64,000 nt of DNA, from positions 51,070-115,069 of the IMG/VR virus record IMGVR_UViG_3300047557_001498; one strand, written 5' to 3'. The DNA comes from a virus. Positions 1 to 64,000 of this stretch are shown here, piece after piece (within the stretch, counting starts at the first letter, position 1; the number at the start of each line of letters is the position of its first letter). The position numbers and the translations under genes are program-made. A model generated the notes under the pieces. The model had not been told where the DNA came from, ran no database searches, and saw only the letters and a program-made list of their open reading frames with translations.

Positions 1-1312
1 GTGATTTGTATGATTGAGTTTCATCGTCAGAATACATTTCACGATTGAAATATGGCGGTGATGTGAAAACAAAATCTAACTTACCTTCATACTTTTGGAA
101 TTTAGGATTGTGTTGAATCAATTCTGAACCATCTTGAAAAACATCATACGTGTGATCCTCTTTTACATCGAAAAATCTTGATGAAAGTGAACTACCTTTT
201 TCACCAATGGATTTCAAATAAAAATCAGCAAGATATTCATAACGAGTTATTCCCAATTCTGGAATAGAATTGTCTGTATTAGGATCAGTTCCAACATAAT
301 GTATTGGACGACTTACAGACATTGCACCGAGTATTCTACCACCCCACCCTGCACTTGGATCATATACCGTCACCATTTCACTTGCCGGAATATGTTTCGT
401 AAAATGTTCATACAAAAACTTTGCAGTCATTGGCGGAAAATTTACAGCAGGTTGTGAGAATGAAATACGGAATATCTGAAATGCTTGTGGAAATAACTTT
501 GCACTCTTTTCATATACTCTAACCAAGAAAACGTTTACTCTTGGTTCTTCACCGTCTTTTTTTATCATAAAATTATCAGACAATTCATCTATATCACCCA
601 AATAAAAAATCATACTTTCATCAAGTATTCCATCCTTAACAAACTCACGAATTTGATCGGCTTTGATAGTTAAATACTTTGTATATTTTTTATTGTAAGT
701 TTCAAGTGTACACGATATTTTTGAAATACGCAAACCTTGTCCATCAAATCTACCATCACCATTCTTAAATGCTAAGAAGAAATCTCGAAGTGTTTCTCCC
801 TCACGGAAGTATGGGTTCTTGATTTGATTTGATGAAATGGATTTACTATACAAATACATTGAATCGTTATACAGAGTTCTACGCATAACATGATGAAATG
901 TCTCTTTCATTTCATCGGTGAAGAAATCGTAAATAGATCGTGAAGTTTCACCGTTTGTTCCACTGGCAATTTTTGTTTTCAACATTGTTGGGAAGAATTG
1001 ATTAGCTGCAGAACCGTTTTTAGAAAAATTGGCAATGACGCCGATGATGTCAGCGTCATTACCTTTTTCTGGATTATGAAAAATCTTTGAAGAATTGAAT
1101 TGACGGAGCTTTGAAAATGATTGTATGATTTCTTCTTCACTTCTGCCAACAAGTGGCGGTTTACCATTTTCATCCCAATCTTTCAAAAACCTCATTCGTA
1201 AATCTTCTACCCATTCGGAAAACTTTTTATCGTCATAAGTTACCAACTCACCATATGTTATATTACATGGCCAGGACAGAACATTACCTTTTTCATAAAA
1301 ATATTTTTGCAT
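1..1312 (-). CDS. Amino-DNA methyltransferase (N6-adenine/N4-cytosine type); 3' end runs off the window; missed by the ORF track
   Basis: Manual translation from the ATG at 1312 (overlaps the clamp stop, TGATG): MQKYFYEKGNVLSWPCN... In the same frame are the SAM-binding motif YDPSAGWGGR and the catalytic motif VFTSPPYF (near nt 45-70). Confidence 0.85.
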   Translation of the reverse strand, partial: MQKYFYEKGNVLSWPCNITYGELVTYDDKKFSEWVEDLRMRFLKDWDENGKPPLVGRSEEEIIQSFSKLRQFNSSKIFHNPEKGNDADIIGVIANFSKNGSAANQFFPTMLKTKIASGTNGETSRSIYDFFTDEMKETFHHVMRRTLYNDSMYLYSKSISSNQIKNPYFREGETLRDFFLAFKNGDGRFDGQGLRISKISCTLETYNKKYTKYLTIKADQIREFVKDGILDESMIFYLGDIDELSDNFMIKKDGEEPRVNVFLVRVYEKSAKLFPQAFQIFRISFSQPAVNFPPMTAKFLYEHFTKHIPASEMVTVYDPSAGWGGRILGAMSVSRPIHYVGTDPNTDNSIPELGITRYEYLADFYLKSIGEKGSSLSSRFFDVKEDHTYDVFQDGSELIQHNPKFQKYEGKLDFVFTSPPYFNREMYSDDETQSYKS

Positions 1313-2031
1313 CAGTTGTTATCCAATTTTACTAAATAATATTTGGCTTCAAAATCATCAATATCAAATTCAACTTTTGCCAAACCTTCGGAAGAAACTT
1401 TAAGAGTTCCACCATTAAGGTCTTTATTAGCAGCAAGAATACCGTTAAAGTATTTTGCAGAGAAACTAATCGGATCAATATCACCACTTGCATTACAATC
1501 AATATCAATAGAGATACGGTTTGAATTTGTATTTGAATAACCAAGAACAATTTGATATTTGTTCAATTTATCATTCTTCAATACCGTGAACTTTTCAATA
1601 TCAGATAGTGCAGATTTTGCCTTAATGAATTTGTCAATAAATTCTTTTGTAATCGTAATATCCAATTCAAAAGGTGGCAACTCTTTTAGGTCTGGTGCAG
1701 GTGGAATTACTGCAAGGTCAGCCAACATATAATTTACCGTAGTTGATTTGTCATCAATAGTTAATGAGAACGCCTTATCACCTGCACCGTTTACTTGAAA
1801 GTTTACTGTATTACCAAGAACTCCCAATAAACTCACAAGCAGGTCAGTATTGTAAACTCCAAATTTCCAAGAATCTCCTTGAAAACTTTTTAACTTAACT
1901 TCACCAACAACACACTTATCATCGGAAATAAAACGAGTAGATAAACCACCGTTCATATTCCAAGCAACCGATTGAATCAACTTACCCAAGTGATACTTGC
2001 TGATAAAGTTGAGCAACTTTGATTTTTCCAT
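1312..2031 (-). CDS. DNA polymerase sliding clamp (T4 gp45-like)
   Basis: 239 aa, beta-rich, C-terminal AKYYLV; next to PolB; SD-like AAGGA upstream. Confidence 0.75.
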   Translation of the reverse strand: MEKSKLLNFISKYHLGKLIQSVAWNMNGGLSTRFISDDKCVVGEVKLKSFQGDSWKFGVYNTDLLVSLLGVLGNTVNFQVNGAGDKAFSLTIDDKSTTVNYMLADLAVIPPAPDLKELPPFELDITITKEFIDKFIKAKSALSDIEKFTVLKNDKLNKYQIVLGYSNTNSNRISIDIDCNASGDIDPISFSAKYFNGILAANKDLNGGTLKVSSEGLAKVEFDIDDFEAKYYLVKLDNN

Positions 2032-2066
2032 AACAAAAATCCTTAATGATTAGAAAATAATGTATA

Positions 2067-2097
2067 CAAATATACGAAAAAATTTTGAATTATCAAA
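2067..2097 (-). promoter_or_regulatory. Bacteroidota-type sigma-A promoter (-33 TTTG, 19 nt, -7 TATATTTG)
   Basis: Minus strand reads TTTG-ataattcaaaattttttcg-TATATTTG just upstream of the clamp gene; matches TTTG-N19-21-TAnnTTTG. Confidence 0.75.
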
Positions 2098-3007
2098 ACG
2101 AAAAAAACTTTTGTGCAACTTTTTTGTTCTCCGTTGGGAAATCCCACTTCATTGCATCATAAAAGTTTCTTAACTTGCCATCCAATTCAGATACAAATAA
2201 TTCGTTGGCATCAAAATGTTCTTTGATAAACTCAATAATTTCATCTGGATCGGAATCTCCACGAAAAGCCAACTCCTCCAAACCATATTTGTTGGCTTTT
2301 AAATAAGCAATCTTAACCTTATCACCATTTTTGATTGGAGGAAACTTTGGAGGACAACCAAATACTTTTAATAACTTATTGTAATTTATAGCAGCTTTAA
2401 TATGTGATGGTGTTCCTTTTCCGAATTTACCAAGAACATCATCCGTAACCATGCTTGCATATTTTTTAATGTCTTTAATAGAAGATGTCTTTGCAACCTC
2501 TGAATACAAAACTGTATTCAGATTTCTTTTGAAAGATAAAATATTTTCATCTATGTCCTTTTTATTTTTGTCTTTGAGAATATCAACTATAACATTTTTC
2601 ATAAGTTTCTGAAACGATTTTGGGAATGATGAGCGCACAATATCCAATCCTTTAACTTCTAACTTATCAACCGATACTCCATTATCTGAAATAATCCATA
2701 GTGCATATCTCTTTTTCTTTTGCCAGAAACCCGTTCTACCAATCATTTCTTGTTTAATTTCTAAACGATGTTTGTCTGTATTGAATATCTTTTTAGCAAA
2801 AACATCATAGAATTGATTAACATAATTTTGAACTTCAGTTGCAATTTCGTAAATTTTAGGTGTCATAGAATCAATATCATTGGTATCTATTTCAGGAAAT
2901 CTATTCTTAACGAGAGGCAGACAAGAAACGAAAACAGAATCCGTGTCTACATATTGAACATGATCTATTTCAACATTTTCATTTTTTATTATTTTTTTTA
3001 TTTTCAT
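2093..3007 (-). CDS. Family B DNA polymerase, C-terminal subunit (palm motif C and thumb)
   Basis: YVDTDS, KKRY and KGLDIVRS motifs; C-terminal clamp-binding-like QKFFSF; extra basic N-terminal peptide MKIKKIIKNEN. Confidence 0.92.
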   Translation of the reverse strand: MKIKKIIKNENVEIDHVQYVDTDSVFVSCLPLVKNRFPEIDTNDIDSMTPKIYEIATEVQNYVNQFYDVFAKKIFNTDKHRLEIKQEMIGRTGFWQKKKRYALWIISDNGVSVDKLEVKGLDIVRSSFPKSFQKLMKNVIVDILKDKNKKDIDENILSFKRNLNTVLYSEVAKTSSIKDIKKYASMVTDDVLGKFGKGTPSHIKAAINYNKLLKVFGCPPKFPPIKNGDKVKIAYLKANKYGLEELAFRGDSDPDEIIEFIKEHFDANELFVSELDGKLRNFYDAMKWDFPTENKKVAQKFFSF

Positions 3008-3023
3008 ATCGAATCAATATATT

Positions 3024-3671
3024 TTACAAATTAAGAAAACTTTTATACGAACATGATATATTTGCATTGTCTAAATAGTGTTTAAATTCTACATCCGAAT
3101 CTCTTTCTTCTGGTGTGAAATACCACGGTATATGTTTTGCCCTATAATCAACTAAACTAACACCACCGATGAATGCATCTTTTATATTGTAAACAGCAAA
3201 TGTAGTATCTATCAATACATTTATCAAACAACCTTCAAGTTCTGTTGATTGCGTTTGTCTAGATTTTTCATACGATTGTATGTGATCATAATACGGCGAA
3301 TCAATCGGAACATCGTGAAAGTCTAATGTTAAACCAACCTTACCATAATCTGGAAATTTTTCAAGAATAGATATTGATTTTGTCAAACAATCTGTTGGTG
3401 TGATTGATAAATCTAAATCAGGATCTGTTACAACATAGTAATCTGATTCTAATGAATTAACCAATCCCGAAATCCATGGTGCATGATGGCCTAAATTTTC
3501 AGTTCTAACAACTCTAATATCCGTTTCACTATACCATTCCAAAAGAGGTTCATATGTACTATCATTATCTAAAATTATTATTTCACCGACCATATCAAAC
3601 TTTGAAATGTATTCTATCATTTTTCTTGGCCATGTCAATAAGTTTCTATTATTTATTATTACTGGAATCAT
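3024..3671 (-). CDS. GT-A fold (GT2-like) glycosyltransferase inserted between the PolB halves
   Basis: IPVIINN...IIILDNDST...YYVVTDPDL (DxD) pattern. Confidence 0.75.
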   Translation of the reverse strand: MIPVIINNRNLLTWPRKMIEYISKFDMVGEIIILDNDSTYEPLLEWYSETDIRVVRTENLGHHAPWISGLVNSLESDYYVVTDPDLDLSITPTDCLTKSISILEKFPDYGKVGLTLDFHDVPIDSPYYDHIQSYEKSRQTQSTELEGCLINVLIDTTFAVYNIKDAFIGGVSLVDYRAKHIPWYFTPEERDSDVEFKHYLDNANISCSYKSFLNL

Positions 3672-3686
3672 TTTTTTTCCAAAAAA

Positions 3687-5453
3687 TTATACAATATCAT
3701 CTGTTTCTAAAAGTTCAGACGCCTTAACTTTTGTCAATATACCATTTCTCATTATGGATATAAAATTATTTGAATAGTATGTTCGAGTTGAATTGTCTTC
3801 CATTTTAACAATTACCTCATATCCAAGCTCTTTATTGTATTTCATGTTTATAGCAGCTTCTGTTTTTTTGATAACGGTTTGACCGGATAGAGTAACCGCT
3901 TCAGCATTATCAATATCATAAAAACGAAATGCCGGTAAACCCAAAATACCATACATAGAATTAAGAAGAATTTTTTGAACAAGTTGTCTTTTCTTGTAAA
4001 ACTCATACTTTTCTGTATCACCCGCATTACCCCACTTCTTCATTTCATTTTTATACTCAACCCTCTTATCAAACCAATCAGAAAGAATTGCTGGAATAAG
4101 TCCTGTTCTTTCTGAACTATACATTACCCCATTTGATGCAACGGTGTATTTGTATTTATCCAAAAATGCCTTTAACTTTTCTTTCGATACCGTTTCACCA
4201 CCAACAATATATGCATCTACATTACCACGAAGAAATTCTTCTGCATTCCAATTCTCAATCTTAGCAATTTTTGTTTCCGGTGAAATGTTTAGTGTCATAA
4301 TGATTGACGGATAAAGTGATGTTAAGTCCAAGTCATACATCCACTCATATCTACCAGGAACGGGATCCTTAACAAATGCTCCAATAAATCCCTTCTCACC
4401 ACTATCTTTCAATTCTTGCATTTTTTCTTGTCTATCTGCAGGTTTGTTCGGAGCAACAACACCACCAATATGCTTCAGATATGTCAGCATCGCACCTTCA
4501 AGATACTTTGATGAATAAACAAAATCTTCATAAGGAACATGACCGACATGAGCAATACCTCTAACTAAATCGATATATTGTAATTTCTTATCCAAATCAA
4601 TTACCAACTCAACGTCAGTAATGTTGTAATCAATAAATGTATCAATATCGTTTTCCATCAAATCATCAAGATTACCCTCATACTCAACCTTACCACGACC
4701 AAGTTCTGTTATTGAAACATAATCTAATGAATAAGATGGTAGCTCCTTATATGAGAATTTTTTGTAAACAGTCATATAATCTAACACAGATGTCCCACCT
4801 ATTGTATATCGGTTTCTATATGGAGAATAAAACATTTCACCGATAACAGAAAGATTGTTTGCTTGTTTTTTACCGAGAACACGTTTGATGCGATTATACA
4901 AATATGGAATATCGAATGCATCACAATTCCAACCCGTCATAACATGGGGTTGAATTTCTTGAATAGCATCTATAAATTTTAATAACAAAGTTTTTTCATC
5001 GTAACATGGAATTACTGTTTTGTTATGGGTAGTTTTTGAATCTAATTTTTTTTTCTTGTCCAATACAAGAATTGTGTAATGGTCTGATGCAGAATCATGG
5101 TAAGCGATAGATGTTACTTCATTGTTACCTTGTGTTGGATCTGGAACACCTGTAATCATTTCAACCTCAATATCAAATGTCATAGTAACTATTCCATTTG
5201 ACGGCATATCTGAATCGCCGTACATATCAACGAGAATACGAGTAGTCTCTGCAATATCAGATTCAAACAAGTCTGGATCATTCTTAACAAAGTTTGTAAC
5301 CTTTGATAGTTTATCACCATATAGAGAAATATATTTACCGTTAGGATCTTTTTTGTAAGCATACGGTTTATATTCAAAATGTAATAAACCTTTGGTATCA
5401 TCCCAAACCCACGCTTCTCTTGTATTTGTTTTTACGAAAATGTTTTGATACAT
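3687..5453 (-). CDS. Family B DNA polymerase, N-terminal subunit (3'-5' exonuclease, motifs A and B); likely start MYQNIF at 5453
   Basis: ExoI FDIEV, ExoII GWNCDAFDIPY, ExoIII YNITDV, motif A DLTSLYPSII, motif B KILLNSMYG; ends in a 44-aa non-polymerase tail. Confidence 0.93.
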   Translation of the reverse strand: MYQNIFVKTNTREAWVWDDTKGLLHFEYKPYAYKKDPNGKYISLYGDKLSKVTNFVKNDPDLFESDIAETTRILVDMYGDSDMPSNGIVTMTFDIEVEMITGVPDPTQGNNEVTSIAYHDSASDHYTILVLDKKKKLDSKTTHNKTVIPCYDEKTLLLKFIDAIQEIQPHVMTGWNCDAFDIPYLYNRIKRVLGKKQANNLSVIGEMFYSPYRNRYTIGGTSVLDYMTVYKKFSYKELPSYSLDYVSITELGRGKVEYEGNLDDLMENDIDTFIDYNITDVELVIDLDKKLQYIDLVRGIAHVGHVPYEDFVYSSKYLEGAMLTYLKHIGGVVAPNKPADRQEKMQELKDSGEKGFIGAFVKDPVPGRYEWMYDLDLTSLYPSIIMTLNISPETKIAKIENWNAEEFLRGNVDAYIVGGETVSKEKLKAFLDKYKYTVASNGVMYSSERTGLIPAILSDWFDKRVEYKNEMKKWGNAGDTEKYEFYKKRQLVQKILLNSMYGILGLPAFRFYDIDNAEAVTLSGQTVIKKTEAAINMKYNKELGYEVIVKMEDNSTRTYYSNNFISIMRNGILTKVKASELLETDDIV

Positions 5454-5454
5454 A

Positions 5455-6681
5455 TTAAACTCTCTTAAACATCCATATTGGTTCACAAAACTTTTTATCT
5501 CTATTCTTCTCGGCAAATTCTACACTATCATCAAGGAAATGTCCGTCTCTTGTTGCAGTTCCTGCACCGGCAGAGTTTGGTCTTTTTGACATTTCCATTC
5601 CGATACAACCGATATATTCCATTCCATTCTCTACAAGGAAATCACTCATTGGGTTTGTTATCTCTAACCATTGACGACCGGTAGACCATGCAGAGTTTGT
5701 GTAAACATCTGCAATGTTTATTGCCATAATACCACCAACTCTCAATGATGGGATGATATTACCCAATGTTTTATGTAGAAAGTTTTTATTCCATTCATCA
5801 ATACCTTTATATCGAACCCAACTTTGTGTGTCTGATTGTGAATACTTCTCAACATTAAAATATGGTGGTGATGTAAACACCAAGTCAAAGTGTTCCGGAT
5901 ATTGTGTGAAATCGAAATCTTCTGCTGGTGATGTATAAAAATTCGTTTTCTTTTTACTTTCAAAGAAACCTAAATTCTTTTCATAGAACTGTTTTTGTTC
6001 TTCATATATCGGATGATTTTCTACTCTTGGATCCAAACCAACATAATGTTCGGTACAAGATGCTGCATAAAAACCAGCAAGTCTGTCACCCCATCCCATA
6101 GAGAAATCCAATACATTCTTTACACCCAACATTTCATATAGAACTTTAGCAACATTTGGTTTAAACTGTGAACAAATGTATTTACGAAGACCTAACATGG
6201 TTCTTAATTCCGATTTACCAAGTGTTTCCATTTTGAGTGAATACATGGAACCCATTAGTGATTTCATAAACTTATGGTTAGACCATGTTCTGGCAGGACC
6301 TGGTGAAACTGATGCATCAACTTCCCAACGATTCTTTTGTTGAAAATAATTTGATGCATCGTTACCAGTATTCAAACGACTGAAATATAATTGTTTTCCC
6401 TCATATGTCAAAGCATATTTTGGTTCAGACGCCTTTCTTGGAAACCACTCACCTTCGGTTAGCAATTCATTCCAACGAATACCTTTGAGTTTTAGAAACT
6501 CTCGTTGTGCATCTTCAATAGTAATTTCAGCGTAAGGTAAAGGGTATGTCATTGCTATTTCAGCAAGACGATCCTTTACATATTCTTTATCGAAGTTTTC
6601 TTTTATGTATGTTATTTGTTCGGCAGTTATTGTTAGATACGGTTCCATACCGTAAAATTGTTGGAAGTAATCTTGTTGCAC
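5455..6681 (-). CDS. Amino-DNA methyltransferase (N6A/N4C), paralog of the gene at 1..1312
   Basis: LDFSMGWGDRLAG (motif I) and FTSPPYF (motif IV); GTG start. Confidence 0.88.
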   Translation of the reverse strand: MQQDYFQQFYGMEPYLTITAEQITYIKENFDKEYVKDRLAEIAMTYPLPYAEITIEDAQREFLKLKGIRWNELLTEGEWFPRKASEPKYALTYEGKQLYFSRLNTGNDASNYFQQKNRWEVDASVSPGPARTWSNHKFMKSLMGSMYSLKMETLGKSELRTMLGLRKYICSQFKPNVAKVLYEMLGVKNVLDFSMGWGDRLAGFYAASCTEHYVGLDPRVENHPIYEEQKQFYEKNLGFFESKKKTNFYTSPAEDFDFTQYPEHFDLVFTSPPYFNVEKYSQSDTQSWVRYKGIDEWNKNFLHKTLGNIIPSLRVGGIMAINIADVYTNSAWSTGRQWLEITNPMSDFLVENGMEYIGCIGMEMSKRPNSAGAGTATRDGHFLDDSVEFAEKNRDKKFCEPIWMFKRV

Positions 6682-6694
6682 AAAACACCATTTG

Positions 6695-6985
6695 TTAATC
6701 TATTGAATAAAAACTACCTATTCTATCTCTCATATCATATACAACTCTAAACTTTCTTACAAATTCATCTTGTTTGTATATTTTTGTATCATTATTATCA
6801 ATAACAACGTAATCGCCCGGTAAAATTTCTTTTCCAGATTTAAATGTGAACTTGTACAACGATTCACTTACCAATGAAATAACACCGTCCCATTTATCAA
6901 CAGCTTCAAGTGCAGATTCTTTTGTGCCATCAAAATGATATGCAGAGAATTTAGAGTGTAAAGGTTCGACCATCATAAAATTCAT
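6695..6985 (-). CDS. Hypothetical protein
   Basis: 96-aa ORF packed between neighbours on the coding strand. Confidence 0.6.
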   Translation of the reverse strand: MNFMMVEPLHSKFSAYHFDGTKESALEAVDKWDGVISLVSESLYKFTFKSGKEILPGDYVVIDNNDTKIYKQDEFVRKFRVVYDMRDRIGSFYSID

Positions 6986-6990
6986 AACAA

Positions 6991-7275
6991 TTATTTCCTC
7001 ATAAGTTTTTTCTTAAAATCTTTCAACCAATCTGGATCGTTTTCAGTATCATCAATGTCATAATATGTTTTACCATCTTTTGCCATTGTCCAATTATCAG
7101 AGATTTCATCCTCATTTGGCATTAGAATTTCTTCCAAAGAATCCAAATCACCGTGAGTTGCTGCAATATGATCCTTTATATGTTTTCTGGTCTTTCTGTG
7201 AGCATGGACTTTATCATATTTTTCAGAAGAACCTGTATTGCCTATTATAGGATTTTTTCTATATGAACGGCTCAT
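6991..7275 (-). CDS. Hypothetical phage protein (MSRSYRK-type basic N-terminus)
   Basis: 94 aa; GAGG SD-like motif upstream. Confidence 0.65.
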   Translation of the reverse strand: MSRSYRKNPIIGNTGSSEKYDKVHAHRKTRKHIKDHIAATHGDLDSLEEILMPNEDEISDNWTMAKDGKTYYDIDDTENDPDWLKDFKKKLMRK

Positions 7276-7292
7276 AACATAACCTCATAAAA

Positions 7293-7940
7293 TTAAAGTT
7301 GAATATCTTTCCAATTTCCGTTTGCAATAGTTTTTGTTGCCCATTTACCCATGTTGTTTGCAACTTCATAATAGTTGTAAACACCTTTTTGTTCTAACAT
7401 ACTATCTTCAAACACAAATGGTCTACCCTTTACCTTTGTCATAAATTCTCCACCCTTACCCATGTTTCTATCATTAAAAGATTGTGTGTTTCTGTATCCA
7501 GGAAAAGAATTAGGACACTTATTTGTTCCAATCAAAACAGATCCTTTGCCACCTTTTGGTATAAACAGTATAGAATCTTGCATATACTTTTCACCTAGTC
7601 TGACTAAATCTGATTTTAATGTTCCCTTATCTTTCAAATCAACAACAAAGTAAACATCCTCTTTTACTTCTTTTGCATCTTTTGTTCCAAAGTTTTCGAT
7701 ATAAGCACCATCAACTCTAGTTACACCATAACCAAGAACTTCAAGATTTGCATACAACTGTCTATTTCTTTTTTTATTATCATCCAATGAATATTCTGCA
7801 TCATCTGGACTACCACAACCTTCTTTTGAACGGAATGCCGTTATTGTACCACAATCATGTTCATCCATGTGTTTTGTTAAACGAGAAAGACCACTCTCAT
7901 TTACATTCTTGTTTGGTAATAAATCTTTTAACTTTGCCAT
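7293..7940 (-). CDS. Conserved phage hypothetical protein, candidate internal head protein
   Basis: N-terminus MAKLKDLL...VNE-SG; has its own ATATTTAT motif at 7971-7978. Confidence 0.65.
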   Translation of the reverse strand: MAKLKDLLPNKNVNESGLSRLTKHMDEHDCGTITAFRSKEGCGSPDDAEYSLDDNKKRNRQLYANLEVLGYGVTRVDGAYIENFGTKDAKEVKEDVYFVVDLKDKGTLKSDLVRLGEKYMQDSILFIPKGGKGSVLIGTNKCPNSFPGYRNTQSFNDRNMGKGGEFMTKVKGRPFVFEDSMLEQKGVYNYYEVANNMGKWATKTIANGNWKDIQL

Positions 7941-7983
7941 AATTTCTCTCGGTTATGAAAAACATTTACTATAAATATACAAA

Positions 7984-8490
7984 TCATTTTTTATCTGTTG
8001 AACCAAATCCACCATCGCCTCTATTACTATCAGACAGTTCTCGAACTTCTTCAAAATGAACGGTTGGGTATGGAATGATTATCAACTGAGCAATTTTATC
8101 GCCAACTTTTGGAACATTGTTTATCCATTCTTCATCAAATGGAAAACTTGGATATTCAAATCTAGCAAGAATTTCACCACGATAATTTGAATCAATAACT
8201 CCAACTGAATTTTTTAATGATACACCCGATAGTGCCTTTGTTATTGAGCTTCTTGGAAAAAGAAGTCCAACATAACCACTTGGAATTTCTACGGCAATAC
8301 CTGTTCCATATTCCATGAATGTTTTATCCTTTCTCAATGATGTTGCAGTTAAATCCAAACCAGCATCACCATCTTGTGCATATCGTGGTGTTACTGCTTC
8401 AGGTACTAATTTACGAAATTTTACAGTTAAATCCAAATTATTTTTGTAATTTAATTTGTAATTGGGAAACCATTTGCCAACCAAACTCAT
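7984..8490 (-). CDS. dut: Trimeric dUTPase
   Basis: AGLDL, PRSS, GVIDSNYRGEI, AQLII and RGDGGFGST motifs. Confidence 0.95.
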   Translation of the reverse strand: MSLVGKWFPNYKLNYKNNLDLTVKFRKLVPEAVTPRYAQDGDAGLDLTATSLRKDKTFMEYGTGIAVEIPSGYVGLLFPRSSITKALSGVSLKNSVGVIDSNYRGEILARFEYPSFPFDEEWINNVPKVGDKIAQLIIIPYPTVHFEEVRELSDSNRGDGGFGSTDKK

Positions 8491-8491
8491 T

Positions 8492-9241
8492 TTAACCTCC
8501 TACATTCCAAAATAATGCATCATCCGATGCGTGTTCTCTAATAAATGACCAAACTTTTGAATCGTAATAATCCGAAGATGGAAACGGTGGTTTCTCTGCG
8601 GGTTTACATTTTTGTGTGAATTTATACTTTGATACGAAGATTTCTGCCCTACCTCTCTCTCTATCGGTAGTATTGTGACCAACTCTAACACCATATATTT
8701 TTGCATCTGGCCATGCCTTCTGTAATCCCCTTGACAGAACACCTGAACTTATACATGACCAAACTTCTTTTGGTTGTATTGGAAGTGAACTCGCAATTCT
8801 AGCAACTTCATCAATAACAACAGGATGGTCAAGACCAAATGGTAATAATTGTGAACCGGGAGTTTCTACTGCATATTTTTTAGCAACGTGTTGAATGTGT
8901 GTAAGAAATCCCATAGGAACTTCTATAATGTTTGCACCAATAGAAATTGCTTCTTTGGTTAGTGGTAGATGTTTTCCTTTCGGAATGATAACTGTTGCCT
9001 TCAATCCCAAATCTCTACAAGCATAAGCAAGTGCAACTTGAGCATAGCCAACTCTCGGTGAAGCATAAACCCATTCCCTTACATGAGATTGTGATTGAAG
9101 ATAACGATATAAAAATCTTCTCTTTGTTCCACCAGGAAGTAAGTCATCACGAACTACCCAAATGTTTTCATGTTTTTCAATAACAACATCTGGTAAAGTT
9201 ACCGTAACATCTTTCGTTGGATATTGAAAGAAGTCTGACAT
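8492..9241 (-). CDS. PLP-dependent fold-type II enzyme (ACC deaminase/D-cysteine desulfhydrase-like)
   Basis: VRDDLLPGGTKRR (PLP lysine), SSGVLSRG phosphate loop, YDSK, FWNVG. Confidence 0.8.
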   Translation of the reverse strand: MSDFFQYPTKDVTVTLPDVVIEKHENIWVVRDDLLPGGTKRRFLYRYLQSQSHVREWVYASPRVGYAQVALAYACRDLGLKATVIIPKGKHLPLTKEAISIGANIIEVPMGFLTHIQHVAKKYAVETPGSQLLPFGLDHPVVIDEVARIASSLPIQPKEVWSCISSGVLSRGLQKAWPDAKIYGVRVGHNTTDRERGRAEIFVSKYKFTQKCKPAEKPPFPSSDYYDSKVWSFIREHASDDALFWNVGG

Positions 9242-9249
9242 AAATAACC

Positions 9250-9507
9250 TTACAAACTAGTGATAATTTCTTCGTAGTATTTTAATCCATGTAACCCTAC
9301 AATCCTTTGAACTTCTTCTCCGTTTTTTTCAAATATTACGGTTGGAACCCCTCTAACGCCAATTTTTGATGCAGCTTCTGGATTTTCATCAACATCTATT
9401 ATTTGGTAATTAGTATTTGGATATTTGTTCACCAAGTCTCTCATAATAGGAGACAGTTGTTTACATGGTTGGCACCATGTTGCTGTGAAGTGTTTAATTT
9501 TAATCAT
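9250..9507 (-). CDS. trxA: Thioredoxin
   Basis: FTATWCQPC, DVDEN, GVRGVPT. Confidence 0.93.
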   Translation of the reverse strand: MIKIKHFTATWCQPCKQLSPIMRDLVNKYPNTNYQIIDVDENPEAASKIGVRGVPTVIFEKNGEEVQRIVGLHGLKYYEEIITSL

Positions 9508-9541
9508 AACTCATTTTAATTGTTTGTTCAAAAACTTATGT

Positions 9542-9573
9542 CAAATATACATATTTTTCAAATACCAAGCAAG
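9542..9573 (-). promoter_or_regulatory. Bacteroidota-type promoter (cTTG-N20-TATATTTG) for the trx-PLP-dut operon
   Basis: TATATTTG at 9549-9542 and CTTG 20 nt upstream. Confidence 0.6.
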
Positions 9574-9580
9574 CAATTTA

Positions 9581-12406
9581 TTAAATAGATAGTCTGACAT
9601 CGAATAATAATTCTCGTTCCATTGTCTTTTTCAAAGGTTTACTTAATTTGCCAACCGCAACTAGATTTTCATTATCGTCATACAGTCCGATAGTTGTTAC
9701 ATAAGTTACAGGTTCTATGTAAAAGTTTTTAACCTTTAATCTACCTTTTCCATCTGAAGAATGTGCAAATGTTGGATTGTTTGAATAGTTGGCATGATGT
9801 GCCGGTACTCGTATGAAATAATGTGTAACCGTATCTTTAAAAGTATTTCTACTGAAAAACGAATATCCATCTTGCATTGCATTATTTATAGAATCAAATA
9901 ATATCAATTCATTTTTAGCATCAACATTACTATCAGTATCTATATTAAAGTTTAATTCTGTTACGAATTTATTTGCATCGAATATGATAATGCCCATGTT
10001 TGGATATATCTTACCGTAAGTAGTATATGTTGTATTAGTATCTGAATTACTTGCACCCGATGAATGAAATCCAGATAACAAACTTCCACTAACTAAATCG
10101 AATGAATAGTATGGGGATTCATCGAAATACTTTGTATTCGTTGGATCCTGTGATGTATCTATTAAAGTTATTATATTAGATGGATTTGAAATATCCGATA
10201 AACTTATTTGTAAATTACCCGCGTCAATTCTATCTTTCATTGAATCTTTATCGAATTTCATAATGTATATGTGTTCTGATTCCGGAGATAAAATACCATT
10301 TGAGTAAAAAGAAAATGGAGATACATCATCGTTTGTAAATAATTTATATTGTGAATAATTTATCTTTGATGTAGTATCTTTGTCTCTTTCACCAACCTTT
10401 AATGATCCTGATCCAGATACGTGGGCATACAATAACGAAAATTGTTTTATATCATTTTCATCGGTTATATCTGTATAGTATTTTTTAGTATCATCATTTT
10501 GTATAGAACTTGTATACATTATACTCATCGATGGACTATTATTGAATGCACCATTAGTTTCTATAATATTTAAACCATTCAACATATCTTTTTCAAAAGA
10601 CATCTTATGCAATACGGCAGGTTTAGTCATATCGTGACAATTTGTTCTATCAATATGTCTTATTTCCAATCTAGTTGGAACTGAATTTGGTGGTACTATT
10701 CTATTTTCATAATAATAATTCCCATCATCAGGACAGACGGTGTATATGGTATCTGTATGTAGGACATCACATTCATTTGGATCATTTGGATCAATGTATG
10801 GGGGATTCTGAACAGATACTTCTATGCATTCACACGTCTTATCTATGGAATTTCTTATTATATTTTCCCATTCCACTATAACTTGAGAAGAAGAAACTAT
10901 CTTGTATTCATATTTTATTGTCCTTGATCCATAAACCAATCCATCATCACCAACTCTACCATCGAAACATTCTTTACTTGATGTATGTTCGTAGTGAATT
11001 AGTGCATCATATGTTGCGGGTAAACCTTGATAACATGGTCTTCCTGGTATTGGATAAAATTTAGATGTATCTTTTGATATTAAAGTATAAACATCTAAAT
11101 CATTTCTTCTTCTAACATCTGTAACAACAAATGGCAATTTAGTACAATCATCACTTGGTAATTTTTGAACACAATTTGTTTTACCACGGCAAATGTTTTC
11201 ATACCCATCGTCATCCAGTCTTGTGCTAACCCTCAACCATTTTGCAGCCCTTGGCATATAATAACCCTCTGCAAAATCAGATTGTAATGGGAAACCATCA
11301 ACTTCAAGTGCTAACATTACTCCATCATAATAATCCTTCCCATCATCTAATCTAGGATTGGTTGGATCAACACTAACATTATCGAATCTGTAACCTACCC
11401 ATGTTTTCCATATAGTTTGCCATATAATATTTTGTGTTATAGGATTATCATGTGTCTCTGTTCCACCATTTTGATTTACACGAATTTCATTTGAATCTAA
11501 TGTGAAACCGTCCCATGTAACCATTTCTCCAAAATTATTTACAGAAAACTCACCTGCCTCAGGAACAACACCCCTTCCCTTCGGCACAGTCCCTCTTTTT
11601 ACAAGTGGAACCATTTTTTTATACAATGGAGCTTCCGATAAAGTTGGTGGTTCTATTAAATCAAAAGTTATTGGACTTTCTAAATTAACATCTTGTGGTT
11701 GTGGTCTTTCTTGTTTTAATCGTGTTGTTAAATCAACATCATTGCCGGTTGTGTTTGACTTTTGTTTAAAGTCTAAACCGGAAAGTGATTCTATTTCTTC
11801 TACTGAAAATTTGTAATACCAACTGATTTGATTTCTATTTGATGGTAAAGTTCTAGCTGTATTTGAAAACGGAAGAAACGGAGAAGTTATTATCTGTGGT
11901 GATGATGTGGATGAACAATCATCTATACTATACTCTAACTGTCCGGATGCAAGTAATACATCACTTTTAATTATACCAGACATAACTTCTTCTATCGGTG
12001 TCTGTCCAATAGAATTTATTACAACCTTTCTTTTTAAATACAAATAAATGTCTGCTACCAAATCCCATCTTCCAGGTATGGTATTTCCAGCAATTATTGT
12101 ATTCAATCTTATATTATTATCATCGTATATTGGAACGAGTCTTATATCACGAATAGCATATGCAATGGATCCATCCTCAAACTCACCCTTTTCTCCGAGT
12201 AAGTTTCTGATTTGCATTTCACCATCTTTTACATATTCCGGTAAAATACCACCTTCGGAAGACGGCTTAAAATATAAACGCCAATCCGTTAATTTATTAC
12301 GAGTTCCATCCTCGTTTAAAATTGGACTATATCTTGCTTCATCTTCCGGAACTTGTATGTTTGTGCGTGGTATTCCACCTAATTTATTTCCGTAGGTAAG
12401 TCTCAT
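9581..12406 (-). CDS. Large virion structural protein with a C-terminal tail-collar/baseplate-type domain and a Cys-rich middle
   Basis: C-terminal NYSNNPTF...YVTTIGLYDDNENLVAVGKLSKP resembles tail-collar fibre modules. Confidence 0.55.
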   Translation of the reverse strand: MRLTYGNKLGGIPRTNIQVPEDEARYSPILNEDGTRNKLTDWRLYFKPSSEGGILPEYVKDGEMQIRNLLGEKGEFEDGSIAYAIRDIRLVPIYDDNNIRLNTIIAGNTIPGRWDLVADIYLYLKRKVVINSIGQTPIEEVMSGIIKSDVLLASGQLEYSIDDCSSTSSPQIITSPFLPFSNTARTLPSNRNQISWYYKFSVEEIESLSGLDFKQKSNTTGNDVDLTTRLKQERPQPQDVNLESPITFDLIEPPTLSEAPLYKKMVPLVKRGTVPKGRGVVPEAGEFSVNNFGEMVTWDGFTLDSNEIRVNQNGGTETHDNPITQNIIWQTIWKTWVGYRFDNVSVDPTNPRLDDGKDYYDGVMLALEVDGFPLQSDFAEGYYMPRAAKWLRVSTRLDDDGYENICRGKTNCVQKLPSDDCTKLPFVVTDVRRRNDLDVYTLISKDTSKFYPIPGRPCYQGLPATYDALIHYEHTSSKECFDGRVGDDGLVYGSRTIKYEYKIVSSSQVIVEWENIIRNSIDKTCECIEVSVQNPPYIDPNDPNECDVLHTDTIYTVCPDDGNYYYENRIVPPNSVPTRLEIRHIDRTNCHDMTKPAVLHKMSFEKDMLNGLNIIETNGAFNNSPSMSIMYTSSIQNDDTKKYYTDITDENDIKQFSLLYAHVSGSGSLKVGERDKDTTSKINYSQYKLFTNDDVSPFSFYSNGILSPESEHIYIMKFDKDSMKDRIDAGNLQISLSDISNPSNIITLIDTSQDPTNTKYFDESPYYSFDLVSGSLLSGFHSSGASNSDTNTTYTTYGKIYPNMGIIIFDANKFVTELNFNIDTDSNVDAKNELILFDSINNAMQDGYSFFSRNTFKDTVTHYFIRVPAHHANYSNNPTFAHSSDGKGRLKVKNFYIEPVTYVTTIGLYDDNENLVAVGKLSKPLKKTMERELLFDVRLSI

Positions 12407-12425
12407 TATTTATTTTACTTTTATA

Positions 12426-12803
12426 TTAGAAACAACTTGTTAATAGTGCCAACTCTTTATTATTGAATTTATTTTTTGCATATAAAAGAAGTGCAATTTT
12501 AATTGATTCGGTATATTTAGTCAAGTGTTGTGCATCAACTACTAACAATGCATCTTCTTCAAATTTTTCATATTGTTTATGAATATCTTTTATTGAGTTT
12601 AATATGGCAGTATATTGTTTTTGATCTACCAATTTTGATAATTCAATTAAAGCAGATACCACATCGCCTTTTTCTGCGCAAAATTCTTTCATTTTTTTAA
12701 CAGCGTTTTCTACTTTTGTATCAACACCGTCAGTTTCTTCTTTAATGATACCGAGTAATTTTTCCGCATCTTTCATTAACTTAACTCTTGATGAAATGTT
12801 CAT
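12426..12803 (-). CDS. Hypothetical helical protein, candidate internal head protein
   Basis: GGAGG SD upstream; N-terminal ...LLGIIKE-E. Confidence 0.6.
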   Translation of the reverse strand: MNISSRVKLMKDAEKLLGIIKEETDGVDTKVENAVKKMKEFCAEKGDVVSALIELSKLVDQKQYTAILNSIKDIHKQYEKFEEDALLVVDAQHLTKYTESIKIALLLYAKNKFNNKELALLTSCF

Positions 12804-12815
12804 CTTTTCCTCCGG

Positions 12816-13019
12816 TTATTTACGGGATAATAAAAAATAAAGTCCAAAAAATAACAGCGCTACCGAGTAAAATATAATATCGGTAACGATGTAACTCCCT
12901 GTAAGTTTTGTCACTAAAGCAAAAGCCGCATCGAATCCAAGCGGATTGAAAAAAGTCCCAAGTATTAAACATACTTTTGCCAACACATCTTTGTATTTTT
13001 TTGGTTTTCTTTCTGACAT
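12816..13019 (-). CDS. Small two-TM membrane protein
   Basis: Two hydrophobic segments following a basic N-terminus. Confidence 0.55.
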   Translation of the reverse strand: MSERKPKKYKDVLAKVCLILGTFFNPLGFDAAFALVTKLTGSYIVTDIIFYSVALLFFGLYFLLSRK

Positions 13020-13084
13020 TACGCCATCCCATCTGATTACCTTGTTGTTAAAAATACTATTGTAAATATAAATATGGGATAACT

Positions 13085-13111
13085 AAAAAAGGGGTGGAAA
13101 TCCACCCCTTT
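13085..13111 (-). terminator. Rho-independent terminator
   Basis: GGGGTGG/CCACCCC stem followed by a U6 run on the minus strand, just after the Hc1-like gene. Confidence 0.85.
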
Positions 13112-13121
13112 CATTTTTTTA

Positions 13122-13301
13122 TTATTTTTTTGCTTCTTTTGCTTCGGCAACAGATGCTTGATTATACGGTGTAATCAACTTTTTAATTGAACTTGCTGCT
13201 TTACGAGCAACAGCCGCATCTTTCTTTTTTGTTGAATTATGAGCAACTGTAAACTCATTAAATAGGTTTGTCAGTTGTTCATAAAGTTCTTGCTTAGTCA
13301 T
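13122..13301 (-). CDS. Histone H1-like Hc1-family small basic protein (59 aa, below the ORF-track cutoff)
   Basis: Manual translation MTKQELYEQLTNLFNEFTVAHNSTKKKDAAVARKAASSIKKLITPYNQASVAEAKEAKK; AGGAGG SD upstream; resembles the Bacteroidota Hc1-like KAA..RARKA pattern. Confidence 0.7.
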   Translation of the reverse strand: MTKQELYEQLTNLFNEFTVAHNSTKKKDAAVARKAASSIKKLITPYNQASVAEAKEAKK

Positions 13302-13320
13302 AGAAACCTCCTATGTAAAA

Positions 13321-14196
13321 TTAAAGTATTTCAGGTATCGGTAGTTTTGCCTTTGTTATATTTTGTATAAACAATTCACGAATTGTCTGTCTAACATCCG
13401 AAACCTTACTTGGTTTATTAAAAACAATATCATATAACTTTTCAAAAGATGATACATCTTCTGTTGTATATTCCTCTCCTAAAAAGAAATCTACTAATTC
13501 TTCCGGAACTTGAGTTAAAAATGTCTCACTTCCTGCAATAGTTTTTCCGGCTTTTATTATACTACCTCCTTTTCCGGCATAACTTTTTGTTAATTGATAG
13601 ACTCCCCTATCGTGTCTCAATACATATTTACGAACTTCTATTGGAATACCTGTATCAGATTGTTTTAGTATTTCATATTTGAATCCCGCAATAACAGAAG
13701 ACAATAAAAAGTTTCTATATGCAGATTTATATTTTGATTCACCCTTTGAATAATCTGGTGATGAATAAATAAATTTCGTCCAATTCATGTTACTTGATAA
13801 CATAAAATCAACTTGAACTGGTTCATCAGTAACTCTGCCGACTATGGGATATGGTATTGATACTTGTGAAAATCCGCGCAAAGGTTCAACATCATATCCC
13901 ATTTCTGTTAATTTATTTATCAACCAATCTAAAACATCGCTCAACTTTAGTTTATTCACAGATGCGAGTTGATCAATGGAAACGCCTATGTCTAAATCTC
14001 CAGATAGTTGGTCTTCACTTTTTTTACCAGCACTTCCCAATAAAAAGCAATCGGTTCCAAGTCCAATAAGACCGAGTGGTTTCAATACATCTGTCTCAAT
14101 TTTTGAGACAGTTGCAGGGACTTCACTCTGTTTTATACCAACAACATCTGGAAATAAATTCCCACCTTCTAATAATATATCTTTTAATTTAATCAT
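13321..14196 (-). CDS. Putative Pol-beta superfamily nucleotidyltransferase with a capsid-targeting-like N-terminus
   Basis: LLGSAG...SGDLDIGV (GS..DxD) and a later QVDFM acidic residue; starts MIKLKDILLE-GG. Confidence 0.6.
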   Translation of the reverse strand: MIKLKDILLEGGNLFPDVVGIKQSEVPATVSKIETDVLKPLGLIGLGTDCFLLGSAGKKSEDQLSGDLDIGVSIDQLASVNKLKLSDVLDWLINKLTEMGYDVEPLRGFSQVSIPYPIVGRVTDEPVQVDFMLSSNMNWTKFIYSSPDYSKGESKYKSAYRNFLLSSVIAGFKYEILKQSDTGIPIEVRKYVLRHDRGVYQLTKSYAGKGGSIIKAGKTIAGSETFLTQVPEELVDFFLGEEYTTEDVSSFEKLYDIVFNKPSKVSDVRQTIRELFIQNITKAKLPIPEIL

Positions 14197-14218
14197 ATCA
14201 ATAAATATAAAATATATT

Positions 14219-16072
14219 TTATTTTATCTCACAAGCACCACCTGCACACGCAAGTTCACCTGATAAGTCTGTATTATCTTCAAGTTCAATCACCTTACTC
14301 AAATCAACATCGTGCAATGTTTCCATCAACTGATTGTATTTTTCTTCGGTAATATCTTCAAATGGTGCCTGAATATATGTTCCACCGTCATAAGGCAATA
14401 CTGAAAGACCATTGAAGTGTTCTTTGTTTTCCCACATCCAATTACCAACCGCATCCCATTCATGTTCACGGATGGAAACTGTTGCAGAAATATTGTGAGT
14501 ATTCATACCCGTTCTGTGTCCAGGTTTAATCCAGTTCTGATTGAACCATTTTACTCTTTCCAATAACTGCAATGGACTTTCACTACGAAGTATAGAACCA
14601 TCCGGAGACTTTTGTGGAACACCAATAACAGCGGTATCATGCGGGCGGAAATATTCATCTTCAACCAATTCAGGATGATTGATTGCAAGATAAGAATAAA
14701 TTGCCTCGTTCTTACCAACACGAACACGGCGTAAATAGAAATCATTGTGCCATGCATGAATACCTGATGAACAACCTAATGTTAATGATGATGTTCCAGC
14801 AGGTTTAATTGTTGTTGTTCTTGCACTACGATTGATGCCGATTATACTAGCAACTCTTTCATTTTCTTCACGAGAAACTTTAGCAGCGGCTTTCAAATCA
14901 AACTTCTGAACTTTACCAGAACCGATGCCAGTCATACCAACACCGAGTAATGCATCTTTTTCCGTTGTTCTTTGCCAGATAGGGCGAAGATAATGGAAGT
15001 CTGTGTAGCCGGCTTGTAATGTTCCAATGAAAGAAGCGGCACGAACTCTTGCATCCAAATCTTCTTGACTTTCAACATCAGAAACATTTACCTCACATAG
15101 ATTGCAGAATTGGAATGGACGAAGTGCAATTTCACAACAGGGGTTTGTTCCCCAATCTTTATCATTTGAAAGATAAATTCCAGGTTCACCTGCATTAGAT
15201 AATTCTATTTTCTTCCAAAGTGATTTGAAAAATTCTTCGGAAACTTTACTACGAAGAAGAACTGCTGAATTATTTGCTCTGCCCCTTTGTGGATTTAGTT
15301 CCCACCAATTTCCAAACTTACAAGAAATCATATCGTCATCATCGGCAGAGAAAAGAGAGATAAGAGCTGCACGGCGAATACCACCAGCAAGAACTGCATC
15401 TGCAATGTGACAAACAATATCGTGAACTTCAATAGATGAAAGTTGTTCACCGTCTTGTTTCAAATCAAGTATTGCTCTAATCTTTTCGATACAGATGCGG
15501 AGTGGCTCTGGACCAGGTGCCTTACCACCACTTGTAATCAAACGAGCTCCCTTATGACGAATATCTGAATAATCAAACCGAATGGATGAACCACCAGTAA
15601 AGTATGACTTCATCAATGCCTTAATAGAATCCGCCCAACCTTCTATTGAATCACCAATCAAAAATCTTCTTTCTTTATTCTTTGGTCTGTGGATTGGTGG
15701 GAGTTTTTCTACATGATGTTTTTGAACAGAATATCCAACACCAGTTCCACCGAGAAGAAGAAACATAACTTCACCAAATGCACGCCAGTCATCAATAGGC
15801 AAGTATGCACAGTTGTAAATTCTGTTCGGAGAAATCTCTATGGGCTTACCACCAAACTGTAATGAACGCATTGATGGTAAGACTTTCTTATCATAGACAA
15901 ATTTATAGACATTTTCAATCTCATCTTTAAGTTGTGGGTATTTTCTTTGGTGCATTTCTTTGTTTCTCGTTACCAATTCTTCCCACGTTTCCCTACGATT
16001 CTTTTCAGGAATAAAACGAGCGTATTTCATATACACAGTAATTTCAGACAAAATTCGATTGCTAATGTCCAT
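14219..16072 (-). CDS. nrdJ: Class II (adenosylcobalamin-dependent) ribonucleotide reductase
   Basis: YNCAY, TNPCCEI, CNLCEVN, TTIKPAGTSS and C-terminal CAGGACEIK; no beta-subunit gene adjacent. Confidence 0.9.
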   Translation of the reverse strand: MDISNRILSEITVYMKYARFIPEKNRRETWEELVTRNKEMHQRKYPQLKDEIENVYKFVYDKKVLPSMRSLQFGGKPIEISPNRIYNCAYLPIDDWRAFGEVMFLLLGGTGVGYSVQKHHVEKLPPIHRPKNKERRFLIGDSIEGWADSIKALMKSYFTGGSSIRFDYSDIRHKGARLITSGGKAPGPEPLRICIEKIRAILDLKQDGEQLSSIEVHDIVCHIADAVLAGGIRRAALISLFSADDDDMISCKFGNWWELNPQRGRANNSAVLLRSKVSEEFFKSLWKKIELSNAGEPGIYLSNDKDWGTNPCCEIALRPFQFCNLCEVNVSDVESQEDLDARVRAASFIGTLQAGYTDFHYLRPIWQRTTEKDALLGVGMTGIGSGKVQKFDLKAAAKVSREENERVASIIGINRSARTTTIKPAGTSSLTLGCSSGIHAWHNDFYLRRVRVGKNEAIYSYLAINHPELVEDEYFRPHDTAVIGVPQKSPDGSILRSESPLQLLERVKWFNQNWIKPGHRTGMNTHNISATVSIREHEWDAVGNWMWENKEHFNGLSVLPYDGGTYIQAPFEDITEEKYNQLMETLHDVDLSKVIELEDNTDLSGELACAGGACEIK

Positions 16073-16188
16073 TTATTTCTCCATTTATTTTTTTATTAAA
16101 AACGTTGATTTGCTACTATAAAACAAAACGATATAGTAATAACTATACCGTTTGAAAGAAAAAAATTGGGTTTTGCTAAATTATTTTT

Positions 16189-16770
16189 TTAATAGTTTCC
16201 CACATTCCATGTTTGGCCATCCCACCATTCAAAGTTGGGATAATGTGATTTGTAATGGAATTGTTCATACCACTCTCCAATATAAAGATACGGATAATCA
16301 TGGTTTAACAATTCATTTATGAAAAAATAACAAGTCATTGGTGTTATACCTTCTCTGCGAACTTTACCACCCACTACGAGTGAAAAGTAAGGTATATTGC
16401 CAAACCAATTAAGTACACCAAATACACTATTATTAAAATAATATATTTCATGTTCAAACGATAAAACCGTGTCCAAGTATTCTTCTATTATTGGATCATA
16501 TAGATACTTTGAACTTTCAAAAATTTTTCGATAATCACCTGATTTGCTTATTCTAATCTTTGCAAGTTGGTAGTGTCTTCTTGCAGAAATAGGAGCAATT
16601 TTTACCCTTGATGACCTTGATTGATACCATTCTCCGTCTGTGGTTGGCAACCAACCCATTTCAAAAAGATATTGTGGAGTTTCATTCTCCGGTTTACAAA
16701 ACAGTTCACATAAATCGGCATGGGTGTTTAAATCATACTGACCGTTCAAATGACTGATTCGTATTTTCAT
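16189..16770 (-). CDS. Putative aminoacyl-tRNA-protein transferase (ATE1/Bpt-like, GNAT fold)
   Basis: MGWLP...WYQSRSSRV near the N-terminus; YLYIGEWY...YKSHY resembles the ATE_C Y-Y-L-G...YK motif. Confidence 0.5.
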   Translation of the reverse strand: MKIRISHLNGQYDLNTHADLCELFCKPENETPQYLFEMGWLPTTDGEWYQSRSSRVKIAPISARRHYQLAKIRISKSGDYRKIFESSKYLYDPIIEEYLDTVLSFEHEIYYFNNSVFGVLNWFGNIPYFSLVVGGKVRREGITPMTCYFFINELLNHDYPYLYIGEWYEQFHYKSHYPNFEWWDGQTWNVGNY

Positions 16771-17455
16771 TTAACCTCTCGTTATAGTGCTTTGACCGTT
16801 CTTCATTGGATTCACCGGCATCCAAATCGGTATGGTCGTAATTCATGTTTTCCGTGTCCGGCGTAACCCATCGGTGATTCCGTTCAGCTGTCCATAGTGT
16901 ATTGTTATACATTCGGTCTACTACAATATTTTGTTTTGTAGTAAATGCTGGATCGTGAAGCAAAAAACGATTATTGGGTTGTATGGCAAAATTACCATTG
17001 TCCATCATTATTACATGGCCACACTTATGCTGTGAGGGGTATTCGGAGAATAAATAATTAGTATCTCCCGAATCTGTGCTAGCAGCCCAGTCTAACGTAA
17101 ATAAATATCTACCTTTGTATTCTTTTCTTCGTCTTGAAATAAATTTTACTACTTTATTTTTCAAGTACGGAAATTCTGTTGCAGATACATGATATGAAAA
17201 AGAATCCCATAAAACCAATTCATCCAATTCTTGTTCGGGCGAATCTTCTTTCCAACAAAAGGCATGAATGGGCATTCTCCACCAAATACCACCATCCTCC
17301 ATAACAAAATGAAATAGTGGTGCCTGACCAGGTATTGATGACATTCCTATAATTAAACATGGAAATTTTTTATCGAACATATCTTTTTGGTCACGAAGAA
17401 AATTACCACGAACATATGCATCAATAATTGGTATTGGTGTATTTAGATAAGCCAT
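16733..17455 (-). CDS. Conserved phage hypothetical protein
   Basis: 240 aa; MAYLNTPIP start and GNFAIQPNNR motif, recognisable from phage hypotheticals. Confidence 0.65.
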   Translation of the reverse strand: MAYLNTPIPIIDAYVRGNFLRDQKDMFDKKFPCLIIGMSSIPGQAPLFHFVMEDGGIWWRMPIHAFCWKEDSPEQELDELVLWDSFSYHVSATEFPYLKNKVVKFISRRRKEYKGRYLFTLDWAASTDSGDTNYLFSEYPSQHKCGHVIMMDNGNFAIQPNNRFLLHDPAFTTKQNIVVDRMYNNTLWTAERNHRWVTPDTENMNYDHTDLDAGESNEERSKHYNERLNENTNQSFERSV

Positions 17456-18807
17456 TAGAAACCTTCTAATTCTTTGAATTTTTGTGAAAGAGCTTTCTTA
17501 ACATTCATATCACCTTTCATTGAAACCGTCACACTTTGACCCATATCTGATGATGGTTCGTATATTTCAATATGACCAGTCATTGTATTTATTTTACTTG
17601 GAAATGTCATACCATCTGGACCAAAACGATTTTTAACTATATGCCATCTACCGGTTCCACCAACTTTGTCATTGAGCTTTCTTGACAGCGACATGATAAA
17701 ATCCGCAATCATAATTTTGTTATATGATTCTGAAACCTTACCACCTTCGATAACATCATCTTCAAGGGCAGAACGATTTGCCTGTGAAGCAGTCCATATG
17801 GGTATTTCATAAGTTCCACCAATACCACGAAGATCCTCGTAAATATCATTCAGTTCTAATCTCTTATCGGTTGCCTTTGCAGGTCTAATCAAATCTGCAT
17901 AATCAATAATAACCAAATCAGGTTTTTTACCTTGACTAATACATTTCTCAATGTGTGATGATATAGTATTTATACTTGCAGTTTTAGTTGGATAATACTT
18001 TACAATCAATTCACCTTTTAGAGTTTCCATTGTAGAACGAATTTTTTCTTGAGCGTGTTCTTCCGAAAGATTTTGGAATGCAATCTTTGTAAAATAAGCA
18101 TCAAATCTTCTTGCAACATAAAATTGATTTAATTCCAATGTATAATATATTACAGTCTTTCCTTCTTTTACGGCATTTGCCGCAATACTCACTAATCCCC
18201 AAGATTTACCGCCACCAGCAGGAGCGATAATAACACCAAGTTCACCGGCAGACAATCCACCGTTTGTAATATCATCTACAACATTCCATCCGGTAGGGAC
18301 ACAAGTTCTTGCACCTTCCTCATATCTTGCAATAATATCAACAAGATATTCGTGACCAATATCTTTGTCTGTTCCCGCTTTTAATGCAGTATCAATTTTC
18401 TTCTTTATCAAATCGTATTTACCACTCTTAAGCAAATCAACAGATTCGATGATTGCAACTTTCATCTTTTGGTTTTTACAAAACTCTAAAGTTGCGTTTT
18501 TTACATATTCCAAATCAGAACTGTCTTTATATTTTTTTGTTTCCGTAAGAGAATCAACAATAGTAGATTTCAAAACTTTATCATCCACCGCAAGTATTTC
18601 AGATTTAAAAACTTCTGGTGTTGGTGAACTGCGATAATTGTTGTAATAAGATATAATCTTTTCAACAATCCAAGAGTTTGCCTGTGATTCAAAATAATTT
18701 GGTTCTATAATATCGGAGACTTGTTGTAGAAATGATTTATCAGATAACAATGCGGTAATTACTTTTGTTTGAAAGGTATGACCGAATTGTGATAGATTAT
18801 CCTGCAT
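17455..18807 (-). CDS. Replicative DnaB-family helicase (T4 gp41-like)
   Basis: Walker A APAGGGKS, YTLEL, Walker B IIDYADL, WTASQANR, KNRFG. Confidence 0.93.
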   Translation of the reverse strand: MQDNLSQFGHTFQTKVITALLSDKSFLQQVSDIIEPNYFESQANSWIVEKIISYYNNYRSSPTPEVFKSEILAVDDKVLKSTIVDSLTETKKYKDSSDLEYVKNATLEFCKNQKMKVAIIESVDLLKSGKYDLIKKKIDTALKAGTDKDIGHEYLVDIIARYEEGARTCVPTGWNVVDDITNGGLSAGELGVIIAPAGGGKSWGLVSIAANAVKEGKTVIYYTLELNQFYVARRFDAYFTKIAFQNLSEEHAQEKIRSTMETLKGELIVKYYPTKTASINTISSHIEKCISQGKKPDLVIIDYADLIRPAKATDKRLELNDIYEDLRGIGGTYEIPIWTASQANRSALEDDVIEGGKVSESYNKIMIADFIMSLSRKLNDKVGGTGRWHIVKNRFGPDGMTFPSKINTMTGHIEIYEPSSDMGQSVTVSMKGDMNVKKALSQKFKELEGF

Positions 18808-19843
18808 TTTTATTCCTAAACTTGTTTAATTGTGTAAAATTCTTTTTCAACCATTCATCCCAATCTGCAATTATTGATTGCAACTTGTCTTGTAAATATA
18901 ATTTACCCAACTCCACCGTATTCATTGAATCTATCTCACCATCAACTAAACCACGAATATTTGATTTATGACTCTGTGAAATATCAACATCATGTAATTG
19001 CATGATGTCATAATTCGTTTGTAGTTTATTTGTACTATGTTTTAGTGTTTGAAGTGCCTTTAATTTACCATCATATAATTTACAAATTTCTATGAACTTT
19101 TCCAAATTTATTTTTTCTTTTTCCGATAATTGTGGGAAATGTTTTTTAATTGTTGTTTCGCCAACCCCATGAATACCAGAAACATTATCACTTTTATCAC
19201 CCATTAGTGCCTTGTATATGATATAATTCTCACACCATATACCAGTTTCTTCGAGTAGATTTTCTGGATTATACATCTTCTTTTTGGTTGGCAAATACAC
19301 ATTCACTTTATCTGAAACTAATTGTAGGAAGTCTCTGTCATTAGAAAGTATTACTACTTTTTCTTTGAAATACGAAGAAAGATATGCAATAACATCATCT
19401 GCTTCTATATTGTCTATCATTATTATAGTTACCGGCAGATTTTGTAAATAAGCAAAAACACGCAACATTTGATGTTTCATTGCCGCCTGTTCATCATCAA
19501 TACCTTCAAACCCGACAACACGGTTCAACTTTGATTTTATTGCCCTACCTTCTTTGTAGTTTGAATATATTTTTTTCCTTCGATGTGAACCACCCTTTCC
19601 ATCAAAGACAACAACAACCCGCGTTGGATTTACCATGCGGATTGTTGCTCCAAGCGACTTTAAGAATCCAGATAGACCACCGACATGAATACCATCTTCG
19701 TTCAATGTTGGGATGGCAGAAAAGGTGCGTATGAAAAGATTCATCCCATCAACAATCAAAACCTTACTATCACGATGTAGGTTTACTTGTTCGGCGTTTT
19801 CTGTTTCTATTTCTTGTAAAAGTCTTTGATATTTTTTGTTCAT
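18797..19843 (-). CDS. 5'-3' exonuclease / RNase H (FEN-like, T4 rnh-like); likely start MNKKYQ
   Basis: LIVDGMN, VFDG, YKEGR, EADDVIA, SNDRDFLQL, GDKSDNVSG. Confidence 0.9.
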   Translation of the reverse strand: MNKKYQRLLQEIETENAEQVNLHRDSKVLIVDGMNLFIRTFSAIPTLNEDGIHVGGLSGFLKSLGATIRMVNPTRVVVVFDGKGGSHRRKKIYSNYKEGRAIKSKLNRVVGFEGIDDEQAAMKHQMLRVFAYLQNLPVTIIMIDNIEADDVIAYLSSYFKEKVVILSNDRDFLQLVSDKVNVYLPTKKKMYNPENLLEETGIWCENYIIYKALMGDKSDNVSGIHGVGETTIKKHFPQLSEKEKINLEKFIEICKLYDGKLKALQTLKHSTNKLQTNYDIMQLHDVDISQSHKSNIRGLVDGEIDSMNTVELGKLYLQDKLQSIIADWDEWLKKNFTQLNKFRNKNAG

Positions 19844-19875
19844 TGTAACCAATTCCATATATCGTTTTATCAATA

Positions 19876-19906
19876 CTAATATACGAAAATAATATGACAT
19901 TGCAAA
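19876..19906 (-). promoter_or_regulatory. Bacteroidota-type promoter (TTTG-N19-TATATTAG) for the nuclease-helicase operon
   Basis: Minus strand TTTG-caatgtcatattattttcg-TATATTAG. Confidence 0.7.
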
Positions 19907-19908
19907 AT

Positions 19909-19934
19909 AAAAAAAGAGAATCGGATGATTCTCT
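19909..19934 (-). terminator. Rho-independent terminator
   Basis: AGAGAATC/GATTCTCT stem plus U-run. Confidence 0.75.
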
Positions 19935-19974
19935 CTGTATAATTCTTAATTGGCTATTAGTTAATAATCGTTTA

Positions 19975-20391
19975 TTAAATATAATCATTTGCCGATATGC
20001 CTAATTTTGGAGCCAACTCGCGTATTTCTTGTTCTATCTCTCTTGATTGTTGAGGTCCAGCATATTCTTCATTGTAAATAACCAACCTTGATAATTCATG
20101 CACCATTTCAAAAAATGCATTACCTTTCATTTTTTTTATTTGTTGCTCTAATGGTTTCACTTGCTTTTCAGCATCTGTTGCTTCTTCTCCCCAACTTAAT
20201 TCCTCTGTTTTACGGTAATACACATAATCTTTAATCAATTCTTTTATATCATTATATTGATTAGGTGTTTCAGGAGATATTTTTTCAATCGGTGCATTTC
20301 CGAAAGGTGCCTCGTTTATTTTTTTGTTAAACTTTTCATGTATTGATCTTCCTTCTTGCACTAGATCCTTTACTTTTATCGTCTTACTCAT
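19975..20391 (-). CDS. Hypothetical protein, candidate internal head protein
   Basis: MSKTIKVKDLVQE-G...KINE-A; GGAG SD; own ATATTTAT motif at 20426-20433; own terminator. Confidence 0.65.
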   Translation of the reverse strand: MSKTIKVKDLVQEGRSIHEKFNKKINEAPFGNAPIEKISPETPNQYNDIKELIKDYVYYRKTEELSWGEEATDAEKQVKPLEQQIKKMKGNAFFEMVHELSRLVIYNEEYAGPQQSREIEQEIRELAPKLGISANDYI

Positions 20392-20432
20392 ATCAAATAC
20401 TCCAAAAAAAATACTCTATTTGAATATAAATA

Positions 20433-20456
20433 TGGGGATAAACAAATTTACCCCCA
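20433..20456 (-). terminator. Terminator-like hairpin after recA; its U-rich tail doubles as the ATATTTAT motif
   Basis: Minus strand TGGGGGTAAA-TTTG-TTTATCCCCA followed by TATTTATATT. Confidence 0.6.
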
Positions 20457-20462
20457 ATAAAA

Positions 20463-21611
20463 TTATACTTCATCTTGTAGTAATGGTTCATCTGAAAGAG
20501 TTACATCATCGATTCTGGCTTCATCCAATTTCTTGTATTTCATAATTACCTTATCAGCAATTTCATCATATACTATATCGTATAATTCAGCATCACTCAT
20601 AATCTTTTCAACAAATTCTTTGGATTGAAATTTGATAACTTCTCCAGAACGTTTGTCTGTCCATGAATACCAAGCACCAGATTGAGATACAAGGTTGTGT
20701 TCTTTCATAACAGTAAGCCAACTACTGTAATCATCAATACCACTATCAAAGTAAACCTCATATTCACACTCTCTCAATGGAGGACCACAACGATTTTTAA
20801 CTAACTTTGCCTTAACTCTCGAACCAACAATTTCATCACGACCTTCTCTCTTTGCCTTGATGGCACCGATTGAAGACAGACGAAGACGAACAGATGCATG
20901 GAAAGGAATACCTTTACCACCAGGTGTTGTCCAAGGATCAGAGAATGCTGGGGCATTCAATTTCTGACGAAGTTGGTTTGTGATAATCAAACAAATACGC
21001 TCTCTACCGATAAGATTTGTAATCTTTCTCATTGCCTTTGAAATGATAAGTGCCTTTGCCGTAGCATAACCATCCTTATCAAAATCTGCAGCCATTTCTG
21101 TTTTAGTGGATGCACCGGCGATTGAATCAATTACAATAGTTACCAGTCTATCTTTATCGGATGAACGAACTTTGTCAATGATAACATCAACTGTTTCAAA
21201 AATATCTTCTACGGTTTCCAATGGAATGTATAACATATCTTTTAAGTTCAAACCGATTGCAGTTAGATATTCGGTAGCAATAGCATTCTCGGTATCAATA
21301 TAAACTGCAAGACCACCTTTCTTTTGTGTGTTTAGAAGTGCATGGGCTGCCAATAGAGATTTACCAGATTGTTCGAGACCTGTTATTTCAGATACACGAC
21401 CAACAGGAAAACCACCATACTTACGATTGGAAATAGCCAAATCCAACATGGTTGAGCCAGTTCCTACCCATTCTTTTACTATCGTAGGTGCATCACTATC
21501 ACCTTCAAGAAAGTAAGCGGTCTTAACATTTTGTGTTTTGAATTGTTTATTTATAGTTTCGGCAATGACTCCACCGAGTTCATCGGATAAATCACTTTTT
21601 GATTTTGCCAT
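20463..21611 (-). CDS. recA: RecA/UvsX recombinase
   Basis: GLEQSGKS, YIDTENA, IVIDSIA, TNQLR, TPGGKGIPFHASVRL. Confidence 0.93.
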   Translation of the reverse strand: MAKSKSDLSDELGGVIAETINKQFKTQNVKTAYFLEGDSDAPTIVKEWVGTGSTMLDLAISNRKYGGFPVGRVSEITGLEQSGKSLLAAHALLNTQKKGGLAVYIDTENAIATEYLTAIGLNLKDMLYIPLETVEDIFETVDVIIDKVRSSDKDRLVTIVIDSIAGASTKTEMAADFDKDGYATAKALIISKAMRKITNLIGRERICLIITNQLRQKLNAPAFSDPWTTPGGKGIPFHASVRLRLSSIGAIKAKREGRDEIVGSRVKAKLVKNRCGPPLRECEYEVYFDSGIDDYSSWLTVMKEHNLVSQSGAWYSWTDKRSGEVIKFQSKEFVEKIMSDAELYDIVYDEIADKVIMKYKKLDEARIDDVTLSDEPLLQDEV

Positions 21612-21624
21612 AAAACACCCTTAA

Positions 21625-22386
21625 TTAAAATAAGTCATCAAATGTAACACCAATATCATCGGTAGATGTAGCTGGTGTTTCTGATTTTGTTTCTTTCTTT
21701 TCTTCTTTGTAATTGAGATCTTCAGCAGGTTCATCTGATTTACCCAACCATGTTTGTAATTGAATTTTCAATTCATCATAAGTTGGTTCAGGATAAAGTT
21801 CTGTGATTTTGGATTGTTCTTTTATTTTTTCAATAACCGATTGATCCTCTGTTACTACCGTTTCTTTTGGTTTGATTCTGATTGTTGTTTCTGCATAATC
21901 TCTGCCAGTTTCTTCTGGTGATTTTACAGTTACAACAATATCTCTACCGGTTTTCAAATCAGATAAATCACCGTAATCAGGATCAGCAAAGAAACCAAGA
22001 AGTTCTTGATAAAGTTGTTTACCAAATCCCCAAAACTTTACACCTTCATTTTCTTGTCCACGAATGATAACAGGAACATAAACTCTCATTTTTGGTTCAA
22101 GTTTTCTACCCATAATCCAATCACTCTTATCGCCAGTTTGTTTCAGTTTTTCTGCAAAGTCTACGATTGGATCAGGTCTACCAAAAGACACAGGTGAAAG
22201 AATTGAACGCTTACCGAGATTGTAGTGAAAATACATTTCTAAAAATGGATTCTCTCTGTTATGGATATAAGGAACAATACGGATTTGGTGTTCACCGGGT
22301 TCGGGTTTCCAAAGATTAGATGTGCGATTGTTTGTGTTTTTTAAAGAGTTCAAACGACTCTTGATTGCATCTAAGTTAATACTCAC
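21625..22386 (-). CDS. Single-stranded DNA-binding protein (T4 gp32-like)
   Basis: WKP...IRIVP, FWGFGK, GRDI motifs; acidic tail ending FDDLF; GTG start with GGAG SD. Confidence 0.85.
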   Translation of the reverse strand: MSINLDAIKSRLNSLKNTNNRTSNLWKPEPGEHQIRIVPYIHNRENPFLEMYFHYNLGKRSILSPVSFGRPDPIVDFAEKLKQTGDKSDWIMGRKLEPKMRVYVPVIIRGQENEGVKFWGFGKQLYQELLGFFADPDYGDLSDLKTGRDIVVTVKSPEETGRDYAETTIRIKPKETVVTEDQSVIEKIKEQSKITELYPEPTYDELKIQLQTWLGKSDEPAEDLNYKEEKKETKSETPATSTDDIGVTFDDLF

Positions 22387-22450
22387 GATGTAACTCCTAA
22401 TGTGTAATAAAAATAATGATTAACCACTAATGGTTAATGTTTAATGTATA

Positions 22451-22482
22451 CTAATATACGAATTTAATATTTAATAAGCAAA
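22451..22482 (-). promoter_or_regulatory. Bacteroidota-type promoter (TTTG-N20-TATATTAG) for ssb-recA
   Basis: Minus strand TTTG-cttattaaatattaaattcg-TATATTAG. Confidence 0.7.
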
Positions 22483-22489
22483 TTTTATT

Positions 22490-23323
22490 TTATTTTTTTA
22501 ATAAGTTTTTCAACTTAATGCCAACCGATTCAGGAAGTTTTTCAGTATTGGTGGCACTATTCTTCCAATCCGGAGCATCGTCTGTCTGTGGCATTACCTC
22601 TCTGGATGGAGCACCATCTACCGGCTGATTATTTTCATTCATCTTTTGAACATTAGACCAAATATAGTTGGCAATCTTTTCTGAACTATCACCTTTTTCA
22701 TATTTTGCAAAGACATCAATAACCTCATCTGTTATATTGTCTACAACATATTTTTTCAATACTTCTTCGCTTATAGTAAAAAGATTTATGCCACCACCTT
22801 CTGCACTTGGTATTTTACCCAATTCTGCACCGATACCTAATTGAGTTGTTTTCAATGCTTCGATTGGCTTTTTTATATTTGTCAAATCTATTGCCTTTAT
22901 TTTTGCATAAGGATTTATACAATACACCTGTGACCAACGATGATGGCCGTCTATAACAAATTGTCCTCCACCTCCAGTAACTATCGGTGTGTTATTCACC
23001 GTAACTATGCCACCACGAAGATACGATTCTACATTAGAAGCATTTTTTAATGGATAACTCAATGATTTACTCAATACAACTTCGTTTTGAGTTGGCTTTA
23101 ATTTGATACATTGAGGAGCAATACTCGATGTCTTAACTGGAGATTCAGATGACAATGACTTAATAGCAGCCAAAAATTTTGGATCATCTATATTATCACC
23201 CAATTCTTTTACAAAAGTAACATAATCTTTTTTCAAAATACGTTTTAATTCTTCTTTTGCATCATCTTCGTTTATTCGTATTTCATTTAAAATACTTTTC
23301 AGTAATGGCAATTTGTTTGACAT
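22490..23323 (-). CDS. ParB/Srx-like domain protein, candidate internal head protein
   Basis: LKPTQ...VIDGHHRW motif; N-terminal LLKSILNE and C-terminal IKLKNLLKK. Confidence 0.7.
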   Translation of the reverse strand: MSNKLPLLKSILNEIRINEDDAKEELKRILKKDYVTFVKELGDNIDDPKFLAAIKSLSSESPVKTSSIAPQCIKLKPTQNEVVLSKSLSYPLKNASNVESYLRGGIVTVNNTPIVTGGGGQFVIDGHHRWSQVYCINPYAKIKAIDLTNIKKPIEALKTTQLGIGAELGKIPSAEGGGINLFTISEEVLKKYVVDNITDEVIDVFAKYEKGDSSEKIANYIWSNVQKMNENNQPVDGAPSREVMPQTDDAPDWKNSATNTEKLPESVGIKLKNLLKK

Positions 23324-23337
23324 ATCCCTTCCAAATA

Positions 23338-24024
23338 TTATTTACGAATTAAACCAGATATTTTTTTGTCCGTTAAACTACGTCTTACCATTTCTTTTAT
23401 TTTTTTACGCAATTTATTTTGATGATATTTACTTATCTTACTTTCTTTTTTAACTGGCTCTGGTTGTTCTTCCGATGAAGTTTCTGTATCATTTGTCTTT
23501 GGTTCTTCATTTGAATCTGGTTCTTCTTCAGTTTCTTCTTCAGATTTCATACTAGACAAAAGTTTTGATTCTATCTTATCTGATATTGTCTGTGAGGTAG
23601 ATTCCAAAGCGGGTAACATTTTTTGAACAGTTTGATTATCTTCATCTGTTAATTTTTGTTTTATGTATATTCCTATCTTTTTGATAAGTTTTTTTACATC
23701 TTTATCTCTTTCAGTCTTTTCCGGTTCGGTGAATGGTTCTGATAATAAAGCATTTAGAGAACGATATAATATTTTTAATGTACCGTCACCGTGAAATCTT
23801 GAACTTATAGATTCGAGTTTTGTTCTATCATCTTTCTTTTGATATTGTTCAGATTGGGAAAATGAATCATACCAATTTATGAGTTTGTTCATTTTCACAT
23901 CAGGAAAAATATATGTCATCATACTACGATTGTTTTGTAATATTTCCGTAGAATCTATTACAGCAATATAGTCTATAAAATTTTCATTTGATGATTCGAT
24001 TTCTTCTTTCAATGATTTTTTCAT
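23338..24024 (-). CDS. Hypothetical protein with an acidic linker and basic C-terminal helix
   Basis: 228-aa ORF; AAGGA SD. Confidence 0.6.
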   Translation of the reverse strand: MKKSLKEEIESSNENFIDYIAVIDSTEILQNNRSMMTYIFPDVKMNKLINWYDSFSQSEQYQKKDDRTKLESISSRFHGDGTLKILYRSLNALLSEPFTEPEKTERDKDVKKLIKKIGIYIKQKLTDEDNQTVQKMLPALESTSQTISDKIESKLLSSMKSEEETEEEPDSNEEPKTNDTETSSEEQPEPVKKESKISKYHQNKLRKKIKEMVRRSLTDKKISGLIRK

Positions 24025-24033
24025 TTTGAATCC

Positions 24034-24360
24034 TTATGGTATCAAAGATATTATGTTCTTTGGTTGAGTTACATATAAACTTATACTAGTTTGTTTGTTA
24101 AAAAAATGTAACTTGTTTCCCATTGCTTTCTTATATTCATATCCTAATTTTTTTAAGACATCTACAATTTGTTTTTCTGTATAATAACTACCATCAATTC
24201 TGTTGTCTGGAAGAATTGCAAGTTTTTCCAATTCACCTTTTAATTCTTGAAAAATAGTCTCAAATCCGTTACCTTCTGAAACTTCTAATTTTTCCATAAG
24301 TTTTTCCATAACACGATTTGTTATTTCTTCAACTAACATATTGTACTTGATTTTGCTCAT
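24034..24360 (-). CDS. Hypothetical protein
   Basis: 108 aa; ATATTTAT motif at 24398-24405. Confidence 0.6.
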   Translation of the reverse strand: MSKIKYNMLVEEITNRVMEKLMEKLEVSEGNGFETIFQELKGELEKLAILPDNRIDGSYYTEKQIVDVLKKLGYEYKKAMGNKLHFFNKQTSISLYVTQPKNIISLIP

Positions 24361-24415
24361 ATTTTTTCTTATTTGTTTAAAAAATTAAAATATACATATA
24401 AATATGTCATACTAA

Positions 24416-24835
24416 TTAAATTGTATAAACTTTGAGTAGTATTATTTTAACAACTTTGAAACCATCTTTATTTTTTAATAGGGCACAATTTCTATATCTT
24501 TCCCATTCGATAGGATATGTTTTATCTAATATACCATTGTTTAAGTTCATAATCAATTCATTCAAAGCATTTATAGTATAAATCGTATTAGTTTCACGCT
24601 TTTGATGAACCATTATTGAGTTGGGTAGGAATTTTTTGTAACTATCCATTACAACATTATAGGATAGTATACAATCTTCTTTTAGATCAAAAGTTCTAAA
24701 AAGAAATACTTTATTATTCAAAATTGAAAATGTATCTTTTATATCACGAATAGTGTTATCTATTTGGTGTTTGCGTGTAAATGTACATACTAATTGTGTC
24801 TTCAATACCTCTCTCTCTATTTTTTGAAATTTCAT
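24416..24835 (-). CDS. Conserved phage hypothetical protein (true start may be TTG at 24805)
   Basis: LVCTFT...VHQKRETNTIYTINALN; GAGG motif before the TTG at 24805. Confidence 0.65.
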   Translation of the reverse strand: MKFQKIEREVLKTQLVCTFTRKHQIDNTIRDIKDTFSILNNKVFLFRTFDLKEDCILSYNVVMDSYKKFLPNSIMVHQKRETNTIYTINALNELIMNLNNGILDKTYPIEWERYRNCALLKNKDGFKVVKIILLKVYTI

Positions 24836-24852
24836 TACATATAAATATGTTT

Positions 24853-26064
24853 CTAAATTTGCAGAATACTACCAAAAGTATCACCTGTGTAAATTTTTAC
24901 TGACATATTATCAGTCTCGAAAGCACGGTGAAGAACATCTATCAAATCCATTTCATCTGGATGAATGTCAAAAATAAAAGCATCATACAGATACATCATA
25001 AATACTGATTTTTTATTCTTCAAATGTGGTAAAATAGTTTTTATCTTACGGACATTGTATTCAGTTTCTAATGATTGAAGAAAATAATTGAATAATTTAT
25101 TCGGTGTTACATCTTGAATATCACGAAATATCTTTTCATAAAACCATGATTTCACTTCTGATTCATTTTCATATTGTTCGTATAAAGTATCAATCATTGC
25201 TTGAACAGTTTGAAAAAACGGATGTCCCATAAATTCAGAAGTTATTGTGCCATAAATATTTTGAAACACCTTACCTTTGAATTGGTCATAATCCATGTCA
25301 ATTCCTAATTCATTCCGTATCTGTTCGTATGGATGATAGTCGAAATGATAATCCAATATCTTTGCCAATAACTTTATGTGAAAGGCATCATAATCAAATT
25401 GAACAATTTTACCACCTTCAAACCGTGAACGAATTTTATCACGAGTTCCATCTTTCTTATTCATGGCTGCGAAATTAAATCCACCCCAAGCATTACTTGG
25501 TCTGCCAGTTGCAGTATACCACATATAGTTTTGTTTTTTTATCTCATCACCAACAAGGATATGATTTTTTTCTATCTCATGGAATACTTCTATGAAATCA
25601 TTACAATAGTTCACACATTTTTCTTTTTTGAACTCAAATGGTTTTAATCTCAATACATATTTTGCAATACCTCTTGCCCATTCTAATTGATTTGCAAGTG
25701 GAATAACATGGCCTAAATCTTCTATCTTGTAAAACTTGTTAGCAAGATAATCCATACCTTTTGGATAAAATTCTTGTGGATTGATAGGTGTTGTTGCATA
25801 ATAATGTAGGTATGAGTTTATATCAAAACCATCATTGAAATCATTATTCACCAATACTTTTTTGTTGAACACAAGTGATTTTGGATGTAGTTTTATTTCT
25901 TGTAGGGTTATATCGGTATCAATTTCATCCGGATGCGTAAAATTGATATATCTATCTTCTCCAATTCCGAATGCCAGATAAAGACCTACGATAGCGACTT
26001 CTGATTGGTGTTTGTTGGCATTACTTGTGATTGGAACACAAATGCAAGGTTTGTCTTGGAACAT
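24853..26064 (-). CDS. Compact family A DNA polymerase-like protein
   Basis: TATGRPS, motif A FDYDAFHIKLLA, motif B KGKVFQNIYG, NYFLQS, motif C LYDAFIFD. Confidence 0.75.
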   Translation of the reverse strand: MFQDKPCICVPITSNANKHQSEVAIVGLYLAFGIGEDRYINFTHPDEIDTDITLQEIKLHPKSLVFNKKVLVNNDFNDGFDINSYLHYYATTPINPQEFYPKGMDYLANKFYKIEDLGHVIPLANQLEWARGIAKYVLRLKPFEFKKEKCVNYCNDFIEVFHEIEKNHILVGDEIKKQNYMWYTATGRPSNAWGGFNFAAMNKKDGTRDKIRSRFEGGKIVQFDYDAFHIKLLAKILDYHFDYHPYEQIRNELGIDMDYDQFKGKVFQNIYGTITSEFMGHPFFQTVQAMIDTLYEQYENESEVKSWFYEKIFRDIQDVTPNKLFNYFLQSLETEYNVRKIKTILPHLKNKKSVFMMYLYDAFIFDIHPDEMDLIDVLHRAFETDNMSVKIYTGDTFGSILQI

Positions 26065-26069
26065 AATTA

Positions 26070-26726
26070 TTATACATCGTATACGGTATATTCAAAAAAA
26101 TTCGTAACTACTTCTGCTAATTTAGGAAATTTTTGTGAATGCCGCAAGACAATTCTTTTATTTGTGTCAAATACTCCAGGTGTAACTAAAAGACCATTTT
26201 CAAAAACATCGTACTGTGGACCATCCAGTTTCCACTTAAACTCCAACAATCCATATAAACTTTGATTTATTCCGGCATTTGTAACTTTGTATAAACTTTT
26301 TTGATTGTCACTTATTTCAAGAAAAACTCTATTTGGCTCATTCCTTTTGTATACGAAGTATCTGTCCATCACACCCTTTAACAACTCAGCATCTGTTGTT
26401 TTTCTTTTTATAGCTCTAGGTGCCTTATATCTATTTGTATTGTAAACACCACTACTCATTATTTCTTTTTTTTGACCATTTGAATTTATGTAGTTTTTTG
26501 TATCAATATATTCAAAAAAAGATTCATCTCTATTTCTATATGTAACAAGTTTTTTTGAAGTTTTTGCATTCCATTCTGGACCGGTAAATGTTTCTCCAGT
26601 TATGTATCTGTGATATAAACCACGATATTCTTTCCAGTCTTCAAGTGTCATCCATTCTTTACCTTGTGTATAAAGATTCTTTTGAATTTGACTGTCTGGA
26701 TAATATAATTTATTACGGTAATTCAT
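26070..26726 (-). CDS. Hypothetical protein (baseplate region)
   Basis: 218 aa, downstream of the hub-like gene. Confidence 0.6.
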   Translation of the reverse strand: MNYRNKLYYPDSQIQKNLYTQGKEWMTLEDWKEYRGLYHRYITGETFTGPEWNAKTSKKLVTYRNRDESFFEYIDTKNYINSNGQKKEIMSSGVYNTNRYKAPRAIKRKTTDAELLKGVMDRYFVYKRNEPNRVFLEISDNQKSLYKVTNAGINQSLYGLLEFKWKLDGPQYDVFENGLLVTPGVFDTNKRIVLRHSQKFPKLAEVVTNFFEYTVYDV

Positions 26727-26741
26727 TTTTTACTCGAAAAA

Positions 26742-29700
26742 TTATTGACGATTTACTTCTTCACGATTCGGACCATACACATCCGTTCTAGAATCGGGAA
26801 GTCTTTTATCATCAGGTAAAGGATTTGCAGTAACTTGAATGCCAGTTAAAGGACTATCTAAACTCAATCTTGCAGACGTGTTTAATGTTGTTTCCCAAGT
26901 AGACGGTGTTACCTTGTGTAAAATTTTGGTTACAGTAAAGACCATATCCCAATCAACATTATAGTGTCTTGGTATCATAGTTGTTTTCAATACATCACCA
27001 AATTTAAATCCATTGATACCGTCAATCGTTACTGTAAATTCAACTGGATATATTGCTTTATTCAACCAATGCCCACCTACACCAATACTACGACCACTTT
27101 GATACATTGGCTTCGTTGTCAATCTTTTAAATTTTGTTAAAATAGATCTATAATTATCACACCATTCTTGTGTGAATCCTTGTGTTGCAACTGCATCTTC
27201 TTCTTTTGTTTTGTCTTTACTGTTTAAATCATATTGCTTTTCATATTCTTTGTTATCTCTATCAATCGGTCTTATTACGTTTCCATCGCCACTATATGGT
27301 TTTGCTCTAAAATCACCACCTTTAGCATTCGATTCTTGTCCTCGAGCTGCAATGTAAGCTGAAAATGCTAATTCTTTTGGAGGTTTTGATGATATTTGAA
27401 CATTTTTTATTAAAGGTTTGAATATTGTTGCCTCAAAAACAAACGGTTTAACTGAATATATGTCATCATTTAATTCAAAATCTGTTAAATTATCGGTTCC
27501 CAAATTTTCACTTGCTTTTATAGTTTGTGAATGTTTTCTCGCTATGTGAGTATCTTCTAATGATAAAACGGACATACCTTTAATTACAGAATTTCCCAAT
27601 TCTTGAGGTCCTGTATATTTGGGAGATAATTTTTCAGGTTCTGTAAACAAGTGTGAAACTAATTGGTAAGTATCACCGGATGCTGCATTTATCTCTCTAA
27701 TTATTACATCAAATAAACTTGTTATATTTTTGTAAGATATATTTGTTGCATTATCTATTAAAAATTCTCTGTATACTTTCAATATCAAATTTATACCTAT
27801 CAGTATATTGCCTATATTTATTACGTCATCTTCTATTCTTATCTTTTTTCCGCCGGTTTCAATTATATTTGCACCTTGTATTTCGGGTGAAATATCTTTT
27901 TTTATTTCAAATGTTCTTAAAAAATCAGAGTATTCATTATCATAGAACGGGTTAAATGTTTGATAACCACCCATTGATATATCTGGAAAATAAACATTTT
28001 GTGGATATGCCGATTTTACATCAGGTTGATATTCTGTTTCATTATTTTCACACATTATTCTAAATTTTTGAAAGTTATATTTTTTAGCTTCTTCACCTTC
28101 TTCAAATGTTTCCATCATTTTATTTGCAAATTCAACCAAATCTTTTAGTGTGATATACCAATAAGTTTGTCCAACTAAATGTGATTGATATTGTTGCGAT
28201 TGTGATGGATCAGCGCCAGTTCCAGTTCCATCACTTCCACCACCAGCACCATCAGCACCACCATCGGATGAACCACCATTTTGATTATTAGCGTTATTCA
28301 ATCTTTCTTGATATGCAGTTGATTTTACTTTTATCAAGTCCTTAACCGTATCTACTCCAGTTTTTTTCTGTTCTTCTCTGGCATCTATTAACTTTTGAAC
28401 AAATTTTGATGTTTGAGCTGATTTACGAATTGGTATTTCTTCATTTTTTGCACCTTTAAGATCGTATGAAATGTTGTCTTGAATACTCTTTACATCAACT
28501 CCACCAACAAATCTAGTTGGAGGATAATCTTTTTCAAAGTCTTGACGAACTTTATTGTTATCGGTCTTAAAAACATCTGCAGTAGAAATTCTACTTTGGA
28601 ATGTTTTGAGTTCTGATATTTCACCATCCAGTCTTTGTTTTTCTTCCGGTGTAACTTTTTCTGCAGGTTTTTTGTCATCAGTTTCAGCATCCGTTCCTTC
28701 TTTTTTATTTTTTACCGGTTCTTGTCCAGATAATGCAAATTTTTGAGCGGCATCTATGTATTCGTTTAATCTTTTTTCAAGTTCTGTGGAAGGACTTTGA
28801 AGTGTATTTCCGTTGTAAACATAACTTGTTTTATTCGTTCTACCTGATTCAAATAGTTCTAAAAGTGTTTTTGCATTTTCAGAAGATTTACCATCTAAGG
28901 CATCTCTTAAAGATTTCGTTGTTCCTAATTTTTGAAAAAATTCGTCCCAAAGATTTATCATTGTAACAACTTTATCTTGTTGACCAGAATAAGAATCTAC
29001 CAAACATATTGTTAAATTGTCTGGCCAAAAATATTTATCTCTCTCAACTTTATTAGTTTTTTCATCGTGATAGAAAAATTGACAATATTGTGATCCAAAT
29101 CTACCGAGTTCAGCGTTTTTATTATCACCTGATCTATTTTTATAGATTGCTGCTATTTTAACCTCTCTCAATTCTTGAGCAGCTAATTGTGCAATTTTTC
29201 TTTTTATGAATAAAACTTTTGAATCTAAATCCGATTTTGAATTTATTTTATCAATAAAATCATTGAAATCATTTAATTTTAAATCATCTATTAGTGGAAA
29301 TCCGGGTTCATTACCATTTTTATGTGAATCTAACCTTGCACGAGTTTCCCAAACTCTTTCTTTTGGAGCATTTCCGTTTGAATCTGGTTTTAAAACATAT
29401 CTAGATATATTTGATTTTGAAAATCTATCTTTCCATTTAGCAATCCACTCACCATTAGTATCTCCATTATTGGAAACAAATTGTCTTAAAAACTCCCTTA
29501 ATTGAAAAGATGCAGCAGGTTTGGCTTGTGTTCCGCCTGCACCTTGTTCGTTCCAATAAGTTGCTCTATAATCACCATCGGCTTTTGGCACCGATGCGGT
29601 CACTCCACCATCTGTATCTGTAAATATACCTTCAGCTAATGATGGTGGTAGTTCTTGAAACGTTTCTACGATAGCTTCTACTTGTTGTTGAACAATTTCT

Positions 29701-30659
29701 TGTTGTTCTTGTGCTCGTTCTTGATCATTCATAATCAATCTTCCAGCAGCTGCATCTTCAAATGAACTACCAACAACTGTTGGTAAACCTATCTTAAAAT
29801 AATTAAAAATTCCAGATTTTGTATTTTCTTTTGGTAAAAATTCAGCTACACCTGTTGCAGAAACATTTAAGGTTTCTCTATTTGCAAGCAAATCTCTTGT
29901 TATTATTGTTATTATATTCGTTTTTGGTGGAAGTGGTCTTCCCGTTGGATCAAGAACAACATCCGGATCACCGTCTTTTAAATCGAGAACTGTTTGTTCT
30001 CCAGATAAACCAAGTGATAACGTTGATGGAGCAACGATTTGAACTTCAGCGGTTATAGAAGTGTTCTGATTAAATGACCAGTTAAATCCATAAATGATTC
30101 CAACGAACTCTAATTTATTAACCTTTGGATCATATGCTGGTGTAGACCAACCAAAACCAATATTTACTCTATTTCCAGGTGTAAAAAATATTCTCTGAAT
30201 TGCTTCTAGTGCAAAACCATCAGGAAGCATACCGGGAAAGAAAGTAAATCCAAATTTACCTTTTAATAATGCACCCCTTTGTCCTTCATTTGATATTTCT
30301 ATATGTGTTAGTAATGGGTAGTTCGGTACATTTCTTTCAGAATCATACAATGTTAATCTGCCTTGACCATCGGAATTTGTTTTTATACCGTCTCTTTCGC
30401 TCAAATCAAATCCCAAAACTATCGGCAAATCTCTACCATCTTCTTTACTAAAAGTTTTTGATGTTACATATGCCCAAGGCATTTTTTGATAAGGCCATTC
30501 TATTGAATTTGATAGTCCAGTTCCAAGACTATTATTTATACCAGTTCTTGTTTTTGATCCGTAGTATTGTGCGCGTTTGTACATTTCCGCACGAACACTT
30601 GGCGTAACATCTAAATAATAAGGATTTATGTAAGTATCCAGATTATCAAAATAAGGCAT
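26742..30659 (-). CDS. Baseplate hub-like large structural protein; likely start MPYFDN
   Basis: C-terminal PVEFTVTIDGINGFKFGD...FTVTKILHKVTPSTWETTL typical of hub barrels; GGAGG SD before 30659; located in the tail module. Confidence 0.55.
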   Translation of the reverse strand: MPYFDNLDTYINPYYLDVTPSVRAEMYKRAQYYGSKTRTGINNSLGTGLSNSIEWPYQKMPWAYVTSKTFSKEDGRDLPIVLGFDLSERDGIKTNSDGQGRLTLYDSERNVPNYPLLTHIEISNEGQRGALLKGKFGFTFFPGMLPDGFALEAIQRIFFTPGNRVNIGFGWSTPAYDPKVNKLEFVGIIYGFNWSFNQNTSITAEVQIVAPSTLSLGLSGEQTVLDLKDGDPDVVLDPTGRPLPPKTNIITIITRDLLANRETLNVSATGVAEFLPKENTKSGIFNYFKIGLPTVVGSSFEDAAAGRLIMNDQERAQEQQEIVQQQVEAIVETFQELPPSLAEGIFTDTDGGVTASVPKADGDYRATYWNEQGAGGTQAKPAASFQLREFLRQFVSNNGDTNGEWIAKWKDRFSKSNISRYVLKPDSNGNAPKERVWETRARLDSHKNGNEPGFPLIDDLKLNDFNDFIDKINSKSDLDSKVLFIKRKIAQLAAQELREVKIAAIYKNRSGDNKNAELGRFGSQYCQFFYHDEKTNKVERDKYFWPDNLTICLVDSYSGQQDKVVTMINLWDEFFQKLGTTKSLRDALDGKSSENAKTLLELFESGRTNKTSYVYNGNTLQSPSTELEKRLNEYIDAAQKFALSGQEPVKNKKEGTDAETDDKKPAEKVTPEEKQRLDGEISELKTFQSRISTADVFKTDNNKVRQDFEKDYPPTRFVGGVDVKSIQDNISYDLKGAKNEEIPIRKSAQTSKFVQKLIDAREEQKKTGVDTVKDLIKVKSTAYQERLNNANNQNGGSSDGGADGAGGGSDGTGTGADPSQSQQYQSHLVGQTYWYITLKDLVEFANKMMETFEEGEEAKKYNFQKFRIMCENNETEYQPDVKSAYPQNVYFPDISMGGYQTFNPFYDNEYSDFLRTFEIKKDISPEIQGANIIETGGKKIRIEDDVINIGNILIGINLILKVYREFLIDNATNISYKNITSLFDVIIREINAASGDTYQLVSHLFTEPEKLSPKYTGPQELGNSVIKGMSVLSLEDTHIARKHSQTIKASENLGTDNLTDFELNDDIYSVKPFVFEATIFKPLIKNVQISSKPPKELAFSAYIAARGQESNAKGGDFRAKPYSGDGNVIRPIDRDNKEYEKQYDLNSKDKTKEEDAVATQGFTQEWCDNYRSILTKFKRLTTKPMYQSGRSIGVGGHWLNKAIYPVEFTVTIDGINGFKFGDVLKTTMIPRHYNVDWDMVFTVTKILHKVTPSTWETTLNTSARLSLDSPLTGIQVTANPLPDDKRLPDSRTDVYGPNREEVNRQ

Positions 30660-30660
30660 A

Positions 30661-30993
30661 TCACCTCCGGGTATTGTAATCAAATAACAATGAAGATATA
30701 CCGTCCATTGTTTCATACGGTATAGTTATCGGTATTCCTTTTGGAACGGCAAGTGTCCCCTTTCCTAAATTATTTGCCCTAGCAATAACAAACCAAAGTC
30801 TTTCGTCACCATAAAATTCTTTTGCAAGTAAATCTAATCTATCACCATCTTGTGTTGTTATTACCGTCCCATTTCCAGATCTGATAAAACTTGGATATAA
30901 CGTTGTTGATTTTCTTCTAACGGTTCTTTCTGTTCCATCCGAATCTATTTTTTTAGCATCTTTTATTGTATATGTGTATTCATATCTATTCAT
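30661..30993 (-). CDS. LysM/tail-X-like baseplate wedge protein (gp53-like)
   Basis: GDRLDLLAKEFYGDERLWFVIARANN...ITIP. Confidence 0.8.
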   Translation of the reverse strand: MNRYEYTYTIKDAKKIDSDGTERTVRRKSTTLYPSFIRSGNGTVITTQDGDRLDLLAKEFYGDERLWFVIARANNLGKGTLAVPKGIPITIPYETMDGISSLLFDYNTRR

Positions 30994-31060
30994 AGTTTAA
31001 TCCTTTGTTATATCCTATAAATATCATCTTCATTAGTAATTTTTATTTTATAGTAATAAA

Positions 31061-34000
31061 TCAAGTTTCGTTTGGATCAACAGGTTGTGCTGATCTAGGT
31101 CTGTATGTATATGCACCAAAATTATTTGGGGATCCAGCAACAGGAGTTTTGTATCTAGATGTTGCACTTGTTGTACTTAAATCATAACCACGAACACGAT
31201 TTCCTTTTGTAGCCCATTTTGTTCTCCATGATACACCCCCATCTGCAATCCACCATTCTCCATCAACTTGTTCAGAAAATGCCTTATATTCTTCGGGTAT
31301 AACCGCAATACCACCGATACCGGTATCTGGTACAAATTTATGAGTAAAGTATTGTGGACCAACCAACCAAAATTCTGATTTATCTCCGATTTCTTTTCTA
31401 CTACATGATGTAACCGCAGGACAACCGGTTGCCTTTTTAGGATCAACTACAAGTTTTACATCACAACCGGCTTGATCTTGATTCTCTAAAATAATTTCTA
31501 TTCTTCTATTTTTAGCATCAGAAGGCGGTATACCCTGAATTAAACTTGTTATACCAGCCCCTCTTGATTGTATTCTATTTTCATCAACACCTTTTGCTAT
31601 CAATAAATTTTTAACAGTTGTTGCTCGACTATTACTTAATTTCATATTGTATAATGCATATCTTTCATATGCATCTTTTTCTTTTGGTAGTTTAAAATCA
31701 ACTTCTTGACTCGCATGACCTACTAAAGTTATTTTTGAATTTTTACAGTCATTCAACATCCAATTTGCCAATTGATCAATGACTGCATTTGATGAATCCG
31801 TTACGTATCTATCTTCATCTGTACAGAAATTTATTCCACATAGATATTTTTCTACCGGCTTTTTAGGTGCTGGTTCTGGCTTTGTTTCTTGTTTTTTCTC
31901 CTCCGGTTTTGGTTTCTTTTCCGTAAGATCAACTATTGCACATAATCCGGTATTCATTGGGTGTTTGAGTGGTAAATCATCAAATGTTCTGAAGTAATTA
32001 ACTCTATCACCGTGAACTGGAACAAGGCCTGTTTCTAAAGATCCATCTTCTGATCTATCATCAAATAATGAATAGAATACACAATCCCACTCTGGACGAT
32101 AGATATTGAATGTAACAAAAGTACATTGAACATTTATAGTCTTTGGTAATTCTAATGCTCCTGGCATTGACAATGCCTTTATCAAATTTCCTTCTGCATC
32201 TTTTTTAGAGAAATCCCAATCTTCTCTCAACTTAGCAGTTTCCCAAGTTGTTTGTGTATTATCAAATGTATATGTTAATGTAGATAAAAATCCAGGAAAC
32301 TTCCTATACAAATTACCAAGATTCAATCTAACCACAGGAGCTTTCATAAATCCGTTATCAGTATATTCGGGAGCAGTCCATGATGCTAACATATTTAATT
32401 TACGCCAACTTGCCTTCAATTCATCCCTCGTTCCTATATGAACTGTAAATCCAAAGTTTATATCCCTTTCATATCCATCATAAGAATAAACTGGATCAGC
32501 ACGACCAATATATTTTATAGGTGTCCACGATGGTTTGTGGTTATCAACGATAGTATCAATATATGCCCTAAAAACTATTGCTTCCGTTGGTTTATATTCA
32601 GAACCTTTTAGATTTGCTCCAGTAAAATAGAATTGAACTAGATCTTCAGCAGCACCAACCGAATCTCCTTTACCGTCTTGAAAAGCATTTTTATGTTGTT
32701 CGTATACATATTTAGAACTCAAATCGGTTGTTGATCTTTTCCAATCTATAATGTTTATTCTATCTCCTCTAAACTTTGGAACTTTGAATACAAGTGACTC
32801 AGCAGTACCATTTTTCTTTGCCATATCAAGTAATTTTTTTCTATATTGTTCAGTAACATCCTTTTTTAATGTTGGGTATGCCGCATATTTGTAATTACTC
32901 ATTACAGCACTATCTTTTAATGTAAGTGATCCATCAGCATTTTCAGTCCAAATACCGGTTCCTCCAGAACCACTTGGTATTAGTGATGTGTATTGGATGG
33001 TGCTAACATAAACCTCACTTCTTAAATTTCCAGGTTCCCCTTCAGATCCAATTCCAAATCTATCTTCCAGATTATTATTTTTGAAATTTATTACTTTTGG
33101 GCTAGAACTAAATGTTCGAGTAGAATTATCTGCCTCCAATCCAGATCTAAAATCTTGTAATTTTGTAGTATCTGTTATGGCATCAAAAGTTTCCTCACTA
33201 CGTACCAATCCACTATAATTGCTTGTTTTGTAATTTTTTATAGGTGAATGATCATTTTGAATAACTTTTGCTGTATCTAAAAATCCTGTTTTATCTGCTA
33301 TATCAGCGAATGATGGTGTTTTAGTCGTATCACGAACTCTATCGCTAGGATTTGGATGTTTCCATTGTTCAAATCCTTTTTCATATAATCTTCTTGCTGT
33401 TGCCTTTTGAATACCATACGGAACTGGAGCAGGTGTTTCATATGGATTTGCACCTTCCATTCTTCTACTTGCACCAGCACTTGAATATGTTTTTCTTATT
33501 TTTTGAATATAATTTTTTAAAGCAACTAGTGTTCCACCAAATTCTTCGTCTGTAACATATGCATCATCATTGAAATCATTATTTCTATCTAATGGATTTC
33601 CTGGATTACTTGCATTACTTAATATTAAATCACCATATTTGTTAATAGACTTTTGAAATACATTTCCAGTATTTACTAAATTATCCTGTACACTTGTTGG
33701 TGAGAAAAATACTTCTCTATCAGTTCCCTTTTCTATACTTTCTTTTGTTGGAAAATATCCAGTAGAATTTATGCCCTTGTATGGATGGGTTGCACGATTT
33801 ATAGTAGTTCCAAATAATCCTAGAAAAGAATTAGGACCACCAAATATCGTAGATAATCTTTGTATTTTTGTATCAGTTGATATTTGTGGAAGATTTGTAG
33901 AACTATTAACATTGTATTTTAATTTTTGTCTTACGCCTCCACCCGAATTTAATTGCGGAGCACCGTTTTCTAATAATAAATTATTATCAACTATTACTAT

Positions 34001-37000
34001 CGGTTTGTAAGAATCTGGTAATAATTCTTTTGTCAAAGATACTAAACGGTTGTAATCACTTGTTCTGTTAAAAAATCCAGGTGATGTAAAATCTTCAAAG
34101 TCTCTATTATCAGTATTTAATTGACGAGTAACGGCTATATCTTCATATGCACCCTCACCATACATAAGAACACCATGACGAGCAAATCTGGTATTTATTA
34201 CAGCATTCCTACCAAATGTATTAAGTGGAACGGATAGTGGATTGTATATGTTTGTCCAATTTATTCCAAGAACTCCACCCGGTAAACCAGTAGCACCGGC
34301 TATACCTAACAATCCAGTTCCAGTATCAACCATTGGATTCATAAATTGCAATCCTATTTGTTTTGCATTCCACAATAATCCTTTCGGTGATAACAAGAAT
34401 TTAGTAATACGTTTTGTATCAAGAATTGAACGAACTACATTTTTAACCAATCCACCACGAACAATTCCTTCATCAAATGATTGTGCAGAATCAAGGAAAC
34501 TTATAGCACTATTTATATTATTCTTTATAGAACTTAAATCAATAGTTCCTGTACCTGGAAGATTTACAGAGTTTGGTATACTGTTTATAGCACGTAGAGA
34601 TGAAATTAAATCTTTATCTTCACCGTTCAGAGATGTATCTATAAATGGTTGAGGATATGTTGTTGATGTGTTAAATGAATCCCTTACCAAATTATATTTT
34701 GAATACTGATAATCGATGTGTGATTTGTATAAAACTCCATTGTAATATGGTAATCCATTGAATGATCTATTCAATGCAACAACTTGTGCCGCAGTTAAAC
34801 CATTTGCACCAATGGTAGAAAATGGTTGTGTTGCTGTATTTGGATTTCCGGTATTTGCCCAAACTGCCATTTCACCATCAACATATGTTGGTCTTGAATC
34901 AATACCACCACCTAATGTATATCGGTTCACATCCATAAATGGAACGACTATTGACGGATTTATTAAGAATGCAGCACCTGTTGTTAAATCAACAAGTTGT
35001 CCTGAAGACTTACCTCGTCTTCTGAATCCAGTTATATTGAATCCATACTTCTGAACATTTACAACAGGAGATTGATTATCTAATGTTGCTTTGAATCCTG
35101 ATATTGATTTTCCACCAAAACTCAAAGGAGCATATTGCTCCAAGTTGCTAGTTTGTAATGGTTGTAGTAATTGTCTAAATGTACTCAATGCAAATCTTTG
35201 TACTCTTTGTGGAAATCCTTGTAAACCCAATATATTAGGACTAAACATTGGATTTATTATCGGATATGCAGTTCCATCGAATTGAGACATATTTACCATG
35301 AATCCAAATCTATTTCCTTGTGTAAACCCAAAGAATCTAGTTGCTCTCATTGAATATGGATCAGTACCATCCCAATCAAACTGTGTTGATCCAGGAGTTA
35401 TGTTTACCCCGCCTGATGTAATCGGTTGTCCTTGATTTGTATTTGCATACGATGTTGCTTCTAATGGGGTGGCAAATGTATGAAAACCTCTCCAAGTTGA
35501 TATATTATTACGGTCAAAATACCCATTCGGATTGTTTGCATCATTCGTAGGTGCTTGATTTCTTGTTCCATCCCAATCGAATTGTGTTGTTCCAAGCGGT
35601 CCACCAATAAGAGTAACACCCCCACCTGCAACCGGCTGACCTTGACCGGTGTTTGTATACGAAGTAGGTTCTAACGGTGTTGCAAATGTATGAAAACCTC
35701 TCCAAGTAGATTGATTATTTTGATCAAAATATCCATTAGGATTGTTTATGTCATTAGTTGGTGCTTGATTTCTTGTTCCATCCCAATCGAATTGTGTTGA
35801 ACCCAATAGTCCACCAATAAGAGTAACGCCACCACCTGCAACTGGTTGTCCTTGAGCAGTATTTGTATATGAGGTTGGTTCAAGTGGTGTTGCAAATGTA
35901 TGAAAACCCCTCCATGTTACAATATTATTCGCATCGAAATAACCACTTGGATTGTTTACATCATTCGTAGGTGCCTGTGATCTAAAACCATCCCAATCGA
36001 AATCGGAAGTTCCAACCCCAAGTGGTCCACCAACAAGAGTAACTATTGTACCGGCAATCGGCTGTCCTTGGTTAGTATTGGTATATGATGTTGCCTCTAA
36101 TGGAGTAGCAAATGTATGAAATCCTCTCCAAGTGAATCTGTTAGTTATGTCAAAGTAACCATTTGGATTGTTTATGTCATTCGTAGGTGCTTGATTCCGC
36201 AATCCATCCCAATCAAATTGTGTTGATCCCAACTGTCCACCGATAAGAGTTACACCAGGTCCTGTTACTGGTTGACCTTGAGCAGTATTTGTATATGAAG
36301 TAGGTTCTAATGGTGTTGCAAATGTATGAAAACCTCTCCAAGTAGATTGGTTGGTTATATCAAAATATCCATTCGGGTTATTAGCATCATTTGTTGGTGC
36401 CTGTGATCTAACGCCATCCCAATCAAAATCAGTAGTTCCAACGCCAATTGGTCCCCCAATTAGAGTAACTCCTGATGTAGTAACGGGCTGACCCTGATTT
36501 GTGTTGGTATATGAAGTTGGTTCAAGTGGTAAAGCAAATGTATGAAATCCTCTCCAAGTGAATCTGTTAGTTATGTCAAAATATCCATTGGGATTGTTTA
36601 TGTCATTTGTAGGTGCTTGGTTTCTAGTTCCATCCCAATCGAACTGTGTTGATCCGAGAAGTCCACCGATAAGAGTTACACCTGGTCCTGTTACTGGTTG
36701 TCCTTGTGCAGTGTTTGTATATGAAGTTGGTTCAAGTGGTAAAGCAAATGTATGAAATCCTCTCCAAGTGAATCTGTTAGTTATGTCAAAATATCCATTG
36801 GGATTGTTTATGTCATTTGTTGGTGCTTGGTTTCTAGTTCCATCCCAATCGAACTGTGTTGATCCGAGAAGTCCACCGATAAGAGTTACACCTGGTCCTG
36901 TTACTGGCTGTCCTTGAGCAGTGTTAGTATACGAAGTAGGTTCCAGCGGTGTAGCAAAAGTATGGAATCCTCTCCAAGTTGATTGATTGGTTATGTCAAA

Positions 37001-39673
37001 ATAACCATTCGGATTGTTAGCATCATTTGTTGGCGCTTGTGATCTAACCCCATCCCAATCAAAATCAGTAGTTCCTGCACCAATAGGTCCTCCGATTAAA
37101 GTAACACCAGATGTAGTAATCGGCTGTCCTTGGGCTGTATTCGTATATGATGTTGCTTCTAATGGAACAGCGAATGTATGAAAACCCCTCCAGGTAAATC
37201 TATTTGTTATGTCAAAATATCCATTGGGATTGTTAGCATCGTTTGTTGGTGCTTGTGATCTAATACCATCCCAATCAAAATCAGTAGTTCCTGCACCAAT
37301 AGGTCCACCTATCAGAGTAACACCTGAAGTTGTAATCGGTTGTCCTTGAGCGGTATTGGTATATGAAGTTGCTTCCAATGGAGCAGCAAATGTATGGAAT
37401 CCTCTCCAGGTAAATCTATTCGTTATGTCAAAATAACCATTCGGGTTGTTTATGTCATTTGTTGGCGCTTGATTTCTCGTTCCATCCCAATCGAACTGTG
37501 TTGAACCTAACAAACCACCTATCAGAGTTACACCAGATGTAGTAACTGGTTGCCCTTGAGCAGTGTTTCTATATGAAGTTGCTTCCAACGGAGCAGCAAA
37601 TGTATGAAATCCTCTCCAAGTATGTTGATTGGTAATATCAAAATATCCGTTGGGATTGTTTATATCATTCGTAGGTGCTTGGTTTCTCGTTCCATCCCAA
37701 TCAAAATCAGTAGTTCCCGCACCAATAGGTCCACCTATCAGAGTTACACCAGATGTTGCAACTGGTTGCCCTTGAGCAGTATTGGTATATGATGTTGCTT
37801 CTAATGGAACAGCGAATGTATGAAAACCCCTCCAGGTAAATCTGTTAGTTGAATCGAAGTAACCGTTTGGATTATTTATATCGTTAGTTGGTGCCTGTGA
37901 TCTAATACCATCCCAATCGAACTGTGTTGATCCGAGAAGTCCACCGATAAGAGTTACACCTGGTCCTGTTACTGGTTGCCCTTGAGCAGTGTTAGTATAT
38001 GATGTTGCTTCTAATGGCGTAGCAAAAGTATGGAATCCTCTCCAAGTTGATTGATTGGTTATGTCAAAATATCCGTTGGGATTATTTATATCGTTAGTGG
38101 GGGCATCCGCACGAACACCATCCCAATCGAATTGTGATGATTCTGGAATATACTTTGTATCATATATCTGTGCAAATTTGTGGAATCCTTCGGTAGTAAA
38201 TTGAACTATTCTGTCAAAATAATTAACTTCAGGAGCATCTTGTGGTGTACCATCCCAATCAAATCTTGAAGATTCATTTACATATTTACTATCATATTCT
38301 ACAGCAAATGTATGGAATCCTTCTTTCGTATTTGCACCAGTCAAATCGAAATAATTTACACGAGGAGCATTTTGTCTTACACCGTCCCAATCAAATTCAG
38401 ATGAATCTGTTTTATACTCTGTGATAAACTTTTGAGCAAAAGATGTGAAACCACTCTTTGTAAACTTATTTGTATCATCGAAATAATTTACAACGGGTGC
38501 ATTTTGTCTTACACCGTCCCAATCGTAAGCAGATGCATCGGGTTTATATTTACTATCAAATTCAACAGCAAACGCTTCAAATCCATCCGTTGTATATTGA
38601 TTTGTTATATCAAAATAATTTGCCTCTAATATCGTTTCATATCCGAGATTAGATGAATTATTTACATATTCAGATTGTAACGGTTGAATTTTTTTTGTAA
38701 AACCGTCAGCATTTGTGTTATCAAAATAATCAACTATACTATCTTTTGAATTTGAAAGTGAAGAATTTTTATCAGTCTCATGTCTTCCGGATAATACAGT
38801 TTGCTCTGGATTCGTTAAATCTAAAATACTATCTGATATTGCCAAGTCTGATATTTGACCGTTATATCTTGTAGTATCAACTTTTTCTGTTATCTCTCTG
38901 TTTTCTATTCTTGACTGAGTTCTATATTTTTCGGGTGTTCTATCTATATTTAAAATACTATCCGATAAAAGTTTATTGCTACTTGCATTTACAATAAATT
39001 CCCTTGAACTAAATCCCTTGTCCAAATCAACACTCTGTCCTTCCCTATTATATGTTAATGGTATATTATTTAGAGTGACATCGGGATTTTGTATATTATC
39101 AGTTGCATCATCTGGATTAACTGTTAAATCTGGAGATTGTCTTTGTCTTTCATAAGTTAATGGTATATTATTTAAAGTAACATTTGGATTTACTATATTA
39201 CCAACTTCCGAACCATTGTCTATGACTTCGACATTTGATTGATTGTTATTAGTTCCTTGTTGTGTTCTTGCAATAACAACATCGGATTTGTTTATACTAC
39301 TTTGTACTACATCTTTACTTATTCTTGAAAAAGAAGAAACTATATTTTCAAGTGGTACTCTGGAAGGTGATCCAAAATTCGTTTCTATATTTTTTGGTGA
39401 ATATTCCGAAACTGCATTTATCAATACTTCTTGAAATACATTTTTTATAGTATCATCTAATTTAGTATCTTTTAATTTACCAACTAAATCAATATTACTA
39501 GGAGTTCTAACTCCAGGTCTATTATCTATTAAACCGTCTGTTATAGGTTTATATGAACCGAAGTTATTATCATAGGAATTTCGCGTTTGTGAACTTTTGG
39601 GTAAAGTGGTAGTTGGTTTCGGCGCATTATACCGAAACTTTGACAAATCAGATTTTAAATCTAGCAATGACAT
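31061..39673 (-). CDS. 2870-aa virion protein: tandem repeats, tail-tube-initiator/baseplate domain and C-terminal OmpA-like peptidoglycan-binding domain
   Basis: FRAYIDTIVD...W...YIGRADPVYSYDGYERDINFGF (tube-initiator-like); INF...LVGHAS...NMKLSNSRATTVKNLL..KGV...RI...G...NRRIEI (OmpA_C); lies between tape measure and LysM genes. Confidence 0.75.
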   Translation of the reverse strand: MSLLDLKSDLSKFRYNAPKPTTTLPKSSQTRNSYDNNFGSYKPITDGLIDNRPGVRTPSNIDLVGKLKDTKLDDTIKNVFQEVLINAVSEYSPKNIETNFGSPSRVPLENIVSSFSRISKDVVQSSINKSDVVIARTQQGTNNNQSNVEVIDNGSEVGNIVNPNVTLNNIPLTYERQRQSPDLTVNPDDATDNIQNPDVTLNNIPLTYNREGQSVDLDKGFSSREFIVNASSNKLLSDSILNIDRTPEKYRTQSRIENREITEKVDTTRYNGQISDLAISDSILDLTNPEQTVLSGRHETDKNSSLSNSKDSIVDYFDNTNADGFTKKIQPLQSEYVNNSSNLGYETILEANYFDITNQYTTDGFEAFAVEFDSKYKPDASAYDWDGVRQNAPVVNYFDDTNKFTKSGFTSFAQKFITEYKTDSSEFDWDGVRQNAPRVNYFDLTGANTKEGFHTFAVEYDSKYVNESSRFDWDGTPQDAPEVNYFDRIVQFTTEGFHKFAQIYDTKYIPESSQFDWDGVRADAPTNDINNPNGYFDITNQSTWRGFHTFATPLEATSYTNTAQGQPVTGPGVTLIGGLLGSTQFDWDGIRSQAPTNDINNPNGYFDSTNRFTWRGFHTFAVPLEATSYTNTAQGQPVATSGVTLIGGPIGAGTTDFDWDGTRNQAPTNDINNPNGYFDITNQHTWRGFHTFAAPLEATSYRNTAQGQPVTTSGVTLIGGLLGSTQFDWDGTRNQAPTNDINNPNGYFDITNRFTWRGFHTFAAPLEATSYTNTAQGQPITTSGVTLIGGPIGAGTTDFDWDGIRSQAPTNDANNPNGYFDITNRFTWRGFHTFAVPLEATSYTNTAQGQPITTSGVTLIGGPIGAGTTDFDWDGVRSQAPTNDANNPNGYFDITNQSTWRGFHTFATPLEPTSYTNTAQGQPVTGPGVTLIGGLLGSTQFDWDGTRNQAPTNDINNPNGYFDITNRFTWRGFHTFALPLEPTSYTNTAQGQPVTGPGVTLIGGLLGSTQFDWDGTRNQAPTNDINNPNGYFDITNRFTWRGFHTFALPLEPTSYTNTNQGQPVTTSGVTLIGGPIGVGTTDFDWDGVRSQAPTNDANNPNGYFDITNQSTWRGFHTFATPLEPTSYTNTAQGQPVTGPGVTLIGGQLGSTQFDWDGLRNQAPTNDINNPNGYFDITNRFTWRGFHTFATPLEATSYTNTNQGQPIAGTIVTLVGGPLGVGTSDFDWDGFRSQAPTNDVNNPSGYFDANNIVTWRGFHTFATPLEPTSYTNTAQGQPVAGGGVTLIGGLLGSTQFDWDGTRNQAPTNDINNPNGYFDQNNQSTWRGFHTFATPLEPTSYTNTGQGQPVAGGGVTLIGGPLGTTQFDWDGTRNQAPTNDANNPNGYFDRNNISTWRGFHTFATPLEATSYANTNQGQPITSGGVNITPGSTQFDWDGTDPYSMRATRFFGFTQGNRFGFMVNMSQFDGTAYPIINPMFSPNILGLQGFPQRVQRFALSTFRQLLQPLQTSNLEQYAPLSFGGKSISGFKATLDNQSPVVNVQKYGFNITGFRRRGKSSGQLVDLTTGAAFLINPSIVVPFMDVNRYTLGGGIDSRPTYVDGEMAVWANTGNPNTATQPFSTIGANGLTAAQVVALNRSFNGLPYYNGVLYKSHIDYQYSKYNLVRDSFNTSTTYPQPFIDTSLNGEDKDLISSLRAINSIPNSVNLPGTGTIDLSSIKNNINSAISFLDSAQSFDEGIVRGGLVKNVVRSILDTKRITKFLLSPKGLLWNAKQIGLQFMNPMVDTGTGLLGIAGATGLPGGVLGINWTNIYNPLSVPLNTFGRNAVINTRFARHGVLMYGEGAYEDIAVTRQLNTDNRDFEDFTSPGFFNRTSDYNRLVSLTKELLPDSYKPIVIVDNNLLLENGAPQLNSGGGVRQKLKYNVNSSTNLPQISTDTKIQRLSTIFGGPNSFLGLFGTTINRATHPYKGINSTGYFPTKESIEKGTDREVFFSPTSVQDNLVNTGNVFQKSINKYGDLILSNASNPGNPLDRNNDFNDDAYVTDEEFGGTLVALKNYIQKIRKTYSSAGASRRMEGANPYETPAPVPYGIQKATARRLYEKGFEQWKHPNPSDRVRDTTKTPSFADIADKTGFLDTAKVIQNDHSPIKNYKTSNYSGLVRSEETFDAITDTTKLQDFRSGLEADNSTRTFSSSPKVINFKNNNLEDRFGIGSEGEPGNLRSEVYVSTIQYTSLIPSGSGGTGIWTENADGSLTLKDSAVMSNYKYAAYPTLKKDVTEQYRKKLLDMAKKNGTAESLVFKVPKFRGDRINIIDWKRSTTDLSSKYVYEQHKNAFQDGKGDSVGAAEDLVQFYFTGANLKGSEYKPTEAIVFRAYIDTIVDNHKPSWTPIKYIGRADPVYSYDGYERDINFGFTVHIGTRDELKASWRKLNMLASWTAPEYTDNGFMKAPVVRLNLGNLYRKFPGFLSTLTYTFDNTQTTWETAKLREDWDFSKKDAEGNLIKALSMPGALELPKTINVQCTFVTFNIYRPEWDCVFYSLFDDRSEDGSLETGLVPVHGDRVNYFRTFDDLPLKHPMNTGLCAIVDLTEKKPKPEEKKQETKPEPAPKKPVEKYLCGINFCTDEDRYVTDSSNAVIDQLANWMLNDCKNSKITLVGHASQEVDFKLPKEKDAYERYALYNMKLSNSRATTVKNLLIAKGVDENRIQSRGAGITSLIQGIPPSDAKNRRIEIILENQDQAGCDVKLVVDPKKATGCPAVTSCSRKEIGDKSEFWLVGPQYFTHKFVPDTGIGGIAVIPEEYKAFSEQVDGEWWIADGGVSWRTKWATKGNRVRGYDLSTTSATSRYKTPVAGSPNNFGAYTYRPRSAQPVDPNET
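35381..38527 (-). repeat. In-frame coding tandem repeat: 13 units of about 70-72 aa (210/216 nt) preceded by 3 units of 44 aa (132 nt)
   Basis: Unit FDWDG.R.QAPTND.NNPNGYFD.TN..TWRGFHTFA.PLE.TSYTNTAQGQP....VTLIGG; near-identical DNA at 36601 and 36811 (period 210). Confidence 0.95.
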
Positions 39674-39709
39674 ATTTTTTCCTATTGTTTCCTATAAATA
39701 TGATTTCTA

Positions 39710-42700
39710 TTAGATACCACCATACTTTTGAAGACCAACTTCTTTATTTTTTCTAAAATCAATTTCACTACTTATCGCTTCAACAGTTCTCTCTCCAATC
39801 TTTATGTATGTTGGTTGAGATGCCATATTTCCAATAATAGCAATTAACTTATCTATTTTTTGCTCAAGAGCAACTGTATTCACATTTACAGATACACCCG
39901 ACTGATTTGTTGTTCCGCTGCTATTTTTACCAGAAGAAACGGTTGATGTTGTTGATGAAACGGTTGATGTTTTTGCACCCTCTCCTCCACCAAATCCAAG
40001 GAAAGATTTTACACTACCAAATAAAGATCCGGCTGCACTTGAAACGGTGGATAATAATCCAGGATTTGTTATCTGTGTAACTCTTTCTAATTTTGCAACA
40101 TCTAACTTTGATAATTTTTTACTCAAATCGGCAATACTATTTGAGACAGATGATATACCACTAGCGAAAGAATATATTTTTGAATTGTTTACTGAATCAA
40201 ATGTTTTAACTACAAATGGTAACATCATGTTTCCACCCATTTTTACAAATGTTGAAAGACTTTCACTCAATGTTACTATTGATTTTGCAACTTGATTCAC
40301 CGCCTTTGATGCCTGCCAAGTTCTGTCTCCACCCAAAATTTGCATTTGTTCATTTAGTTTTTTTATTTCCTCTGCAGATTGTCTTGATAAACCGGCGGCT
40401 TGCTGTGCCATTGCCTGTTGTGGTTTTTGTTGTTGAGCGGCCTGTTGTTTTTTCTGTGCACCTTGTGGTGAATCATCATCTCCTGGTAAAAAGTGCATTA
40501 GTCCTGATATTGGGTTTGCTAAAATATCACCTGCCAATGATAGGTATTCACCTTTTTTATATTTTTCATGTTGTCTTGTATAATTTTGATAAAGTCCTTT
40601 TGTAATATTTTCTTTATCCATTCCAGGAATTAAACCAAACAATCCACTCATTGTCATTGATTCTAACGCACCTCCTAATACACCAGATGCAACTTGTTTA
40701 TTTGTAACAGGTGCTCCCTTTTTAACTAAACCAGCATTTTGTAAGGTTTTATTCGCATCCATTCCTCCGGTAATTCCTTCATATGCAGTGATTGCCGCTC
40801 CAATATATGGCAGTTTACGGGCAATGCTGCTCAAAGGTTTCATAACTTTTGAAAAAATTCCAGCCTTAGATCCAATATTTGCAACATCGTCTGATGAAGA
40901 TAATGCGGTTTTACCAATATCATCTATACTAGATGATGCAGTTTTAACAGTTTTAGTTGTAGTTGCACTTGGTTTCAATTTAATATCATCAACTTTATCT
41001 GCAACTTCTTTTGTTCCTTTTGCCCAATTTTTTAATCCTTCCCATCCAGATTTGAGGGTATTTTTAAGAGCATCTCCCATTTTTCCAATACCCCAAGTTA
41101 TCAACCCTTTAACACCGAAATAACCAGCAATCGTTGCTAATATGTTCGTCATGCTAAACCATTCTGCATTTAAAGATTTAACAGTTTTTGTTACTTTATT
41201 TCCGTTCTTATCTATTTCAGTTATCTGTTCTGATTTTATTATACCTAACCATTCCATTAACTGCATAACTGGTTGTAATAATCCCATCAATACCATTGCT
41301 ATATTTTTTACTATTTTTAAAACTTCAAGTCCAGTTTCTACCAGTCCTGGTAATGATTTAGCAAGAGTTTCAACTATTTTTTTTACTTCTGGTTTCAATT
41401 CATCATAAGTTTTATGTAATTCTTTTACTACCGGCATCAATGTATCTTTTAATTCAGTTTTTATTTTTTCCATATCATCTTGGAATCTTTCGCTTAAACT
41501 TGCTCCTTCTTTTGCTTTAGTCTCACCAAGAAGAAATCCGGCTGATCCTCCATCACCAACTGCCTTCTTATTTTGTTCTTGCATTTTTTGAATAGCTTTT
41601 AAACTGTTTTTACCAAATTGATCTTGTAATTGTCCAAGTCTTGCTACTTGTTCAGTAAATTCTTCCGGACTTATTCCAAATAGTTTTGCTGCAGCTCCTT
41701 TGGCTGTTCTGGACATTCCTTTTAATTTTGAACCAAATTTATCTATGTAATCATCATACATTTCCATTTGTAATTTAAATGCCTTATCGTCTTCACCCAT
41801 GTCTACGGCATATCTATATGCATCCATTTGTCTATGATGAACACCGGTCAATACCTCCACGGTGAATTGATCTTCTAAACTAGATTCAACATCTAATGCC
41901 GATGCTATTGCCTCGTGAAACATCTTTAAGTCTATACCCATTACTTTTGCCTGACCAGCAAATGCTGCCAATTCCCTAACTGATCCCTTGAATCCCAAAG
42001 CAATAGTTTGTGGAACACTTGCAATCGCCTTGAACGCCTGTCTCATGCTTAATATATTTTTATTGACACCACCGGCGGCTTGTGCCATCTTATCCATACT
42101 AACTCCCATTGAGTTAGATATTTTGTAAAAGTTTATTGCTTCCTCGTTTGTTAATTGCCATTTTTCTCTTAACAATGTAATACCCTGAAGCATTCCATTT
42201 TGTAAAGAAGCACTCTGCAATCTTTCCAATGATGTACCATATTCTTCTGTTAAATCTTCAAGTGTTTTTGCCAATTCTTTTACATTAACACCGACAACAT
42301 TCATACGAAGTGACAACTTTCCAAGAGTGCTAAACAATGCCTCAGCTCTAGATCTACTAATAGAAAATTGTTTACTTAAATCTGCAATATCTTGATCCAA
42401 TTCAAATACTACACCAATCAATTTTTTTACTACCGTTACCAACAAAGAGAATATCCCCATCAAAGCCATACCAGGTAAAGCAAGTGCAAATCCCTTAGCA
42501 GCAGTTCCCCAATCCTTTATAGTCTGTTTTATTGTTTTAGTTCCATCAAGAATCTTCCCTAATCCCATTTTGTTCATTATGAATGCACCGCCCGGTACAG
42601 CAGCAAGAAATCCTATCATTGCAGCCCTTGATTCTTTTGCAGATTTTGCCTTTTCCGCCATTTGTTGATTGATTTGTTTCAATTTCTGAAACTCTTTCAT

Positions 42701-43486
42701 TTGATCATCAACGAGCTTTCTTTGTAGGACATATCTTTCTGCACCAAGTTTCTTTGCATTCAAATCTAATCTGACAGATTGTTCTTTTAAGTCTTTTTCT
42801 AATTGGTATGTATCTATTAACTCATAACCCTTCTTCTTCATGTTTTCCATATTATCTACTATCTTTGCAGATAATGCGTCTATACCGGAAGCATTTTTTA
42901 CAGTTTCACCAAGAGTTTTTTCAAATGCCTGTGTTTCTTCTTTTGTACCCTTAAAAAGTTTTTTTATTTCCGTTGTTTTATCTGCAATTTGAGATACTGC
43001 CTGACCTGATATTTTTAATGCTTGTGCCTTTTTTAAAACACTTTCATTAACAGAACGCATTAGTATTGCAGATTTCTCTTGTAATCCACCAATTTCTTTT
43101 TCATATGATTTTTGTTTTTCGTATAATTGATTTCTTTCTTGTTGTTTTTTTAATCTTTCCGTTTCCCTTTTTGCTATTTTTTCAAGTTCTTTGTTTTCTT
43201 CTTTTATTTTTTTGTTTAAGTCTTCTTTTATAGACTGTTCTTTTTCTTGTCTTTTTAAACTTTCTTTTTCTATCTTTTCTATCTGGCCCATAATGCGATA
43301 ATATTCATTACGATTTTTAGATCTAACGGCATCTAACTTTGCCATTTTTTCTAAGAAATCGGCTGATTTTTTATCTTCGGCTGCAATTTGTTTTTTAACA
43401 GCAAGTATGTTTTTTTCTAACTCAAACAGAAGTTTTTTTAATTCAACAACCGTTGTTGGTAATTGAGTGGGTTTTTTCTTTGCCAT
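39710..43486 (-). CDS. Tape measure protein
   Basis: About 1258 aa, coiled-coil N-terminus, hydrophobic helices, Ala/Gly/Ser-rich; directly after the chaperone pair. Confidence 0.8.
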   Translation of the reverse strand: MAKKKPTQLPTTVVELKKLLFELEKNILAVKKQIAAEDKKSADFLEKMAKLDAVRSKNRNEYYRIMGQIEKIEKESLKRQEKEQSIKEDLNKKIKEENKELEKIAKRETERLKKQQERNQLYEKQKSYEKEIGGLQEKSAILMRSVNESVLKKAQALKISGQAVSQIADKTTEIKKLFKGTKEETQAFEKTLGETVKNASGIDALSAKIVDNMENMKKKGYELIDTYQLEKDLKEQSVRLDLNAKKLGAERYVLQRKLVDDQMKEFQKLKQINQQMAEKAKSAKESRAAMIGFLAAVPGGAFIMNKMGLGKILDGTKTIKQTIKDWGTAAKGFALALPGMALMGIFSLLVTVVKKLIGVVFELDQDIADLSKQFSISRSRAEALFSTLGKLSLRMNVVGVNVKELAKTLEDLTEEYGTSLERLQSASLQNGMLQGITLLREKWQLTNEEAINFYKISNSMGVSMDKMAQAAGGVNKNILSMRQAFKAIASVPQTIALGFKGSVRELAAFAGQAKVMGIDLKMFHEAIASALDVESSLEDQFTVEVLTGVHHRQMDAYRYAVDMGEDDKAFKLQMEMYDDYIDKFGSKLKGMSRTAKGAAAKLFGISPEEFTEQVARLGQLQDQFGKNSLKAIQKMQEQNKKAVGDGGSAGFLLGETKAKEGASLSERFQDDMEKIKTELKDTLMPVVKELHKTYDELKPEVKKIVETLAKSLPGLVETGLEVLKIVKNIAMVLMGLLQPVMQLMEWLGIIKSEQITEIDKNGNKVTKTVKSLNAEWFSMTNILATIAGYFGVKGLITWGIGKMGDALKNTLKSGWEGLKNWAKGTKEVADKVDDIKLKPSATTTKTVKTASSSIDDIGKTALSSSDDVANIGSKAGIFSKVMKPLSSIARKLPYIGAAITAYEGITGGMDANKTLQNAGLVKKGAPVTNKQVASGVLGGALESMTMSGLFGLIPGMDKENITKGLYQNYTRQHEKYKKGEYLSLAGDILANPISGLMHFLPGDDDSPQGAQKKQQAAQQQKPQQAMAQQAAGLSRQSAEEIKKLNEQMQILGGDRTWQASKAVNQVAKSIVTLSESLSTFVKMGGNMMLPFVVKTFDSVNNSKIYSFASGISSVSNSIADLSKKLSKLDVAKLERVTQITNPGLLSTVSSAAGSLFGSVKSFLGFGGGEGAKTSTVSSTTSTVSSGKNSSGTTNQSGVSVNVNTVALEQKIDKLIAIIGNMASQPTYIKIGERTVEAISSEIDFRKNKEVGLQKYGGI

Positions 43487-43507
43487 CAAATACTACCAAA
43501 ATCTAAT

Positions 43508-43540
43508 AAAAAAGTCTACATATGTATAAATATGTAGACT
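43508..43540 (-). terminator. Terminator hairpin with the ATATTTAT motif embedded
   Basis: AGTCTACATA/TATGTAGACT perfect 10-bp stem plus U5; motif at 43526-43533. Confidence 0.65.
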
Positions 43541-43545
43541 CTAAA

Positions 43546-43782
43546 TTATCTCGGCATATTGATGTTAGGTTTGCTTATTTCTTTTCCAGATGAATTTTCA
43601 TATTGTTTTCTTTCTTCTTCGATAGCATCAGACATCATTTTTAAGTAATATCTTCTTAAATATATTGGCATCTGATATACTTCTGTGAAATTAAATCCAC
43701 CTTTTCCTGCATAACACATGGAAAATATTTCTTGGTGTAAACCTAACCTATACTCAGGAGGTAGGCCAAAAAAAGGAGACAT
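43546..43782 (-). CDS. Tail assembly chaperone C-terminal part (lambda gpT analogue), probably expressed by frameshift
   Basis: Overlaps the upstream ORF across a T7 run; LHQEIF...GGFNFTEVYQMPIYLRRYYL. Confidence 0.65.
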   Translation of the reverse strand: MSPFFGLPPEYRLGLHQEIFSMCYAGKGGFNFTEVYQMPIYLRRYYLKMMSDAIEEERKQYENSSGKEISKPNINMPR

Positions 43783-44626
43783 CCATCGGGATGTCCAACT
43801 CCTTCACTTCACCTGTAGCATTTGATATAAATGTAAATTTCATATCCATGTCAGGAGATATTTCACGCATATACTTTCTAAATGCCCTTGAATCGAGGGC
43901 AAATAGTTCATTATCAACGAAATGATTTATTGCAGCTCGGCCTCTTTCACCATCAACTGCAATAATAATATGTTTGAGTCTTGTTGTCAATTCCTTATCA
44001 ATACCAGTTTTAATGAATGATTTATTTGATGCCTTTAATTCGGCTTGAATATCTTTTTCCAGTTGATGTGTCATCAGTCTAAAAGTTACCGTTCTTTTTG
44101 AATTTGGTAAAGTAAAATCAAATTCATTTTTACGGTTCTCAAATAAGCTAAAATCGACCTCCTTGTGCTCAATTTGAGATAAATCTATGGTTACAATTTG
44201 TTTATCTTCGGGGGAAAAAGGATCTTCAATTTCTACTGTATAATCATTCCCATATCCTAATATTCTTGCGGCCATCATAATTGCATTTTTATCACCGGCA
44301 TAAATATCACCATAATTGACAGGAGTAACAATCAAAGACTCAAACAATTTGTCTAATACAACACCTTGTTTAATGAGATTCTGTGATGTTAAAATGTCTT
44401 CTTCTCTTGCAGTCATATATTTCATTTCAATAAATCCATCTGCAAGTGGATGGTCTATTGGGTAAACTAATCCTTTTGAAGGCAATGGTATCACCTCTGT
44501 TGGAAAGTTTGTTTTTTTTACGTCTTCTTGTTTGTGTTGAGAGAGAAGTCTCTCTTTGATTTCGGCATCTGACATTTCAGAATTTAGTTCTTCCGAAATA
44601 TTATATCCATTAGCTAATTGTGACAT
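43754..44626 (-). CDS. Tail/baseplate assembly chaperone (T4 gp26/gp51-like, lambda gpG analogue)
   Basis: PTEVIPLPSKG...MKYMTAREEDIL...FFWP; upstream of the tape measure gene. Confidence 0.75.
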   Translation of the reverse strand: MSQLANGYNISEELNSEMSDAEIKERLLSQHKQEDVKKTNFPTEVIPLPSKGLVYPIDHPLADGFIEMKYMTAREEDILTSQNLIKQGVVLDKLFESLIVTPVNYGDIYAGDKNAIMMAARILGYGNDYTVEIEDPFSPEDKQIVTIDLSQIEHKEVDFSLFENRKNEFDFTLPNSKRTVTFRLMTHQLEKDIQAELKASNKSFIKTGIDKELTTRLKHIIIAVDGERGRAAINHFVDNELFALDSRAFRKYMREISPDMDMKFTFISNATGEVKELDIPMDVSFFWPTS

Positions 44627-44685
44627 AATATAATCCTATAACATTTTTTAAAAAACAATATATCGTGTGTTACTATAAATATGAT

Positions 44686-45651
44686 TTAATTGGAAATATA
44701 CCAATCAATAGTTGATTTAAGTCCATCTTCAAACTTTATTAAGGGTTTCCATCCCAATTCTTCTTTTGCTTTCGATGAATCTATCGCATATCGTCTATCG
44801 TGACCTAATCTATCTTTTACATATTCTATTTTAGCAGACCATTTATCCATGATAGATAAAATTTTTCTTACTAATTCACCGTTAGACCACTCATTATCTG
44901 ATCCAACATTGTAAACTTCACCATTTCTACCTCTTTCATATGCAAGCCAGACAGCTCTACAATGGTCATCAACGTGAATCCAGTCTCTAACATTGAGTCC
45001 ATCGCCGTATATTGGTAGTGATTCACCATTCAAGGCGTTTGTTATCATCAATGGTATCAATTTTTCCGTATGTTGTCTTGGTCCATAGTTGTTTGAACAT
45101 CTTGTTATCACTGCAGGTACATCATAAGTGTGATAATATGACCGAACAAAACAATCAGCAGACGCTTTTGCCGCTGAATAAGGAGAATTTGGTTGTAACG
45201 ATGTGTTTTCTGTGAATTTTTCATCGGAATCCAAATCCAAACTACCATAAACCTCGTCAGTAGACACTTGAACGAACTTTTTTAACTTTAAATCTCTTGC
45301 AACATTCAAAAGTGATACAGTTCCGACTATATTGGTGTCTATAAACGGTTTTCCATCGATTATTGACCTATCTACATGGGATTCTGCAGCAAAATTTATT
45401 ATTCCTTCCACTTCATGTGATTTACATATATCATGTACAAGTCTTGTGTTCTGAATTTCTGCATGGTAGAAGATATAATTTTCATCACCGTTGAATTTTT
45501 CAACATTTTTCGGATTTCCGGCATAAGTTAGTGCATCAACATTCACAATTCTAATATTAGAATTTGGTTTGTCCAACATCATGTGAATAAAGTTACTACC
45601 AATAAAACCGGAACCACCTGTTACCAGAATAGTTCTTTTTTGATTTGACAT
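44686..45651 (-). CDS. rfbB: dTDP-glucose 4,6-dehydratase
   Basis: VTGGSGFIGSN, DALTYAGN, AAESHVDRSI, STDEVYG, YSAAK, RCSNNYGP, RDWIHVDDH, DRLGHDRRYAID. Confidence 0.95.
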   Translation of the reverse strand: MSNQKRTILVTGGSGFIGSNFIHMMLDKPNSNIRIVNVDALTYAGNPKNVEKFNGDENYIFYHAEIQNTRLVHDICKSHEVEGIINFAAESHVDRSIIDGKPFIDTNIVGTVSLLNVARDLKLKKFVQVSTDEVYGSLDLDSDEKFTENTSLQPNSPYSAAKASADCFVRSYYHTYDVPAVITRCSNNYGPRQHTEKLIPLMITNALNGESLPIYGDGLNVRDWIHVDDHCRAVWLAYERGRNGEVYNVGSDNEWSNGELVRKILSIMDKWSAKIEYVKDRLGHDRRYAIDSSKAKEELGWKPLIKFEDGLKSTIDWYISN

Positions 45652-45700
45652 AAAAAACAAAACCCTATATTCATTAACATTACTGCCAATAAATATAGGG
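45652..45700 (-). terminator. Terminator-like hairpin with the ATATTTAT motif embedded
   Basis: CCCTATATT/AATATAGGG 9-bp stem, 20-nt loop, then TTTTGTTTTTT; motif at 45689-45696. Confidence 0.5.
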
Positions 45701-45752
45701 ATCTTTTTCTAAAAATGAATTTTACATAATAAAAATTACAATTTTTGTAATA

Positions 45753-46241
45753 TTAGTATTGTAGAATAGCATAATCGTAGGCGAGTGTGAGAGAAATCTC
45801 AACAAACGCATCGTTTGCCCAATCCATTTCACCAAATGTTGTTGCAGTGATGAATGCACCTTTCAATGTCCATTCTTCAACCTTATCACCAACAGGACCG
45901 AGTGTATGTAATGTAATATCCTTTTTGTAAAAATCAGAATAACCATCACGACCCGTTACAGATTCGTGTGAAAGACGTACCCACTCCATGACTGCCTGTG
46001 CACCCGATGGAACTACTGGGTCATATAGTTTAATTGTAACATCCTGCCATTCCCCTTTACCTTTCACTTTACGATATACGTTGATGTGGTCTAACTTAAT
46101 TGGGTTAAAGTTGATGTTCGGTCTTCCCGCACCCTTTACCAACCAAGCAGGTACACCTTCGATGTACATGATAAAGCGATTTTGTAGTTTAGGCTCGAAG
46201 GGGGTAAAAAATATCTCATTCGAGTTAATCAGTTCAGCCAT
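45753..46241 (-). CDS. Tail tube protein (T4 gp19-like)
   Basis: FEPKLQNRF, WQDVTIKLYDP, YKKDI, EEWTLKGAF, LAYD; follows the sheath gene. Confidence 0.9.
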   Translation of the reverse strand: MAELINSNEIFFTPFEPKLQNRFIMYIEGVPAWLVKGAGRPNINFNPIKLDHINVYRKVKGKGEWQDVTIKLYDPVVPSGAQAVMEWVRLSHESVTGRDGYSDFYKKDITLHTLGPVGDKVEEWTLKGAFITATTFGEMDWANDAFVEISLTLAYDYAILQY

Positions 46242-46287
46242 TTATGTCTCCAAAAAATTATCTTTTCAAATAAATATGTTGATTATT

Positions 46288-46317
46288 AAAAAGTGGGGAG
46301 AGTGTTTCATCTCCCCA
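46288..46317 (-). terminator. Terminator after the sheath gene
   Basis: TGGGGAGA/TCTCCCCA stem plus U-run. Confidence 0.7.
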
Positions 46318-46327
46318 ATCACATCAA

Positions 46328-48766
46328 TTAAGCACCAGGAAACGCAGCACCAGTATTTTGAATATTAAAATCTAATACTATAAATTCAGCAGTCTTTGTT
46401 GGTTGTAAGAACAACTGTCCGTAAAGAATGTTTCTATCTATAATATCTGGTGTATTATTTGTTTCATCCATGATAACACGGAATGCAAACAAACCTTGAC
46501 GTTGTTGTATTGATTCAAGATACGGATTAACAATATTCAAGAATCTTGAACGAGTTTGTGTTGTATTTTGTTCAAACACAAGGTATCTTGTAGAAGATGC
46601 AATAAACTTCTTAGCAGCAATCAACAAACGGCGAACATTGATACGGTCAAGGGCAGATGGACGACCTTGAAGTGTCTTTTGTCCCCATACACAAACGCCT
46701 GTTGCAGGGAATGTTGCGATTGGATTAACACGACCTTCATACAATGTGTCTCTTTCTGTTTGTGTGAGTCTTGACCTAACTTCAATTACCTCTGTCAAAC
46801 CACCTCTGTTCAAACCAGCAGGAGCAAACCATTCAGCAGATACTCTATCTGTAAATGCGATTACACCAGGAAGAACTACGGATGGTGGAACCCATACCGG
46901 CTTGTTTCTATCAGTATCAAGTATCTTAACCCAAGGATAGTATGTTGCAGCGTAGTTAGTATCAAGTGTTTCTACTGAACCAACAATCGTTGAAATATTA
47001 TCATTTATCTCCGATGCATCCATTACATAAAATGCATCACCACGTTCTTCACAAACATTTTTTGCATATGTTGTGATTGATGGGTGTATTGAATGTAAAA
47101 CACCTGGAGTTACTACCATGTTAATATCAAATTCATCTGCATTTGAGATTGTATCTAATGCCTTCTTGTATGAAACATATCCATCTGCAGAAGTATTGGA
47201 AATATCAAATCCTTGTGTATTCGTATTCAGTATGTAAGTACCTGTTCTTTTTTGAAGATTTGGTTTATGTCCATCAAATCCTCCTTGGAATGGAACGATA
47301 AACTTACGAGTATCAAGTGATGTATTTGTTGTTAAATCAATTGATCCACTATAAGGATTTGCTGATGTTGGATAGTTTGCAAGCGCAGACTGTGTAAAAT
47401 CACCCAAATAGAAATCTGTATTCAAACCAACAGTTTGATTAGTTGAAACTGGTAAAGCTCTCAAATAATTAAAATTATCTGTTCCAGAGAAATCATAGTC
47501 AAATCCATAATAAACTCTCCTACTATATTCACCAGCAATAACTTGATCAGCAACATAAGTAGCTGCGGCTGGTTGTGAGAATCCATCAGGAATAGGTGAT
47601 TTCAAAGCACGGAAGCCGAACGGAACATAACTTGGAGTTATTGCACTATTTGCAACAGCTTCAGTTACTTCTACTCTGATGTACTTTGAACGATTTGCAT
47701 AATCACCATTTACTATAACTTTGCCTTCGTCTGTACTTGTTACATATCTATCACCAATAACTCTTGAAATAAATTTAGGTGAATTTGGATCTAGGTTACA
47801 TCTAAATGATTCAAATACGTTTGGTCTTAAATCATCGTCTTCTGTTGTAAATGGTGTTTGTGGTAATTTTGACTGATCAACAGCACGAATAATTACATCA
47901 AATTCACCATATTCAGAACCAGCGATTGAACCAGCTGGTTTAATATTTGCAATACCAACTTTTACTTCATAGTTTGAATGTACGCCATGTGATAATGTAT
48001 GGAATTTGAATAAGTCTTGTGCATTTCCACCGATTCTTTGTGAAGTAATCCATGGTGTTGATGCCTCCAAGTAGCTATCTGTAAAGTCCCATTCCTTATC
48101 AGCAGTTCCGATTTCAATTATTATATCTTCTATTTCGGAAGCATCTAATAAATTAGCAGCGTCATTTGAGAAACATACATAATTGTAAACAGCGTTTGTT
48201 CCATAAGGATTGTGGCCAAACAAATCACCAATAAAATCATCACTTTCAGGATCAACAGATGCACTAAAATATGTTCCGTTTTGATCAACAGCATTTGTAA
48301 ATGCATCTTGTGGTGTTTCAAATGAACCAGATAATGTTAGTACAAATGAACCAGCATCAAACTGTCCTACTGTTGATTCATCAAATAATGGTGTATCGTC
48401 ATTATGATTTACAACAAAAGTTGGATGTAACATCGATATAAGACGTTTACCGAATGAACCAGTGGCAACTACTGCCAAAGGATATTTTAGTGTATATCCA
48501 CCGGATCCAAGAACACGAACTATCGTTGCAGATCCAGCACTATTCAAATAACTTTTAGCAGTGTAGGGTAGATATGATTGTTCATAATTCCCACCAAATA
48601 TACGTAAAAAGTCGGAATACCCATTGACTACTGTTGGGACAAAAGCAGGTCCTTTCAGGGTTGGTCCAATAAGTGCAGCACCAATAGCACCGATTCCTTG
48701 TGGAAGGAATGACAGGTCTTTCTCGTAGGTAAACACTCCAGGACTTACAATTCTTTCGTTAGCCAC
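46328..48766 (-). CDS. Tail sheath protein (T4 gp18-like)
   Basis: SPGVFTYEKDLS, YYPWV, WFAPAGLNRG, VWGQKTLQ, DRINVRRLL, PTKTAEFI. Confidence 0.95.
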   Translation of the reverse strand: MANERIVSPGVFTYEKDLSFLPQGIGAIGAALIGPTLKGPAFVPTVVNGYSDFLRIFGGNYEQSYLPYTAKSYLNSAGSATIVRVLGSGGYTLKYPLAVVATGSFGKRLISMLHPTFVVNHNDDTPLFDESTVGQFDAGSFVLTLSGSFETPQDAFTNAVDQNGTYFSASVDPESDDFIGDLFGHNPYGTNAVYNYVCFSNDAANLLDASEIEDIIIEIGTADKEWDFTDSYLEASTPWITSQRIGGNAQDLFKFHTLSHGVHSNYEVKVGIANIKPAGSIAGSEYGEFDVIIRAVDQSKLPQTPFTTEDDDLRPNVFESFRCNLDPNSPKFISRVIGDRYVTSTDEGKVIVNGDYANRSKYIRVEVTEAVANSAITPSYVPFGFRALKSPIPDGFSQPAAATYVADQVIAGEYSRRVYYGFDYDFSGTDNFNYLRALPVSTNQTVGLNTDFYLGDFTQSALANYPTSANPYSGSIDLTTNTSLDTRKFIVPFQGGFDGHKPNLQKRTGTYILNTNTQGFDISNTSADGYVSYKKALDTISNADEFDINMVVTPGVLHSIHPSITTYAKNVCEERGDAFYVMDASEINDNISTIVGSVETLDTNYAATYYPWVKILDTDRNKPVWVPPSVVLPGVIAFTDRVSAEWFAPAGLNRGGLTEVIEVRSRLTQTERDTLYEGRVNPIATFPATGVCVWGQKTLQGRPSALDRINVRRLLIAAKKFIASSTRYLVFEQNTTQTRSRFLNIVNPYLESIQQRQGLFAFRVIMDETNNTPDIIDRNILYGQLFLQPTKTAEFIVLDFNIQNTGAAFPGA

Positions 48767-48814
48767 TATTTTCTCCAGAAAATGATATAATCAAGACAAG
48801 TAAAATGTTAATTT

Positions 48815-49123
48815 TTAAACAGTTGGTGTAGGAACAAATTTATTTGCTTCCAAATCTAAAATACCATCACCATACTTTTCGTTCAATTCCTTAACTAAAT
48901 TCTGTTCTTCTGTTTGTAGTTTAATGTAATTATCCAACAAATTTTCCCTAAATTTTTCGAGCTCTGTTACTCTTTTTTTTGAAATATGCAATTCGATTTC
49001 TACTTGACCAATTTGTGCAGTCGTTGTTGCATATTTTGTTCGTAAACCTTTTACTCTTTCAATATCTTCATTAGAAACTTTCTTTTCTTCGTTATCTACT
49101 GGAGTATCTACTGTTTCAGACAT
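48815..49123 (-). CDS. Small coiled-coil hypothetical protein
   Basis: GQVEIE...LNEKYGDGILDLE; GAGG SD before 49123; ATATTTAT at 49163-49170. Confidence 0.65.
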   Translation of the reverse strand: MSETVDTPVDNEEKKVSNEDIERVKGLRTKYATTTAQIGQVEIELHISKKRVTELEKFRENLLDNYIKLQTEEQNLVKELNEKYGDGILDLEANKFVPTPTV

Positions 49124-49223
49124 ATAAAACCTCATAATTTAGTAATAAAATTGATTACAAATATAAATATGTATTATTTTTTTGAGAATGTGGTTTTTAC
49201 AAAATAAAATATGATTATGCTAT

Positions 49224-50102
49224 TTATGGCATACGATTTTGTCTATTTTCTTCCGCCAAAATATCATTTATATCAGTAAATGTTTCTGCAACGAATTGTA
49301 TTTTATTCGGTGTTACTATACGGTTGGTTGATGCCTTATTTGCAATATCCTTTGGAACTAAATAACCATGAACTGTTAATTGAAAATTGGCACGAACTAA
49401 TCGGTCTTGACCAGTTGTGTTACTATCTTCCATAGTTAATGATTCTATATTTGTTGCAAATTTAAAAAAGTTTCTTTCACCGAATGACTGACCACCGTAA
49501 AAGATAAAACTTTCAACAACATAATTTAATTGTGTCTGATATTCACACCAAATAATAAAATCGTATGTAACATCAACATAATCGGGTACAGGAGTGGAGA
49601 AGTATTCATATGGTTTTTGTTTTTCATATTGAATACTGAATCTATTGTAGGGTGTTAATTGACTATATTGTTTTTTCATTATGTAGTTAATTTGATCGGT
49701 ATTAGCAACTTTGTTCCTACGCATTTCAGGAACAATGTTTATACCGGATCTACGAAACGTTATTAGTGGAGCAAGTGTTTTTCCTTTTTTATCTTTTAAG
49801 AAACCATCCTTTTGTATTGATGCCCACTTTTCTGCGTTTGCATATATCGTTGGGACGTTAATATATTCATCACCGTCTTCAACTTTTAATTCCATTTTTT
49901 GATCAATAAAAGATTTGACAGCAAAATCAATATCGTAAAGTGTTATGCCAAGACTTCTAACTTTATCTTTATCTCTACGAACTTGTGTATGTCTTGCTTG
50001 TCCTAAATCTATTCTAGGATTTGCTTGAGAGTTTTTATCATCTATAAAAGAATCTCTAGTTCTTTTTATAGGTGGTACTCTATATTTTATAGAATTTTTC
50101 AT
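49224..50102 (-). CDS. Tail terminator / sheath stabiliser (T4 gp15-like)
   Basis: VPTIYANAEKW, PLITFRR, PDYVDVTYDF; sits between neck and sheath genes. Confidence 0.65.
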   Translation of the reverse strand: MKNSIKYRVPPIKRTRDSFIDDKNSQANPRIDLGQARHTQVRRDKDKVRSLGITLYDIDFAVKSFIDQKMELKVEDGDEYINVPTIYANAEKWASIQKDGFLKDKKGKTLAPLITFRRSGINIVPEMRRNKVANTDQINYIMKKQYSQLTPYNRFSIQYEKQKPYEYFSTPVPDYVDVTYDFIIWCEYQTQLNYVVESFIFYGGQSFGERNFFKFATNIESLTMEDSNTTGQDRLVRANFQLTVHGYLVPKDIANKASTNRIVTPNKIQFVAETFTDINDILAEENRQNRMP

Positions 50103-50626
50103 TATATGTTGCTCGGTAAATCATTTGTATCATTTATTACAGGAGGTCTAAATTCCTCAATGTGTATTCTTGAACGTCTTGTTAAGTGTGTTGTTGCTAT
50201 TATAGAAACATTGTGTCCCCATCTTTCTCCGGCAAAAGAGTAATCTGGATTCTTACCACCAAAATATTGAGTCTCTTGAATGCCGTCCACTTCCCACCAT
50301 TCACCATTATATTCTATAACGTCACCAACTTCAACGAGAATTTCTGCATCTTTTAGATATTCTCTAACAAAACCGAAACTACACGCCTGTGTATAGTCTT
50401 GACCAAATTCATTTCCTTCGTATGTCTGTGCTTGATAGTCTATAAGTGCAGATATTTTTATTGGACTATGATAAACTTTTTTATCAGATTCATTATACAA
50501 ATTTGTTTTTGTATTTTCTAATGATAATTTATAGATAGCAACTTCTGTATCTATAATGTCATTGATAAGTTCCATGTTGAACTTGTGAATAAGACCTGCA
50601 TCTCTACTTCCGTGAAATAATGGCAT
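50102..50626 (-). CDS. Head closure / neck protein (T4 gp14-like)
   Basis: NLYNES...VGDVIEYNGEWWEV; synteny. Confidence 0.65.
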   Translation of the reverse strand: MPLFHGSRDAGLIHKFNMELINDIIDTEVAIYKLSLENTKTNLYNESDKKVYHSPIKISALIDYQAQTYEGNEFGQDYTQACSFGFVREYLKDAEILVEVGDVIEYNGEWWEVDGIQETQYFGGKNPDYSFAGERWGHNVSIIATTHLTRRSRIHIEEFRPPVINDTNDLPSNI

Positions 50627-50630
50627 TTTA

Positions 50631-51761
50631 TCATCCAACATAAATTAACAAAGGACTACCGACTAATGTTCCATTCAAAGCATCAACTTCAGCTTTCTTT
50701 GCCTCTAATAGTTTTGCACGTGTTGTTGTGTCAAGTATTTCACGTAGTTCTGCAACCAAAGCAGTTTTTTCTGCAGTAGCGGCAGATAAAAGGTCAGCTG
50801 CATTTAGTGTTGTTTCACCATTTGGGATAGGAATTGATCCATATTTACCACGAACATATCCAAGTGTTTCTTTTGCCAATGCCAAAGCATAACTGTATAC
50901 CCACGTTTTTCCAACTGAATTTATATTTCCATAATTCATAAAATCATAAGGAGCGTTTGAAAAATCAGAAACAGATCCCGTTGGATATTTTAATGGATTA
51001 TTCCTTTCTTCTTTTATGATATACTCTACCCACAATTTAAATTCTTTCACAGGAACTGGAAATATTCTCAATTTATTATTAAGCAATTCAAATGAATATG
51101 CCGATTTACGCATCATATCATTGAACTCAATCGCTTGAACACGAAGTAAATCCGCATACATAGGCATCAACGTAAAAGATACGCCGGTTGAATATGCACC
51201 AAATCCAAATGTATCTAACATTGCCTGATTACCCAAATATGGATCATAAAAACGCATTGCAGCCGGTAGTGGGTAATGGTGAACTCTTTTTATTTCTATT
51301 GAACCCGTTGGTGCGTGAATATCTCTAACCAAAGAATTTAAATCATAAGTCTGTTGTCCGTTCTGAATATCAATAGATGCACTATAAAAATTTACATTAC
51401 CGTTTGTAAATGTATCAACACCATATTCTGTTGCAATTTGTATAATACCGCCAAGATTTGGTGATATATTTCTTTGGGTAGCATTATTAGATGTTGGTGT
51501 TCCTATCAAACTTAAAAGATTTTGTTGTATATTAAATTGATTCACTTGATTGGAATATTCCGAAACTGCTTCTTCAAAACAAGCATAAAAATTTTCAGCT
51601 TGTAATTCCACATCAACGAGTGGATAACCCAATCTCTTTGCACACCAATTAGCAACATGATCCGCATCTAATTGAAACTGTGGATCTGCATCATATAAAC
51701 CGAATGGTGTACTTCCGGTTGTAAAGGTTGATGTACCAGGCCAAATTGGAATATCTGTCAT
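50631..51761 (-). CDS. Head-tail adaptor / neck protein (T4 gp13-like)
   Basis: RLGYPLVDVEL, YALALAKETLGYVRGKY..IPIP. Confidence 0.8.
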   Translation of the reverse strand: MTDIPIWPGTSTFTTGSTPFGLYDADPQFQLDADHVANWCAKRLGYPLVDVELQAENFYACFEEAVSEYSNQVNQFNIQQNLLSLIGTPTSNNATQRNISPNLGGIIQIATEYGVDTFTNGNVNFYSASIDIQNGQQTYDLNSLVRDIHAPTGSIEIKRVHHYPLPAAMRFYDPYLGNQAMLDTFGFGAYSTGVSFTLMPMYADLLRVQAIEFNDMMRKSAYSFELLNNKLRIFPVPVKEFKLWVEYIIKEERNNPLKYPTGSVSDFSNAPYDFMNYGNINSVGKTWVYSYALALAKETLGYVRGKYGSIPIPNGETTLNAADLLSAATAEKTALVAELREILDTTTRAKLLEAKKAEVDALNGTLVGSPLLIYVG

Positions 51762-52493
51762 TTACTTCTCTGTTTTATTATCATCAAAATATTTTAATAT
51801 ACTATCTACAATAGGATGACGGTGGTTTGTTTTTAGTTCATAAACACCCAATCCATGTATTTTATCTTTCATATCAAATAAATATGGTAATCCAGAATCT
51901 TTTTTCTGTTTCAAATCTATCTGACCAGCATCGCCTGTCAATATCATTTTTGAATTAACACCCAAACGAGATAAAACCATTTCCATTTGTGTTTTAGTTA
52001 CGTTTTGTGATTCATCTACAATCACACAAGCATTAACAAATGTTCTACCACGAAGAAAACTTATAGGAGCAATTTCAATCTTTTCTTCTTGTGTAAGTTT
52101 TTCAATCTTTTCCTTACTATACAACATATGCATATTTGCTTGAATTGGTGATAACCAAGGATCCATCTTTTCTTTTATATTTCCTGGAAGAAATCCCAAG
52201 TCTTCATTTGATACAGTCGGTCTTGTAATTATTATTCTATCTACCTCACGATAAAAAAGGTATTCTAAAGCAATTTGAGTTGCTAATAGAGTTTTACCAG
52301 AACCAGCTTTACCTAAAAAAACAGAAACCGTATCTTGTAATGCCTGTGACTTTACTGATTTTTGTTCTTCGTTTAATGATAACTGAAATTGTATTTTATT
52401 TTTTATTGTTTTTCTTCCTTTTTTTATACCGTCTAATTCAAATCCATTTACATCGTTTTTATTTATTTCATTTGAGTCGTTATCGAGTGTCAT
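51762..52493 (-). CDS. phoH: PhoH-family ATPase
   Basis: GKAGSGKT, LGFLPG, FLRGRTF, VDESQN, GDAGQIDL, NHRHP. Confidence 0.93.
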   Translation of the reverse strand: MTLDNDSNEINKNDVNGFELDGIKKGRKTIKNKIQFQLSLNEEQKSVKSQALQDTVSVFLGKAGSGKTLLATQIALEYLFYREVDRIIITRPTVSNEDLGFLPGNIKEKMDPWLSPIQANMHMLYSKEKIEKLTQEEKIEIAPISFLRGRTFVNACVIVDESQNVTKTQMEMVLSRLGVNSKMILTGDAGQIDLKQKKDSGLPYLFDMKDKIHGLGVYELKTNHRHPIVDSILKYFDDNKTEK

Positions 52494-52501
52494 ATAAACT
52501 C

Positions 52502-53101
52502 CTACAATAGTTTTGATAGTGTTTCGCTTATTGTTTTAACATCTTCTTGAACTGTTACTATTATTTCATTAAAGTTTTCAGAAGTATGAGTCCATTCAAA
52601 TCCAATAATACCAATCAATTCTTGTGATTTTTTTATTGGATATACCGTTGCAGATTTGGTTCCTCTTTGTGTGAAAAATGCTCTTGTTATTAAATCTGAT
52701 ATTTCATCTACGATTGGATAAACTGCCTTATGTTTTGATACATCTTCAACAAAATTTGAATACAACGACATCGGTAAATTTTGATATTGAATAAATTCTG
52801 TACTAACACCTTCTTCAAGTGATTCAAATGAAGTAGAAAGTTTATTCATAGATTTACCGGTTTGATATTTTCCACCGTTGTGACGTTGTAATATAAAAAC
52901 TCTCTGACAAGAGTATTCTTCTAGCAGTTGATCGAGGATGGTTTGTATGAGTTTGGAATTTGATATTTCTCTTTCAATTTTTCTTTGTTTGTATTCACCG
53001 TACTTATACTTTAAATACCAGGACAAAAATACACCCAAAAGAGTCGCCAAACTAGACACTCCAAGTTTAATGATGTCAGTATAATTTATCAAGTTTTCCA
53101 T
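52502..53101 (-). CDS. N-terminal TM plus GAF-like domain protein; putative T4 gpT-type holin
   Basis: Single TM (LGVSSLATLLGVFLSWYL), then RVFILQRHNGG...ELIGIIGFEW GAF-like pattern. Confidence 0.55.
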   Translation of the reverse strand: MENLINYTDIIKLGVSSLATLLGVFLSWYLKYKYGEYKQRKIEREISNSKLIQTILDQLLEEYSCQRVFILQRHNGGKYQTGKSMNKLSTSFESLEEGVSTEFIQYQNLPMSLYSNFVEDVSKHKAVYPIVDEISDLITRAFFTQRGTKSATVYPIKKSQELIGIIGFEWTHTSENFNEIIVTVQEDVKTISETLSKLL

Positions 53102-53126
53102 TTGTAATAAATAGCAATTATGAAAT

Positions 53127-53153
53127 AAAAAAGGGTGACGAATATCACCCTTT
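53127..53153 (-). terminator. Rho-independent terminator
   Basis: AAAGGGTGA/TCACCCTTT stem plus U-run. Confidence 0.8.
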
Positions 53154-53176
53154 ATGTAAAAATATTTTTGTAGATT

Positions 53177-53866
53177 TTATGCAAGAGCAGCAATTTCTTT
53201 TGATAAAAATTGAACAACTTCACCACTCTTTATTGCGGCGATTGCTCCCTCCATCGCACCTAATGTTGATATTCCGGCTTTAACGGCATTGAATCCGGAA
53301 TAAACTGCAAGACCTGCTATAATCAATGTAAAAACTATCTCTGCAACCTTTTCTTGTGTTTTATTATCTGCATTTCTAAACGATGGAACTGCTAACAATG
53401 CAATTCTTACTATCTTAACATAAACATGGTGCATTTTTTCTGCACTTGTTCTTAAAAATTCTGCAATTTTTGATTTATCACCACCACCTAATTTTTTCAC
53501 CAATTTTTCTATTAGTGTTGCAGTTATTTCAGCTATTTTTGGAAGTGCAAGTGCAAGGCTGAGAAAAAATACAGTATCAACTTCGTTTATATTTTTCTTT
53601 TTCGATTCTGATTTTTTTAATTTACCTTCAACTACCTTTGCCAAATCTGGCGCTTTTCGTAAAGCCATTTTTATCTGTTCTTTATCATTCTGTAATTTTT
53701 CAAGATCTGATGTTTTTGACTTCATATCCCCAACCATTGATTTTAAAATAGATTCAAAATCATTTTCCATTTTATCAGACTCACCTTCTTCTTTGAGAAT
53801 CTGTCTCTTTATTTCCAAAAGAATCAAGTCTTCTAATTTTCTGTTCATAGAACTATTTTTTTTCAT
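53177..53866 (-). CDS. Hypothetical protein with hydrophobic helices, candidate internal head protein
   Basis: KLEDLILLE..ILKE and NINE sites; GGAG SD; own ATATTTAT at 53901-53908; flanked by terminators. Confidence 0.6.
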   Translation of the reverse strand: MKKNSSMNRKLEDLILLEIKRQILKEEGESDKMENDFESILKSMVGDMKSKTSDLEKLQNDKEQIKMALRKAPDLAKVVEGKLKKSESKKKNINEVDTVFFLSLALALPKIAEITATLIEKLVKKLGGGDKSKIAEFLRTSAEKMHHVYVKIVRIALLAVPSFRNADNKTQEKVAEIVFTLIIAGLAVYSGFNAVKAGISTLGAMEGAIAAIKSGEVVQFLSKEIAALA

Positions 53867-53913
53867 TGTTACTCCAATCTATTTGTTTTTAATGGTATAA
53901 ATAAATATATCAT

Positions 53914-53949
53914 AAAAATAAAAAAGGAGTGAGAAAATCTCACTCCTTT
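53914..53949 (-). terminator. Strong terminator after the major capsid gene
   Basis: AAAGGAGTGAGA/TCTCACTCCTTT stem plus U-run. Confidence 0.88.
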
Positions 53950-53971
53950 ATTTTGACTAACCCTGTTAAGA

Positions 53972-55609
53972 TTAGATGTCACCGAGAGAATCAATTTGGA
54001 TAAGACCATAGAACTCTGGACGAACAATCTTCTTAGCATAACGAGTCATCACGCCTTTTCTTGGTGTGAAGTTCGTTGGGTCGTATACCAATGGTGTCAT
54101 TACGAGTGGAATATATGGAGCATACACGGCACCAGTTTCAAGGAACTGAGCACCACGGAAACCAACAAGAATTTGGTTTTCGAGCATATAAGGATTCTTA
54201 TAGACTGTGATACGACCATTCAACTGACCAACTTTTTGAACACCCATTGCAAATTTCATACCTTCACCATCAACTGCATAGCCAGGCATTGATTCAAGAA
54301 GTGTAGCAACTTGTGGAGAACATACGAGGAAGTTTGCACCACCACGAAGTGTTTTCTGATGAATTACGTTTGATACTTTTTGAATCTTTGTACCGAGTGT
54401 TTGGAACCATGTTTGTTGATTAAACGCAGAAGCAGCAGCTTGAGCGGTTGAATAATCATCAAATACGCCATTAGCAGCATCATAAGTACGGCCGATACGT
54501 GCAGACCATCTTTCTGTTGTTTGTGCATTCTTAATCAACATATCAAGAATTTCAAGGTCAATTTCTTGTGAAATATATTCTGACAACATTGATGTCAATT
54601 CAGCTTCTGCATCGATTGAGTGGTATGCATTCAAATCTTGTGCAAATTCAGGTGTCCATACTGCCTTCAACTTACGTGTTTTAGCAACGATAGATTCTGA
54701 ACGCAATTCGAGATTGATTTCAGGAATGTCAAGATTTGAACCTTTATCTTCAAAATCACCACGATTGTATGCAAGTGGTTGCTTAGAATATTTAACAACC
54801 AAGTTATCACCAGTTGTACCTGTTTTTCTACCAACAAATGTTATTGTAGAATCATCATTTGCAACTGTTGTATATTGTGGGAAATATTCAGCAAGGTTTG
54901 TTGCAGTAACGGTAAATGCACGAACTGCCTCAAAATCTACATCTTCTAAAGAAGCAGCAGAAACAGTAATTGTAATAATATTCCCTGCAGCCAAAGCAGT
55001 TGCGTATGCATTTTCAAATTCTGTATCATGTTGATAAAGACTTGGTGAAGCTGTTGTAACTGAACCTGTTTTGTATGTTGTTGCATTTACACTTGCACCT
55101 AAATCCAATTCAGCGGATGCAGCTTCGTTAATGGAATAACCAAAACGACCTGCACCATAAAGACCGCCTTCAGGATCAGCATCTTTGGCTTCTTTACCAG
55201 TAACACCGAATACAGAATCAGCTTGTGTTGTTCTACCTGCATTTGCTGTAAATCCAGGTTGACTTGTACCATATTTGAAATCTAGATAGAATACAAGACC
55301 GGAAGGCAAGTTCATTGGTTGAACAGAAACAAAATCTTTCGCAGCAATTTCAGAGAAAATACGGCGAACCAATGGAAGTGCAACACCTGCCCATTCTTCT
55401 GAACCGGCTGCTGTACCTGTACGGTTTGATTCATCAATAAGTTGTTTTGCCTGATTTTCGAGAAGAACTGCAATAGAGTTCTTTTCGTAATCGCTTGATA
55501 AGTTGTCAAGAAGACCTGATTTTTCCCACTTCTTAACAACACCTTTATTTTCTTCGATAAGACGCTTATGAGGGTTATTGGTAGCGCCTAAAAGTGATTG
55601 TATACTCAT
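53972..55609 (-). CDS. Major capsid protein (T4 gp23-like)
   Basis: KWEKSGLL, LLENQA, PLVRR, VQPMNLPSGLVF, AKTRKLKAVWTPEFAQDL, YAPYIPL, GVMTRYA. Confidence 0.97.
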   Translation of the reverse strand: MSIQSLLGATNNPHKRLIEENKGVVKKWEKSGLLDNLSSDYEKNSIAVLLENQAKQLIDESNRTGTAAGSEEWAGVALPLVRRIFSEIAAKDFVSVQPMNLPSGLVFYLDFKYGTSQPGFTANAGRTTQADSVFGVTGKEAKDADPEGGLYGAGRFGYSINEAASAELDLGASVNATTYKTGSVTTASPSLYQHDTEFENAYATALAAGNIITITVSAASLEDVDFEAVRAFTVTATNLAEYFPQYTTVANDDSTITFVGRKTGTTGDNLVVKYSKQPLAYNRGDFEDKGSNLDIPEINLELRSESIVAKTRKLKAVWTPEFAQDLNAYHSIDAEAELTSMLSEYISQEIDLEILDMLIKNAQTTERWSARIGRTYDAANGVFDDYSTAQAAASAFNQQTWFQTLGTKIQKVSNVIHQKTLRGGANFLVCSPQVATLLESMPGYAVDGEGMKFAMGVQKVGQLNGRITVYKNPYMLENQILVGFRGAQFLETGAVYAPYIPLVMTPLVYDPTNFTPRKGVMTRYAKKIVRPEFYGLIQIDSLGDI

Positions 55610-55627
55610 TTTAATATCCTTAATTTG

Positions 55628-56740
55628 TTATTTTAAACCTGCTAATTTACGTAAACGATTCGCCATGTTATCACCTTCATTGATGATTGTTTTTGGACGA
55701 GTGCTTGCAATCGGTTTGCTTGCAAATGACTCTTTCAATGGTTTAGCATTTATCTTAGCAGATTTTAATGCCTCTGAAAGGGTTGCATATACCAATTTAA
55801 CTTCACGCAAGCTGGAAGCACGATCAAAGTTTTCAATGACCGTAATTTTTTGTTTCTCTGTCAATGAATGTTTCTTGAACAATTTGTTTGAGAATAACAA
55901 CTTAGAGTTCAAAAGATTGACTTCGTTGATTTTAGAACGTAAGAAAGTAATAACTGCATATGCCTCACGGAGTTTAGCTTCAGCCATTTCTTTTTCTTTT
56001 TCTTCTTCAGCTTCATCAACTTTCTCATCTTCATCTTCTTCACGAAGAGCACGAAGTATCTCTTTAATATCTACTGTGTCTTCATCTTCTTCCGCTTCTT
56101 CTACCTTTTCTTTTTCACCTTCTTCATCTTCTTCACGAATTGAACGCATCATTTCTTTGATGTCTTCATCTTCTTCGTCTTCTTCGTTTACAAGTTGAAC
56201 AAGTTTTTCTTTCTTGTCTTCGGTAGAATCATCAGAAGCAACTGGTGATGGTTTTTTATTATCGCCTGTACCAATGCCGGATGAATCAATGTCTTCTTCT
56301 AATTGACGTATGATTTCCATTAAATCTTCGTCAATTTCTTCTTCTTCATCTGCCTCATCCATTGCATATTCTTTTGTAGGTTCTTCGGCTTCTTCATCAT
56401 CAGCTTCACCAAACAATTCTTCAATGTCAATGTCATCTTCAGCCGTGTCTACTGACTTTTCTTCTGTGTGGTCTTCTTCTCCTTCGCCTTCTTCCATAGC
56501 GGGTTCTTCATCATCTGTTTCTGACATGGAACCTGGTTCTTCTTCAAACCAATCGTTACCATAATCTTCTTCAACAGATTTTTCTTCTTCTTCACCCTCT
56601 GCTTCTTCAGCGAGTTTTTGAGACAACATAGATTGAAGTCTAGGTGTCATAGCTTCTTCTAAAGCAAGTTTCGCATTTGCAAGTGCAATTTCACGAACTG
56701 CTTTAGCATCGGCTATTGCCTCTTTGAGTAAATCATTCAT
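55628..56740 (-). CDS. Prohead core/scaffold protein; likely start MNDLLKEAIADAK
   Basis: Highly acidic with many xxE sites; directly upstream of the MCP; GGAG SD before 56740. Confidence 0.8.
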   Translation of the reverse strand: MNDLLKEAIADAKAVREIALANAKLALEEAMTPRLQSMLSQKLAEEAEGEEEEKSVEEDYGNDWFEEEPGSMSETDDEEPAMEEGEGEEDHTEEKSVDTAEDDIDIEELFGEADDEEAEEPTKEYAMDEADEEEEIDEDLMEIIRQLEEDIDSSGIGTGDNKKPSPVASDDSTEDKKEKLVQLVNEEDEEDEDIKEMMRSIREEDEEGEKEKVEEAEEDEDTVDIKEILRALREEDEDEKVDEAEEEKEKEMAEAKLREAYAVITFLRSKINEVNLLNSKLLFSNKLFKKHSLTEKQKITVIENFDRASSLREVKLVYATLSEALKSAKINAKPLKESFASKPIASTRPKTIINEGDNMANRLRKLAGLK

Positions 56741-56853
56741 TAGAAATCTCCAACTTTTTGGCGTTATTATGAACCCCAATCAACATAAAAAAATTACAAA
56801 CCCCATATATTAAGATGTTATTGGATTCTTAATGTAGGATAGGGTATTATTGT

Positions 56854-56861
56854 ATAAATAT
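56854..56861 (-). promoter_or_regulatory. Representative copy of the recurring ATATTTAT putative late promoter
   Basis: Plus-strand ATAAATAT in intergenic gaps at 7971, 13068, 14201, 20426, 24398, 24841, 31017, 39694, 43526, 44675, 45689, 46270, 49163, 53901, 56854, 60091 and 62020; variants at 16139 and 53107. Confidence 0.75.
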
Positions 56862-56874
56862 AGTCTTTATTGAA

Positions 56875-57102
56875 TTATATGTTTTCTTCGTCTAATTTTT
56901 TTTGTCTTCTTACGGCAGCATTTCGTTTTTCTACCTTTCTTTTTGATGGTTTTATGTATTCCATCTTCTTCTTATATTCTTCTAATATACCTGATTCTTT
57001 GACTTTACGTTTAAAAATTTTAATCATAACGTCAATATTCATTCCGTTTCCCTTTACTTTAACATGAGCCGGTTTTGATGATGTATAAACTCTGTCTGAC
57101 AT
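56875..57102 (-). CDS. rpsU: Phage-encoded ribosomal protein bS21
   Basis: V.V...NIDVMIKIFKRKVKESGILEEYKKKMEYIKPSKRK...AAVRR matches the bS21 signature (FKRK...G...E...YxKPS). Confidence 0.88.
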   Translation of the reverse strand: MSDRVYTSSKPAHVKVKGNGMNIDVMIKIFKRKVKESGILEEYKKKMEYIKPSKRKVEKRNAAVRRQKKLDEENI

Positions 57103-57114
57103 AACCTTTATTCC

Positions 57115-57726
57115 TTATTTATCGTTTAAATTATTATTTTGTTTTATTTCATAAAATCTACCAAGATGATTTCCAATTCCATCATAAATCGACTCTAATC
57201 TTCTTTGTAATTTTACAATTCTCTCCGATACTCTATGAAATTCTTTCAATGATTCACGGATTTGTTTTGATTTTCTGTTATATGATACGCCTTCGAACCA
57301 ATCACCAGATTCTTCTACTATATTTCTATTAGCAAACTCAACTATTGCCGTTATTTTACTAACCGCCTCTGGTAATGCTTTAGATCGGTGAATTATTTCT
57401 CTATATTCATTGTAATTAGATACCGCTTCTTTGAATTGTTGTTTTTGTTCTGGTGTTAGGTGTTTTGTGTTAAATCTTTCCTGCATAACTTCTTCAACAG
57501 CATCTTGAACCATTCTTTTTAAGTCTTCTACTTTAATTTTTGTTTCACCGACCTTCTTTGGAAGACCTTTATGTTTGGTTGATGCAAATTTTTCTAATTC
57601 TTTCTCGGACATACCACTTGCTATCTTTTTTATCGTAGGACTTACCTCTGATGGAGATACATTTCCTCTCTTGTATGCAAGTGCTAAGCCCATTATTTTC
57701 TGTTGTTGTTGTGATAACGCAGGCAT
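57115..57726 (-). CDS. DUF3008-like N-terminal domain plus coiled coil, head-associated hypothetical protein
   Basis: MPALSQQQQKIMGLALAYKRG...MSEKELEKFASTKHKGLP. Confidence 0.6.
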   Translation of the reverse strand: MPALSQQQQKIMGLALAYKRGNVSPSEVSPTIKKIASGMSEKELEKFASTKHKGLPKKVGETKIKVEDLKRMVQDAVEEVMQERFNTKHLTPEQKQQFKEAVSNYNEYREIIHRSKALPEAVSKITAIVEFANRNIVEESGDWFEGVSYNRKSKQIRESLKEFHRVSERIVKLQRRLESIYDGIGNHLGRFYEIKQNNNLNDK

Positions 57727-57728
57727 TC

Positions 57729-58385
57729 TTATCTCCCATCAAATATACATTCACAAACATTTCCAATTTCACAAATTATGTTTGTTATGTTGTTGTTAAT
57801 ACGTTTAATTTTAGGATCAATTTTGGATATAGTCGAAAGTGATACGCCTTCTGAAATGAATCCTTCATTTTTTGATGTTGGGTACATAAATGCACCATGT
57901 GTAGACGGATTTGATACAAAATCCCACCCTATTAACTCAAAATCATCTTGAACTTGAACAACACCCTCACTAATTTCTTCTACCGATCCCATACCCCTTG
58001 AACTTATACCCAATCTTATTCCACATTTCAATAATTCTTTTAATATATTACCGGCAGGAGTTGGTAAAATCTCAACAACACCGACAACATCATTTCCTTT
58101 CCACTTAACTTCAAGTACATTGTGTGAAACATTTTTTAAATTTATTACAGATGATTCTGGATGGTCTAATTCCCCTAATGCCCTTCTTTCTTTTACGTTA
58201 GTATCTGCATATTTTTTTACTTCTCTCATCAAAATCTCTTTCGGATATACTCTACCGTTTTGATTTTTTGCCTCTGCACGTTGTAAAACCCCACTAACAA
58301 CAACTTTACCACTACCATCAATACTTTCGTTCAGATTTGGTGTGTTTAAATTAAATAAAATCGTGTCTATCAGTAGTTCTTTCAT
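57729..58385 (-). CDS. Prohead core protease (T4 gp21-like)
   Basis: NQNGRVYP, ALGELDHP, VSH, ILPTPAG, GISSRGMGS, DFVSNPS. Confidence 0.93.
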   Translation of the reverse strand: MKELLIDTILFNLNTPNLNESIDGSGKVVVSGVLQRAEAKNQNGRVYPKEILMREVKKYADTNVKERRALGELDHPESSVINLKNVSHNVLEVKWKGNDVVGVVEILPTPAGNILKELLKCGIRLGISSRGMGSVEEISEGVVQVQDDFELIGWDFVSNPSTHGAFMYPTSKNEGFISEGVSLSTISKIDPKIKRINNNITNIICEIGNVCECIFDGR

Positions 58386-58386
58386 C

Positions 58387-58890
58387 TTATGCACCTAATT
58401 CGTGAATTTTTTTAGTAATTCTGTTTATTCTTTCTGATATTTTTCTCAATCTATTCATTGATTCACCCCAAAGAGTTCTTTGATCAACATTCATTTCTGT
58501 TTTTAATTTGAGTGCATGTTCAACTACTCTTTCAACTTCATAGATTGTTCTGTTTATATTCTTAATTGAATCATTTATTTTTCTATTACTACTACGAGTT
58601 TCGTCTTTACGAAATTCTTTGTATGTTCCTTCATGTATAACATTCATTGCTTGTTTATATGAAGACTCGAAATTTTTCTTTTTTTGTTTTGGTACAACAG
58701 AATATCCTTGTACTTCTGCATTATCCTTGCTTGTTTTTTCAAAATCACTTTCACTTGGTGAAAATGCATTAGGGGTTTGGTAACCTGGTACAGCAGCAGT
58801 TGTACTCATTTCATCAAGTTCAATTTCTTCCTTAAATTTTCTATAATCTTCGGATTCTTGTATTTGCTTTATGAAAGATTGTATATTCAT
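58387..58890 (-). CDS. Hypothetical head-module protein
   Basis: LDE-MSTTAAVPGYQTPNAF; coiled-coil C-terminus. Confidence 0.6.
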   Translation of the reverse strand: MNIQSFIKQIQESEDYRKFKEEIELDEMSTTAAVPGYQTPNAFSPSESDFEKTSKDNAEVQGYSVVPKQKKKNFESSYKQAMNVIHEGTYKEFRKDETRSSNRKINDSIKNINRTIYEVERVVEHALKLKTEMNVDQRTLWGESMNRLRKISERINRITKKIHELGA

Positions 58891-58898
58891 ATCGTACC

Positions 58899-59213
58899 TT
58901 ATTTTGAAACTTGATTTTTTACTAATGCATAAACAGTTCCGGAACTAATGTCTACGGATGATAAAGAAAATTCAAGAATACGTTTTGAATCCGCTAAACC
59001 TCCTATTGGCATACTTCCTCCGGCAGAGAAATACATTGTACCGGCTGCACCTGATGGTATCACAATACCACCGACACCGAAATTAGATCCGGTAAAATAC
59101 GTTACTCCTGTTGTACAGGTTATAGATTTTAAAAATTTACCAGGATGACCTTTTCTTTTAAAGTCATTTGCCTCTGATGGTGGGAAGTCATACGGATGTA
59201 TTTGGTCTGCCAT
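58899..59213 (-). CDS. Hypothetical small beta-rich structural protein
   Basis: 104 aa; GGAG SD. Confidence 0.55.
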   Translation of the reverse strand: MADQIHPYDFPPSEANDFKRKGHPGKFLKSITCTTGVTYFTGSNFGVGGIVIPSGAAGTMYFSAGGSMPIGGLADSKRILEFSLSSVDISSGTVYALVKNQVSK

Positions 59214-60055
59214 TATTTACTCCAAGATAAATCGTCTATCAAACTGTAATATCTTAACAATGCTGATATGTGGGTTTCTTCAACATTTTTCATATTTTCA
59301 TATGAATCAAGTAAAGTAACCACTTCTGTCAATTTTATTTTCAAAGATTTGTCTTTTACTTTGGACATATTTTGTTTAAATATATTTTTTATGTTTATCG
59401 CTTCAGTCTGTACAAGTGATTTCAGATTGTTAGTATTGCTAACATTTCCAATATATTCTCTTAACAATACTTTTTGTGATTCATTAAAATCGTTATATTT
59501 CTTATTAAATTTTTCAACCATCAATTTTTGTGATAATAAACGAACTTCTTTTGGTTCGCTTGAAATTGTTGTTGATTCATTTAGGGTTGTATTATTCGGC
59601 TTTTCGGTTATATTTTCCATTATTGTTATTTTTGATTTAGTCAATTCTATCGGATTATCCAATTCTTTGTATTCAAAAATCTTGTATATGGATGCAAGTA
59701 ACTTGTAATTTTGAACTTTTGTTTGGAAAAATAAATCTATATCAAAATTGTCCTTAATTGCCTTTATCAGTTGATACTTTTCTTCACTTAACTTTGATTT
59801 ATTCAACCCTCGTCTTGCAGTTATGGCTGCAGATATAAGCATATTAGCTTTTGATTCTGATTTTAACTTTTCATCAGAAAGGGTTTTATACAAAGTATAC
59901 TCCTTGATAAGTTCAGTATTCTTACCAAAGTGTTTTTTTAGTATTTGGATTGCCACGGATTCATTTGAAGAAATAATATCCGATGTTATTTGACGTGTTA
60001 ATAATTCAAATAACATTCCAGTATTTTTAAACTTTGAATGTTTTATTTTTCTCAT
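59213..60055 (-). CDS. Conserved hypothetical head-module protein
   Basis: MRKIKHSKFKNTGMLFELLTRQI; ATATTTAT at 60091-60098. Confidence 0.65.
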   Translation of the reverse strand: MRKIKHSKFKNTGMLFELLTRQITSDIISSNESVAIQILKKHFGKNTELIKEYTLYKTLSDEKLKSESKANMLISAAITARRGLNKSKLSEEKYQLIKAIKDNFDIDLFFQTKVQNYKLLASIYKIFEYKELDNPIELTKSKITIMENITEKPNNTTLNESTTISSEPKEVRLLSQKLMVEKFNKKYNDFNESQKVLLREYIGNVSNTNNLKSLVQTEAINIKNIFKQNMSKVKDKSLKIKLTEVVTLLDSYENMKNVEETHISALLRYYSLIDDLSWSK

Positions 60056-60106
60056 TTTTAATTATACCTGTTAGTGCACACTTACATAGAATAAATATAG
60101 ACAATC

Positions 60107-61987
60107 TCATAATTCATCCAATAAATTGTCCTCATTTAGTAAATTTGGTTCATTTTCTTCGGAAATTTTTGTTGATTTTAGACTTTCCGATATAATTTTT
60201 TTAGTTTTTACCTTAACACCAGCCATATCACTAATCAATCGTTCCATATCTTTTTTCATTTTTTTACTTTCAGTTGATAGTGGACTACTTTTTTTGTAAT
60301 CATGTTTAGATGATTGGTTTACTTTTAATGTATTTCCAACATCCTTTTTACCGATAGGATCTCTGCCAAACGGACTATCATCGGTTGAATATGATAAATT
60401 CTTAGCAGGTCTTCCTGCACCTGGCCAACCTCCTTCTGGAACATCAACATCATTTATCATTTTACCACCACCCTTTACGTGCATACTTGCAATATCATGT
60501 GGTGTTCCAAATGATTCCTTTGTTATTGCAGGATCATTCCCTTCACTTTCGATTTGTGTTTGACGGAACTTGTGTTTAATATCTTCAAGTATTTCATTCT
60601 TTTCAAATTCTGCCTGGTCATCTGTCAGATTGAATATATTAGAATAAATGTATTTCAAAGAGAATAATTTATTTTCAATAAGTTGTGATGCCAAATCAAC
60701 TCTCTCTTTCATAAGAGCAACTTTTTCTTGTTCGTATACAATAGATGGACTTGTTAAATTTAACTCAAAATTAACAAGGTCTGCGTTTTCATATCCTTGT
60801 GAATAAAGATGAACAATAGCAATCTTCGTCAATTCTGATAAAACTATTCTTTGTATTCTCTCTATTGTTCTTGCAAAACGAATATCAAGAGCAGCAAGAG
60901 TTGCCTTCCCTTCTGTTGTTTCATCATATCCCAAAAATGCCTTTGGTATTTTTAACGCAGCAAATATTTTACTTTTAAGATACTCCACATCTTCTATTGC
61001 CTGATATTGTAATCCAGGAAGTGTTTCTATATTTGTTGCAGATTGTGAGCCACGAACAGGAAGATAATAGTCTTCCAAAAGATTTTGCATATTAAAACGA
61101 AGATTATATTGACCAGTCTTTTCATCAACGATTGGTACTTTTTTCATTTTGTTCATCATCGATTGTATGTATTGATCAACTTCACCAGGTGGTATGTTTC
61201 CAATATCAACTTTAAAGACTCTCTTTTCCGGAGCACGCATAATACGATGTATCAACATCGCATCTTCCATAAGAACTAATTGTTTGTAAAGTTTACGAGC
61301 ACCTTCTAACATAGATTTACCATAAGGTAAAAAGTTTGTATCACCCATTAAACGAAAATGTGCAATTTCATAATTTTGAAATTCACCCTTCCCAAGAGGT
61401 CCTTCATAAATAAATTTTGTCATGTAAATATGTTCGGGATCAGTTCCTTCTTCTCTTTGCATTTCATATGGTGAAAAGGGAACAACATTTGTTACACCCA
61501 ATCCCTCTTTCACATCAAGATATAGATAGAAGTCACCATATTTACAAAGATTACGAACCCAAGGCCATAGATTGTATTCTATATTAAGAATATCGTAAAA
61601 AAGATTATGAAGAATTTTACGAATATTATCGTTGTCAGTTCTAATGGTTAGAACATCGCCGGTATCGTTTTTAAGAGTGCTTTCATCGGAATAGATGTCA
61701 AGTGCAGATGAAACAATGGCATCGGTGTCCATTGCTTCATAATCAGTATAAAGGTCTATTTTTGTAGCAGAAAAAGAATTGTATTGATTGTATACGGATA
61801 TTGGGGTTCCTCTTGAACCATGTAATCTTCCATATCTATCAACAACTTTCGATGTATGTGGGTTTCCGTCTGCCTGATAACGGGCTGTATCAACAACCTT
61901 TAATCTTTTACCGCCAACATTTCTTACAACAACATTGGTAGAAAAAAGCGTTTTCAATCTATCAAACAAAGATTTTCTTTCTGCCAT
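60107..61987 (-). CDS. Portal protein (T4 gp20-like)
   Basis: PYGKSMLE, LMEDAMLIHRIMRAPEKRVFKVDIGN, EDYYLP, IETLPG, ALKIPKAFL. Confidence 0.95.
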   Translation of the reverse strand: MAERKSLFDRLKTLFSTNVVVRNVGGKRLKVVDTARYQADGNPHTSKVVDRYGRLHGSRGTPISVYNQYNSFSATKIDLYTDYEAMDTDAIVSSALDIYSDESTLKNDTGDVLTIRTDNDNIRKILHNLFYDILNIEYNLWPWVRNLCKYGDFYLYLDVKEGLGVTNVVPFSPYEMQREEGTDPEHIYMTKFIYEGPLGKGEFQNYEIAHFRLMGDTNFLPYGKSMLEGARKLYKQLVLMEDAMLIHRIMRAPEKRVFKVDIGNIPPGEVDQYIQSMMNKMKKVPIVDEKTGQYNLRFNMQNLLEDYYLPVRGSQSATNIETLPGLQYQAIEDVEYLKSKIFAALKIPKAFLGYDETTEGKATLAALDIRFARTIERIQRIVLSELTKIAIVHLYSQGYENADLVNFELNLTSPSIVYEQEKVALMKERVDLASQLIENKLFSLKYIYSNIFNLTDDQAEFEKNEILEDIKHKFRQTQIESEGNDPAITKESFGTPHDIASMHVKGGGKMINDVDVPEGGWPGAGRPAKNLSYSTDDSPFGRDPIGKKDVGNTLKVNQSSKHDYKKSSPLSTESKKMKKDMERLISDMAGVKVKTKKIISESLKSTKISEENEPNLLNEDNLLDEL

Positions 61988-62045
61988 TTATCACCTATTT
62001 TTAATTATTATACATGAATATAAATATGTTTGAAAAAAATGAAAA

Positions 62046-63632
62046 TTACTTTATTAACCAAGTTAAATCTTCATCATTTCCTCTAACTTGCATAGACCAA
62101 CCATCATCAAATTGATTTTGAGTTGTTGATTGGATTTGACCACCTTTACCGATGTAATCCAAACTCATACGAGTTCTCATCAATCCTTCTTGACGTAATT
62201 TTATTGCAGTATCTCTAACCCAAAGTCCTATTGCAAATGACATAACCAAATCATCGTTATATCCAGTTTGTGCTTCTGCCTTTGAACCATTCCAAACAAA
62301 TACAAAAAGTTCTTCAACTAATCTGGATGATTTTATTATTGGTGATCTTTCACGAAAATAAGTTTCCAATTTAGAAACAAGAAGTGGTCTAGTTTTTGCA
62401 CTTGTTGTAAATCCAGGAACCATTTGTGATTTGTCTTTAATATCATATCCTTTCGGAATATGTACTGATGGATCAATGTACCCATCTTCACGGTAAGTGT
62501 AATATAAATTATGATAACCTCTATCTATCACTTGTTGAATTACCGCCCAACCAACATTGGCATTTTCAATAACTAACATTGCATCGTTATATTCTGTTGC
62601 AACAGATACTAACATATTACCGTATGATTTTGTATCAAGTTTACCCTTATATTCAGCAACTTGTTCCAGATTATCAACATCTATTACATGAAATGCCGAA
62701 TTATCATTTCCATCACCACGAGCAACGTCAGCTACAACAATATATGTCTTTGAAGGATCTGGATATTCCCATATCCAATAAGCATCCTCTGATCCTCTTT
62801 TTTCTTTTGGCTCACACACATAAGTTTCTTGATACCATTGAACCAATTCACCATCAATAACAGAACGACCGGACGATAGAAAGTTTCCATCACATTCTTG
62901 TTTTGCCATATCTGGACCCAAAAGAATATCTTGTTCATCACGCCATTTTTGGTCACGGTCAGGATGAACTTGCCATAATAATTCTATCGGATTAAATGAA
63001 CTTTCACCGAGTTTTGCCTTTACCCATTGTTTGTGATAAAAATTACCGATACCATTTGGTGTAGAGTTTATTATTGCAGTTCCACCAGTTGCAAGTGTTT
63101 GTTGTGCAGATGCCCATATTTTATCTATATCATCAATAAAGGCGGCCTCATCTATAATCAAAAGTGAAAGTGCTTCAGAACGGGCAGAGTCAGCGGCAGC
63201 AGAAACGGCTTTAATTTGTGAACCGTTTTTAAAACGAAGTGAAAGTTTATTATCTTCTTGAACACCAGTCTTTAACCAACTCGGTAGATTGTCATACATA
63301 ACACGAACTTTTGTAACCAAGTTTTTTGCAGTTTCTTGTTTCGTAGCAATAACAAGAATATTTTTATCTTGATTGAATAACATTAACCAAAGTGAATATC
63401 CAGCAATAAGTGTGGAAATACCTAACTGACGAGACTTTAGAACAATGTTCCATCTATTATTGTTAAATTCTTTTAGTACATCTTCTTGAAACGGATATAA
63501 TTCAAAAAGAATTTTGCCACGAGTTGGGTGTTGAATCTTTGCATATCTTTTCATAAAGTAGATAGGATTACTTGCACACTTTGCAAATTCTTCTTTTATT
63601 ATGTCTTTAAGATTTTTAGTAACTTGACTCAT
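62046..63632 (-). CDS. Terminase large subunit (T4 gp17-like); likely start MSQVTK
   Basis: LYPFQ, KSRQLGIST, IIDEAAFI, STPNG, ADVARGDGND, NDDLVMS. Confidence 0.95.
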   Translation of the reverse strand: MSQVTKNLKDIIKEEFAKCASNPIYFMKRYAKIQHPTRGKILFELYPFQEDVLKEFNNNRWNIVLKSRQLGISTLIAGYSLWLMLFNQDKNILVIATKQETAKNLVTKVRVMYDNLPSWLKTGVQEDNKLSLRFKNGSQIKAVSAAADSARSEALSLLIIDEAAFIDDIDKIWASAQQTLATGGTAIINSTPNGIGNFYHKQWVKAKLGESSFNPIELLWQVHPDRDQKWRDEQDILLGPDMAKQECDGNFLSSGRSVIDGELVQWYQETYVCEPKEKRGSEDAYWIWEYPDPSKTYIVVADVARGDGNDNSAFHVIDVDNLEQVAEYKGKLDTKSYGNMLVSVATEYNDAMLVIENANVGWAVIQQVIDRGYHNLYYTYREDGYIDPSVHIPKGYDIKDKSQMVPGFTTSAKTRPLLVSKLETYFRERSPIIKSSRLVEELFVFVWNGSKAEAQTGYNDDLVMSFAIGLWVRDTAIKLRQEGLMRTRMSLDYIGKGGQIQSTTQNQFDDGWSMQVRGNDEDLTWLIK

Positions 63633-64000
63633 TGTACCACTAAAATTATTCCAACAACAGAAGCTGCTCCGGTTAAGAACCATAAAAATTTATTATCGTA
63701 CCAACGTGGTTGTAGTTCTTGATTTATTTTTTCAAGTTCTTCACTTCTTTTTTTACAAGCAGCAAGTGCTTCATCACGGTTTTTTAATTGCTGTATAAAC
63801 ATTTCAGATCTAGAAACATATAAATTTATTACAGTATCTTGCACATTAACAACAGAAGTAAGATATTCGACTGAATCTCGTATGAGTTGAATTTTATTCC
63901 ACAATTTAGTTACTTCGGGTTTTGTAAAACAAATTAGGGAATCTTTTTCGGAAGCAAAGGTCATTGAAAAGGAAAATAATAATGCTATAACGTACTTCAT
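63629..64000 (-). CDS. Exported coiled-coil protein with a C-terminal TM helix (possible spanin-like lysis accessory)
   Basis: N-terminal signal-like segment, heptad-rich middle, C-terminal hydrophobic helix; no lipobox. Confidence 0.45.
   Translation of the reverse strand: MKYVIALLFSFSMTFASEKDSLICFTKPEVTKLWNKIQLIRDSVEYLTSVVNVQDTVINLYVSRSEMFIQQLKNRDEALAACKKRSEELEKINQELQPRWYDNKFLWFLTGAASVVGIILVVQ

Follow-up and report, generated by a model that had tools for sequence, protein, structure and literature searches.

A phage PolB gene split at a putative homing-endonuclease cassette site, with a predicted Hint-like tail and a glycosyltransferase gene in the break

It has been published that the tails of nuclease cassettes reassemble split phage enzymes, the cases being Aeh1 NrdA and T4 topoisomerase. 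The first is the 'genes in pieces' arrangement nrdA-a / mobE / nrdA-b of Aeh1 (Friedrich 2007; Crona et al. 2011, PMC3045599), for whose tails an origin from an intein remnant (a degenerate split intein) was already speculated in 2011 (PMC3045599). In T4, the MobA element (gene 39 / mobA / gene 60) carries C- and N-terminal extensions (CTE/NTE tails; bioRxiv 10.1101/2022.08.31.505936), and an insertion of ~70 aa in the TOPRIM domain of topoisomerase II was described as an 'assembly bracket' (PMC11461880, PDB 8YO3). The T4 insertion is not termed Hint-like in either study (bioRxiv 10.1101/2022.08.31.505936; PMC11461880). Fractured genes that carry complete split inteins together with a free-standing homing endonuclease are also known, such as those of gp41-1, NrdJ-1 and IMPDH-1 (Dassa et al. 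2009, PMC2677866). Lastly, T4-like gp43 is split in Aeromonas, Acinetobacter and Vibrio phages (Petrov, Ratnayaka & Karam 2010, PMC2988022), where the halves co-purify and are active, and an endonuclease sometimes lies between the two genes (PMC2988022).

Here, we analysed a window of 64,000 nucleotides, the whole stretch from position 51,070 to 115,069 of IMG/VR virus record IMGVR_UViG_3300047557_001498, in which the family B DNA polymerase (PolB) gene of a freshwater phage is split. CheckV rates this record as 65% complete. A preliminary description had read the broken ends as a non-splicing half-intein clasp and had suggested that such a use could be undescribed. The latter goes too far, as non-covalent tails of endonuclease cassettes are published for Aeh1 NrdA (PMC3045599), T4 MobA (bioRxiv 10.1101/2022.08.31.505936) and T4 topoisomerase II (PMC11461880). 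What is new here is the evidence for a Hint fold, the site in PolB and the swap of cargo.

Layout and integrity of the split polymerase gene

The features of the locus are collected in Table 1. Membership in family B can be read directly from the exonuclease and polymerase domains and from the motifs DLTSLYPS, KILLNSMYG and YVDTDS. Pfam DNA_pol_B_exo1 matched in the N-half, and the DNA_pol_B profile continued without interruption across the break (profile positions 27–217 in the N-half, 218–355 in the C-half), which agrees with the ORFs first described and with a break between motifs B and C. The segment AINMKYNKELG, which had been assigned to motif B itself, does lie between the two motifs but is ~40 aa past KILLNSMYG. 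When aligned with the PolB of Microcystis phage Mel-JY01, which is unsplit, the N-half was 62% identical to residues 1–553, with the alignment ending at ...NKELG, and the C-half was 61% identical to residues 558–847, with the alignment starting at DHVQYVDTDS; only TIGK stands between these two segments in the Mel-JY01 protein. As the alignment stops at NKELG, the 44-aa tail (coding span 3690–3821) is foreign to the enzyme, as had been claimed. A foreign basic head on the C-half was present as well, although by the Mel-JY01 alignment it measures 14 aa rather than the 11 aa given at first.

Table 1. Coordinates of the split PolB locus within the window.
Feature	Position	Strand	Description
PolB N-half	3687-5453	minus	588 aa; ATG coincides with homologue start; stop 3687-3689
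PolB N-half body	3822..5453	minus	544 aa: N-terminal, exonuclease, palm motif A, fingers motif B; ends ...AINMKYNKELG
C-terminal tail (CTE) of N-half	3690..3821	minus	44 aa, YEVIVKMEDNS...ELLETDDIV; stop 3687-3689
Spacer, N-half stop to middle ORF start	3672..3686	minus	15 nt, TTTTTTGGAAAAAAA; read from sequence
Middle ORF, predicted GT-A-fold (GT2-like) glycosyltransferase	3024..3671	minus	215 aa; Pfam, AF2 model, PDB fold matches
Spacer, middle ORF stop to C-half start	3008..3023	minus	16 nt; read from sequence
Basic N-terminal head (NTE) of C-half	2966..3007	minus	14 aa, MKIKKIIKNENVEI
PolB C-half	2093-3007	minus	304 aa
PolB C-half body	2093..2965	minus	290 aa + stop: motif C DHVQYVDTDS, remaining palm, thumb

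At the nucleotide level, 863 nt (3828..2966) stand for 19 nt in an unsplit relative with 97% protein identity. The N-half and the middle ORF share a reading frame, and the head is in a different frame with the glycosyltransferase ORF intervening, such that no single chain containing both tail and head can be read from the DNA. Because two independent metagenome studies of freshwater yielded contigs that span the head, middle ORF and tail with 1–2 differences, the locus is not an assembly artefact. No terminator-like site was found on the minus strand at the 15-nt spacer, and a promoter scan gave a result no better than shuffles. The three ORFs are probably co-transcribed.

We also considered that this PolB could be dead, as a decaying pseudogene of a defective or satellite-dependent phage. 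With the record 65% complete, a second polymerase is possible, but no other PolB or PolA was present in its 115 kb, both halves are intact and retain every catalytic motif, and the same arrangement was recovered in several metagenome studies. Compared with the split relative L088, non-synonymous differences were limited to 0.13–0.16 per site in both bodies while synonymous sites were saturated (pS 0.81–0.85). Together these observations make a pseudogene very improbable.

Distribution of the tail and head, and the gene between them

Alignment with unsplit homologues, which had been proposed as a check of the insertion boundaries, confirmed the break: 78 of the 80 close viral relatives are unsplit, lack the tail and have a loop of 4–5 aa at this point. 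Unsplit forms include the nearest relatives, with identities of up to 97%. The N-body of the window is 97% identical to that of unsplit L026 and is nested among unsplit forms in the tree, in which split forms occur at no fewer than four separate places. Since unsplit relatives predominate to this degree and surround the window in the tree, comparison of the sequences identifies the split as the derived state.

Homologues of the tail were found at the ends of PolB N-halves in metagenomes and in a 484-kb phage whose PolB is only 36% identical. A search of 1.84 billion representatives with the tail profile yielded five matches, among them a eukaryotic LRR kinase that we rejected as spurious (repeat similarity). 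The preliminary description had suggested looking for the tail in other genes, and one such case was found, as a family-A polymerase (PolA) fragment, P0011, ends in a tail homologue; the locus of this fragment had no match in the viral contigs searched. Heads similar to that of the window were identified in L088, L006, P0133, P0147 and LR756508 and were absent from unsplit PolBs. The tail and head occur together, both conserved, across PolBs that are 36–46% identical, and in L006/L087 and L088 they flank a NUMOD3 homing endonuclease gene, in line with the idea that an endonuclease is the usual passenger. The extensions thus have the features of a homing-endonuclease cassette, being foreign C- and N-terminal additions missing from unsplit homologues, and mobile in that they flank an endonuclease in relatives, are patchy in the tree and, for the tail, also occur on PolA. 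At the level of sequence comparison, this establishes the foreign origin and mobility of tail and head. The omega values of the tail (0.05–0.15, compared with 0.046 for the PolB body) indicate that it is under purifying selection like the enzyme body.

In the window, the gene between the two same-strand halves is not a free-standing homing endonuclease but a GT-A gene. The AF2 model of the 215-aa middle ORF (pLDDT 95.7) had 256 PDB matches at E<=0.001, and among the matches listed all were GT-A enzymes or related nucleotidyltransferases, including DPMS, SpsA and GalNAc-Ts. Across 51 homologues, D83 and D85 of its D83-P-D85 (DxD) motif do not vary. The ORF has more than 369 homologues with lengths around 216 aa, some of which are named GT2; the score against Pfam Glycos_transf_2 was 15.1 bits (E 0.022), below the gathering cut-off of 23.3. 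By its modelled fold, the middle ORF is a GT-A-fold (GT2-like) glycosyltransferase, and the original assignment of the passenger stands. Solely from the relatives, we infer that this gene took over the slot of a homing endonuclease, in which case the endonuclease would have come first and the glycosyltransferase later.

Fold of the tail and the fate of the two chains

The AF2 model of the tail (pLDDT 90.7) is a predicted four-stranded beta mini-domain that folds without the head. When this model was compared with 48,161 PDB representatives, nearly all matches were inteins, and always through the same segment, namely the C-terminal half of intein N-fragments; in gp41-1, only residues 40–85 are equivalent. 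The model therefore resembles part of the Hint beta-fold in three dimensions. The spacing of motifs in the tail parallels, by eye, that from block B through the split site, and on the predicted fold the equivalent segment is the part of IntN that contacts IntC.

Sequence searches gave a different picture. Individual tails had no match in Pfam or NCBIfam at E<=10, curated intein profiles (TIGR01445, PF14890, Pfam Hint clan) did not match at the same threshold, and TIGR01445 and PF14890 run over genomes missed the tails; in two related phage records, TIGR01445 recognised 9 true inteins and not the tails there. A tail profile found no intein among PDB sequences, a tail HMM did not place inteins above noise among 3,473 ORFs, and hhalign of the tail with eight inteins aligned 12 columns (P 0.03, probability 1.5%). 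The earlier assignment of the tail to the C-terminal half of an IntN is accordingly upheld by the predicted fold and not by curated intein profiles or profile–profile comparison. Going by the model, the tail probably descends from the central part of a Hint domain, namely the C-terminal half of the N-fragment of a split intein, and has lost the ability to splice. The tail could instead be a small beta-meander that converged on a part-Hint shape with no evolutionary link to inteins. We consider this rather unlikely in view of the concentration of fold matches on one intein segment, the parallel motif spacing, and the fractured-gene context, which includes a homing endonuclease, replication genes and phages that are themselves rich in true inteins. 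The resemblance of the head to the start of IntC (~10 residues) is weak, because the head is just 14 aa long and MKxKK is a common beginning of phage ORFs rich in AT, as in the neighbours in L002. Short and basic, it might nevertheless be the positional counterpart of the first strand of the C-fragment. The end of the tail is acidic and the start of the head basic, as in split inteins (PMC2677866, bioRxiv 10.1101/546465).

None of the residues used for splicing are in place, in agreement with the preliminary description. A complete Hint domain contains blocks A, B, F and G and takes up at least about 125 aa, far more than the 44 + 14 foreign aa present here, where blocks A, F and G are gone. 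At intein position 1, where Cys, Ser or Thr serves as nucleophile, the window has Tyr and the first tail residue of relatives varies (Y, C, D, G, T or K). Block B TxxH is replaced by YSNN in the window and YY.NN in relatives, with a His at this position only in the PolA tail, and in place of a terminal (His-)Asn followed by Cys/Ser/Thr, the head ends in NVEI and continues with DHVQY. Because these residues are missing, the two polymerase chains, with masses of about 68 and 35 kDa as calculated from length, most likely remain unjoined and associate non-covalently. Trans-splicing with unusual chemistry, or RNA splicing or bypassing, could in principle join the halves, and some relatives offer a hint of this in the form of a Cys as first tail residue (P0008) or a recoding-like 5-nt insertion in motif C. 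We regard joining as hardly credible, as about half of the Hint domain is absent, neither a conserved nucleophile nor a terminal Asn or +1 Cys/Ser/Thr exists, a conserved intact ORF with its own start separates the halves, and Rfam detected no intron over 1500–6500, for which reason a group I intron was rejected as well.

Taken as a whole, the reading we favour, and hold to be reasonably probable, combines invasion of PolB by a cassette, a half-Hint tail and head that aid assembly, and replacement of the endonuclease by a glycosyltransferase. A mobile cassette consisting of tail, homing endonuclease and head would have entered the only PolB gene of the phage at the variable surface loop that joins the helix following motif B to the strand of motif C. 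The cassette would have supplied the stop and the restart, such that the upstream half gained a C-terminal and the downstream half an N-terminal extension. The two PolB chains would be translated apart and never ligated, and would assemble into a two-chain active enzyme through the native PolB interface, with tail and head aiding the binding.

The tail and head could also derive from a cassette and yet form no clasp, with the large native interface joining the halves. The tail might then be retained because, for example, it helps the truncated N-half to fold or stay soluble, shields the newly made termini, couples translation or destroys the target site of the endonuclease. For this, Aeh1 NrdA halves still bind each other when the tails are deleted (PMC3045599), the T4 insertion was called pendant and had no effect on activity when the proteins were fused (PMC11461880), the tail alone gave a confident AF2 fold, and the head is short and of common composition. 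Set against it are the joint conservation of tail and head across such divergent PolBs, their split-intein-like charges, and the match of the tail to the part of IntN that touches IntC. On balance, we consider an arrangement without a clasp unlikely, though less so than convergence.

Comparison with known systems

A broader proposal, which we put forward tentatively and consider somewhat doubtful, is that the CTE/NTE tails of homing-endonuclease cassettes are one family of splicing-dead half-Hint modules from split inteins, with this PolB and a PolA as members and perhaps also the T4 gp39/gp60 bracket and further cases. Such modules would be portable heterodimerisation tags that render insertion into essential genes harmless, and after loss of the endonuclease the break would become a slot for unrelated cargo. 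The PolB locus would connect fractured genes that are repaired by split inteins with 'genes in pieces' that are repaired by non-covalent cassette tails, so far regarded as distinct phenomena, through an intermediate in which a Hint fragment retained its docking role and lost its chemistry. It also offers a concrete and testable explanation for the reassembly of split phage enzymes, which had been raised as an open question (PMC2988022), and shows that an unrelated cargo gene can reside within an essential gene. For protein engineering, the tail and head suggest small natural heterodimerisation tags, and for annotation, such tails account for the frequent miscalling of polymerase halves as fragments.

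Split gp43 is likewise a T4-type PolB made as two polypeptides. In Asfd_1, Acj9, PVA8 and S-N03, the break is at the fingers tip, which precedes motif B, and inspection by eye revealed nothing at these breaks comparable to the long foreign 44-aa tail. We therefore rejected the Aeromonas-type splits as a same-site precedent, the break in the window being between motifs B and C. The T4 MobA cassette differs in that it also has a 50-nt bypass, and an HMM comparison detected no sequence similarity between the two systems. The fractured genes of Dassa et al. share with the relatives described here the order of N-half with N-piece, endonuclease, and C-piece with C-half, and are further alike in having phage replication genes as hosts, the canonical Hint split and endonuclease site, and complementary charges. 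Their inteins are complete (about 88–105 + 35–40 aa) and splice, whereas the window keeps ~44 + 14 aa and has lost blocks A, F and G and the catalytic residues. In Aeh1 NrdA, as here, the insertion of a homing endonuclease interrupts an essential, replication-related enzyme at a critical position, no splicing takes place, and the foreign, oppositely charged C- and N-terminal tails are missing from unsplit homologues. The host gene and endonuclease (NrdA and the HNH enzyme MobE) are different, and the Aeh1 tails have neither database matches nor a fold assignment, whereas the tail in the window is predicted to adopt a Hint-like fold, is shared by two polymerase families and is accompanied by a glycosyltransferase in the endonuclease slot.

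The split PolB and its foreign ends

The PolB N-half, a middle ORF and the PolB C-half are packed tightly together, with spacers of 15 and 16 nt and no terminator-like sites between them on the minus strand. Positions 27–217 of the DNA_pol_B (Pfam) profile match the first ORF and positions 218–355 the third; as these are contiguous across the halves, the break is clean and no polymerase sequence has been lost. There was no Rfam match for an intron in 1500–6500, and no second family-B or family-A polymerase was found in the window's source, a 115-kb freshwater IMG/VR virus record. Contigs of two independent metagenome studies bridge the head (start of the C-half), the middle ORF and the tail (end of the N-half) with 1–2 differences.

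Features in and around the polymerase region (window coordinates)
Feature	Positions	Strand	Remarks
PolB N-half	3687-5453	minus	588 aa, counted from the ATG matching the homologues' start
Middle ORF	3024-3671	minus	215 aa
PolB C-half	2093-3007	minus	304 aa
Large flanking ORF	2-1312		paralogous to 5455-6681; contains FTSPPYFN
Large flanking ORF	5455-6681		paralogous to 2-1312; contains FTSPPYFN
ORF	1312-2031		239 aa; counterpart in L087

The large ORFs lie one on each side of the polymerase region, and the motif they share is typical of N6/N4 DNA methyltransferases. The counterpart of the 239-aa ORF in the split relative L087 (8165–8884) is directly downstream of the PolB genes. At 3672–3689, the N-half and the middle ORF share a reading frame with only one TAA and five codons between them (a T6-GG-A7 spacer), and stop read-through would fuse the two; the N-half and endonuclease ORFs of L006, another split relative, are likewise in one frame.

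Microcystis phage Mel-JY01, the closest cultured relative, has an unsplit PolB (848 aa, 62% identity) that reads ...NTELG-TIGK-DYIQYIDTDS at the break position. PolB is unsplit in 78/80 related viral contigs, with a variable 4–5 aa loop at this point, and alignment with these homologues confirmed the split and the foreign ends reported in the preliminary description. A quick maximum-likelihood tree places the window's N-body, 97% identical to that of the unsplit relative L026, within the unsplit forms with support; the remaining split forms occupy at least four separate positions. Compared with L026 at the DNA level, 863 nt in the window (3828..2966) replace 19 nt, so the foreign parts are the 44-aa N-half tail, the middle gene and the 14-aa C-half head.

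Predicted tail fold, head and absence of splicing residues

Tail and head had been described as a non-splicing half-intein docking pair, the tail being the C-terminal half of an IntN. Sequence methods either denied a link between tail and inteins or could not decide it. Individual tails scanned with Pfam and NCBIfam gave no match at E<=10, and the tail profile found no intein among PDB sequences. TIGR01445 detected nine true inteins over two related phage records and missed the tails, and it had no match over the window's genome. With hhalign, the tail aligned to eight of the nine inteins over the last 12 columns only (P 0.03), and inteins did not rise above noise when the tail HMM was run among 3,473 ORFs.

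From a 49-residue piece (NKELG plus the tail) and a 12-row alignment, AlphaFold2 predicted a four-stranded beta unit (mean pLDDT 90.7). In a Foldseek search of the PDB, inteins and hedgehog took the top ranks (TMq 0.6–0.77, rmsd 1.3–1.7 Å, 40–45 residues), although the small size of the model kept E-values at only about 1; unrelated matches had a TMq of about 0.3 and an rmsd of 9–12 Å. The model always aligned to one intein part (gp41-1 40–85, NrdJ-1 56–105, DnaX 49–91, Mxe GyrA 52–104), and these alignments place it in the C-terminal half of the intein N-fragment; the gp41-1 IntN is 88 aa long (bioRxiv 10.1101/546465). Matches in BFVD were split and intein-containing viral polymerases, RNRs and a topoisomerase fragment (TMq 0.75–0.86), and ESM Atlas feature neighbours, as a lead only, were mostly Hint families (scores 0.76–0.84). 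Hint similarity was thus borne out by structure search and not by profile alignment, and the predicted fold makes a Hint origin of the tail quite probable.

Heads of relatives read MKIK[KQS]I..K.... ahead of DHV.YVDTDS. The basic head start and acidic tail end (SELLETDDIV) match the charge zipper of split inteins, in which the C-end of IntN pairs with the start of IntC (PMC2677866; bioRxiv 10.1101/546465). The head may correspond to the IntC strand; it is short, and MKxKK starts are frequent in AT-rich phage ORFs.

Tail residue 1 varies across relatives (Y, C, D, G, T, K), the block-B TxxH positions read YSNN in the window, blocks A, F and G are missing from tail and head, and the head ends in VEI followed by Asp. 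The gene between the halves is intact and conserved and has its own start. Covalent joining of the halves is therefore very unlikely, in keeping with the earlier reading.

A mobile tail and its cargo

PolB N-halves in several metagenome clusters end in homologous tails. So does the N-piece of LR756508, a 484-kb uncultured phage (36% PolB identity to the window), whose PolB also contains two genuine inteins and whose C-half, 3 kb off, has a similar head (MKTKKIK). In this PolB (L002:3001–6054, L089:490–2355), one true intein sits in motif B and the second in motif C (YTD / S...VVHN / TDS); the same non-splicing tail/head break is also present, and two paralogous ORFs lie between the halves, ~3 kb apart.

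When a profile built from three tails was run against 1.84 billion representative proteins, only five matches came back: three PolB ends, a family-A (Pol I-type) polymerase fragment (P0011; 159 aa, 1.1-kb ENA contig) and an LRR match, which was rejected as spurious similarity. P0011 ends in the same tail, its end (...VKASELLETDEI) nearly identical to the window's, so the tail does occur in another gene. Its break lies between motifs A and B, and its block-B position is His.

In the split relatives L006/L087 and L088, this tail and this head enclose a 289–320-aa ORF with four NUMOD3 motifs and matches to PHROG homing-endonuclease families. Synonymous sites in the tail are nearly saturated, while few non-synonymous changes have accumulated: for L006 against L088 the tail has an omega of 0.05, compared with 0.046 in the PolB body next to it, and for the window against L088 the value is about 0.15. 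The tail is therefore a peptide under selection that travels with an endonuclease cassette.

Several relatives carry further changes. At L006:7378–7450 (also L005, L087; P0143–P0145), a 5-nt TAATG insertion interrupts motif C (YVDT-stop / MDSVFVS), so that in these endonuclease-keeping relatives the C-half would be cut again or require recoding; it is not a sequencing error, because three diverged protein clusters begin at MDSVF. Motif C of the window is intact, without the insertion. The tail-bearing N-halves P0002 and P0003 also have a full LAGLIDADG intein in the exonuclease region (GWNC/...HN/CDAFD), and P0008 is the only relative whose tail, starting with Cys, has a possible relic nucleophile.

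The middle ORF scored under threshold against Pfam Glycos_transf_2. Its homologues (~216 aa, some source-named GT2) number more than 369, and a DPD motif is invariant in 51 homologues. The model of the ORF (pLDDT 95.7) matches GT-A enzymes at E about 1e-6, including dolichyl-phosphate mannose synthase, SpsA and GalNAc-transferases. These results support glycosyltransferase cargo, as proposed from the sequence. Elsewhere, the family clusters with additional copies of itself and other ORFs, and no homologue adjoins PolB in the related loci examined. The simplest reading is that a glycosyltransferase replaced the endonuclease in a gene already split.

Relation to known split enzymes

Hint-like fold, absence of splicing, mobile cassette and glycosyltransferase cargo are each supported, and the half-intein interpretation as a whole, which includes a proposed docking of tail and head, is partly supported. 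In a non-exhaustive coverage of the literature, we found no paper in which non-splicing tails of this kind are given a Hint fold. The principle of tail-assisted split phage enzymes is already published. In Aeh1, mobE interrupts nrdA, and activity depends on foreign tails of opposite charge; in the authors' speculation, these tails are what is left of a degenerate split intein (PMC3045599). The T4 MobA element appends conserved extensions (CTE and NTE) to gp39 and gp60, which was put forward as a strategy of general use (bioRxiv 10.1101/2022.08.31.505936). PolB N-pieces of Synechococcus phage S-N03 (L003:4350–4410) and Vibrio phage PVA8 (L004:4155–4227) both end in ...E(E/A)EMKRRGL, with breaks at the fingers tip. 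Split gp43 of Aeromonas, Acinetobacter and Vibrio phages is broken at a different site from the window's PolB, and the layout seen here is shared by fractured genes whose split inteins are complete, but those splice (PMC2677866).
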